DNA from: Octopus vulgaris
Taxonomy: Eukaryota
Assembly (NCBI GenBank): GCA_951406725.2
Contig: OX597837.1
Span: 40,858,001 to 40,922,000 of the forward strand
DNA length: 64,000 nt
Direction of reading: 5' to 3'
This document shows, in pieces, positions 1 to 64,000 of the stretch. Position 1 is the stretch's first letter. Every line of letters begins with the position of its first letter. Below the pieces are notes generated by a model, which was not told the DNA's origin, searched no databases, and saw nothing but the letters and a program-made list of their open reading frames with translations. Made by a program: the position numbers and the translations under genes.

Positions 1-251
1 TGAAGAAGGGGTATATTCATTGTGTTGTATGTCTTGTGCTCTGTTTTTTCGTTGTTTGAAAAAAAGTTCATTTCCATGTTTTCTATATGTTTTCGTTTCT
101 CATTGTGTTCAACGATTTTTTGATGTCTCGTACCCATATATGCATGTATATATACATATAGATGTAGGTATGTACATATATGTATGTATATATGCATATA
201 TATATATATTATTTATATTATTATATATAATTATATATAATTATATATAAT

Positions 252-303
<52 letters not shown>

Positions 304-515
304 AGGTGTATATATATATATCTATGTGTGTGTGTATATATATATATGTATATGCATATGTATGTATATGTATCAGGTTCTCTTTCTCTCCTCTCTCTCT
401 CTCTCTCCATATGTGTGTGTGTGTGTGTTTACAATTACTTAGATACATAACAGGTTAACCATATTTAAATAAATAATAATACCTTTGGTCGTGTATTCAA
501 ATATGCTGGGACACT

Positions 516-548
<33 letters not shown>

Positions 549-1280
549 CATATATACATATGTGAGTATGTGTGTGTGTATGCGCGCAAGCGCACGTATG
601 TATTTAATTAATATTAATTAATTAAAGATTATCTGTAATTGTTTGTCTATCTGTTTGCATTAATGGTACTGCTGCGGGTATATATAATATTCAACACACA
701 CACGCACACATGCATATAGATGTTGACCATCTGACATATACGCACTGCACTACAATAAATACACACAGCTAAACAAAGAATTAGTCATAAGTCTTTAATT
801 AATTAATATTAATAAAATACATAAAGTGATCATATTCGGATACTCTTGTGCATTTACACCTACGACGCGCACACATAGACATGGATGTTAGTATATATGT
901 GTGTATATATATATGTGTGTGTCTGTATGTATGTATATAAATACATATATATGTATATAGGGGTATATACATATATATAAGTATATACATATATATATGT
1001 ACATATATATATATATATATAAATATATAAGTATATACATATATATATATATATATGCATACATATAAGTTAGTATATACATATATATATGTGAATATAT
1101 ATACGTATATATATATATGTATGTATGTATATATATATGAGATATATATATATGACGTGCACCCGATTATATGCTCATTTTCATGTATGTTTGCATGTAT
1201 ATATCTAGAATCAGACTCATACAAATGTATTTATACCCATACATCTATTGTGTATATGACTGCGTGCTTATATATGTAAA

Positions 1281-1342
<62 letters not shown>

Positions 1343-1809
1343 AGTATGTATCTCCTCTGTATATATATACATGTGTGTGTATATATATGTGTTTGTGTTT
1401 ATGAGTGTCTGTGTGTATGTGTGTGTATACATTTATACGCAAACACTCGCAGACAAATACTCCCCGATATATGTGTTATACACATATACACATATATTTT
1501 TCACACACATACACAATCACACACATATATATATATATATATATGTACATACACACACATACACACACATAATAAATATACATACACACAAACATACACA
1601 CACGCACGCACACATACACGCACGCACGCACACACACACACACACTATATATATATATATATACACATCCTTAACTAATATAATTACCTATGTGCACCGA
1701 TACACTCAGATACACTCACACACACTCACATAAACTTACACACACTCACTACACTCACACTCTCATCCACACACACACATACACACTCATACATACACAT
1801 ACATTCACA

Positions 1810-2870
1810 CGCACAGAGTCACGTGTGCGTTTGATCGGTTGGTGTGGGAATAACACAAAAACTTTTTTTTTCTATTTTTTCAAATTAATTAATATCCTAT
1901 GAAATTACAATTAATGACTTCCTCTTGACTTCCGTTGGACTCCCATCTCCCAGGTTCCCCTTTTACCGTTCCACCGTGAATATAATCAAAGGAAAACCAA
2001 CAAAAAAACCCCCAGAAAAAAACTTAAAGCAACGTTACTGAGTCGACCGCCAAAATCTAGCTCCCAACCGACCAGCCACCCTTTTAGTATATTACACCCG
2101 TCTCTCTCTTTCGTTCCCTCTCTCGTTCTCTTTCCCTCTCACACATACACGCTGGTACCCCCACGCATATACACACACATTCATACAAGCTTTATTATCT
2201 TAGTCTTTCAACCCCACAAACTTTATTATCATACGCTTTCATTATTTCTAATTACAAGACTATTACTTGTGCTTCGACTTATAAAACTTCTCCTTCCTAT
2301 ATGCAATTTGGCTCTCCCTTTCGCTTCCTCTTCTTACTCTCTCCCTATTTATCTTTCCATCCCTCCTTTTTTTTCTTTCGTTTTTTGCTCTTCTTTCTCA
2401 CCACCCCCCTCTCTTTTTGCTTTGTCTCACGTTCCAATATTCATTACGATATACTTTCTGACGAATAGTCATTCAGATTTGGTATAAATGGGTGGAGCTT
2501 TGTACCATTCTAGGGGTGGATATGACCGCTTATTTTCTTCATGCACCAATCAGATGAGTTTTCTAATTTACCAATTAACACCATCATTAGCGACTCAAGT
2601 CAATACTACCATATTTGGAACGTTGTACACCTTGTTATTTTTGACCAATCATCAACAAATTATCAGAGTGAGGAAGATAACAATCGAATGGTTAAATTTT
2701 TCATAAATAATAATTAACACCAACGATACTAATCACTTGTTGGGCATAACTCCTCCTCCATGAATAGGGGCGGCGTTGTGTCGTTCATCCTTTTCCATTT
2801 AAACCCCAACTGTATTCGCCTTATTGCTCCTTACTTTGGTCTCTTAAAGGGCAAATGAGCCATTAAGAGA
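1810..2870. promoter_or_regulatory. Unique promoter/enhancer-like island
   Basis: Non-repetitive stretch with tandem ETS-like TGACTTCC (~1915-1935), three CCAAT boxes (~2546, 2571, 2644), GGGTGG/GGGGCGG boxes (~2490, 2514, 2767) and CACGTG (~1820). No linked CDS. Confidence 0.3.
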
Positions 2871-2942
2871 TATCATGTTTAATGACTCTGATAGATTTTA
2901 GCTAAGTCTATTAAATAATAATTGCAATGTATATATGTATAA

Positions 2943-2973
<31 letters not shown>

Positions 2974-3110
2974 TGTATGTATGTATCTATCTATCTATCT
3001 ATCTATCTATCTCTCTATATATAAAAACATATATATATATATATATAGACATGTGGTTGAGTATGTATGTATGTATGTATGTATCTATCTATCTATCTCT
3101 ATACATATAA

Positions 3111-3141
<31 letters not shown>

Positions 3142-3204
3142 CATGTGTTTGTGTATGTATATATGTATGCACTACATATACACACCCATTATCTATCTAT
3201 CTAT

Positions 3205-3618
<414 letters not shown>

Positions 3619-4597
3619 AAGTTACATCTTGTTGGTAGCAACAGATGTAGTCTTTGTCAACCTGAAAATACTCAGTTTGAAGAACAATGCGTGGTGAAAT
3701 TGTTTTTCTTTATATGATACTAACGCGAAGGTCATCCACAACAACTTAACACTTTAAACACATTAAAAGAAAAAAAAAAAAAAACATGACTTCTTGCAAT
3801 ATAATCACCACCAAAAATCTCTAATAATAACACTAATAGATTTTTTTTTATTCCACAATCCTCAAACGTGGAATATAACTTAACATTTGAAAGCTTCTGA
3901 GCATAATAAATACCACAGTGTCCACAACTATAGGTATTCCACTTCTAGAACTTCTCAAACGCTGACTCCTTCTCACAAAAAAAAAATCTATGCGTAAAGG
4001 TTTGATCTGCCAATGCACTGTAACTCTAACAACACCTTCAACACTAACAAGACCTTTCAAATACCTTCGAATATAGATTTACTTCGCAAACGCATTGTCT
4101 AAGAAACTCCTAGAAGGCAAATTAATTTCCTTGACCTCTTATACTCGCTCACAAGAGAATAAATCACTACTTTTCTGTTTGAAATGGAATAGTAAAATCA
4201 ACTAAAGGAAACGATAAACCTTACAGTCTATGTACGAGAGAGAACTTCTGTACACTATTTGCCTGTGTTTCTTCCATTTCCAGAAAATTACTCCTCGAAT
4301 TTATCATAAAATTTAGGTCGTATAAGTAATACCAGCAGATCATTTGACTACACTGTAGACAGCTTTCCGCCAAGAGGACGCAACAACTTACACACAGTAA
4401 CCCGTCCTCACTTCATATCTATAACCCTTCTTAACTATCTCCTTTTACAGTATTTTGATGTTTATAAATATTTTTTCTATTTGCTTTTGACTTAAATGCA
4501 TGTATACACAAAAATAAGCGCACACGTGTCTTTGTGTGTATATGCACGTATGTGTTTGTTTTTATATTTGCATATACGTGTATATATTTATACATAC

Positions 4598-4697
<100 letters not shown>

Positions 4698-4750
4698 GTA
4701 TATATATATGAGTGAAATGACAAGAGGATCTAACGAAGGACTTATTAAAC

Positions 4751-4851
4751 AATCACCTGAAGAGGTGTATTTTTACTCTTTGGATTGATGATAATAATTA
4801 CACAACATCTCACTAACTGGAGTAATATGTCTCGAAACAATTGGCGAGATT
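4751..4851 (+). ncRNA. Degenerate type-I hammerhead ribozyme with long stem-II insert (PLE-type)
   Basis: aatcac-CTGAAGA...ctc-GAAAC-aattg-gc-gagatt. Palindromic stem III (CAATTG); cleavage triplet mutated; stem I 5/6 paired; stem II poorly paired. Confidence 0.45.
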
Positions 4852-5064
4852 TTAAAATAAAAAATGTTCATTCGATTTCCTTTCGTTTATCTATATATAT
4901 GTATACTATATATGGGTGCAGCATTGGCAGGTTATATATACAGTACATACGTACATCTCCCTCTGTCACACGCACACCCAAACATTTTCTCTCTCACCGC
5001 TTTTTTTTCTCTCAATCCTCTGTCGAAGAGCGTAGACCTGAAACATCAAAGACTTTTCCCTTCT

Positions 5065-5862
5065 TCTCTTTTACTTGTTCCAGTCATTTGACTGCGGCCA
5101 TGCTGGAGCACCACCTTTAGTCGAGCAAATCGACCCCAGGATTTTCTCTTTGTAAGCCCAGTACTTATTCTATCGGCCTCTTTTGCCGAACCGCTAAGTA
5201 CAGGGACGTAAACATACCAGCATCGGTTGTCAAGCGATGTTGAGAGGACAAACACGGACACACAAATATACAAACACACGTACATATGCATATATTTACA
5301 CATATACGACGGGCTTCTTTCATTTTCTGTCTACCAAATCCACTCACAAGGCTTTGGTCGGCCCGAGGCTATAGTAGAAGACGCTTTGCCCAAGATTCCA
5401 CACAGCAGGAGTGGCTGTGTGGTAAGTAGCTTGTTTACCAACCACATGGTTCCGGGTTCAGTCCCACTGCGTGGCACCTTGGGCAAGTGTCTTCTACTAT
5501 AGCCTCGGGCCGACCAAAAGCCTTGTGAGTGGATTTGGTAGACGGAAACTGGAAGAAGCCCGTCGTATATATGTGTGTGCGTGTATGTTTGTGTTTGTCC
5601 CCCTAGCATTGCTTGACAACCGATGCTGGTGTGTTTATGTCCCCGTCACTTCGCGGTTCGGCAAAAAGAGACCGATAGAATAAGTACTGGGCTTACAAAG
5701 AATAAGTACCGGGGGTCGAGTTGCTCGAGTAAAGGCGGTGCTCCAGCATGGCCGCAGTCAAATGACTGAAAAAGAGTAAAAGAGAGTAAGAGAGCAGGAC
5801 TGAACCCGGAACCATGCGGTTGGTAAGAAAGCTACTTACCACACAGCCACTCCTATGCCTAT
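5065..5862 (-). mobile_element. tRNA-derived SINE family B (CORE-like), split by a nested copy
   Basis: 3' part at 5065-5400 and 5' head at 5795-5862 (gactgaacccggaaccat...ccacacagccactcct) match the other family-B copies in the window. Confidence 0.9.
5404..5792 (+). mobile_element. SINE family B, full length, nested antisense in the previous copy
   Basis: Pol III A/B boxes (tggctgtgtgg / ggttcagtccc), gcaccttgggcaagt, tail ggcggtgctccagcatggccgcagtcaaatgactgaaa. AGCAGGA is duplicated at 5404-5410 and 5793-5799. Confidence 0.92.
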
Positions 5863-6130
5863 ATGTTGCATAACATAACCTTTAATTACCGTTGCAATTG
5901 TAACCCTCCTATGATTCAGGTGCAGTTTCTTCAGGGTCTTTACTTAATATCCTTCGATTTAACTACTTCAAGATTTTCGTTTATCAACTCTACGTTGTAT
6001 GACGTAGAATTGTCCGTTAAGTCAGACGCGAATTATCTTCAATTCAAGTTTTGATTGGATATTTTCACTTATTGTCCATTAGTTCTAAACATTCTGTAGT
6101 TTACATTATTTACATTATTTACATTCGATA

Positions 6131-6309
6131 GATATTTGTCCTCATCTTGTTTTTTGTTAACACAACGTTTCGGCTGATATAACCTCCAGCCTTCTTTATT
6201 CCTAAGGTATTTTTCGATGTTATTATTACATTTCCCCAATACACCTGATGAAGGCTGGAGGGGTATAGCAGCCGAAACGTTGTGTTAACAACAAATGAGG
6301 GCAAATATC
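6131..6309. mobile_element. Penelope-like (PLE) inverted pLTR remnant
   Basis: Imperfect inverted repeat 6131-6194 / 6250-6309; each arm carries hammerhead stem II-GAAAC-stem III. Confidence 0.75.
6241..6285 (+). ncRNA. Minimal type-I hammerhead ribozyme
   Basis: acac-CTGATGA-a-GGCTG[loop]CAGCC-GAAAC-GTT-gtgt. Intact core, stems I and II paired, palindromic AACGTT stem III. Confidence 0.85.
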
Positions 6310-6315
6310 CCCAGT

Positions 6316-6553
6316 TACGGTTGTCAAGCGATGTTGGGGGACAGACACACAAACATATATACACACATACATATGTATATACATATATACGACGGCCTTC
6401 TTTAAATTTCCGTCTAGCAAATCCACTCACAAGGCTTTGGTCGGCCCGAGGCTATAGTAGAAGGCACTTCCCGAAGGTGCCACGCAGTGGGACTGAACCC
6501 GGAACCATGTGGTTGGTAAGCAAGCTACTTACCACACAGCCACTCCTACGCCT
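6316..6553 (-). mobile_element. SINE family B, 5' two-thirds
   Basis: Reverse complement of the 5404 copy, including the head ccacacagccactcctacgcc. Confidence 0.9.
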
Positions 6554-6699
6554 ACGAACTTGCAACATTCTTTGTGTGGGTATATTTATATGTGTGTGTG
6601 AGTGTGTGTGTGTGTGAGTGTGTGTGTGTGCACGTATGTATGTATATATTTAAATATACATATGTGTGTGTGAGTGTGTATATCTCTTTTATATTTCAT

Positions 6700-7150
6700 T
6701 TTTTATTTGTTTCAGGCATTAGACTGCGGCCATGCTGCAGCACCGCCCTGGAGACGCTTTAGTTGAACGAATCGGCCCCAGTATATTTTTGAAAAGCTCA
6801 GTATTTATTGTATCGGTGTGTTGATCGAACCACTAAGTTACGGAAACATTCTCCAAACTACACATATGTCTGTGTTTGTCCTCCACTACCGCTTGACACC
6901 AGGCATTGGTGTGTGTCCCCATAACCCAGTAGTCCACTCAGCTGGCAAAAACTGCTTGTACCTGCAATACAAAAAGGGCCGGCCTTGTCACATTCTATGT
7001 CACACTGAATCTCCCTGAGAACTACGTTAAGGGCTAACGCTACACGTGCCTGTGGAGTGCTCAGCCACTTGCACGTTAATTTCACGAGCAGGCTGTGAAA
7101 TTTGATCAGATCAACTGGAACCCTCGTCATCGTAACCGACGGAGTGCCAT
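6700..7150. mobile_element. SINE fragments: family B 3' part (-) and family A 3' part (+, ~6955-7150)
   Basis: gactgcggccatgctgcagcaccgcc; gtggagtgctcagccacttgcacgttaatttcacgagcagg...gtaaccgacggagtgcc. Confidence 0.8.
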
Positions 7151-7155
7151 TCTTT

Positions 7156-7258
7156 GGTGGTAGTGGTGGTGGTGGTGGTAGTGGTGGTGGTGGTGGTGGT
7201 GGTGGTGGTGATGGTGGTGGTGGTGGTGGTAGCGGCGGCGATGGTGGTGGTGGTGGTA
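7156..7258. repeat. (GTG)n microsatellite
   Basis: Explains the poly-Val ORF. Confidence 0.95.
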
Positions 7259-8247
7259 GATATGTTTGTAAATGGTAATCAGATGGCTATTTGGCTACTG
7301 TTTCTAGCAGATCGATGGACCGAACAGAGGTTAATTCGCTATATCGGCATCGTTGCTCTCTCATTGGTTCCTGACGGTGGGTGTTAAACAGGGCGGTGTG
7401 TTAGGCCTACCATTCAAGTAACCTCACCACATCTGCTGTCTCTCTCCGTTCCTTTCTCTCCCCTCCATCTCATGCTCTCCTTGTTTCTACTTTACTCTCC
7501 GTGTCTCTCCTCTTTCTCTAACAATTGAAAATTAGATATAATTAATTACCACGATAATAAATTATCGCTCTAATATCATTATGTTGTTCTGGATTCATTG
7601 CATTTTACACAAGCTAGCAGTTAAGTTCTTTGCATTCATAACTTTAGGCGCATCTTTCGCATTCAAACTGATAAAGATAAATGTCATTTCAAAATAATTA
7701 AAGTGAAATTTTAACGTTTTATGAAAATTGGATAATATCAATAAAATTTTGCAAAAATTGAAATATTTCTTTAGTAAAAACAAGCAAAAACATAAACAAA
7801 AGCGAAACAAAACTTAAAACTCAAAACAGAACAAGAGTTAATTTTCGCTTTGTATTAAAAAAATAATGATTACTTGTAAATCAATTTAGCAACAATCCTA
7901 ACGTTTAATTAGCGATAAATCATAATTAGAACTAACGTAGTGATGTCTAGTTGCTAGCTGTAGGAGTAATTAAGATATGTGGCCGATTAAATAAGACGTA
8001 ATGAGTTAGACATCTGTGGAAGGTGTCGTTGATAAATGGCGGCCGATTGGTGTCAAGATATTACTTAAAATATTAATAGTAAAGAGAAGAGAATAGAAGA
8101 GAAGTCTGCTAAGTGTTTTTTTGATCGTTAGAAGAAGCTGTTGCGGTAGATTTTGCGGAACTTGGCTCAGCTGGTACTTCATGAAAATAAATGTATGTGG
8201 GAGGGCCTGCTCTACGATGATGTGGTTTCGGGTTCAGTCCTACTGCG

Positions 8248-8289
<42 letters not shown>

Positions 8290-8298
8290 ACACACATA

Positions 8299-8363
<65 letters not shown>

Positions 8364-8392
8364 TGATATATATATATATATATATATATATG

Positions 8393-8656
8393 TGGAGGTT
8401 AGGGCAGCGGACTCGCGGTCGCAGGATCGCGGTTTCGATTCCCAGACCGGGCGTTGTGAGTGTTTATTGAGCGAAAACGCCTAAAAGCTCTACGAGGCTC
8501 CGGCAGGGGGTGGTGATCCCTGCTGTACTCTTTCACCACTCTTTCTTCTGTTGGCCTGCTCGCTTAGCCAGCGGGGTGGCGTCATTCGAAGGCATTGTGA
8601 CCAGCGATGTGTAACAACATCTGATGGTCTGGTCGGTCACGTGATCAGATCACGTG
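8393..8656 (+). mobile_element. SINE with family A head and RTE-derived tail
   Basis: Head matches the 9021 copy. Tail cattgtgaccagcgatgtgtaacaacatctgatggtc resembles the RTE 3' end at 57167-57210. Confidence 0.8.
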
Positions 8657-8677
8657 ATATATATATATATATATATA

Positions 8678-8892
8678 CTGGGGCTGTTGAAAAGTTCCTG
8701 GCTTTGGGTAAAAGAGAATACAGGAGGATCCGTTAATTGTGAGTTTATGCAAAATATTCTCCTTTCAGATTCACACTCTTATTGCAGCAGTTCTTCGGAT
8801 TTTCTAAGCCCTATAAAACAACTCGGAATTTGGGACTCCAACCAGACCTTACGCGAAACCCTTAAAAACAGGCGCTTTTCAGTACCACACCA
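8678..8892 (-). mobile_element. ~215-bp mariner-derived MITE
   Basis: TIR-like ggggctgttgaaaagttcctgg ... caggcgcttttcag, flanked by TA. Copies at 9515, 42409 and 42830. Confidence 0.8.
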
Positions 8893-8925
<33 letters not shown>

Positions 8926-9020
8926 TAACTCTAAAGCCGCTTTTGTGACCTCTATTAATTTTGCCTTTAGGTTCTAACTGCTAATAACCCATCCTTTTAA
9001 TGTGCTATATATATATATAG

Positions 9021-9401
9021 TGGAAGCGCAATGGCCCAGTGGTTAGGGCAGCGGACTCGCGGTCATAGGATCGCGGTTTCGATTCCCAGACCAGGCGTTG
9101 TGAGTGTTTATTGAGCGAAAACGCCTCAAAGCTCCACGAGACCCCGGCAGGGGATGGTGGTGATCCCTGCTGTACTCTTTCACCACAACTTTCTCTCACT
9201 CTTACTTCCTGTTTCTGTTGTACCTGTATTTCAAGGGGCCGGCCTTGTCACTCTCTGTGTCACGCTGAATATCCCCGAGAACTACGTCAAGGGTACACGT
9301 GTCTGTGGAGTGCTCAGCCACTTACACGTTAATTTCACGAGCAGGCTGTTCCGTTGATTCGGATCAACCGGAACCCTCATCGTCGTTACCGACGGAGTGC
9401 T
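9021..9401 (+). mobile_element. tRNA-derived SINE family A, full length
   Basis: A box tggcccagtggttagg, B box ggtttcgattccc, conserved body, tail gttaccgacggagtgc; between (TA)n tracts. Confidence 0.92.
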
Positions 9402-9409
9402 TCCTTCCA

Positions 9410-9479
<70 letters not shown>

Positions 9480-9514
9480 GTTCGCACACACACACATACG
9501 CACAGACACACACA

Positions 9515-9727
9515 CGTGGCAGTGTTGAACATTTTCTGGATTTGGGTAAAAGAAAATACAGGACGATCAGTTATGGCTTTTTCCAACATATCCCCCTCTC
9601 AGATTCATACACTTCTTGCAGCGGCCCTCCAGTTATTCCAAGTCCTATAAAAGAACTTGGAAAGTTGGGCCTCCAGCCAAGCCTTTCGCGATACCCTCAA
9701 AACCAGGACGTTTTCAGCAGCACCTCG
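9515..9727 (-). mobile_element. Mariner-derived MITE (copy 2)
   Basis: Same TIRs and internal sequence as the 8678 copy; ends ...cagcacctcg-TA. Confidence 0.8.
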
Positions 9728-9772
9728 TATATCGTTTTGGGTTGACCATTGCATATAGGAAACGGATAGATA

Positions 9773-10067
9773 AGGCGCAGGTCTGGTGGGGTAAGAAATT
9801 TGCCTCCCAACCATATGAATGCTGGTTCATTTCCACTCTGCGGCATCTTAGACAAGTGTGTTCTGAGTGGATTTGGTAGCTGGAAACTGAAAGAAGCTCT
9901 GTGTGTATGTGTGTGTGTGAGTGTGTTTGTGCGTGTGTCTGTGTGCGTCTGTGTCTCTGTTTATGTACATGTGTTTTTGCTTTTTGTCTGTGCTTCTTCT
10001 TCAAGCATCGCTTGGCAACCGGTGTTAGTTTGGAGAATGTTTCCGTAACTTAGGGGTTCGATCAAAG
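9773..10067 (+). mobile_element. SINE family B, diverged
   Basis: ggcgcaggtctggtggggtaag...gagtggatttggtag...ggaaactgaaagaagc. Confidence 0.75.
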
Positions 10068-10670
10068 AAACCATTTGTATGCGATCGGAAAATCAAAACC
10101 AGCCCGTCCAATGGGTACCACACGATTTGAATGAAAATCAGAAAATGCGCAGATATGAAATTTTCTCGTCACCTCTTTTCCGTAGCCAGACCGATCCATT
10201 TCTCGACCTTAATGTAACTTGCGATGAAAAGTGGATTCTGTAAAATAATTAAAAACGTTCTTCGCAGTGGTTGGAACAAAATGAAGCACCAAAAACCTTC
10301 CCTAAACCCGAGCACTTCAAAAAGAAGGTTATGGTGACTGCTTGGTAGTGTACTGCTTGACTCATCCACTATAACTTCTTAAAACCCGGAAAAACCATTA
10401 CTGCAGAAACATATTGCCTTGACATTGCCAAAATGAACGAAAAACTGCTACTCCTCCGTCCCAGACTGGTCAACAGAAGAGGGCCAATTATTCTTCATGA
10501 CAATGCTCGACCACACATTTTGCTAATGACACTCAAGAAATTGAGGGAACTTGGCAACGAAGTTCTTCCCCACCCAGCTTATTCCCCAATCCTTTCTTCT
10601 ACCGACTACCTCTTTTTCAAGCACCTTGATGGTTTCCTACAAAAGGAGTTAAAAACTCAAACTGATACTG
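10068..10670 (+). pseudogene. Mariner (DD34D) transposase pseudogene fragment
   Basis: WVPHDL, TCDEKWI, KKVMVTAW, ILHDNARPH and HPAYSP.LSSTDY.FFKHL motifs, with stops and a frameshift. Confidence 0.95.
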
Positions 10671-10928
10671 AAACTGGGCCTATATTCCGGGTATGCTAGG
10701 TGCATGCTGCACAACCATCGAAAATGGCAAATTCATTATAAATATTAACCTTACTCAATGCCCATTCCAAGCAGCACTTTCCTTGGGTAATGGTGCTACA
10801 ACTGTAACATCCAGCATATATTTTTATTTTTATTCTCATATTTCCCTTTATATTCTTGTATCTATCCTTTCCAAAATAACTTCTTATATAGAACTCTACT
10901 ATTTCCCTCTATCTAACTCTCTCATATC

Positions 10929-10975
10929 GTCTCTGATGATGGGATATCCTTTATATCCCTGAAATCGTAAAGGGC
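10929..10975 (+). ncRNA. Degenerate hammerhead ribozyme
   Basis: CTGATGA-t-GGGATAT[loop]ATATCCC-t-GAAA-tcgta. Core and stem II intact; stems I and III decayed. Confidence 0.55.
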
Positions 10976-11091
10976 AACTTTTGTTATTCCCCGGCTTGCA
11001 ATTTTGTAGCATTGGGTGTGGCACTACACCCAATTGAACGACCTCCGTACGCCACTGCTACCTTCGTATATACGTAATCCCTGCTTTGTAG

Positions 11092-11338
11092 AGCCGCATA
11101 GCACAATGGTTCGAGATGTTGCACCCATGATCGAAATATTGTGGTTTCCATGACTAGACAACATGTTGCGTTGTGTTCTTGAGAGAAAACACTTCATTCA
11201 CCTTGCTCCAGTCCTCTCAGCTGGCAAAAACGAATACTGCTGCGAGAGACTGGCGTCCCTTCCCTGAGGAAGTGAGATATAAACGCCATAGAATTCGGGT
11301 AGTCGGGCCTATGAACCTATGGCTCAAGAAGGACCTTT
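11092..11338 (+). mobile_element. Old SINE (family D head, V-domain-like body)
   Basis: gcatagcacaatggtt...ttgtgttcttgag...gctgcgagagactggcgtccc. Confidence 0.6.
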
Positions 11339-11704
11339 GATGCTTTTCTTATTATTATTTTGATTTCCAGGTAACATTATTAACATATTTGGGAGATAAC
11401 GCCTAGAGAGACCACATGAATCCATCGGCGGTGGATTCTATCGAAGTTAATAACCTTAATAATATTGTCGTTGGTTCGAAAGAATTTGTTTTTATGAAGT
11501 CATATTCGCCTAATTGTACTTTACTTCTTTCTGCGCGTGTCTATGTGTGTCTCTGTGTGCTAATATATGTCTGTATATATGAATCCTGCAAATACTGTAG
11601 ACTCAAATAGATACCTACACGCAAACACACACAAATGCACACACACACGCGCGCACACACATATTTATATGTATGAATATATGTATTTATATATATCTTA
11701 GACT

Positions 11705-11891
11705 AAAACTGTCTAAGGCGGTGCTCCAACATGGCAACAGTCAAATGAAAGAAACAAATAAAAGAATAAAAGAATATATATAGGCGGTGCTTATTTCTTT
11801 CATTTGACTGCGACCATGCAGGATTCTGTTCGAGGTTATATATATATATATGTTTTTCACTGTTTGATTTGCCTAATAGTGGTTTTATCTC

Positions 11892-11955
<64 letters not shown>

Positions 11956-12159
11956 ATGTATGACAACCGATGCTGGTGTGTTTACGTCCCCGTAACTTAG
12001 CGGTTTGGCAAAAGAGACCGATAGAATAAGTACTAGGCTTACAAAGAATAAGTCCTGAGGTCGATTTGCTCGACTAAAGGCGGTGCTCCAGCATGGCCAC
12101 TGTCAAATGTCTGAAAGAAGTAAAAGAGAAAAGAGAGTAATCCTTATTAATATTACTGT

Positions 12160-12193
<34 letters not shown>

Positions 12194-12322
12194 GAAGATG
12201 ATACTTTCTACTATGTGCCTGATGCCATAGTAGAAAATACTTGCCCAAGGTGCCACGCTGCGGGACTGAACCGGAAAGCACGAGGTTATGAAGCAAGCCT
12301 CTTACCACATAGCTCCACTCGC
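11705..12322. mobile_element. Cluster of SINE family B fragments in both orientations
   Basis: Tails at 11715-11770 and 11961-12135 (+); head at 12205-12322 (-). Confidence 0.8.
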
Positions 12323-12329
12323 AACAATA

Positions 12330-12367
<38 letters not shown>

Positions 12368-12807
12368 CCCTCTCATATTTCTTGGCTTTCGTTTTCTTTA
12401 ATCTCCCCCTCTTTCCCTTGTCGTTTATCTCCCTTGTACCTCTCTCTTTGCCCCTTTGATTTCCTCTCTTTCTCGTTCTTCCCCCAAAATTTAATGCTCT
12501 TAGATTAGATCTTTGGGGCCATCCAGATCTTAACGTCTCAAGGGTAACCGGCCGAAACTGTAAGAATGATCTGGAAAATGTTCTTGAAGCCGAGAATTTC
12601 GAACTCATAGAGACAATATTTACATATCACTTGAGGAAACACAACTAGATCTAATACTGCAGGGAAATAGTTGCATAATCAAGTACCTGAACGCTTGGAG
12701 CACTACGTTGCGTGGAAACAATTTTAGTGATTAAAAAATAAATCTCCAACCGTAATCCTTCTCGTGTGCGTGTGCGCGCGTATGTGTATATATAAAACGA
12801 TAAACGT

Positions 12808-13097
12808 CGCCCTTTTCAAACCTAGCCAGGCCCATGGGTCCGGTTTCCCAGTTTCTTAGGCATATGTGTTCCCCCCAGCTGGACGGGACGCTAGTCCATC
12901 GCAGGAAGAGACAGGAAGAGAGAGTGAGAGAAAGTTGTGGCGAAAGAATACAACAGGGGTCATCATCACCACCCCCTGCCAGAGCCTCGTGGAGCTTTTA
13001 GGTGTTTTCGCTCAATAAACACACACAACGCCCGGTCTGGGAATTGAAACCACGATCTACCGACCGCTACCCTAACAACTGGGACATTGCGCCTCCA
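12808..13097 (-). mobile_element. SINE with family A head and V-domain-like tail
   Basis: Head is the reverse complement of the 9021 copy; tail on - strand reads tgcgatggactagcgtcccgtccagc. Confidence 0.8.
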
Positions 13098-13101
13098 CAT
13101 G

Positions 13102-13154
<53 letters not shown>

Positions 13155-13225
13155 ATACATATTTATATATATATATATATGCATATATATATATATATAT
13201 ACACATACATACATACATACATACA

Positions 13226-13259
<34 letters not shown>

Positions 13260-13579
13260 AGTTGATAAACTATAGAAACAAGCACTCAACACATTTAATA
13301 CAAGTTACATGTATTATTATTTACAGAAGTTGGAAACTGTTTTAAATAATAATACTAATACTAATACTACTAATAATAATAATATTAATAATAACAAAAC
13401 ACATATATATATATATGTGTGTGTGTGTGATATATATATATATATATATATAAGCACACACACACACTTACGCACACAATAAATAACTAATAACTAATAT
13501 ACGTTTAATATATAGTAAAACAGTAAACTGCAAGTTAGTGAGAACTTCGAGTTTGATTAATTTATAAATATATACAAAC

Positions 13580-13677
13580 TAGCGTTATTACGCTAACGTC
13601 AGCCATTTTGTTTTTTGCTTTTTACCTATCGCAAACCACAAACCCTCACCAAGATAAACTTATTTAGCGACATAGTG

Positions 13678-13743
<66 letters not shown>

Positions 13744-13960
13744 TGTGTGTGTGTCTATATAAATAAAAAATACCATCGAATATATAAACAAACATTTATT
13801 GAGAGTTCGTCCATTTGATGATGTTCCTTTGTAGTGCAATAACTATAAAATATTACTTGATTGTTTTATAGGTAGTTAAACACTTCACACGACCGCGTCT
13901 CGTGTTTCACTGTCTTTTCCCTTCCAGCCAACATGGCGTCCACCTGTTATGGAAAGTAAA
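13580..13960. promoter_or_regulatory. Candidate divergent promoter / ATG-bearing exons
   Basis: YY1/Kozak-like caaaATGGCTG (- strand, ATG 13606) and caacATGGCG (+ strand, ATG 13933, after tcttttcccttccag), 327 bp apart. Confidence 0.3.
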
Positions 13961-14092
13961 ATATTAGATTTATAATAATAACTCTTTGATCCGGCTTTAT
14001 TTGACTAGACAAACACCCAATATTATTACTGTAGCCTACTTTGACGACAGACAGTTTTGTTTGTTTATATACTGCGTGTATGTTTACTTACT

Positions 14093-14151
<59 letters not shown>

Positions 14152-14404
14152 GCATATATATATATACATATATATATATGCATATATATATACATGTATG
14201 TATATATACATGTATATATGTACATATATGTATATATATATATATATGCATATATATATATATATATATTATATCTATTTTGTGTACGTGTATGTGCATG
14301 CTTTACAAATAATATATGTACATATGTTTAACTGTATGTGAGTGTGTGTGAGTGTGTATGACTGTATGCGAATATGCGCATGTGATTTGTGTGTATACAC
14401 GCAT

Positions 14405-14436
<32 letters not shown>

Positions 14437-14437
<1 letters not shown>

Positions 14438-14915
14438 GCACGGCTCAGTGGTTAGCGTGTCGCGCCCACGATCGTGAGTTCGTTTCCGGGACCGAGCTGT
14501 GTGTTGTGTTCTTGAGCAAGACACTTAGTTGTGAGTCACAACCTTTGCCTTTCTGCTGGATAACATCAGCGGCGTGGGGAGAGGAGGCATGTATCCATGG
14601 GTGACTATTGATCTACAACAAACAACCTCGTCCGGATTTGTGCCCCGCGGAAAGGAATTTTCTAGGTGCAATCCTATGGTCATTCGTGACCGAAAGGCTG
14701 TGTTTGTCCTAACACCCACCACCCCCACTTGACCAATGATGGTGCGTTTTCGTCCCCGTAACTTGGCGGTTCGGCAAAAGCCACCAATAGTATAAAGCAC
14801 TAGGCTTGCTAAGAATATGTCCTGGGGTCGATTTGTTCTACTAAAAACCCTTTAAGGCGGTGCCCCAGCATGGGCACAGTCAAATGAATGAAACACGTAA
14901 CAGAATAAAAGAATA
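14437..14915 (+). mobile_element. SINE family D (14437-14698) followed by family B 3' part
   Basis: cggctcagtggttagcgtg, gttgtgttcttgagcaagacactt; then the family-B tail ggcggtgccccagcatggg. Confidence 0.75.
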
Positions 14916-15109
14916 TGTCTAAAATGCTATGCCGTAAGGAATATTAGTTTGTCCATAGTTCTGGAATATTCTGGCGATGATGCATGTGCCAGAATGTTGG
15001 TGCATGGGCCTGATATTAAAATAATTTTCACTGATCCTATAACCTTAGATTGACAGAAATCTTTCACAAGTATTCTGTAGTAATTCTTTCCGAGTTTGGA
15101 ACATGGCTA

Positions 15110-15297
15110 GCAATTTTTAGGGTCGCAGAGAAGTCTAGAACTTCGACCTCAGAGCTCAGGTGGTACTCATTTTATCGACCCGGAAATAGATGAAAGGTAA
15201 AGTTAACCACGGCGGAATTTGAACTCACGGAGTAAAGTGCTGGAAGAAAGCTTCTAAGCATATTATCTGACGGTTAACCTAAGCCAGCTCGCCGCCC
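15110..15297 (-). mobile_element. SINE family C, diverged
   Basis: tttatcgacccgga..gatgaaagg, ggcggaatttgaactc, gccagctcgccgcc. Confidence 0.8.
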
Positions 15298-15438
15298 CAA
15301 GTTATTCTGTAATAACTGTTTCTATTGTATGTATAAAGCCTGAAATTTGGTGGGAGAAGGCTAGCGGATTTCATGTACTCGAGCGCTCATTATACAACAA
15401 TTCTTCAATGACCATCGCCAAACGTTGATAATTTAGAG

Positions 15439-15691
15439 GAGTGGTTCTCAACCGGTGTCCATACAACACTTTGGGGACAAATGTAAGATTTTGTTATTAA
15501 AATTTATTTGCAATAAATTGGTTGTACGTCTACATCACAAAATATTTTGTCAACCATTTCTTATACAATTTCTAATAATATTTAATTATAAAATACAAAA
15601 GAATTTTTAGACATCAAATGGCTACGAGTGCCCACGCGAGTAAATTAGCAATCAAAAGCGTCCTCATGGTAAAAATGACTGAGAAACACTG
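15439..15691. mobile_element. hAT (Charlie-like) MITE
   Basis: TIRs gagtggttctcaacc / gactgagaaacactg; degenerate 8-bp flanks atttagag / gttaaaag. Confidence 0.65.
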
Positions 15692-15954
15692 GTTAAAAGT
15701 TACACCGAAAAGCCCGGGTCTTTCTTTATTGAACTTAATATTTTGGGTATTTCATCGTAATCAAGCCAGGTTAGTGAAGAATGAACACGGATTCAACTTC
15801 AACAATTAAGTAAATGGTTATGTATTACGCATGGTAACTAAATAAAATAAGCTGTTCATTCAGAAAATATATAGAATATTGTTCGGTACATTTTATTTAC
15901 AACTAAATTAAACTGTATTAAAATGCCAAAAGAGCTTCAATAAGTTTGCATCAG

Positions 15955-16010
<56 letters not shown>

Positions 16011-16165
16011 GTATAAACACACACACACACACACACACAACACATAACTACCCTTCAAATATGTATTCAGTTATAGATACACATAGACAAACTAATAAAA
16101 ATATTTTATATAAAGATATTTTACACATACATTTTACAAACACGTTCACGCAAACATAGGCAGAG

Positions 16166-16203
<38 letters not shown>

Positions 16204-16239
16204 CTATATATCTATATCTATCAATATCTATCTATATCT

Positions 16240-16303
<64 letters not shown>

Positions 16304-16315
16304 ATATACATACAT

Positions 16316-16352
<37 letters not shown>

Positions 16353-16462
16353 CACAAATATATATATATATGTACGTACGCATTTATACTTAGATACGCT
16401 AATACACTGATATATAGATTATACCTGTGTATACGTACATACATATACATATATATACATAC

Positions 16463-16499
<37 letters not shown>

Positions 16500-16565
16500 A
16501 TACAGACAGACGGTAACCCAGACCACCACCAACGACAACAACATCACTCAGCCGCATTTATATAT

Positions 16566-16620
<55 letters not shown>

Positions 16621-16772
16621 AGTATGTATATATTTATGGACATAAAAGTATTAAATACTGTTGGACAAACAGGTATATGAAAAAATAGACGTAAACTAAC
16701 GCAAAGACAGCCATAAAACAACAGCGACAATAAAAAATATATCATATATACATATACAAACATATGCGTGTG

Positions 16773-16932
<160 letters not shown>

Positions 16933-17295
16933 TAAAGTTCGTGGAATGTCGAACAAATATTTATATACTCATTATATTCATACACACACCTATGGCTATT
17001 TGAGCATATGTATATATGTATAGGACTAGCTGCTGGTTCTTAGAGGTGATGTAGTAAGGTTAATGGTAAGCAGCGAGTGAAGCGGCTGGCGGTAGTGGTG
17101 GGCTTGTTTGGGTTGGTAGTCATAAAGTAAACATTATAAAGTTTAGTGGAAGGAAATATAACTAAGTTGTTTTATTTCTGACACCGAAACATAAAAAAGT
17201 CACTATGTTATCACATAAAATATTTATGAATATAAATATTATATACATGTATGTAATTATATATATATATGCACACATATACATACATATATATA

Positions 17296-17346
<51 letters not shown>

Positions 17347-17354
17347 ATATATAT

Positions 17355-17403
<49 letters not shown>

Positions 17404-17553
17404 TATATATATATATATATATGATCATATGAGCACTTTCATACACATGAATGGCACATATGCACATACGTACACACTCAGACACACACATACACAAATA
17501 AGCATACATGTTCACGCCATAAATATTTGCTGAACGGCAGCCATGTTGCTTGG

Positions 17554-17639
<86 letters not shown>

Positions 17640-17827
17640 TGTGTGTATGTGTGTGTGAATGTGTATGAGTTTAATTTTTTTTGCTTCGTTTTACCTCTCT
17701 ACGTCATGTTTACTACATATGTATTTAATATATATTTATTATATATATTCATATATATATACATACATATGTATATACATATGTAAAATATACATACGCA
17801 TATAAATGTATCCACACATATATATAT

Positions 17828-17883
<56 letters not shown>

Positions 17884-18018
17884 GTATATATTTATATTGT
17901 ATACATGATTTTTTTTCGTCGGTGTTAACATATGATTTGATCATTAAATATTGTATGTATGATTTACTGACCAAGTCGAACTGTTTTATGCAGTTAGTTG
18001 ATATATGTTTCTTTGTAG

Positions 18019-18090
18019 ACTGGTTTGGGTAGGAACAGGAAAGGGGGGTGCGGTGCGTCTGCGTTTGTTTATGGTGGCGTCCGTTTACAG
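18019..18090 (+). other. Candidate 72-nt exon
   Basis: Acceptor tttctttgtag| and donor CAG|gtcagt; GC-rich; open in two frames; product unrecognised. Confidence 0.35.
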
Positions 18091-18221
18091 GTCAGTTTGG
18101 TGACATATTAGTAATACTAATGTAATAGGAAAGGCAATAATAATAAAGTTGAACAGAAGTTATACTGAAAACAATTACTTTTGTTACTTAACTAATGATC
18201 ATCACCATAATAATGATGATG

Positions 18222-18286
<65 letters not shown>

Positions 18287-18725
18287 CCATATAAATGTAT
18301 CTGTCAAGACCTACCAAAACCTGAGCAAGTATAAAGATCTTGAAATTGAAATCAGCAAAATATGGAACCTGAAGACTAAAACAATGCCTGTTGTCGTAGG
18401 TCCCCTAAGAATGATAGCAAAAGGGGCTGATTGCTACCTAGCTCAGATACCAGGACACCCCAAATAGGCGGAAATTCAAAAGATAATGCTCATGGGAACT
18501 GCTCATATCCTATGCAAAATACTTTCTATGTAATCTCAAGTTTTAAAACAAACATAATTTTCTTATGGTTTCTTAAACATTCTCTAGAACAACACTATGT
18601 ACAACACCAAATATATGGCACCCGGGGTATAACACCAACATGAACTTCTAACTTGTTATCTCTTGAAGTCTCTGGATGAGACTTGGAGCCAACTTGTACA
18701 AATGTAAAGCAAAAGTCAAACATAG
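18287..18725 (+). mobile_element. 5'-truncated R4/Dong-clade non-LTR retrotransposon
   Basis: KYKDLEIEISKIWNLKTKTMPVVVG...IQKIMLMGTAHIL (REL endonuclease C-terminus, one in-frame stop) plus 3' UTR; (TAA)n on both sides. Confidence 0.85.
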
Positions 18726-18750
18726 AATAATAATAATAATAATAATAATG

Positions 18751-18805
<55 letters not shown>

Positions 18806-19033
18806 TGATGATAATGATGATAATTATAATAATATGAACTAAGGAAACACCCAAGAAGAAGAAGAAGAAGAAAAGGCGGTCTAGATAGTGTCCCAGGAGA
18901 GCCATGTCTCAGAGAAATCCAAAAGATCCTTAGAAAAGCCTATCAATTTAAATGTGTTTTGTATTACATGAAGACATTTTGCTGCTACTCCTACCAGTTG
19001 CCCTCATCATCGTCGTCATCAACATCACCATCA

Positions 19034-19102
19034 GCTAAAATTTCGGAGATGCTGGAAAGCTGGCTAAAATTTCGGAAATGCTGAAAAGTTGGCAAAAATT
19101 TC
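19034..19102. repeat. 29-bp tandem repeat (~2.4 copies)
   Basis: gctaaaatttcggagatgctggaaagctg-like units start at 19034, 19063 and 19092. Confidence 0.85.
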
Positions 19103-19267
19103 GCAGCAAAAACATCGAGCTCCTATTTTCGGGATACTTTAGATTTTGTTTCTAAAATTAACATTTCTCTAAGCACCGAAATAGTTTCGAAAATAATCTT
19201 TTAGTAACGACAAATGATTCTTCACTTTACCCCAACATTGGCCACGATAAGTAGAGAAGAAACATAC

Positions 19268-19366
19268 ATGAATTCCTTTGTAAGATGGTCAAGCAAAAGT
19301 ACTACATCTAATTTCTTGTGGCCGTTAGTAAAGATGTTCTTACGAAGGAACATAATGACGTTTGGA
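19268..19366 (-). other. Candidate 99-nt exon
   Basis: Acceptor tgttgtttttgtag|, donor |gtatgt; only the phase-2 frame is open (PNVIMFLRKNIFTNGHKKLDVVLLLDHLTKEF); upstream donor gtaagg defines a 63-nt intron. Confidence 0.35.
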
Positions 19367-19850
19367 CTACAAAAACAACAATCACAATAACAAGAACAAC
19401 TTAAGTATAACAAATAATTCAAACCTTACATATATCTTTATGGATGCCCGTCATTGCCGCTAGTAAAGTACCATGTTCACGTCGACCCCCACAAAGAATT
19501 AAATAACACAAGCCTCCGCTCCTAACACGTCACCTGTCTCTATTCAATAACATTGAATGGAGCCAGGTAATACTACCTTTCAATGAGATCAATAGACGAT
19601 GTATATTGAATCCATCATTAACTGATTGATAAGAAGATACTCCCAGCCTCACCCACAAACCAAATAACATTTCTAGCTTTAACTCTCGCTGTTAACACGA
19701 TAATAGCTTCCCGACCCCCGCATTATTGCGGTCATTAAAGATAATTAGCTGCTCAAGATATATCAACTAAAATTCTTTAACAGTTTAATCATCGAAATGA
19801 AAACAGAACGTAATTAAAACCTGCTTTATGTGTTTGCCTGTGTTTGAATG

Positions 19851-19914
<64 letters not shown>

Positions 19915-20009
19915 CCTCTGTGCGTGCGTGTGTGTCTTGGGATGTGTGAGTGAGTTTGTGTGCATATTATTGCTTTTATATCTATATTTTTTATACATAT
20001 CTGTCTGTC

Positions 20010-20093
<84 letters not shown>

Positions 20094-20156
20094 ATATATA
20101 TATATATATATATATCTAACAATCTATCTATCTATCAGTCTATCTCACTCTCTCCT

Positions 20157-20234
<78 letters not shown>

Positions 20235-20404
20235 ATAATAGTTATCGCCATACTAATATGGCATTCTTATAAAAATAAGAATAAAGCTGTCCGCTTATTA
20301 GCTCCATGAGGCCATCGCCTTAAGTTAGCTATTTGATACACAAACTGTATCCATATAACCTTCGAACAAGGGAGGTCAGTCGCTCCACACTACTTGACCG
20401 GCAG

Positions 20405-20444
20405 CTACAGACGCGTTTCGAGGTATTGCCCCTTTTCAATGCAG
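20405..20444 (-). ncRNA. Type-I hammerhead ribozyme, U3-A8 variant (copy 1)
   Basis: - strand: CTGCA-TTGAAAA-GGGG caata CCTC-GAAAC-GC-GTC-TGTAG. Confidence 0.82.
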
Positions 20445-20766
20445 CGTAGCCAGCCAGTAGGTGTCGCTTCCGACAATCTCTGTTCGATGGTTTTATTTTC
20501 CTAGTTTCGGTGGAATACATCCACTTGTTTTCAATAATAGAAATATTAAAATAACTAAGTCTCTCTAAAAGAGAACAGCGGCAGCGTTCCCGGAAAATAA
20601 TAGTTATCGCCATACTAATATGGCATTCTTATAAAAATAAGAAAAAAGCTGTCCGCTTATTAGCTCCATGAGGCCATCGCCTTAAGTTAGCTATTTGATA
20701 CACAAACTGTATCCATATAACCTTCGAACAAGGGAGGTCAGTCGCTCCACACTACTTGACCGGCAG

Positions 20767-20806
20767 CTACAGACGCGTTTCGGGGTATTGCCCCTTTTCA
20801 ATGCAG
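20767..20806 (-). ncRNA. Type-I hammerhead ribozyme, U3-A8 variant (copy 2)
   Basis: - strand: CTGCA-TTGAAAA-GGGG caata CCCC-GAAAC-GC-GTC-TGTAG; perfect stem II. Confidence 0.85.
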
Positions 20807-21035
20807 CGTAGCCAGCCAGTAGGTGTGGAGCGACTGACCTCCCTTGTTCGAAGGTTATATGGATACAGTTTGTGTATCAAATAGCTAACTTAAGGCGATG
20901 GCCTCATGGAGCTAATAAGCGGACAGCTTTTTTCTTATTTTTATAAGAATGCCATATTAGTATGGCGATAACTATTATTTTCCGGGAACGCTGCCGCTGT
21001 TCTCTTTTAGAGAGACTTAGTTATTTTAATATTTC

Positions 21036-21112
<77 letters not shown>

Positions 21113-21234
21113 TTAGAAAGAAACCCACTTTTTATCAATTCAACAATGAAAAAATTAAATTATACCATATAGAAAAAAATTACATCCTTTAGAAAAAATC
21201 AAATATAAGATAAAAACATATACCAATGAATAAG

Positions 21235-21271
<37 letters not shown>

Positions 21272-21898
21272 TATGTATGTATGTATGTATCTATGTATCT
21301 ATGTATTTGAAGCAGCGTCGATTTTTACAATTCTCTAAATAATAATCACTATGTTTTATAAGCTTATAAGCAATCCCTTTGTAATGACTAAACAAAATAG
21401 TCTATTAATAGAGCATAGAAGCCCTCGATAGAAAAAAAGTAGGGATTAACGGTTAAAACCGATGAAATGGCTTTAAACTTTGGTACCAAGGCCTTTCCTT
21501 TCTAGATTACTGATTTTTCCGAACCAAGGATGGTAAACTTGATCAACATGCCCTCAATCATGCTCTCAAACCATTTCAATATCCCCACCTGGTTCCAAAC
21601 CCGGATTTTGTTTTAGTGGGCCACGCATAATCAATTAAGGAAAAGAAATTACTATATTTAGAGAGGGAAGACCGTAAGAGCCGGTGAAAGGACATTTGAG
21701 GGTTGCATGCACCCCTGGGAGCTGCAGTTGAAAACCGTTACCCTAGACTGAACAAATATTAAAATTACGTGAATTTTGAAATCAAATACAGGTGCTTGTA
21801 CTTATTACAGGTAGCGCGAATTAGAGAAGTTCCGGCCGTCAGTGTCCGGTAAATTGGTGCTTTACCTGTATGCACACACACACATACACACACACACA

Positions 21899-21964
<66 letters not shown>

Positions 21965-22362
21965 TATATATGTAAAGGGGGAAAGAAAAGAAAGTGTAAA
22001 ACGGAAGTTCTTTATTCTAAGTGTCCTAACCCTATTCTTTTGAAAAGTTAACCCCAAGACCAGTGATGTGTGTGTGTGTGTGCGTGCGTGCATGTGTGTG
22101 TGTGCATGTGTGTGCATGTTAGTACATGTGTGTGCGCACGAAGGTGTGTGTGTGTGTGTGCATTATGTCTGTCTGTATGTGTGTATACATTCGTGTATAT
22201 AAGAATTTAAGTCTTTTAAAATTAATTATATGGACACCTAAAACGGTTGCAATGTAAATTACGATAGGTTAGGGCACAGCCCTTCACCCTTGACTAAGTC
22301 CTATTTGGGGCCTAGCCACTTCCTTCCTCATTAACTGACGTATCCATGCGAAGAGAAACAAA

Positions 22363-22427
22363 ATGGACAAACTCATACATATTGATACGGTTTTCCGGTT
22401 CATTGCCTGTCCAGGGGAGCATATTTG
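22363..22427 (+). other. Candidate ATG-bearing first exon
   Basis: aaaATGG start, MDKLIHIDTVFRFIACPGEHI, consensus donor TG|gtaagt. Confidence 0.3.
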
Positions 22428-22657
22428 GTAAGTTAATAAAGAACCACCGGCTTGCTGTAGCATCCTGTTTCCTTGCTCTACTCAATATACGTGGAAGCTT
22501 CTCGCATCCAAATTTAGAAATATCGTTACAGAATAAAAAAGCAACCTCAAAAACAAAAAAAAATCAATATTAAGAACGGTATATTAATATCTTGTATATT
22601 GCATATATACGGAGGGAAATTTTTCGTTTTCATATGAGAGGACAAAATATTTACGCT

Positions 22658-22696
<39 letters not shown>

Positions 22697-22817
22697 GTGT
22701 GTGTACTGTCTTGGAAGAGGATGCGTGGCGTTCAATCATATAATGATATATGATATATCTGTATGTATGTATGTATATATATATCTATATATATAGATAT
22801 ATAGATATATACTTATA

Positions 22818-22863
<46 letters not shown>

Positions 22864-22916
22864 CATACACATACAAACATACATACAAGTGGTCGCAATG
22901 AATGTGTCTGAATAAC

Positions 22917-23287
<371 letters not shown>

Positions 23288-23329
23288 CATCATCATCATC
23301 ATTATTATCATCATCATCATCATCATTAC

Positions 23330-23387
<58 letters not shown>

Positions 23388-23610
23388 TCCATCGTCATTA
23401 TTAATAATAATGTGATGCAAGCCCTTAAAATTTGAAGGGTCACTGATTACACAAAGGCTGACAAAGAGAACAGGTACGACTTCATAATTTTGCCAGTGAA
23501 CAGGTGGCAGAAATAAGTACTCAGGCTACAATCAGAAGATGACACATATGCAGGTAAGTGTCCATGTGTTATATATGTACACATGTATACATATACATAT
23601 GTGTTTGTAA

Positions 23611-23653
<43 letters not shown>

Positions 23654-23814
23654 CACATATATATATATGTTTATATATATATGTATATATAAGTATATGT
23701 ATATACATATATATATATATATATACATGGAACAATATATTTATGTGTATCTGTTTATGTATACATATATACATATATATATACATATATGCATACATAC
23801 AAATGTGTTTGTAA

Positions 23815-23868
<54 letters not shown>

Positions 23869-24713
23869 TATATATGTATACATATATATATGTATACGTA
23901 TATACATATATATATACATGGAACAATATATTTATGTGTATCTGTTTATGTATACATATATACATATATATATGTATATATGTACATACATGCTAGACAT
24001 ATATATATATATGTATATACTTACAAGTATATATATATATATACACATATATGTATGAGTGTGTGTATATATATATATATATACATGTATTATGTATGTA
24101 AGCATGTATGTATGTCGATGCATATTAATATGACAGATATACAGACAGACAGACAGACTGACAGAGATAGGTAGATATATACATAGATATATAGATAAAT
24201 AGATAGATATTCATGTAAATACATCAATTGGTTAACAATCCATAAAACGGATCCGGTGATCCACAGTTTCCTGCAGGGATTTTAATCGTTTTAGTTTGGA
24301 ATAACGTTTAACCCTCTTCATCTCTGGTCACATTACTTTTGTTTAATATGTTCTCATGAATGCGTAGTCCTTCGTTACACTTAATTGCGTTATATTTACC
24401 ATTGGAGCAAAGGTTATCATTTTCAGAAGACCTTTCCTTTTATTTTTGCGTTGAACTATAAAATGTGAGTATATTTTTAAGCATAGCTTCACTTTTCGCT
24501 TTTAGATATTGGAGACGTTTTTAGGTATTTAGAGATCATCACAGAATTAAAGAGCTGGTTTCTGAGGGAAAAACCCAAGGTCTATAAGTGGAATTTGGAA
24601 AATAAGAACGATAATTTAATATGCTGAAATTCAAGAAAGCGTTTCAAACTTTTTAATGTATGTATGTATGTATGTATGTATGTATGTATGTATGTATGTA
24701 TGTATGTATGTAC

Positions 24714-25025
24714 ATCGTGGCACTCCGTCGGTTACGACGACGTGGGTTCCAGTTGAACCGATCAACGGAACAGCTTGCTCGGGAAATTAACGTGCAAGTG
24801 GCTGAGCACTCTACAGACGCGTGTACCCTTAACGTAGTTCTCAGGGCGATTCAGCGTGACACAGAGTGTGATAAAGCTGGTCCTTTGAAATACAAATACA
24901 GCAGAAACAGGAAGAAAGAATGAGACAAAGTTGTGGTGAAAGAATACAGGAGGGTTCGTCCCCCCCCCCCCACTGAAGAGCCTCGTGGAGCTTTAGGTGT
25001 TTTTGCTCAATAAACACTCACAAAG
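24714..25025 (-). mobile_element. SINE family A (head missing)
   Basis: Reverse complement of the 9021 body and tail. Confidence 0.9.
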
Positions 25026-25526
25026 TGAGTGCAGCTGTGAGGGGAAAATCGTCGAATCAACATACGTGAGTTATCAGAGTATGTGCAGATTAGTTACGGT
25101 TCATAGCAGTCCATTATCATTGAAGATTTGGGTATGAGACACGTGTCTGCTAAGTTTGGCCGAAATTGCTTTCAGCTAACCAAAAAGAAACTCGGGTTTC
25201 AGAAGCACAAGCTCTCCTTGATTGTGTTAAGAACGATGAAAACGTTTTGACAACATTGCGTAGGTGTCAGAGCAGGTATCGCCAAGTTTTTAACAAAATT
25301 TGACTCAGATTTTTTGCTCAGCTTTCTGTAATGGTCAATGCGACGATCACACGCTACACACCTTCCTTCCAAGCACTGCTGTAAACAGCAGAAGTGAACT
25401 AGAACGTTGAAACTTAGTGCGCATACACAGCAGAGTTTAAGTTCAATTTGTGCTAAGCGGCTTCACTCTGCACGCTTTATCTTCGTTACTATGGCAACAG
25501 CCAAGGTACTTATTGATCAAACCACG
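25026..25526. pseudogene. Rearranged mariner transposase fragments plus TIR
   Basis: + strand: ELSEYVQISYGS..IIIEDLGMRHVSAKF..KLLSANQKETRV. - strand: QKAEQKI*VKFC*KLGDTCSDTYAML and TIR TA-cgtggtttgatcaataagt. Confidence 0.8.
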
Positions 25527-25869
25527 TATATAGCACCAACACAAAGAATATTTGTGGAGCATTCCCCCAAAAACCATCACCAAGTGCAAACAGAACAGAT
25601 TTGATATAATTGTGTGTGACTGTAGAAGAATTATATGTATTTCTAGAAGTCAGAGACTAGCAGATTCGCAATTCTCTTGTGAATTTCTTTGGCTTTCTCG
25701 GTCATCGGGTTGCGATCGAGTGTTTAATCGATCAGATCGATGCCATCACTTCTTTAGTGATTTAAAAAAAAATCTGATATTCATTCTGTTACATCTTCAG
25801 TTGTAAAGCTTAGTTACGGGGACGTAAACAACCCAACAACAATAGTCAAATGGTGAGATGGACAATGTC

Positions 25870-26994
25870 ACGCATACGTAGATACATACAAACATACATA
25901 ATACATATACACACATACCTACATACGCACATTCATACACATACATACATAAATTTGTACATACATACATTCATACATACATACATTCATACATTCATAC
26001 ATACATACATACATACGTACATAATACACACATACATACACACATACATACATACATACATACATACATACGTACATACATACACACATACATACACACA
26101 TACATACATACATACATACATTCATACATACATACATACATACACACATACATACATTCATACATACATAAATTCATACATATATACGTACATACATACA
26201 TACATACATTCATACGTACATACATTCATACATTCATACATACATATATTCATACGTACATACATACACACATACATACACACATACATACATACATACA
26301 TACGTACATATATACATACATACATTCATACATATATACGTACATACATACATTCATACATACATACATACACACATACATACACACATACATACATACA
26401 TACGTACATACATACATACATACATACATACATACATACATACATACATACATACATACATACATACATACATACATACATACACACATACATACATTCA
26501 TACATACATAAATTCATACATATATACATACATACATACATACATACATACATACATTCATACATATATACGTACATACATACATTCATACATACATACA
26601 TTCACACATACATACATACATACATACATACATACATACATACATTCATACATATATACGTACATACATACATACATACATTCAAACGTACATACATTCA
26701 TACATTCATACATACATATATTCATACGTACATACATACACACATACATACACACATACATACATACATTCACATACGTACATACATACATACATACATA
26801 CATTCATACATACATACGTACATACATACATACATACATACATTCATACATACATACATACATACACACATACATACATACATACATACACACATACATA
26901 CATACATACAAACATACATACATACATACATACATACATACATACACACATACATACACACATACATACATACACACATACATACATACATACA

Positions 26995-27027
<33 letters not shown>

Positions 27028-27165
27028 TCATACGTACATACATACACACATACATACACACATACATACATACATACATACATACATACATACATACATA
27101 CATACATACATACATACATACATACATACATTCATACATATATACGTACATACATGCATGCATAC
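25870..27165. repeat. 1.3-kb imperfect (CATA)n microsatellite
   Basis: Source of the 461-aa HTYI ORF. Confidence 0.95.
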
Positions 27166-27399
27166 GGCAGTTGTTGAGAATACTCCAAATGCAGTGATGA
27201 CCTTACATGAGCTTGTACGTGTCTTTTATACGTAGTCCAGGTCTCGGATACATATAGGAGCGTAAGAATGATTATTACCTTGCATATCCAATGACCAACA
27301 ACCACATCTCAAATATACTAAGTATATGTGAGGTACGGTTGAACCATGAGTAAAATTCTAGAAAACCTGTGAGCTTTGTGACCTTGTTAATCCCATAAA

Positions 27400-27617
27400 G
27401 TTATGGTACAAGTTTTGAAAAGAGCACAGGTTTGCGAAGCTGAAAATGGCTGACATTTAAGGAATGCCATTTTTCATATGTGATGCAGTGGTGTTGCAAA
27501 ATTTGACTTCTGCATTTTAATTTCCATAATGTTATTTATATTGTCTCAAAAGTTCATGATTTGTAAAGTTAAGGAAGTTATTAAAAATTGAAATCCATCA
27601 GTGACTTTTGGATCACC

Positions 27618-27620
<3 letters not shown>
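27400..27620 (-). mobile_element. Tc1/mariner terminal fragment
   Basis: Ends tgacttttggatcaccctg-TA (TIR CAGGGTGATCCAAAAGTCA) abutting (TA)n; left boundary uncertain. Confidence 0.55.
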
Positions 27621-27679
<59 letters not shown>

Positions 27680-27888
27680 TTTCATTCTTTTATTTGTTTC
27701 AGTCGTTTGACTGCGGCCCTGCTGGAGCTCCGCGTTTAGTCAAACAAATGGACCTCAGGACTTATCCTTTGTAAGCCTTACTAGTTATTCTCTCGGAACT
27801 TTTGCCGAACCGCTAAATTACGGGGACATGAATACACAAACGTCGGTTGTCAAGTGATGTTGGGGGTAACAAACAGAGACACACGAAC

Positions 27889-27890
<2 letters not shown>
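27680..27890 (-). mobile_element. SINE family B 3' part
   Basis: tttgactgcggccctgctggagc...ttttgccgaaccgctaa. Confidence 0.85.
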
Positions 27891-27953
<63 letters not shown>

Positions 27954-28013
27954 TGTATTAGACAAATACAAATGAACAAACCATCGATAAACACAAGTAT
28001 GTGGTGTAGTTGT

Positions 28014-28629
28014 GAAGGCGCAATGACCCAGTGGTTAGGGCAGCGGACTCGCGGTCGTAGGATCGCGGTCTCGATTCCCAGACCGGGCATTGTAAGTGTT
28101 TATTGAACAAAAACATCTAAAACTCCTCGAGGCTCTAGCAGCGGCTTGTGGCGTACCCTGCTGTACTCTTTCACCACAATTTCTCTCATTCTTTCTTCCT
28201 GTTTCTGTTGTGCCTGTATTTAGAAGGGGCCAGCCTTGTCACTCTCTGCGTCACGTTGAATCTCCCCAAGAACTACGCTAAGGGTACACGTGTCTGTGGA
28301 GTGCTCAGCCACTTGCACGTTAAATTTCACGTGCAGGCTGTTCAGTTGATCGGATCAAATGGAACCCTCGTCGCCGTAACCTATTTCTTTAATACCCACA
28401 AGGGGCTAAACACAGAGGGGACAAACAAGGACAGACAGACGGATTAAGTCGATTCTATCGACACCAGTGCATAACTGGTACTTAATTTATCGACCCCGAA
28501 AGGATGAAAGGCAAAGTCGACCTCGGCGGAATTTGAACTCAGAACGTAACAACAGACGAAATACGGCTACGCATTTCGCCCGGCGTGCTAACGTTTCTGC
28601 CAGCTCGTCGTCGTAACCGATGGAGTGCC
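28014..28629 (+). mobile_element. SINE family A interrupted by a family C copy (28382-28603, -)
   Basis: 15-bp duplication ctcgtcgccgtaacc (28367-28381) / ctcgtcgtcgtaacc (28604-28618). Confidence 0.9.
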
Positions 28630-29074
28630 ACGATATGTGGTGTAGCTGTACCAATTATTTACTCTGCTGTAATTCAAAACAACTGACCATCAACAAAAAA
28701 TCTGAACAGAACAGCCAATGAAAAGCACGAAAACCCCAACAACTACAAGTTGTATTTAAATATCTCTCAACTGATTTAACAAACGGTAACACTGAATTAT
28801 TAATACATATCAATAATGATAAATAATTAGCCGCCTCTCTACATCGTATTTCTACACTGAGTGAGCTTCTTACATTTTTTTTTTTGAAGCATTATATTGA
28901 TTAAACATTTGCTGACCTTCACAATGTTAAGCATAGTTAGCTGTATGGGTTGTATTTAAATATTTATATGTGGTTATTTCAGATATAATTATCATAGTGT
29001 TATGAACAGCTCTGATTACAGCTCTATTGATTTGAGAATCACACAATGCCGCCATTATTAATGGAATGTATATT

Positions 29075-29109
<35 letters not shown>

Positions 29110-29252
29110 ATGTGTGTGTGTCTGTTTGTGTATGTGTGTGTTTGAGTGTGTGCTTGTGCATATGTAGTTTTTGTGGATACCTGTATACCTAAACGCAGGT
29201 TAATAACTTGAACAGAATGGTCACTTAACGTGTATGTATATACATATATATA

Positions 29253-29304
<52 letters not shown>

Positions 29305-29305
<1 letters not shown>

Positions 29306-29468
29306 TTGATAAAAATGGTAAGACAACAAAAGAAAGAAAGAGACCTCGATATTATGTAAATAGAGGAATTTATCTGTAAATGTAATATGAGACAATTATT
29401 CGGTAGCCATGGTAAAACTCAGAGTTTCGGATACCGAATCACACAATAATTTCCCTTTGTATAACGGT

Positions 29469-29472
<4 letters not shown>
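29305..29472 (-). mobile_element. PLE-type pLTR fragment (same family as 35423)
   Basis: Shared aaagaaagagacctcgatatta..gtaaatagagg; hammerhead 3' half ccGAAACtctgagtt on - strand; (TA)n flanks. Confidence 0.6.
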
Positions 29473-29512
<40 letters not shown>

Positions 29513-29517
29513 GTATG

Positions 29518-29578
<61 letters not shown>

Positions 29579-29800
29579 GTATATATATGTATGTATGTAT
29601 TATGTATACATGTATAGAGGTACATATAAATTTTCGGCATTCCACAGTGAGGTACCATGAAATATGGGGGCTCGGGTTTTATGCGGATCCTCCGTGGCCC
29701 CTAGGAAGCGTTTCCCCCATTATTGGTGAATATTTCTGTCAGTTCCCTCCTTCACCAAAAAGCCATTAGAAAACTGATTATACCAGCAACTCCATCTAAG

Positions 29801-29844
29801 AATATCTGAGGAAGGAATATTATTCCGAAATATCATATCAGACT
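29801..29844 (+). ncRNA. Hammerhead ribozyme motif, stem I degenerate
   Basis: CTGAGGA-a-GGAA tatta TTCC-GAAA-tatcat-ATC-agact. Confidence 0.6.
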
Positions 29845-29959
29845 ATGGATGACTAAGTTACAACAGGTATATATAATACATTGTCTGTATTATAGTGCAG
29901 TGTTGTGTTATTCAAAACTTTTTATTCTTTACAATCAATACACAATGCTTGAAGCATTG

Positions 29960-30277
29960 TGTGTATATATATACACGTTTATGTACTGCAATAACATGCG
30001 ATTCAAGAGCCTACAGCTCTTTTACACCTTGCCAAAACATCTGAGAGTTCTTCATGTTGTGGGGAAATATGTTTTCAAGAAACAACTTGAACTCCTGCTA
30101 TCCAAGGTCCCAGATGAACCAATATCAAGACTGGGGTCTCAAAAGGGACCAGCAGTGTGGAGCTCCGTTCTTCCTCAAAAGCCAATCACCATTAAAGGGC
30201 TGATTACACTGGATGTGCTGCAGCGTGGCCTCAGCCTTAGGGGTGAAACATGCAAGAGAATAAAAGAATAGAAGAAT
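29960..30277 (+). mobile_element. CR1-group LINE 3' end
   Basis: QLFYTLPKHLR..VFKKQLELLLSKVPDEP (ORF2 C-terminus) plus tail gtgctgcagcgtggcctcagcc...gaaac..aataaaagaata. Confidence 0.75.
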
Positions 30278-30943
30278 ATATACTTTATTTGTCGGTTAAC
30301 AAGGCTAATAATGCTTACATGGAAACAGGCATCACTAGATAATTATCAAGTCTGTTACATAGAAAAGTTGGTACTCGACTCAATTGTGGATGAGAATGCA
30401 ATAGGTTACACGAGACTACACGGGTTTTCAGAATAAGAAGATATAAAGGGCATGGGATATAACTGATAAGGAAATCTTAATTCTAGCTTCCATTCCTTTA
30501 TCAGTGGGATCTTCGAAAGGAACTGCATTCACCACAGATTCCTTAATTCCTTGATTATTTAATTTGAGAACAGTCGTGCACATGCCAGTATATAAACGTA
30601 AATGCGCATGCATGCAAAATATATACATGCACAAAGATATATTTATGTATAGGCATGTATATATACTTTAACATATATGTATATATACCTACACACACAC
30701 ACACACGCACATATCTATATATAAATATATATAAATTAAATTAGAGATAAAACCACTATTAGGCAACTCAAACAGTGAGAGATATAAACCAGAACATAAA
30801 AAAACAAAAAATAAATATAATTAATATAATTTATAATACATATATAAAATATAAAATTTTAAATTCAAATTAATAAAATTTAAAATTTTTATATCTTCAT
30901 ATTTTTAAATTTTTATATTTAAACATCTTTTAATTAAAAAAAA

Positions 30944-31005
<62 letters not shown>

Positions 31006-31068
31006 AATATATATGCACATATATATGTCTATGAACATGTATGTGTGTATGTAAGTATATATGTCTAT

Positions 31069-31156
<88 letters not shown>

Positions 31157-31527
31157 TGTATGTATGTATATCCATATGAAGATGTGAATAGATACAGACA
31201 TAAGTTATTTGGACGATTACTTGATCTAACCGAAGTTACCCTTAAGAGAAGTGAGTGTATAACGTGACATTTTAGTACTATGTATTTAGAAGTAACCACG
31301 CCGAATGCACAGGTTTTTGAAGGTGCACATTCATATACGTAGCATGTGTTATATGCAAACATATATATATATGTATACATATATATATATATATATATTC
31401 CTCAATGTCATTATTATTATATAATATATAATAATAATAATAATAATATATATATATACATATATATATCTTCAAATAGACACATACAGAGATATTGTCA
31501 TACATAGATGCACACACACACACACAC

Positions 31528-31582
<55 letters not shown>

Positions 31583-31822
31583 CACTCACAGACTCACACA
31601 TGATTTTATACATATATCTACAGAGAAGCAGATAAAGGAAAGCATATATAAAGAATAAGAATATACACCCACACACACACACACACACATAGGCACACAC
31701 ATGTATATATATGAAAGAAGGTTTGAAAATGCAATTTAAAAAAAAATCTTTTAAAATTGCATTTGCAAACCTTCTTTCGTATATAATTTCACTCATGCAG
31801 TACCTTACAACTCCACTTTGTT

Positions 31823-31875
<53 letters not shown>

Positions 31876-31965
31876 GGTATATATGTGTCTATTTATTTGC
31901 TTCTACAGGCACACTCACACGCACCTACACACACACATTTATATACATTCACACACACACTCTTC

Positions 31966-32017
<52 letters not shown>

Positions 32018-32491
32018 TATATATATTTACATATATAAAAATATCCATGTATATTGCGATATTGCCACTGCATATGGTAATATTCTTCGTACACTAAATA
32101 TTGCATCAATTTTTTCTAAATTATTATCAATATTTATGCAGTATAGCGAGATCTGTACACTTTACATTGAACTGAAGCGCCTAATTTTGGCGAAATTATT
32201 TCATGACTTGCTACCTGTTGGAAATGGCGGGCCTGCACATTCGAACAAGAAAGTACATTCGCTCATTAGACTCATATGTAGTTACGTACAGGTAGAAATG
32301 TATTCATACCAATAAGCAGACAAATAAGCATACATACATATATATTATAAGAATAATATATTCAACCATGAAAAATACTCGCATAAACAGAGGCACAGAT
32401 GTTCCAATATATATGCACGTATGTATAAAATATGTTTGAATGCTTTCCTTAATAATAAAAAAAGTCGTTATAAGATTACGCATGTAAGAAC

Positions 32492-32587
<96 letters not shown>

Positions 32588-32992
32588 CGCGTGTGTGTGT
32601 GTCTGTACATATGTGTTTATATATATATACATATATATATATATAAATACAGAGAGAGAGAAAGAGAAAGCGAGAGAATGATGTATGTGTATATATATAT
32701 ACACATTCATATGCATATATAGATATAAAGATAAATTTATACATATATATGTATATGTATATATGTATATATAGACACATATATACATATAAACACGTGC
32801 ATATATATATGTATATATACATGCATATATTATATATAAATTCATATGTATGTATATATATATGTATATATATATGTATGTATATATACATACATACATA
32901 TATATATATATACAATTAAACGTATATAGAATATTATTCAAATCGATAATTTTATCTATATAGCAATATTTCTATCTACCTACATATATATG

Positions 32993-33042
<50 letters not shown>

Positions 33043-33399
33043 TGTAGATATGTATATATATATACATATCTACATCTACTATATATATATATATATGTAT
33101 GTATACATACATATATATGTAGGTAGATATATATATACATATATATATATATATACATATATATACACATACATATATATGTATGTATGCATATATATAT
33201 TTTAATTATAGAAATACATGTATGTACATATATATGCTCTTATATATACATACTGAGGTAACGCTAGTATATAGTAGCATATCGGAATGTTGCTAAATGG
33301 GTTTATATATACATATTTAAGTATATAAATATATTACACTTTAATACTTTAATACAGTATATAAGTTTACATATATAAATATATATAAACACACATACA

Positions 33400-33437
<38 letters not shown>

Positions 33438-33927
33438 ATTGATTGATTGATTGATTCTAGTTTCAGCTTATGAGCTGTGGCCATGCTGGGGCACCGCCAT
33501 TTGGTGTTGCTACTTGGTTTCACTTCATGGAGGCTTTCTAGCAACTGCTATTTGGTGCATGAGAGAGTTCGATATATTATATATTTGTATGAATATATAT
33601 ATGCATTTGTATATATATATGTATGTGTATATGTGTATATATATATAAATTGTTATCTGCATTTATACATAGAAAGTATATATATATGTGTGTAAGTATA
33701 TATATATATAAGTATATATATATATAAGTATATATATATATATATCCAGGCTGTGTCGTCTCAACTAAATATTTATAGTAATAAAATGAATAATTTCTTT
33801 TAAATTAGACACGCATACCCCTTGGAACTGGCGGAAATTTCTATTTGGAGAGCATTTACATATCCACCAAAAACAGGAAAACCTTTGGGTTTTTCCTCAT
33901 GGTGCATACATACATATGTTATTGCAT

Positions 33928-33990
<63 letters not shown>

Positions 33991-34113
33991 ATATATTTGT
34001 GTGTGTGTTTATGTGTGTATGTATATATATATATATATATATACATATATATATGTATATATATACACACCTGTAGATTTATAGAGTTACGTAGATAGAT
34101 AGACAGACATATG

Positions 34114-34173
<60 letters not shown>

Positions 34174-34657
34174 TATAGATAGATAGATAGACAGACAGAT
34201 AGACAGATAGATATATGCATATATATATATTTCTTTGTATAGACATACATTCATAAAGAAATAGATATAGAAACAGACACATCAAGAAATATATCTATAA
34301 AGAAATGAGGGTATTTCAGTAAGCAATATATATAGTAATATACCTGTATGTGCGTGTGCATGTGTGCCTGTGTTTGTGTTGGTATACATTTGATATATAC
34401 ATATGTGTGTTTGTGTGTGTGTGTATTTGTGTGATGCTATACACATATATATGTGTATCTGTGTGTGAGAGTATGTGGAGTCGTCTTGTGTGTATATATG
34501 TACTTGTGTAAACTTTTAGGCAGCTATAGGTATCAAAACGCGTATAGATGTATACATACATACATACATATATATATATATATCATAATTTATAGAAACC
34601 GTAATGCCTGTATAAAGTAATACACACGCACATAGTGCCATTATATAAACATATGTA

Positions 34658-34694
<37 letters not shown>

Positions 34695-34759
34695 CACAGG
34701 TCTTTATGTGTATATATATGTACATATATATATACATATATATATATATATTTACACAT

Positions 34760-34792
<33 letters not shown>

Positions 34793-34858
34793 ACACAGGT
34801 CTTTATGTGTATATATATGTACATATATATATACATATATATATATATATTTACACAT

Positions 34859-34910
<52 letters not shown>

Positions 34911-34997
34911 ATATATACATATGTAAGGCCTATATATAAATGTTCTAAAATCTTCACAGCCTTAGTTTTTTTATCTCATTCTGAAAAAATGTATATA

Positions 34998-35101
<104 letters not shown>

Positions 35102-35294
35102 TATGTATATATATATATATGTATATATTTATATATCTTCCTATATGTATGTATGTATATATAGAGCATATATTTGATATAAATATGGATTTAGATACAG
35201 ATATTCATAATGCATGCTTAGTCATAAAAACATGAATATCTTGGGTACGGATTTATTTATGCTCATGTTTTCTATACGTATATATATACTGCTA

Positions 35295-35353
<59 letters not shown>

Positions 35354-35381
35354 CACATACATACATACATACATACATAAA

Positions 35382-35414
<33 letters not shown>

Positions 35415-35422
35415 GTATATAT

Positions 35423-35710
<288 letters not shown>

Positions 35711-35842
35711 TATATAAGTTGAGTACAGAAATTCGGGGTGAGTACTTGATAATTATAAGCACCTGTGTATACCGTTTGGTGGTGTATGTGGTGGAGTAAA
35801 TTGATCAAAATAAAACACATGTCCTTGTGGAAGCTGTTGTGC

Positions 35843-35920
35843 GCGGCTGAAGAAGGCCACAGACATACATTATGCATTGTTATAAATCTGTCTAATAAAG
35901 GCCCGAAACATATGTACCGC
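35843..35920 (+). ncRNA. Type-I hammerhead ribozyme with extended stem II
   Basis: gcgg-CTGAAGA-a-GGCC[~41 nt]GGCCc-GAAAC-ATAT-GTA-ccgc; palindromic stem III ACATATGT. Confidence 0.75.
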
Positions 35921-35945
35921 TGAATCCTTGGCATCATGTTTTCAT

Positions 35946-35999
<54 letters not shown>

Positions 36000-36023
36000 T
36001 GATTGATAGATAGATGGATGGAT

Positions 36024-36089
<66 letters not shown>

Positions 36090-36367
36090 TATTGAATTTT
36101 GTCAAATAATATACCTCTCTGATATATTTTGTTGGTTTTCTACATTTCAATATTTACATTTATAGAAATATTCCTTTCTACTCTAGGCAAAAGGGCCGAC
36201 ATTTATAGAAGCTTTGAATCATTTATTGAATTGTTTGTCTTACATATGTATTCATACCTATGTGTTAAAAGTTAACTAAATAGTGTCTATTTAAATCCTG
36301 ACGACGTATTTTATTTTAATATATAAAATCTATACATTTGTACTCAAGTTAAATATATATATGTTAA

Positions 36368-36460
<93 letters not shown>

Positions 36461-36503
36461 CATATACATACATATATATATATATATATGTATACATATA
36501 TAC

Positions 36504-36536
<33 letters not shown>

Positions 36537-36707
36537 CATATATTTATGCTTATGTTTTTATGTGTGTTCTTATGTATATATATATGAGTTTGTATGTATA
36601 TGTTTATATATATATTTTTATATATATCTATATATATATATACAAATATATATACATATATATACAAATGTATATATAAACATTTGTATACATACATATA
36701 TACATAC

Positions 36708-36760
<53 letters not shown>

Positions 36761-36828
36761 TTCATATATATATAAACACAGGGATATGTATACACAAACA
36801 CTAATTTGCATGTATATATAAACATATG

Positions 36829-36864
<36 letters not shown>

Positions 36865-37003
36865 TACGCACATATGCACATGTATATGCATATATATATA
36901 TATGTGTGTGTGTGTGTGCGTGTGTGTCTGTGTCTGTGTGTATGTATATGTATGCACAAGCATAGACATTTATTTTCTCTGTGTGAATATTCAAAATTTT
37001 GTG

Positions 37004-37042
<39 letters not shown>

Positions 37043-37644
37043 TCTTTTACATTAATGCTTTATTTATCAAACTATTTTGTAGATTAACATGTACGTATTT
37101 ATAAATATATGCATACCCTCACATATACAATAACTTATACACACATACACACACACAAACACTCACAAAGCATTATCAACATGTTGACTATACAGTTTTG
37201 CATATGAATATTTGATAGAAATTCCTTTTGATCACAACACACAACGCTGATAATTAGCACTATTTTTGTATGTATCTATACATTCTATATACATTTACAA
37301 TTCTATATACAATTTCCTTTACATATATTCATCTCTCAATCCACTTATGTACACACCCGTTTGCATACACTCTAATGCATACACAATTTTGTATATAGTC
37401 ATACGCAAACTGACATTGATTTACAATCGTATACACACTCGTTTGAATCATGTTTGAATTCTATCATCGCGGCACACTTTTCAATAGGCTCGTATATACA
37501 CACACCTGCGTATACATTCATACAGACCTGCACCTTTGTTCGTTAACATGATGTAATAGACGTTTCAAATGTTAGGTTTTCATTTCTCGACCTCATTTAT
37601 TTGTTTCTTCGTATCTACAGTGGCCAAACGTAACGTACATTTTA

Positions 37645-37850
37645 AAAAATGGCTTCAAATTTTGGCACAATGCCAGTAATGTCGGGGAAGGGGCATAATC
37701 GATTACATCAACCCTAGTGCTCAACTGGTATTTATTTTGTCGACTTCGAATTGATGAAAGGGCAAAATCGTCCTCGGCGGAATTTGAACTTAGAACGTAA
37801 GGACGGCGTAAATGCCGCTCAGCCCTTTTTCCTGTGCGGTAACGAGGCTT
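37645..37850 (-). mobile_element. SINE family C, diverged
   Basis: tcgattacatc, ctcggcggaatttgaact. Confidence 0.8.
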
Positions 37851-38129
37851 CCGTGCATCATATACGATACACAATCTCAATGTTTTTCAACCCCCAGAGT
37901 AACTTGAGACTCATACAAAGACAGTTTTATATTACTCAGAACGAATGAAACAAGGGTTAATTTAAAGTTCTGAAAATAAGCATCGACGTTTAGGGCTAGC
38001 TTAAGAAAATGCTTTGGACAGACACTGGGATAAAAAATATTCTCTAAATCTGAATCAAATAATGAGTCTTAAAAATTTTGATAAGAGTATGTGATTTCCC
38101 TCACGAATCATCTAACAGACCCACAACAG

Positions 38130-39215
38130 AAAATTAAGACATCTGTTAGAATCATCTTAGGTAACTGACATGTCGTAGATGAATCTCAAATATCTAGACA
38201 TCTGTTAGACTAATCTCGGAGGTTTTGACATTGGACTTTTCTCAAGCATTTATACTCCCAAAAGATTATTCTCACACAATTCAGCTTCTCCCAAGAATGT
38301 CTTCAGATTTATTTATCTTCTTGAGCAATCTTACATATTTAGACACTTAATAGACAATTTCAAGGCATCTAAATATCTGTCAGTTCAATGTCAGAGATTT
38401 GTACATCTGTTAGACAGGTCATAGCCATTTATACATCTGTTAGACTAATCTTAGACATTTAGACATCTGTTAGATCAATCTTAGAGTGTTAGGTAATAGA
38501 TAGAATAATATCAGGCATTCAATAGCCCAAAAGACCATTCTCTAACATTTATATCTATGTTAAGCCTATCATAGGTATTTATATATCTGTTTGAGCAATA
38601 TCAGCTATTTAGAGTGTCATTAGATCACACATTTGGAAAATAGAGACGTTTGAGACGAATTTAGTCTACCAGACATCTGTTATGACAATCTTAGACGTTT
38701 AGGCATTTGTTAAACCAATTTCAGACAGTTTTATATGTATTCGACTAAACTTAGATATTAAACATGTTTGAATAACTTTAGATATTATACATCTGTCAGC
38801 CTAAATTTAAGCATTAGGCATTTCATAGACGAATCTCATTTTGATGGCTAATGGATTAATTTCAGGCAATTTCGTATGTTAGATTGATCTCAAATATATT
38901 GTACATTAATCTGAAACATGTGTAGTAAGGTCAATCACAAATATTTAACATCTGTTAAATCAATATCAACCATTTAGACATCAGCTCAAGCAAACTCAGG
39001 CATTTAAATATACGTCTTAAGCATCTGTTGGCTCCATTTCACCGATTTAGACATCTGGTAAACCAGTTCAATTGATTTAGAGACCCAACAATCAAAGCTA
39101 AACAATTTAAGCATCTGAGAAACCAATCTAAAAGACTTCATATTATCAGAAAATTTTTTTTTAATTCTAAAATATCTCGAAGCAGTATTCGTGAAACATC
39201 TGTGCTACAGATGGT
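38130..39215. repeat. Degenerate 30-bp minisatellite
   Basis: Unit approx. AGACATCTGTTAGACTAATCTTAGACATTT; exact 30-bp register over 38401-38730. Confidence 0.85.
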
Positions 39216-39479
39216 GTATTGATTTTAATATAAATATAGTTTGTTCTGTCTTTTAGCTATCAAATATGTAACATATGTTGCATGGTCATCCAGTGCAAAA
39301 GTTCTACACTTGGTGATCCCAAAATTTTCTTCGCCTTGGTTCGTATTTCTTCTGGTTGGATTCAAGTTGGTAATCGAAGTTTAGGGTAGTCAAAATTCTC
39401 AGTTATAGTCACTGTTTGAATTATACCCACACATACACACACGCACGCACACAAACAGACACACATGCATGTATGTATG

Positions 39480-39546
<67 letters not shown>

Positions 39547-39566
39547 ATCTATCTATATACATATAT

Positions 39567-39621
<55 letters not shown>

Positions 39622-40183
39622 TACATACATACATATATATATATATACTTATACGTGTATATATACTATATTATATATAGAATTTGTATATATGTATATA
39701 TACGTAGATACATACGTATGTGTGCGTGTGTGTGTATATATATACATATATATATACATACATATATATATATATATGTATGTATGTATATATATATGTA
39801 TATATATAGATAGATAAACAGAGAGATAGATAGATAGATAATTAGATAGATAGATATAGATATTGATATATACATATTGATATAGTTATATACATAGATA
39901 CGTTGACATGAATACATAAATACACATATAATTATATTGATGTATTTAACTATTGTTCGCCCGTGTTTGATTGTATGTGAATACGAGAGAGAGAAGGAGA
40001 GAGAGAAAGAGAGAGAGAGAGTAGGAAGAGTGAGACAGTATGTTTATGTTATACGAGAATATACAAGGAGAGTAGGAGAGTTAAATGTAGTAGGATACTA
40101 AATAGAAGAATACATACGTATAATTAGGAATCGATTAACAATTATTTCGCTGAACAAATAAACCAACTGCATATGCACGATAC

Positions 40184-40236
<53 letters not shown>

Positions 40237-40434
40237 TATGGCGGTGCCCCAGCATGGCCACAGCTCATAAGCTGAAACTGGAAAATTCAAAAAAAAAAAA
40301 TCATATAGATTGATAGATAGATAGATAGATAGATAGATATAGATATGTGTATATAGATGTATATACACATATCTATCTATCTATTGGTACATCATATATC
40401 TGTACACATGTTGCATTTATATATATACATACAT

Positions 40435-40466
<32 letters not shown>

Positions 40467-40533
40467 TTATTTATATATTTATATATGTATGTATATGTAT
40501 ATGTAAATTCATATATATATTATATATATATAC

Positions 40534-40576
<43 letters not shown>

Positions 40577-40624
40577 TATATAATATGTCATATATCATAT
40601 ATATATCATATATGATATGTCATG

Positions 40625-40680
<56 letters not shown>

Positions 40681-40917
40681 GTACAATCACATGGTAATTT
40701 CCTTTACAATGTTTTCTCTTTATACTATATGAGGTGATGTTGTATCATTTATTCTTTGACATTTTTACTACAAAGATATATATTACTATAAGAATATCTC
40801 ATGAATATACAAATAATGTACATATATATACTATATATATATATTTGTGTGAGTGCTCGTGTATGTATGCTTGTAAGTCTACACATATATGATATATGAT
40901 GTATATATATATATATA

Positions 40918-41075
<158 letters not shown>

Positions 41076-41153
41076 ATATATATATGAATATATATATATG
41101 ACAGATATGTGTATATATATATATGATATATATGTGTGTATATATATATATGC

Positions 41154-41191
<38 letters not shown>

Positions 41192-41421
41192 CATATATAT
41201 ATATATATATACATATGTGTGTGTGTATATATGTTTGTGCATAATGTATGTGTACTGCCGAGTAAATAAATAAACATTTCTTCTATTCTGCAAAACATAA
41301 TTTGCCAGAGATTTTTCAACCTTTATGCATACATCACACAAGTATAACATCTACATGGAACTTTGTAGTACTGGAGTGAACGGATAAACTGGATGAGGAC
41401 ACAGCTTGGATTATAACCCTA

Positions 41422-41456
<35 letters not shown>

Positions 41457-41614
41457 GTAAGTATATAGACAGAACAGATAGTGGGGGATTATCAATCTGA
41501 GTAAAATCCTTCATAAGCTCTATCTTGGCACTGTAAGTTAAATTTACTCAAATAAATAAATTATATGTAATGAACAATATTTTTAATTTGTTCCTTATAT
41601 ACACATACATACAT

Positions 41615-41669
<55 letters not shown>

Positions 41670-41757
41670 ACATATATATATACATATATATATACATATA
41701 TATATACATATATATATATTGTGCATATATATATATATGGATATGTGTATATATATA

Positions 41758-41815
<58 letters not shown>

Positions 41816-41927
41816 TATACACTCATATGTATATATATATATATATATCAAATATACATACCCTCTCACCTCTGCTACTAGCTAGCGTATACAGGTACTT
41901 ACACTTATCAAGTATTCACCCCAAATT

Positions 41928-41971
<44 letters not shown>

Positions 41972-42408
41972 GATATATGCATGCATATGTACATGCATAA
42001 ATATACACATTTTATGGGGCATCCGTCTTACGTTCTTCTTTAAACACATGCACAGAACCTCATACACATATAGATTATGTATACACGCTCACACATAAGC
42101 ATACGTGTAACACGCACAACCACGAGTGCATTTTACACACACATACACACACACACACACATTCACAAAGAAACAAACAAACAAGGATACAATACGCACA
42201 CAAGCATGCACATATATATATATGCACACATTAACCAAATCAGGGAACCCGAAACCCCAAGAGCTCTCTGGATTTAAACAGATGACCCTTTCCAATTCGT
42301 TGTGGATCGTCTTGAATTATACAAATACTTAAAAAAAAATATCTTTATGATGAAAAATAATCTGGGCTCAGTGATGGATTTTTGTTGTTTAATCCCAAAT
42401 ATCATCTA

Positions 42409-42623
42409 CAAAGGGGTGTTGAAATATTCCTGGTTTTAAGGGAATCACCAAATGTCTGGTTGGAGACCCAACCTTCTGATTTCTTTTACAGAGTTTAGAA
42501 AAACTGAAGGGCCGTTGCAATAAGTGTGTGAATCTGAGAGGGGAATATGTTGAATAAAATCATAATTAACTGATCCTCATGCATTTCCTTTCACCCAAAC
42601 CCAGGAACTTTTCAGCCCCGCCT

Positions 42624-42670
<47 letters not shown>

Positions 42671-43024
42671 GGACAAGAACGCAAAACATCCGGACAGTTA
42701 GGGGATACAAAAAGGGACAACAAAACATCCAGATAGACGATTCAAAGAAAGCAAGGACGGTCATTCGAAGTTTCTTTTCCTCAGTTAAGCACCAGATTAT
42801 CCTCGCAATTTCGGCTTATATATACACCGTGGTTTTAAGGGTATCGCCAAAGGCTTGGGTTGAGGCCCAACCTTCTGTGTTCTTTTACAATGTTTAGAAA
42901 AATTGAAGCCCTCTGCAATTAGTGTGTGAATCTAAAAAGAGCAATATGTTAAATAAAATCATAATTAACTGATCCTCCTGTATTTTCTTTTATGCAAATC
43001 TAGGAATTTTTCAACGCCCCTACG
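42409..43024 (+). mobile_element. Two mariner-derived MITE copies (42409-42625; 42830-43024) around a PLE-like remnant
   Basis: TIRs ...gttgaaatattcctgg / ccaggaacttttcagc; internal aagtgtgtgaatctgagaggggaatatgttgaataa = KCVNLRGEYVE*. Confidence 0.8.
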
Positions 43025-43511
43025 TATGATAAAAGGCAATCCAACCATACCCTTAACTCCATATTTTATTTTCCTCAAATAGATTGCAACTAGGATTTTA
43101 TCTAAGATTAAATTATGTAATTTCAAGATATTCTGGCTGTTATTTCTAGCAAAACGATCGACTACATAGAGGCTCTCTCTTATCTTGAGAGAGAAGACCC
43201 TTGTTGTCTCGAGAAGACAAGACAACCACCTGGTTGGTTGAAGAAGCCCTCACCCCACGCTATATTATAGATTTCCTGGTTGGTTCTTTGTTTCTCTTCG
43301 ACAACGGTACCACATTTGTCCTTACCGACAGACATCCTCAACAAATTGGAAAGTTGATGGGGAACGCCCCCCATTGTCCACAATGAAAGACGCCAACGAG
43401 AAAAACTCATAGGATATACTTACCACGTGATCACCATTATGTCCAAGCCGCGACCTTTCAAAGAAGGGGAAATGTGGTTTTCTTTACGTGTATTTATGTG
43501 CGGTTATATAT

Positions 43512-43585
<74 letters not shown>

Positions 43586-45690
43586 GTATATATATATGCA
43601 TATATGTATGAATATTTAATGTACACAGTGTTACTACCCACCTTGTTAAGATACAACCTATCTATTGTCCCGAAGTCATCTAAATGTGCTCTTTATGTTC
43701 TCACTTAGATCAAGGAATATATATATGCGTGTGTGTGTGTGTGCTTATGTGTTTGTGTCTGTATGTACATGTCTACTTATATGTCTCACTCTCTCTCTCT
43801 CTCTATATATATATATGTGTGTGTGAGTGTGTGTATCTTTTTCTCTCACAGTACCTATACATATATAGGCACATATATATGAATATGTGTATATATATAT
43901 ATTCATATATATATATATACATTTATATACATATATATATTCTTATATTCATATATATATATATATATATATATATACAGGAAAAATAATAAGACAGAAT
44001 GCTATACTGAAAGTAAATTTTAATAAAAATGGGTGTATCAAAAATTAAAAAAGCAAACAAACCGGCCTTCATAACAAGGCAAATTTTCAAGATTTGGAAG
44101 GGAATTTTTTTTTTAATTGAGGAAGTGGGAACAAGAAATTTACAATGATTTTTTCAAAAAAATAACAAATATATACAAAAATTGATAAATAAGTGTACCA
44201 ATACATTTTAGTGCCTTTATGCATTTAGAGTTCAATATTAGTCCATGGAAAAACTTCTTTAGAAGATTAGGATGCATGTGTTTTAAACACATTCATCTCC
44301 AGGGAAGGCACACATCTTCAGTTCTGCAAGGCAATTCACCTTGGAGAAGTCCACTCCCGTGTGAATCCTACAACTTGCTGGTCACCGCAGCCATCTTAGA
44401 CTTCTGAACCAATTTGTCAAGCCTCCAAGCCTAAAGAAGTGTATCGCATTGTGCGGTTTGACTCTCAATTTAAAACCACAAGGGGAGAAAAAAATCCCTG
44501 CAGCGTTGAAGGCGAAAGCGTCGGGTACTGGATAGAACTGGCAGTATCAGACTGAACTGCTCATGTAGGCTCTTCCTCATAAATTTCGGACACAAAGAAC
44601 TGCCATCATTTTATCACATGAATTAAACACATACTTGATGTTTGTTTCATGTGTGTTTGATTCAGCCATGGAGGGGATAAACAGAATATATAACCCCCTT
44701 AAAACAGAACAAAAAATGCAAGTAACTTCAAGAAACATTACACAAAGAGTAAAACGAAAGACCTTCTCAATAAAAAAAATTCACAAGTATGTAAAATCCA
44801 TGAGCAATTTTACTAATAATTATTGTAATTAATAACTTTGGCTGCGAATGCAAAAGTTGTAAACTTCATGACTCCAACTATTATATTGGCCATACACGTG
44901 TTACTTCTTTTTATAGGTGACACATGCATCAATGGTAAGGAATATTAACAATATATAGCAACACAGGACGAAGCAAAAATAGAAACAGCTGTGGCTCAGG
45001 TTTCTATGCAGAATTCTCTACAGAAATACTTGATTAATGCTAAAAATAATGTTCCTAAAACAAGACAAAGGTAAGATAAAGACACTGACACTGCATAGTG
45101 CCAACAGCAAAGGGCAATAAACACAAAACTAACATAAGACTCTAAAAGTCGACATTCAAGTTTCAACACTTCTGGGCTACACCTATTGAATTAAAATTCT
45201 CTGAGAAGCACCAACATTCGCCAACATCACTTCATTCAGAAAATGAGAAATTGAAGAGCCAGAAATGTTGATGATGGATTTAACAACTTAAATGTTTCGA
45301 CCAAATTGCAAGCAACTTTTAAGAAGAATACGAAAGACGGATGAAACTACAAAGCAGGCGTGAGTTCAATTCTAACCTCTGGGTATGCGTACCTGCATGT
45401 TGTGTGTTTGTATGTGGGGTGTGTAGCACTCCTATTAAAAATACTCACATCAGCTGGTTGACTCGACTGTCCAGCTTAGGAATTTAAAGTACATTTGGTT
45501 TATGGGTCCTGGTTCAGGAGTTACTGAGTTTTGAACGGTGTGCAAACACCTCTTTGACGCTATTCTTCCCAGGTCTCCTCTGCTTCGAGCAGTGGCCCTC
45601 TTAGAGTCTCAGCTATGAGTTCAATACCATGTTATGGGAAAAACTCCAAGTCCGAACCGTCACCGAGTTATGAGTCTCTTGAACACAAAC

Positions 45691-45771
<81 letters not shown>

Positions 45772-46009
45772 GTATATATTTGGTTATTATTATTATTTTG
45801 CATTTTACTTAATCATTGGTGTATTGTTATTTCATTTTTAATATTTCTATTATATGTAATTTTCAAGATGGTATAATTTAATTGTTCATTTTGAATTGAT
45901 AAAAGTGTTTTTTTTTCTAATTTTTATATATATATTATACTTTGCTAAATTTGATTTGGTATTTCTAAACTGAATTTTTACCCTGTAAGTTAGGAATAAT
46001 ATTCCCTCA

Positions 46010-46060
<51 letters not shown>

Positions 46061-46250
46061 CATATATATACACATATATATATATATGTTTATGAGTGTG
46101 TATATATATATATATATGTATGCATATACGTACGTACACATAACGAACATATGTATACATGTGCATATATATATATATATGCATCTGCATATAAGTAAAT
46201 ACTATACTATATAGATGTATGTGGGTTTGCGTGTCAGTGTGTGCGTGTAC

Positions 46251-46281
<31 letters not shown>

Positions 46282-46428
46282 CGTGTGTATGTGTATGTGT
46301 GTATTTCAGCCGGGATTGGCATGTTTCCATTCCCATAACTTTGTGATTCGGCAAAGGGAAACGATAGAATAAGCGTCAGGCTTAAAAATAAGTAATGAGA
46401 GCGATTATCTACACACACACACACACAC

Positions 46429-46487
<59 letters not shown>

Positions 46488-46925
46488 CATGCATATAGAC
46501 ACACACACATACATATATATAATAGAAAGATATATATTATATTTATTCATGTATGTGTATAGATAGACATATAAATATTTTATGTCTTTTGATACATATA
46601 TTGCTATATGTAAATCAAATTATGTCTATATATATATTATTGTATTTGGGGGTGGGCATGTAAAACGAATATATATATATATATATAATTAGATAGATAT
46701 ATATATATACGTAAAAGTTTCCATACTCATATATATATACATATATATATACGTATATACACATACACATACACACACATTGCTTAATTTGCATGAAGCA
46801 GTTATTTATAGTAACATACTGCATTAAATATGTATACTGTATATGTATACTATATATATATGTGTGTGTGTGTCTGTGAATACACATATATGAAATATAT
46901 ATATAATTATGTACACTTATATATA

Positions 46926-46974
<49 letters not shown>

Positions 46975-47490
46975 ATATACATGCATGTATATGTATGTAT
47001 GTATATATGTATGCATGTATCTATACACATGCACGCATCTGTCTATTTACGAGTGTGAGCAGCCATAAATTAGAATATTAATATCAAGATAATTTTATTA
47101 TTCAATGACCCACCCGAGTCCTATAAATTATGGGTAGTTTTAATCCAATCATATTACCATGAATTTCCTTATATTTATAGTCCATAAAAGCCTAAAAAAA
47201 AAACAGAAATGAAAAATATACACACAAACACACCTTATTAAATTGCTTACACTATCGTGTATTGAACTTGTTCCCTTTACATCTCTCTCTGTCTGATTAA
47301 AATACGAACGTGGTGTGTTAGACAATACAACATATTCATATCTGAAAAAAGGTATGGAGTACGAAAAGTTGTCATTGGTTACCTGTAAAACCACGTGATC
47401 AATTGTATTCGCGGCTCTTTCCCTTTTATTTCATGGCGGTCTATTGTTCGAGTTTTATAATGAGACAATAGTGGCATTTTGCTTGCTTGC

Positions 47491-47531
<41 letters not shown>

Positions 47532-47720
47532 TGTGTGTTTACTTCTTTCCTTGCCTTTTTTCCCTTCTTTTTCTTTTTTCTTTCATCCTTCTGTTTTTTT
47601 GATAGTCATAAATATGAACCCTCTCTTTCTCACGCACACATAGAGATATCTACAGGTGAATATATATGTGTGTGTGTGTGTGTATGTGTGTGAGTGTATA
47701 CAGATAGATACATGTACATA

Positions 47721-47772
<52 letters not shown>

Positions 47773-48214
47773 CATATATACATATATGCATTTATATATA
47801 TATATGTATATATATACATATACATACATATATGCCTATATATAAATGCATATATATATTTATATATATGTATGTATGTATATATATATGCGTGTATGCG
47901 TGTATAAGGAAACACAGTCATATTGATACACCGGTAGCACCCAACCTCACTTTATATGCAAAGCTCTGACGTGACTCCTTATAACTTTGGCTATAAACAT
48001 TCACACATATAGAAAGGACCCATACTCTGCACTGCATACACACAAAGACATCACACACGCACATGCAGACACATGCACACTTACACATATACATGTGCAT
48101 ACGCATATATATATATATATATATATATGTTTGTATATGTTTCTATATATCTATCTGTGTGTATATATCTATCTCTACATATGTATGTATGTATATGCTG
48201 TGTCTATATTCTGT

Positions 48215-48455
48215 AATTCTTTTTATTTGTTTCAGCTATTTCACTGCGGCCATGCTGGAGCACCGCCTTTTAGTCGAACAAACCGACCCCAGGACTTATT
48301 CTTTGTAAGCCTCGTACTTAGTCTATCGGTCTATTTTTGCCGACCGCTAAGTTATGCGGACGTAAACACACCAACATCAGTTGTCAACGATGGAGGTGAG
48401 GTGGTGGACACAAACACAGAAATATATACATACACACACACACATATATATATAC

Positions 48456-48520
<65 letters not shown>

Positions 48521-48555
48521 TGTGTCTGTGTCTGTGTCTGTGCCTGTGTGTATAA

Positions 48556-48635
<80 letters not shown>

Positions 48636-48886
48636 AGACACACAGACTGAGGGGTGACATAGGTTGTTTTCAAATTTTAGCACTAGATTAGCAATTTTGG
48701 GGGATATGACCATTACATCGACCCTTGTATTCGTTTGTTGTCTGGAACTTATCTTATTGACCCCGAAAGGATGAAAGACGAATCTGACTTCAGCAGAATC
48801 TGAAGTCAAAGTCAGAACATAAAGACGGACCGAAATGCCGCTAAGCTTTATCCCGGCGGGCTAACGATTCTGCCAGCTCACCGCCT
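48215..48886 (-). mobile_element. SINE family B 3' part (48215-48430) and family C (48665-48886)
   Basis: Matches to the in-window family sequences. Confidence 0.85.
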
Positions 48887-49539
48887 TATATATATATATA
48901 CATTATATATAGACTCACACACACACATAAATACACATGGATCACGAATACATAAACGCTAGACATACTTTACCAGCGATACAGACACAACGCACATTTC
49001 CCTACAAGACACACACACACACAAAACAGCTATTTTCCGCGTTAAGCCAATATATGTCCGTTGTGGCGAACACTGGCGCACACACATTCTGACACACGAA
49101 CGCGCACACCGATATATAGAAACCTATACACACACACACGCACACACACACTCACCCATGCCTCGTCTTAACATAAGGAAGACAGTAGCATACACACATG
49201 CGCATACACACACACATACATAGAAATATATACACACGTATAATACATATTCACACAGATACGTCCACGCTTCTATTCACATCATATACAAAGCCATGCA
49301 ACGCTCTAAGTACGTCATACACACACGAATCATAATACGCCTACAAAACCACACACACACATACACACACACACACACAGACATACACACACACACACAT
49401 ACACGCACACACACACACACATACACATACACACACGCACATACACGTACACACATGCTTCCATACACATCTCCACAGACAAACACACCAGCACACAAAC
49501 ACACACACACGAACGCAAAGAAGCATATATAGGTGAAAG

Positions 49540-49610
49540 TCAGTGGGATTACGTGTGTATAAAGCGCATGCGTATTTCTATATCACAGCCACCATTTTGC
49601 GAGTAACTGG
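49540..49610 (+). promoter_or_regulatory. Candidate TATA/Inr core promoter
   Basis: TATAAAG 49558, NRF1-like GCGCATGCG 49564, Inr-like TCACAG 49583, YY1-like CCATTTTG 49592. Confidence 0.3.
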
Positions 49611-49850
49611 ATTGAGAATTATTTTCATTGAAAACTGGTTATATTTAGACCTTGTCAATGCAAGTTTTTCCCTCTCAACCCGACGGTTTATTGAATTCAG
49701 GGCTGTTGTTGCGAGTTTAGTCACACATTCAACCCAATCAAATCGCTGGATAAAATCGAACCGCATAACAGACGCAATTACTAAGCATTGATTACATTGT
49801 GGCGTGCAACATCTATCACTGCAATTGTTAAGTACCGATTTAACGGACCC

Positions 49851-49869
49851 ATTATTATTATTATAATCA

Positions 49870-49906
<37 letters not shown>

Positions 49907-49908
49907 CG

Positions 49909-49948
<40 letters not shown>

Positions 49949-50034
49949 TATCGTTATCATTATTATTATTATTATTATTATTATCATTAATATTTTTATT
50001 ATTATTATTATTATCATTATTATTATTATCGTTA

Positions 50035-50077
<43 letters not shown>

Positions 50078-50082
50078 CGTTG

Positions 50083-50143
<61 letters not shown>

Positions 50144-50207
50144 TATTATTATTATTATTATCATTATTATTATTACTATTATCGTTATCATTATTATTAT
50201 TATTATA

Positions 50208-50239
<32 letters not shown>

Positions 50240-50667
50240 CATTATTATTATTTCAATGGTTAGTTTAACATTACTTTAAGTATTTATTTATTTATTTTAT
50301 TTTATTTTTTTCTTATATACTTTGATTGCTTTTATATTTATCTGATTCGATATATTGATTATTAAAATTAACATGCCGTTTATTATGAAGGAATGAGAAA
50401 AAAAAATGTTGCATTTCATTACGCGGTCTTTCGTCATTTGATAGTACCATGCACGGCGATCTTCTGCCTTATATATTTACTGGTTTTTGCCATCATTTTG
50501 CAAGAAATAGCAGCGAAAATTTCCCTCAAATTACATTATTCTGTTTTATGTAGAAATATCATTATTTTATTTTATGCGCCCTTTTCAAGCCTAGTCAGGT
50601 TCACGGACCCGGTTTCCCGGTTTCTGTGGCGCATGTCGACCTCGGAGGAATTTCAACTCAGAACGTA

Positions 50668-50744
<77 letters not shown>

Positions 50745-50940
50745 TAATAATAATAATAATATCAATAATAATAATAATAATAACAACAACAAAAACAATA
50801 ACAACAATGATAATAATAATAATGATAATAATAATAATAACAACAACAATAATAACAACAATGATAATAATAACAATAACAATAATAATAATAATAATGA
50901 TAATAATAATAATAATAATAATAATATTAATAATAATAAC

Positions 50941-50973
<33 letters not shown>

Positions 50974-50974
50974 C

Positions 50975-51020
<46 letters not shown>

Positions 51021-51030
51021 TAATAATAAT
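49851..51030. repeat. Opposed (TTA)n (49851-50250) and (AAT)n (50668-51030) tracts
   Basis: Direct observation. Confidence 0.95.
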
Positions 51031-51034
51031 TATT

Positions 51035-51830
51035 CTTTCTACTGTAGGCACAGCTTACATTGACCCTGGCACCTGATCTGTACTCATTTCAGCTACTCCT
51101 AAAGAATGAGCTGCGATGTCGACTGGAGTGAAATGTGAACCAAGAACGTAAAGACAGATACGGATGAAATACTAGTCAGCATTTTGTCCGAGCAAATATT
51201 GAGAATAATTCTTTCTACCATATCCACAAGGACTGCAATTATGGGTGAGGAGTTTGGTCGAGATTACATCGACTTCAGTGCTTAACTGCTGCTTATTTTA
51301 TCGACCCCGGAATCTGAACTCGGCCTAATCGACCCCGGAATCTGAACCTGGCCTTAGCGGAATCTGAACTCAGAACGTAAAGCAAAGGAAATGCCGCTAA
51401 GCATTTCGTCAGGTGTGTTAGCGATCTGCCACCTCGTCGCCTTTAAATGACATCTTATATGGCGATCCTAGATAAGGTTTATCTGAGGGATTCTAGATAG
51501 AGTACTATAGTTACGGTGGGGATTGGTTCCTAGATGACTGCTTAAGTGTTACTGGCCTGGGGTTAAATAAAAGCAAACTACGGTGTAAATCTTTTATCTT
51601 TTACCTCTTATTTGTTTCAGCCATTGAACTGCGGACAAACTGGAGCACAGCTTTGAAGGGTCTGACCGAACAAATTCACCCCAGTAGTGTTTTTAATAAG
51701 GTACTGTGTGATACTCACCATCATATCGGACTGCCTTGTGGAAACCGCTTAAATTGTGGGAGCATAAACAAACCAAGACCGGGCTGTCAAGCGGTTGAGA
51801 GTAAAACTATAAACACACACATATTGACAC
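51035..51830 (-). mobile_element. SINE family C copies (51035-51190, 51208-51442) and diverged family B (51595-51830)
   Basis: Family motifs; internal micro-duplication atcgaccccggaatctgaac x2. Confidence 0.75.
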
Positions 51831-52059
51831 AAAAACACGGATACACACACGCACATACACACACACACGTATACACACATACACGCACGCGCATATTAAA
51901 ACCAGTTAATATTATTTGTTCACTAATTTCTCCGACATTTGCTCTATATATCATAACCAGTAATTCAACTTAGTAGTAACCACATCACTAAAGACACCGA
52001 CTGAATCGTAGTCTGCGTGGACTACCAAAATCAACACTAGCAGTCGTAAATCTGTCTAT

Positions 52060-52465
<406 letters not shown>

Positions 52466-52731
52466 TACATATCATAATAATAATAGTATGGAATACAATT
52501 CCAAAACTTACAGGGAAAAATTCAATAAAATTTAAAATCAAATTTCACAATATATAATATATGTATATAATTTAGAGAGAAACTACCATTGGACTATTCA
52601 ATAAAGAAAGATATTATTCACCATATAGAAAATATATACCATTAAGAAAAACCTTATTTTAAATCAATAAAGTACAATAAATAGTAAATAGTAGTAAAAA
52701 GACTACGCACGTTTCATGGCTATATTTTCAA

Positions 52732-52782
<51 letters not shown>

Positions 52783-52994
52783 AAAACACAGAGTAATATG
52801 GAAAGGTAAGGATCGCGCATTTTCGCTCAAATTTCCTGCGAGCTAACATGGATCCCCTTGACAACAATGTAATATATCACATTACTTTGGATTGTCATGG
52901 TGATATACTGTTCAATGTTGTTCTTCATGTATTTTGCACATGTGATTAATATGTATGTATATTTGTATTTTTATATATATATATATATGATATG

Positions 52995-53028
<34 letters not shown>

Positions 53029-53029
53029 C

Positions 53030-53110
<81 letters not shown>

Positions 53111-53114
<4 letters not shown>

Positions 53115-53356
53115 GATGGCCAAATGTCACTCGACAGTAAATCAAAACCATTTAATTCCAGGATTGATTTATCTTTAACAAATGAATGAAATTTAATAAA
53201 AAATTTAATAAAAGCATCTAAATATGAAACATCATGAAACTTGTTCAAACTGAAATCCTTCTTGAACGATACCATTTTCCGAAAGAATAAATAAAATTGA
53301 ATATTAAGAAGTTATGGTATTTTGATTTACTGTCGGGTGACTTTAGCCGAACCCTG
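53111..53356. mobile_element. Complete Tc1/mariner MITE (~246 bp)
   Basis: ~42-bp imperfect TIRs (cagagatggccaaatgtcactcgacagtaaatcaaaa vs, reverse-complemented, cagggttcggctaaagtcacccgacagtaaatcaaaa); TA flanks. Confidence 0.85.
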
Positions 53357-53367
53357 TATATATATAA

Positions 53368-53409
<42 letters not shown>

Positions 53410-53809
53410 TGAGCTTTCATACAGTTTCTGTCTACAAAGTTCATTCAAAAGACATTAGTTTTCTTATGACTATAATGGAAGACATTTGCCCCAAGATGCT
53501 TCACAATAGAACTGGAACCCAAACCACATGGTCGCAAAGCCATGAGTCTTGATTTCAAAACATCTAAAACATATAGAAGAAAAAACAACGAACTCGATAT
53601 TTTTCACAATTATCTGACGACTATTATGATGATAGAGTTGGGCCAATAAGAGCAACATTATCATGAAGTTGAACTAATTGTGTTTGGTCAATTGTTAATT
53701 TGATTTTAAACATTTAATAAACTATTAAAATTGATTAATAAAGAATAGTAAGATTAAACGTACCATAACCGAAAGCCTTTTGTAATGGTGTCTTCATTGG
53801 TTATTAGGA

Positions 53810-54540
53810 GATGAATGTATATTTCACATATAATGATATGCTTATATGATGTTGATATTATATTTCACCTAATGGTCACATGGTGATATGGATGTATTCT
53901 GTATACTTCACATTATATGATATAGTTCACACCATGAAATGCTACTGCATATAATGATATCATAAATTCCACATGTTGATGTAATATTGTTAAAGTAATG
54001 GCACGATATAATTCACATAATGATATGTAATAATTCACATGATGATATCTTAGCTATCATAATGATATAATACAGTTCGCATGATGATACGATATAGTTC
54101 ACAAGACGATATGTTATAATTCAAGTAATAATGTAATATAATGAACATGATATCACAGCTCATATGGTGATATGATAGAGTTCACAAAATGATAACATTC
54201 ACATAATGATACGATATACTTCGCATGATGGCATAACAAATCAGATAATATGATATAGTTTATATAATGCTATGATAAAATTCATATACTCATGTGACAC
54301 CTTTAACATAATGATATGATATCGTCCAAATATTGGTATAATATGGTTCACACAATCATATAGTATTGCCCGCATATTGATATGATATTGTGTTCACAGT
54401 GATATGATATAATCCACATGTTGAGATTATATTCTTTACATAATGATATATAGTCCACATTTTGATACGAGACTTCACATAATGATATCTATCTATAGTA
54501 CACATAATTATATATTTGATAACACCCATAATTATATTGG
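53810..54540. repeat. Degenerate 22-bp minisatellite
   Basis: Unit approx. TGATATGATATAGTTCACATAA. Confidence 0.8.
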
Positions 54541-54544
54541 TTGT

Positions 54545-54680
54545 AAATATTTGCAAAAGGCCAGTTTCGGGGGCGGGGGTTAGTCGATTACATCGACCCC
54601 AGTGCCCAAATGGTACTAATTTTATCGAACTTTAAAGGATGAAAGGCAAAGTCGACTTCGACGGAATTTGAACTCAGAAA
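54545..54680 (-). mobile_element. SINE family C partial
   Basis: tagtcgattacatcgacccc, ggatgaaaggcaaagtcgac. Confidence 0.85.
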
Positions 54681-55343
54681 TCAGTATCGCCGCCTCAATA
54701 CCCATGGTAATATTAAGATCACAAGAGGAAAGTTTAAATGATGGTATATTTACGAAGTGGTTTGGTAGTTCACATGACAATATGATAATCTCTAATCTGA
54801 TTGGTTGATTGTAGTTGACCAGATGGGAAGCTCAATATAGAAGGCAAGTTAATTGATACATTGATCTCTTGTTGATTGGTTTCTTCATTAGTTATTTATT
54901 ATTTATAGTCCGGTAATTGGTCGTTCATGTTTAACGGGAGTCCTGTAGCGATGATTCACGGAATGTTATATAGTTAACAATCTTGTGTGGTGAACAATTT
55001 CAATCCCCAAATCCCAAAATTTGTGTAAAATGTCATGAATATCATGGCCGCCAAGCAGTGGTTTCTCTATGTACATAGAAATGCATCGTAATCTCTGTGT
55101 GTCCGTGTATGCTCGTATGTGAACTTATGCGTGCGTTTATGTTTGTGTGTGTGTGTGTGGATGCGTAAGACAGGGAGAGAGAAAGAAAGATAGAAAGAGA
55201 ATATACAGGAATGTGTAAAATTAAGCAAATCACTCACCATTTATGTATGTCCAAATATATATGAATGTTGATATGGAATACATACACACATGAACATATG
55301 TACATGTGTGTGTGTAACATATATACTCTCTTTCTCTCTCTCT

Positions 55344-55618
55344 CTATCCGCTCAGTCGAAGTCGACACTGGGTCACTCGTTTGATCTGTGACCTCCAGTC
55401 CGTTCTATCCTGGGCCGCTTCCTTCAGACTGGCCATGTCCATTCCGGTATCACTCCTGATGGTGTCAAGCTAGCGGGTTCTTGGTCGGCCTCTTCCTCTC
55501 TTGCCACTGACCATTCCGAGAATGATGTCCTTCTCCAGGGATTCTCTCCGCATAATATGACCGAAATATGCCAATCTACGCTTGGTGATCCTAGCTTCTA
55601 GCGACATTTTCGGCCTTA
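55344..55618 (-). mobile_element. RTE-clade LINE 3' fragment
   Basis: SLEARITKRRLAYFGHIMRRESLEKDIILGMVSGKRGRGRPRTR*LDTI...DRTDWR, then stop and (GA)n tail. Confidence 0.9.
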
Positions 55619-55857
55619 TATATATACACATACACACATATATGTATCTACAATGACAAATATGTGTGTGTGTATGTGTGTGTATTACTCTCCTCATCTA
55701 TCTTCTTTGTTGGAGAGCGTAGCCTTGAGATGTTGAACATATCTTCCATTTTATCCTGCGAATTAAACCAATACTCTGTTGATTTTTCACCTCTTCTTGG
55801 TAAATTCTTTTTCTATTTTGGAGCCGTATATAAATATATATAAGTGTGTGTGTGTGC

Positions 55858-55906
<49 letters not shown>

Positions 55907-56509
55907 TCTTTGTATATGTGTGCGTATTTGCGTATACATGTATAGTTTCTGTCCCTGATTGGTGTCTCAGACTTCATTTTAACCAAGCATCCGTTCTTTA
56001 GCAAATTTCCATGTGTGTGACTATGTGTGCGTATTTGTGTGTATGTAAATGTGTGCTTTTCTGTTTCTAAGGTACGTCCTGTTCTCCTTATCATCCTCTG
56101 CACAACCTTCCACCTTCTAAACTTGAAGACGTTAATCTACTTTTCATTCTCCCTCAGTTCGTGACACTCTTTATCGTACAATTTCATTGAAACACGCTCC
56201 TTTTCAAACAATCCATATTCAGCCATATTTGATCCTGGTAGTTAGGCATCATGCCTTGTGGCTCCGATAATAACTGGTATAAAACTGAAAAAATATTATA
56301 TGGATTCAAGTAACCCGGAAGAACTCATAAAAAAAGCTCCTTGAAGTGTCGTTGTCGTGTTATTAGGATTTTTATCGTTAAAGATTCATCTAAATATTAC
56401 TCTGTCATTTATGATTGTATGTATGTATGTACGTATGTATGTATGTACGTATGTATGTATGTATGTATGTATGTATATATATATATATATATACACATAT
56501 ATATGTATG

Positions 56510-56545
<36 letters not shown>

Positions 56546-56962
56546 TACATACATATATATGTGTATATATGTGCACACTTATATGTATATATATATACAT
56601 ACATACATTCATACGTACGTATATATATATATATATATATATATACATTCATACATATATATGTATATATATGTGTGTGTGTGGGTGTGTATGTGTGTAT
56701 AAAGTTAAGATCCAAGGATCAAGGTGTAGCAAGTTAGTGAGTTTCAAGCAGTCGGTAGAAGGTATAAACTTTCCAGAATAGTCGTGGTTTATTGGCGTAG
56801 AAGCTTGTGAATTCTTCCGTATCGAAATACGATGAGCTGATAAAAGGCTACTTTATAGTTCATGGTTAGCAACTGTAGTTGCTGTATATGCGAATAAATA
56901 TCCAAAAATTAGGGAGTGGAATCGATAAAATCCAGGCTACATACGTTTCATAGCTATATGAA

Positions 56963-56994
<32 letters not shown>

Positions 56995-56995
56995 T

Positions 56996-57215
56996 CATGT
57001 CACAAGGCTCACAGAAAACAGGTGGACGTGTGCAGATGTCGCGTGGTATCCACGAAATCGGAAAAGGTCACTTGGAAGGGCTCCACAAAAATGGGAAGAC
57101 GAGTCGGTCAATCAGTTCGGGTCAAGATGGAAAAGAATGGGGGCATTCAAGACAGAATTGGAAGAGCATCGTGATCAGCGGTGTATAACAGCATTTGATG
57201 GTCTCGTTGATACTG
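56996..57215 (+). mobile_element. Second RTE-type LINE 3' fragment
   Basis: HVTRLTENRWT..VAWYPRNRKRSLGRAPQKWEDE..FGSRWKR (GHxxR..RW..W.P...R..GRP..RW motif). Confidence 0.8.
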
Positions 57216-57654
57216 TGCTGCATATATTCATATATATATATATATATATATTTGTGTGTATGTGTGTGTATATAAGTATGTACGTACGTATTTACGTATG
57301 TATGTCTATATGTCAGACCGCATTCTACGCACTCTACAGACCTTCGTCTACACCAAATATACGTAAACATACATACAAACAGTAAGTATAAACGTATTTA
57401 TGTACGTATAACATATTAAGGTTTTATTTCACTCCCCCACACACATATACACATACATATACACATTGTCGCATATTCACTCATATGTGTGTGTGTGTGT
57501 TTGTGTCTAGGGGAGTATGTGCGCATCACAAATGTTTGTGTGTCGTGTGTGCATATATGCATGTATACGTCTGAGTGTGTGTGTATGTGTGTGTGTCTGT
57601 GTGTGTAATGGGTCGTATATGCAGAGAAGCGGACAATGCAAAAAAGGTAGACAG

Positions 57655-58210
57655 CCAAAAAGAAGAAACATTATGATGTAGGGTGAGAAAGAAAGAAAGA
57701 ATTAATGGATGAAAGAAAAAAAGAAAGGAAGGAAGAGATAGAGAAAGAGGGAAATGGTATAGGAGAGAGAATGAAGAAAGCGATAAAGAGGCAAGGTGGA
57801 TAGAGAGAGAGAGAAAGAGAGAGGAGTGAAGTAGATTGCAAAGTGTAGGATATAGTAAAAGTTGATGGAGATAGACGGAGGGTAGAGAGAGGGTAGAAGG
57901 GAAGGGAAAGAAAGAGTCGACAAAGAGGAGGAGAGAGGGACGAGAGAGTGAGCGAAGGAGAGACAGAAAAAGCAAGCAAAGGAAACCGGGGAGAGGTGAG
58001 AGAGAAGGAGAGAGAGGCGTTAGAAGTGGCGATAGAGAGAGGAAGAGTGGTGGGAGTACTGGAAAGAGAGAGAGTGGAGAGAAAGAAATTGGGAGGTGAG
58101 GAGAGAGGAGGATGAGAGAGAGAGAAGCAAAGACAAAGAAACAGAGAGAGAGGAATGGGAGGAGGGAAACGACAGAGAGAGAAAGAGACGGAGAAAGAGA
58201 GAGAGAAAGT
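57655..58210. repeat. Polypurine (GA-rich) tract; a second one at 59740-60175
   Basis: Direct observation. Confidence 0.85.
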
Positions 58211-58707
58211 GTTTGTAATAATCCCTTTAACTTCAAAGTATTACTGAATTTATCAAACACCTGTTTGACCATCTTAGACTCACCTTGTTCTTTTACCTGT
58301 CTTAATTAACATTATCCGTACAGGTACATAGCCTAACATATCTCCACCCACACCCTAAACTCCTTCCTCCTTGATTGTTCATGGTTATAAACCCCCTTTT
58401 CCCTATTCTTATCCCAATTTAGTCATTTCCTATCTTTATTCGCTTCTCTTAACAACAAGGTAAAAGCACGGCGAGAAATAGCAGCTAAACCTCCATTGAA
58501 TAACATGCTACAGTATTTCTTTTCTTCTTCTTCAGCCCTATAATTCGTAAGGGCCGTCGTTCGGTTTCCGGCACGTTTAAGTAACTTTTAGCTATTGACT
58601 TTGCTTTCATCCTTTCGGGGTCGATCAAATGCACACTGGGGACGATGAACTCAACTCAACTCAACTCACCCACAAAATTTCAGGCCTTGTACCTTTAGTA
58701 GAAAGGA

Positions 58708-58843
<136 letters not shown>

Positions 58844-58901
58844 CATTATTACTATTATTATTATTATCATTATTATTATTATCATTATTATTATTATTAT
58901 C

Positions 58902-58951
<50 letters not shown>

Positions 58952-58953
58952 TA

Positions 58954-58988
<35 letters not shown>

Positions 58989-60316
58989 GTTGTTGTTGTT
59001 ACTGTTTTGGTGTTGTTGTTTTTGTTATTGTTGTTGCTGTTGTTGTTGTTTTTGTTGTTGTTGTTGTTAAGGCGGTGAGCTGAGAGAATCGTTAGCACGC
59101 TGCGCGAAATGCCTTGCGATGTTTCGTCCGAGTTCTGAGTTATATATATACTTACATACATGCATACACACACATATACTTACACGCACACACTCGCACA
59201 CACATACATACACACACATATGATGGGTTTCCATTTACTATTTTCACGCAAAAGGTATTAATCGGGCCCGAGGCTTATAGTAGAAGACACTTGCTCAAGG
59301 TGCCATGCAGTGGGACTGAACCCAGAACCATGCGGTTGGGAAGCAAGCATCTTACGACATATATTAGTGATTAAGCCGTCCTCAGTTCGTAACTGGTGCT
59401 TATGTCTATCGTCCCCGGAATACTTAAATGCAAATTTGGCTTCGACAGGATTTGAAATCACTACGCAAATGGTTATAACTGAACAATGCAAATCATTTTT
59501 TGCCATCGATGTATGATTCTGCTCGTTCACTGATTTGGCAAATAGAAGCAGTTTTTGTAATACATCGATGGGAAAACGTTTTAATGAGAACGCTTAGATT
59601 TCGTATCGAATTCGTATTTGGTAATGAAAGTTCGTAGTGAAAACTGCTATTGGAATCGTAATTTGCATCAAAGGAAAGATTTTCTCTCGTAAAATGAATA
59701 TGAACTGGTTTAAACTGCAACCGATAGAATGAAATGCAGATAGAGAGAGAGAGAGAAAGAAAGAGAGATAGACAGACAGAGACAGACAGAAAGTGACAGA
59801 GAACAGACATATAAAGTGTATGTGTGTGTATGTATGTGAGAGGGAGAGAGAGAAAGAGAAAGAAAGAGAGAGAAAGCGGGAAAGGAGGAATGGAAGAGAA
59901 AATGAGTGAATGAGTGAGCGAGCGAGAGAGTGAGTGAGTGAGAGGGAGAAGGAAGAGGGACAGACAGGTTGAGACAGATAGAGTCAGAGAGACAGACAGG
60001 AAAAGAAGGGAAGAGAGAGACAGATAATGACAAAAACAGACACAGAGGAAGGGAGAAACAGAGATATAGAGAGAGGGAGATATAGAGTGCGTGACAGATA
60101 GTGAGAAAGAGACAGAGAGCCAAAGACAGTGATAGAGAAAGACACACCAACAGAGACAGAGAGAGAGGGAGGGAGCCATCTTCGTTTCACTTTTAAAATC
60201 ATTTACTGAAGCAATGTTTATCGAAATTCTGAAGATGGTGCTTTATTTAAAGAAAAGCATTTTGTTATTAGTTTAGTTACAGCAGAATGAGTAAATGCAT
60301 TATGATATTTGGTCTA

Positions 60317-61128
60317 ATACCATTCTAGTGAAACTGCAAAGCTTTAGCATCAAGAAATCTACATTCCGGAACATGAGAACGACTCCGTAAGATACGATCC
60401 ATAATTTTCTAAGATGGCGAACTGGCAGAAACGTTAGTACGACGGGCGAAATGCTTAGCGGTATTTCGTCTGCCGCTACGTTCTGAGTTCGAATTCCACC
60501 GATGTAGACTTTGCCTTTCATCCTTTCGGGGTCGATTAAATAAGTACCAGTTATGCACTGGGGTCGATATAATTGACTTAATCCGTTTCTCTGTCCTTGC
60601 TTGTCCTCTCTGTGTTTAGCCCCTTGTGGGTAGTAAAGAAATCGGTATTTCGTCTGTTTTTATGCTCTGAGTTTAAAATACCGCCGAGGTTGACCTTGTC
60701 TTTCATCTTTTCGGGGTTGATAAATTAAGTACCAGTTGCGTACTGGAGTCGATCTAATCGACTGGCCTTCACCACAAACGTTTCGGGCCATGTGCCTAGA
60801 GTAGACAAGAATACCATTCTGGTGAGACTGCAAAGCTTTAGCATTAAAGAATGTACATACAGAAACAGGAGAACGACTCTGTAAATGTTAAAATACGATC
60901 CATACTGGCAGAATCGTTAGCACGTCGGGCGAAGTGCTTAGCGGTATTTCGTCTGCTGCTACGTTCTGAGTTCAAATTCCGCCGAGGTCGACTTTGCCTT
61001 TCATCCTTTCGGGGTCGATTAAATAAGTACCAGTTACGTACCGGGGTCGATATATTGGTTTAATCCGTTTGTCTGTCCTTGTTTGTCCTCTCTGTGTTTA
61101 GCCCCTTGTGGGTAGTAAAGAAATAGAA
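60317..61128 (+). mobile_element. Tandem array of SINE family C copies with a duplicated ~90-bp leader
   Basis: C copies at 60414, 60644 (partial) and 60905; leader taccattct..gaacgactc..atacgatccata at 60317 and 60810. Confidence 0.85.
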
Positions 61129-61380
61129 ATAGGTCTTTCGTCCTGTGAGTGGGTGAAATTACGGGATGTTAGTGTAATGAAATCGTGGTATTGCGTAAAT
61201 TTACTTTGCATTTTATATCACGGAGCACCAGTGTTGCTTAGTCCAGTCGATTTATTTTTAGTGACTTGATAGAATTGGTACCAGGAGCCAAATCAATCGA
61301 TGAAGTTTGATATAATACGATATGATATAAGATAAAATATATGTTATGATATATGATGTAGCATAATATAATATGATATA

Positions 61381-61752
61381 TATAATAAGGATTCGATATA
61401 GTTGTTAATTTGTACCCGGAGACGGTTCTTAAAGCGACAACTCGTAAAGCAGAGCAATAATTTCCCATAATAGTGATGGTATAGATTGTAATTAGTTCCC
61501 AAAAGAATATTTTACCTATAAAATTTATAATACACCTTAATAAATGACAATAAAACAACAGCAGAATATAAAAAATACTTTATGTAGAGTAAAAAGAATA
61601 TTATTATAATCACTTTCTGGATCACTTTCACTCTCTATAAAGTTCTCGGTAATACAAAGAAGCATTCCCTATGGTAATAGAAACTTTTGCACATCGTTCA
61701 AAATTTGGATCTTATCTCGTAAAGCGGGTACTCGTAAAGTGAGGTATTACTG
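61381..61752. mobile_element. pogo/Tigger-like MITE remnant
   Basis: Right end ctcgtaaagtgaggtattactg-TA; internal ctcgtaaagc repeats; left TIR decayed. Confidence 0.55.
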
Positions 61753-61766
61753 TATACATACATACA

Positions 61767-61802
<36 letters not shown>

Positions 61803-61807
61803 TATAT

Positions 61808-62144
61808 ATTCTTTTACTCTTTTAGTTGTTTCAGTCATTTGACTGCGGGTCTGCTGGAGCACCGCCGACCCCAGGACTTATCATTTGTAAGCCTAGTACT
61901 TATTCTATCGGGCTCTTTTGCTGAACCGCTAAGTTACGGGGACGTAAACACACCAACATCGGTTGTCAAGTGATAGTGGGAGGACAAACACAGACACCAA
62001 CACATACACACACACGCACACACACACACACACATATACATATATATATATACGACGGGCTTCTTTCAGTTTCCGTCTACCAAATCCACTCACAAGGCTT
62101 TGGTCGGCCCGAGGCTATAGTAGAAGACACCTGCCCAAGGTGCC

Positions 62145-62145
<1 letters not shown>
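61808..62145 (-). mobile_element. SINE family B (head missing)
   Basis: Close match to the 5404 copy in reverse. Confidence 0.9.
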
Positions 62146-62189
<44 letters not shown>

Positions 62190-62289
62190 GTTATATACGT
62201 GATGGTCACTTCCATCAATTTCGACGTTTGATGGAAAGGATTGAAAATTTGAAAATAAGAAATGATTTAGAATAGAAGCTGCATGTATT

Positions 62290-62705
62290 TGCATTGGATG
62301 CGGGAATGTATTTTCAGTGCAGCTATGGATTTGGCTAAGAAGTCACAATGAGGACAATGGCGGTTTCGATTTTACCTGGAATTAGACAAACGTGTCTGTT
62401 GACTGCAGGATATAATTCTTTTATTGTCCACTTTCTTCAACACAAATTGTTTAGATGCATCATGACACATTTTACGCCTCTCAGATCGATCTAGGCTATA
62501 ATTTATTCAAGATGCTGTGTTATGCTGTGTGTCTGTGTCGTTTGAGGCGCTAGTTCAAAGTAAAATGGTCAAACTGTCTAAAATAATGAACTCAGAGTTA
62601 GAAGGGAGAGTATCAAACATGTTTTCGGCAACTGTGAATTATAACGAAAGAATAAGAGCTTTCAATGCACGATGTGTTGAAGCTGAATGGTTTAAATTTC
62701 ACGCC
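62290..62705 (+). pseudogene. Possible highly decayed Tc1/maT transposase C-terminus
   Basis: AKKS..GQWRF, YAV..FEALVQSK, ELEGRVSNMF, ARCVEAE loosely resemble DYxVWxxLExKV...RxxxCxxAxG motifs. Confidence 0.3.
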
Positions 62706-62772
62706 ACAACGATCTTCAGGCGAGAACATATATATATATATATACATATGTTCTCGCCTGAATATGTATATT

Positions 62773-62819
<47 letters not shown>

Positions 62820-63280
62820 GTACACACGAACGAATATACATATATGTGTGTATGATGTTTGTATGCGTGTGTGATGTACTTTTGTACATCACATACAAAT
62901 GTCGGTGTCAGCGTGCGCGTGAGAGTGCATACGTCTGAGTGTGTGTGCATGTATGTGTGTGTGTGTGTTTGTGTGTTTGTGCTATCTTATTCAGCGCCGT
63001 AGAAAAAAATTCTTCAATCGTAAAATGTTTAAGATCTTTAACTTTAAACAGTTTTATTAAAAAATGCAAACTAAAAGAAAAGAAAGAAAAAAGAAAATAT
63101 GACCACTTCATCACACACAAGATTAAATGTAAAACTTAATGGATTTCACGTGAATAAAGCACTTTTAAACTTTTAAAGTGGTTACTTAATTTATTCATTG
63201 GAAAAAAATTAGCAAAAAAAATGTTTTTAAATTCCATTGCAAAAAATTTTGAAATGCAATACTAAATGTATTTATTTATT

Positions 63281-63292
63281 TATTATTATTAC

Positions 63293-63356
<64 letters not shown>

Positions 63357-63379
63357 ATTATTATTATTATTATTACTAC

Positions 63380-63410
<31 letters not shown>

Positions 63411-63459
63411 ATTATTATTATTATTATTATAATTATTATTATTATTATTATTATTATTA

Positions 63460-63547
<88 letters not shown>

Positions 63548-63575
63548 CATTATTATTATTATTATTATTATTATA

Positions 63576-63607
<32 letters not shown>

Positions 63608-63610
63608 TAC

Positions 63611-63697
<87 letters not shown>

Positions 63698-63732
63698 TAC
63701 TATTATTATTACTATTATTATTATTATTTTTA

Positions 63733-63767
<35 letters not shown>

Positions 63768-63826
63768 ATTATTATTATTATTATTACTACTAATATTATT
63801 ACTATTATTATTATTATTTTTTTTTA

Positions 63827-63869
<43 letters not shown>

Positions 63870-63882
63870 GTTGTTGTTGTTG
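63281..63882. repeat. 600-bp (TTA)n microsatellite
   Basis: Source of the poly-I/Y/N ORFs. Confidence 0.95.
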
Positions 63883-64000
63883 TTTGCATCCGTCTTCAAT
63901 TCGCAGTTGAACGAATTGGCATAAGATTGAAAGCATCACAACTATGAATGTTGCATCTTGTCTTTGTTTTTCGCTTTTTTTTTAAATATTGGCATAGTAT

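Follow-up and report, generated by a model that had tools for sequence, protein, structure and literature searches.

The window, the whole 64,000-nucleotide stretch of Octopus vulgaris DNA that was analysed, contains an insertion of 808 bp at 20234 to 21041 that lies between two TA-repeat target tracts. The left (TA)n tract (20194..20231) is followed by two extra bases (20232-20233) before the insertion begins, and the right (TA)n tract occupies 21039..21110; a target-site duplication is not resolvable within these flanks. The minus strand is the sense strand of the insertion. On this strand, a continuous sense tract of 593 nt (20234..20826), equal to 1.64 units of a 362-nt monomer, includes both predicted hammerhead cut sites and reaches its 3' end at 20234 without a tail. 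The tract consists of a first 231-bp direct repeat (20234..20464), a spacer of 69 bp (20465..20533), a 62-bp segment (20534..20595) and a second 231-bp direct repeat (20596..20826). The 62-bp segment resembles the tail of a Penelope-like element (PLE), standing at the inverted end of the insertion and absent from its left end. An inverted, 5'-truncated copy of 219 bp (20823..21041, plus strand) includes the tail and lacks the hammerhead core, and it meets the sense tract at an inversion joint with a 4-nt overlap, GTGT (20823..20826), which is the reverse complement of 20749-20752.

Both long repeats reported in the first-pass annotation were re-found in the sequence. The 231-bp direct repeats inside (TA)n are spaced 362 bp apart and differ at two positions (20282/20644 and 20421/20783), and the perfect inverted repeat with its GTGT overlap at 20823-20826 has arms of 219 nt (20534-20752 and 20823-21041) that are 100% complementary and 70 nt apart, placing the second hammerhead in the loop region of the fold-back as had been claimed. 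Chance falls far short of explaining perfect repeats this long in non-simple sequence. No second copy of the 362-nt unit was found elsewhere in the 64-kb window.

Each direct repeat contains a type I hammerhead on the minus strand, the first at 20387..20464 (U3 20439, A8 20434, C17 20410) and the second at 20749..20826 (U3 20801, A8 20796, C17 20772). Cleavage is predicted at 20410/20409 and 20772/20771, and this earlier assignment of strand and sites was borne out by the sequence and by the pairing model, in which all 26 modelled pairs of either copy are standard. The modelled fold has a 6-bp helix I, a UAC bulge and further helices, and a 4-bp helix II with a CAAUA loop, while helix III consists of one A-U pair closing CGCG within the palindrome ACGCGU; helix II of the first hammerhead includes one G-U pair, which arises from the private allele at 20421 (see below). 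The UAC bulge and CAAUA loop may be similar to the Schistosoma tertiary contact. Relative to the free MFE of the 593-nt sense tract, the double-hammerhead fold is 6.1 kcal/mol less stable and two monomeric active folds are 13.4 kcal/mol less stable, and the hammerheads are predicted to cut as a dimer through a strand swap at the ACGCGU palindrome. The modelled fold thus agrees with the palindromic stem III and dimer-type hammerhead that had been read from the letters.

Canonical metazoan type I hammerheads, as described in PMC4209133, combine a 6-bp helix I, a 4-bp helix II, a 1-2-bp helix III and a palindromic loop. The hammerheads had been called minimal, as in PLEs; however, the features of the PLE minimal form (a helix II of 7-8 bp, a short helix I and an extra base before helix II) were not found, as helix I has 6 bp, helix II has 4 bp and no extra base precedes helix II, and the modelled ribozymes are instead of the canonical type I. 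The reading of U3-A8 as a compensatory swap of the core pair was upheld, and it proved to be a published variant already, described as a natural covariation of the 3-8 core pair that is active in vitro (PMC3088659; PMC4209133) and reported from the Cercyon-PLE min-HHRs of Schistosoma mansoni with about 1,300 hits (PMC4209133). The core covariation of the published variants is identical, whereas here it would occur in a canonical type I fold, as a prediction, in a retrozyme-type family. None of the 9 weak matches that an Rfam scan gave at E up to 5 was a hammerhead, probably because the core is altered, and scanning JGI metagenome contigs and IMG/VR with a hammerhead pattern gave 0 matches in each.

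Two PLE-type minimal hammerheads are present elsewhere in the window, both unrelated to the 362-nt unit. An imperfect palindrome of about 180 bp at 6131-6309 carries one of them in its right arm, with the canonical core CUGAUGA at 6245 (plus strand); it has the appearance of an older PLE stub whose 5' end is inverted, and its sequence is unrelated to that of the unit. At 52092-52300, a short element between (TA)n tracts bears a minimal hammerhead-like motif (CUGACGA at 52176, plus strand), and no further copy of this element was found in the window. We also observed a short (TA)n-flanked repeat at 29305-29472 with a relative at 35423-35543 and 35551-35641 that is arranged as a direct plus an inverted piece (79-89% identity); 29305-29472 and 35423-35641 may represent a further family of PLE-type stubs. 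Position 29806 has a weak hammerhead-like match. The 78% 'palindrome' formed by 5057-5793 and 61811-62145 apparently represents two opposite-orientation copies of a dispersed SINE-like repeat, presumably an octopus SINE.

The 362-nt unit recurs in public sequence, with 20 of the 24 listed runs (11 studies, 8 coded organism labels among the 20) containing 0.76-0.90 of 41 sampled unit words. Four runs (X1, X4, X14 and X18) were aligned to one rotation of the unit, 20300-20661. In X18, a single 392-nt contig runs from 20402 once round the unit to 20431 with ends that overlap by 30 nt (362+30), and this cycle, from another organism label and study, differs from the locus at only 2 positions. In X4, the cycle is closed by contigs of 310 and 112/113 nt with 30-nt overlaps at both ends and even depth (10.5 versus 6.5+3.4). 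The junction 20533/20534 is bridged by at least 31 letters on each side in X18 and X1, among 22 inspected pieces of 2,302. No contig of the low-depth runs X4 and X18 branches into other sequence, the X4 cycle having one bubble, and the shares of contigs continuing into unlike sequence are 0, 0, 0.1 and 0 across the four runs. The retrozyme-like 362-nt unit of the first-pass annotation is borne out by this closure of the family as a 362-nt cycle in public contigs, and the closed cycles in X18 and X4 contradict the possibility that the unit occurs only as random 5' truncations. Judged by these contigs, the 362-nt unit represents an established family and did not arise by chance truncation, and because its cycle is present in other runs, the 362-nt period is older than this insertion.

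All four aligned runs carry G at 20421 and A at 20499 (in X1, by depth, 264,825 of 264,825 at 20421 and 531,794 of 532,035 at 20499), and the locus letters at these positions, in the first direct repeat and the spacer respectively, are therefore private to the locus. The locus letter at 20282, also in the first direct repeat, is probably private as well, the equivalent 20644 having no other listed letter. Summed depth in X1 reaches up to 1.5 million, compared to 34-105 for rare joints, which suggests a very high copy number, although depth is no copy count. An assembly-graph cycle fits a tandem DNA array, an RNA circle or overlapping dispersed copies alike. None of the 20 matching runs is recorded as RNA, which is uninformative on expression, and the runs guessed as RNA are contigs that can reveal neither circles nor strand. 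We make no claim of horizontal transfer, because the labels are coded and small runs of 5-6 Mb could merely carry host DNA. A search of open-access text found no prior description of the 362-nt family or of a cephalopod retrozyme; Repbase, Dfam or the supplement of PMC7229834 may hold one.

Loose ends at 20454, 20574, 20579, 20635 and 20653 in X1 and X14 resemble diverged versions of the unit. They point to at least one related subfamily, one apparently altered beside the hammerhead core, and may lead to a parent element.

The monomer predicted between the two cut sites (20410..20771, minus strand) is highly self-paired. In circular form it folds at -117.8 kcal/mol, compared to -82.5 +/- 5.9 for shuffles (z -6.0), and in linear form at -122.8 (z -6.4), with 0 of 100 shuffles as low in either case; the antisense of the circular monomer gives a z of -5.4, and monomer GC is 41%. 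The spacer (20465-20533) is predicted to pair with the 3' flank of the hammerhead, prolonging stem I, and with the tail region, with pair probabilities of 0.66-1.0 at 10 sampled paired spacer positions. On present evidence, the model favours the spacer as structural RNA, not as a GIY-YIG remnant. The peptide RKIKPSNRDC, which had been likened to a GIY-YIG C-terminus, does occur in the translation of this locus, with the K codon of RKIK starting at 20499; however, the family letter A at 20499 converts this codon to TAA, making the peptide private to this locus. The 94-aa frame matched 0 Pfam families, and homologues were absent both from 92 candidates among longer proteins, a search of low power for a short decayed peptide, and from proteins of similar length, likewise at low power. 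With a stop at the family letter and these low-power null results, the likeness to GIY-YIG did not hold up. Neither the insertion nor the adjoining sequence contains an RT or GIY-YIG ORF, as an autonomous EN+ PLE would.

Two other processes were considered for these sequences and rejected. A-to-I editing does not explain the origin of the private alleles, whose sense changes are U>A, C>U and U>A, and splicing within the unit does not explain the two skip joints in X1, which are not GT..AG; no GT..AG joint was found among the joints listed for the four aligned runs. As a separate observation, the spacer with the family letter at 20499 reads AG/GTAAAT at 20497-20503 (minus strand), which is splice-donor-like. 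PLEs carry an intron near the pLTR.

Read along the minus strand, the insertion consists of an inverted 219-nt piece, a 4-nt overlap and 593 continuous nt across both cut sites, and its outer ends map to unit positions equivalent to 20534 and 20596, a separation of 62 nt. Insertions of EN+ PLEs, as described in PMC8557442 and PMC3846280, combine a partial tandem with an adjacent inverted 5'-truncated copy, show a bias to microsatellites and carry a 30-40-bp tail on one side only, and mapping has shown that the PLE tail spans the stretch from one RT start site to another (PMC11167929). The locus contains the same partial tandem with an adjacent inverted 5'-truncated copy, in support of the PLE-type insertion architecture proposed earlier. 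Its target is AT-rich microsatellite, with (TA)n on both sides, a weak test because TA tracts are very common in the window, and its extension is one-sided, at 62 bp compared to 30-40 bp in published PLE tails. The fold-back to which the first-pass annotation drew attention stands in part: the inverted arm is real in the sequence and corresponds to a known by-product of PLE insertion (PMC3846280; PMC8557442).

Further copies bear on the ends of the insertion. In X14, two contigs begin at 20534/20535, summed depth is 42-73 in the bins 20443-20520, passes through 169 and reaches 515 at 20534, and TA repeats follow on two copies that break off at 20368 and 20396; as far as these contigs go, the pattern fits a recurrent 3' end and dispersed truncated family copies. 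Recurrence of the tail-less end (equivalent to 20596) was not found in other copies in the four aligned runs, and no autonomous PLE sharing the unit sequence was found in the data searched, which included no whole genome. We consider attribution to PLE enzymes likely, judging from the architecture of this single locus.

Hammerhead stem I has the inversion joint at its distal end, no more than 2 nt out of the native register. Self-priming has been proposed for palindromes found at the inversion joints of PLEs (PMC3846280), and the ribozyme itself supplies the palindrome here, in the form of this stem. When all 362 positions are compared as cDNA 3' ends by their snap-back energy, the joint comes 7th-8th and a hairpin at 20655-20663 comes higher; this ranking is a single observation made post hoc. 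The 3 private substitutions all fall in the first 300 of 808 bp (p about 0.05), a weak hint in favour of a heterogeneous multimeric template or later mutation over two passes round one circle. No strand-changing joint was seen among the 6 joints listed, with 4 of 24 runs aligned, which says nothing on this locus because no aligned run holds its 20421 allele.

We then considered how a transcript of this copy would behave. In the full minus-strand transcript, the 219-bp helix forms with the second hammerhead as its cap (MFE -538); imposing the double-hammerhead fold on this transcript gives up every arm pair, at a cost of 84.2 kcal/mol. The double-hammerhead pairing crosses the 219-bp helix, and because the energy model is pseudoknot-free, +84 kcal/mol overstates the block if threading is possible. 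Even with both sites cut, 219 of 362 monomer nt are predicted to stay paired to the arm. By this model, it is more likely that the locus yields hairpin RNA or nothing rather than a circle, unless transcription starts inside. The mirror-image end is likely a scar of PLE enzymes that would hinder release of circular RNA from this copy. Instead of the switch between circular RNA and dsRNA that had been suggested, the prediction is that the arm prevents the monomer from being excised from read-through transcripts.

Taken together, the locus is in our judgement probably one retrotransposed copy of a non-LTR retrozyme, likely inserted in trans by PLE enzymes and bearing hammerheads that are predicted to cut as a dimer. 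As in known retrozymes, tandem copies would be transcribed, two hammerheads would swap strands through ACGCGU and cut, and a host ligase would circularise the 362-nt monomer. A PLE endonuclease would nick the (TA)n tract, and RT would copy 593 nt through both cut sites from a start at the tail-less site 20234 (equivalent to 20596); because the sense tract crosses both cut sites, the template would have been an uncut multimer or a ligated circle. The second end would start at the tail site (equivalent to 20534), either as a second cDNA off the other target strand or by snap-back, and the two parts would join where hammerhead stem I makes them complementary. Either route, a single cDNA snapping back or two opposite-strand cDNAs being joined, fits the sequence, and the two-cDNA route would account more simply for an arm that ends at the family terminus. 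In a minus-strand read-through transcript, the 219-bp arm would lock the second hammerhead in a hairpin and hold 219 of 362 nt as duplex, making this copy a poor source of circles unless transcription starts inside. A bolder version seems rather doubtful to us, in which PLE enzymes use two fixed start sites 62 nt apart, stem I recurrently primes inversion, and the family is very abundant, barely diverged and self-limiting by hairpin RNA. If true, inverted copies would be born unable to excise a circle, long hairpin RNA could silence the family, and the junctions would be direct proof of what mobilises animal retrozymes.

Retrotransposition of a retrozyme by PLE enzymes must be weighed against other origins of the same architecture. 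The insertion could be a partial-tandem 3' stub of an autonomous PLE in the course of becoming a retrozyme, with the spacer as the end of an endonuclease gene, which we hold to be unlikely. The architecture is that of PLE insertions, retrozymes have been argued to derive from PLE pLTRs (preprint 10.64898/2026.07.22.740005), U3-A8 cores are reported in Schistosoma PLE hammerheads (PMC4209133), and 95 further loose ends beyond those listed may include a rare branch into a PLE body. However, the cycle shows no branch in X18 and a single bubble in X4, with run-on shares of 0, 0, 0.1 and 0, the family letter at 20499 is a stop in a frame with 0 Pfam families and 0 homologues (low power), and the models give the hammerhead a canonical retrozyme shape and the spacer a structural pairing. 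The first-pass annotation had seen a recent PLE-to-retrozyme intermediate; instead, the 362-nt cycle already exists in X18, under another organism label and in another study, with 2 differing positions. It is quite improbable that the mobiliser was a non-PLE LINE, with the inversion arising through twin priming. LINE-1 twin priming produces inversions joined at microhomologies, which is a point for this reading. LINEs or PLEs are named as candidate mobilisers in PMC7229834, but the inverted part here duplicates sense-tract sequence and ends at the family terminus, generating a one-sided tail as in PLEs, and the locus shows neither poly(A) nor a target duplication that can be resolved.

It appears very improbable that the repeat is a satellite spread as DNA, by unequal exchange, extrachromosomal circles or replication template switching, in which the hammerhead has decayed or is inactive and RNA plays no part. 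Although the graph cycle is compatible with tandem arrays, no matching run is recorded as RNA (itself uninformative) and cleavage here is a prediction, the locus holds an isolated 1.64-unit copy in (TA)n, 5'-truncated copies are joined to TA repeats, and the hammerhead is intact with a compensated core and, in the models, strong single-strand folding. Least probable of all is an inverted arm produced by assembly or library fold-back on a real retrozyme copy, for which one may cite arms that are 100% identical despite 3 private changes elsewhere in the insertion, and the lack of a strand-changing joint among those listed in the four aligned runs. The arm, however, stops exactly at the family terminus and is followed by (TA)n and a unique flank, the right flank is not a mirror of the left flank, such inversions are described as the norm in PLE insertions (PMC8557442; PMC3846280), and the four aligned runs lack the locus allele at 20421, making the absent joint uninformative for this locus.

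From its sequence, the locus is most likely a real, young-looking copy of a non-LTR retrozyme whose core variant and PLE insertion pattern are both already known. Several features that mark retrozymes were found here: the unit belongs to a recurring family within the ~150-450-bp range, two consecutive units each carry a type I hammerhead, no protein-coding ORF is present, GC is under 50% and the predicted monomer is highly self-paired. The finding extends a known class and opens none, because it concerns one locus with sequence and model evidence only. A retrozyme copy with a PLE footprint would nonetheless provide junction-level support for the unproven PLE mobilisation of animal retrozymes, and an abundant, little-diverged family makes mobilisation testable by counting termini. 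With its U3-A8 core, the family also illustrates how entire retrozyme families can escape a search based on Rfam models or the CUGANGA consensus.

Among known systems, non-LTR retrozymes include the 350-390-bp units of mussels and HHR_Amex1 of the axolotl, the latter with a 1-bp helix III and efficient cleavage only as a dimer (Cervera and de la Pena 2020, PMC7229834). As described in that work, metazoan non-LTR retrozymes share with the octopus unit a non-coding head-to-tail organisation in units of a few hundred nt that each contain a single type I hammerhead, GC <50% and a highly self-paired predicted circle that leaves the hammerhead free, and HHR_Amex1 shares the 1-bp helix III and palindromic tetraloop that imply dimeric cleavage. 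The locus differs from them in its U3-A8 core, inverted 5' end and one-sided tail, and is known here from sequence. With EN+ PLE insertions, as reported, the locus has in common a partial tandem, an inverted 5'-truncated copy whose overlap of a few bases falls at a palindrome, a tail confined to one end, an AT-rich or (TA)n target and a hammerhead in the repeat; it differs in lacking an RT or GIY-YIG ORF, in a unit that closes on itself at 362 nt, in a tail of 62 compared to 30-40 bp and in a hammerhead that is canonical, not minimal. The enzyme that inserts animal retrozymes is, in the published accounts, still inferred from co-occurrence and relatedness (PMC7229834, PMC7761336, 10.64898/2026.07.22.740005). 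Li, Clavereau and Pollet (2026, bioRxiv 10.64898/2026.07.22.740005) proposed that retrozymes come from PLE pLTRs and use PLE enzymes, on the basis of co-occurrence and sequence relatedness, mostly in vertebrates, with the mechanism of mobilisation left open in that preprint and 1 of 9 predicted retrozyme dimers cleaved in vitro. The idea of PLE enzymes is shared, and the octopus locus adds to it evidence from an insertion junction.
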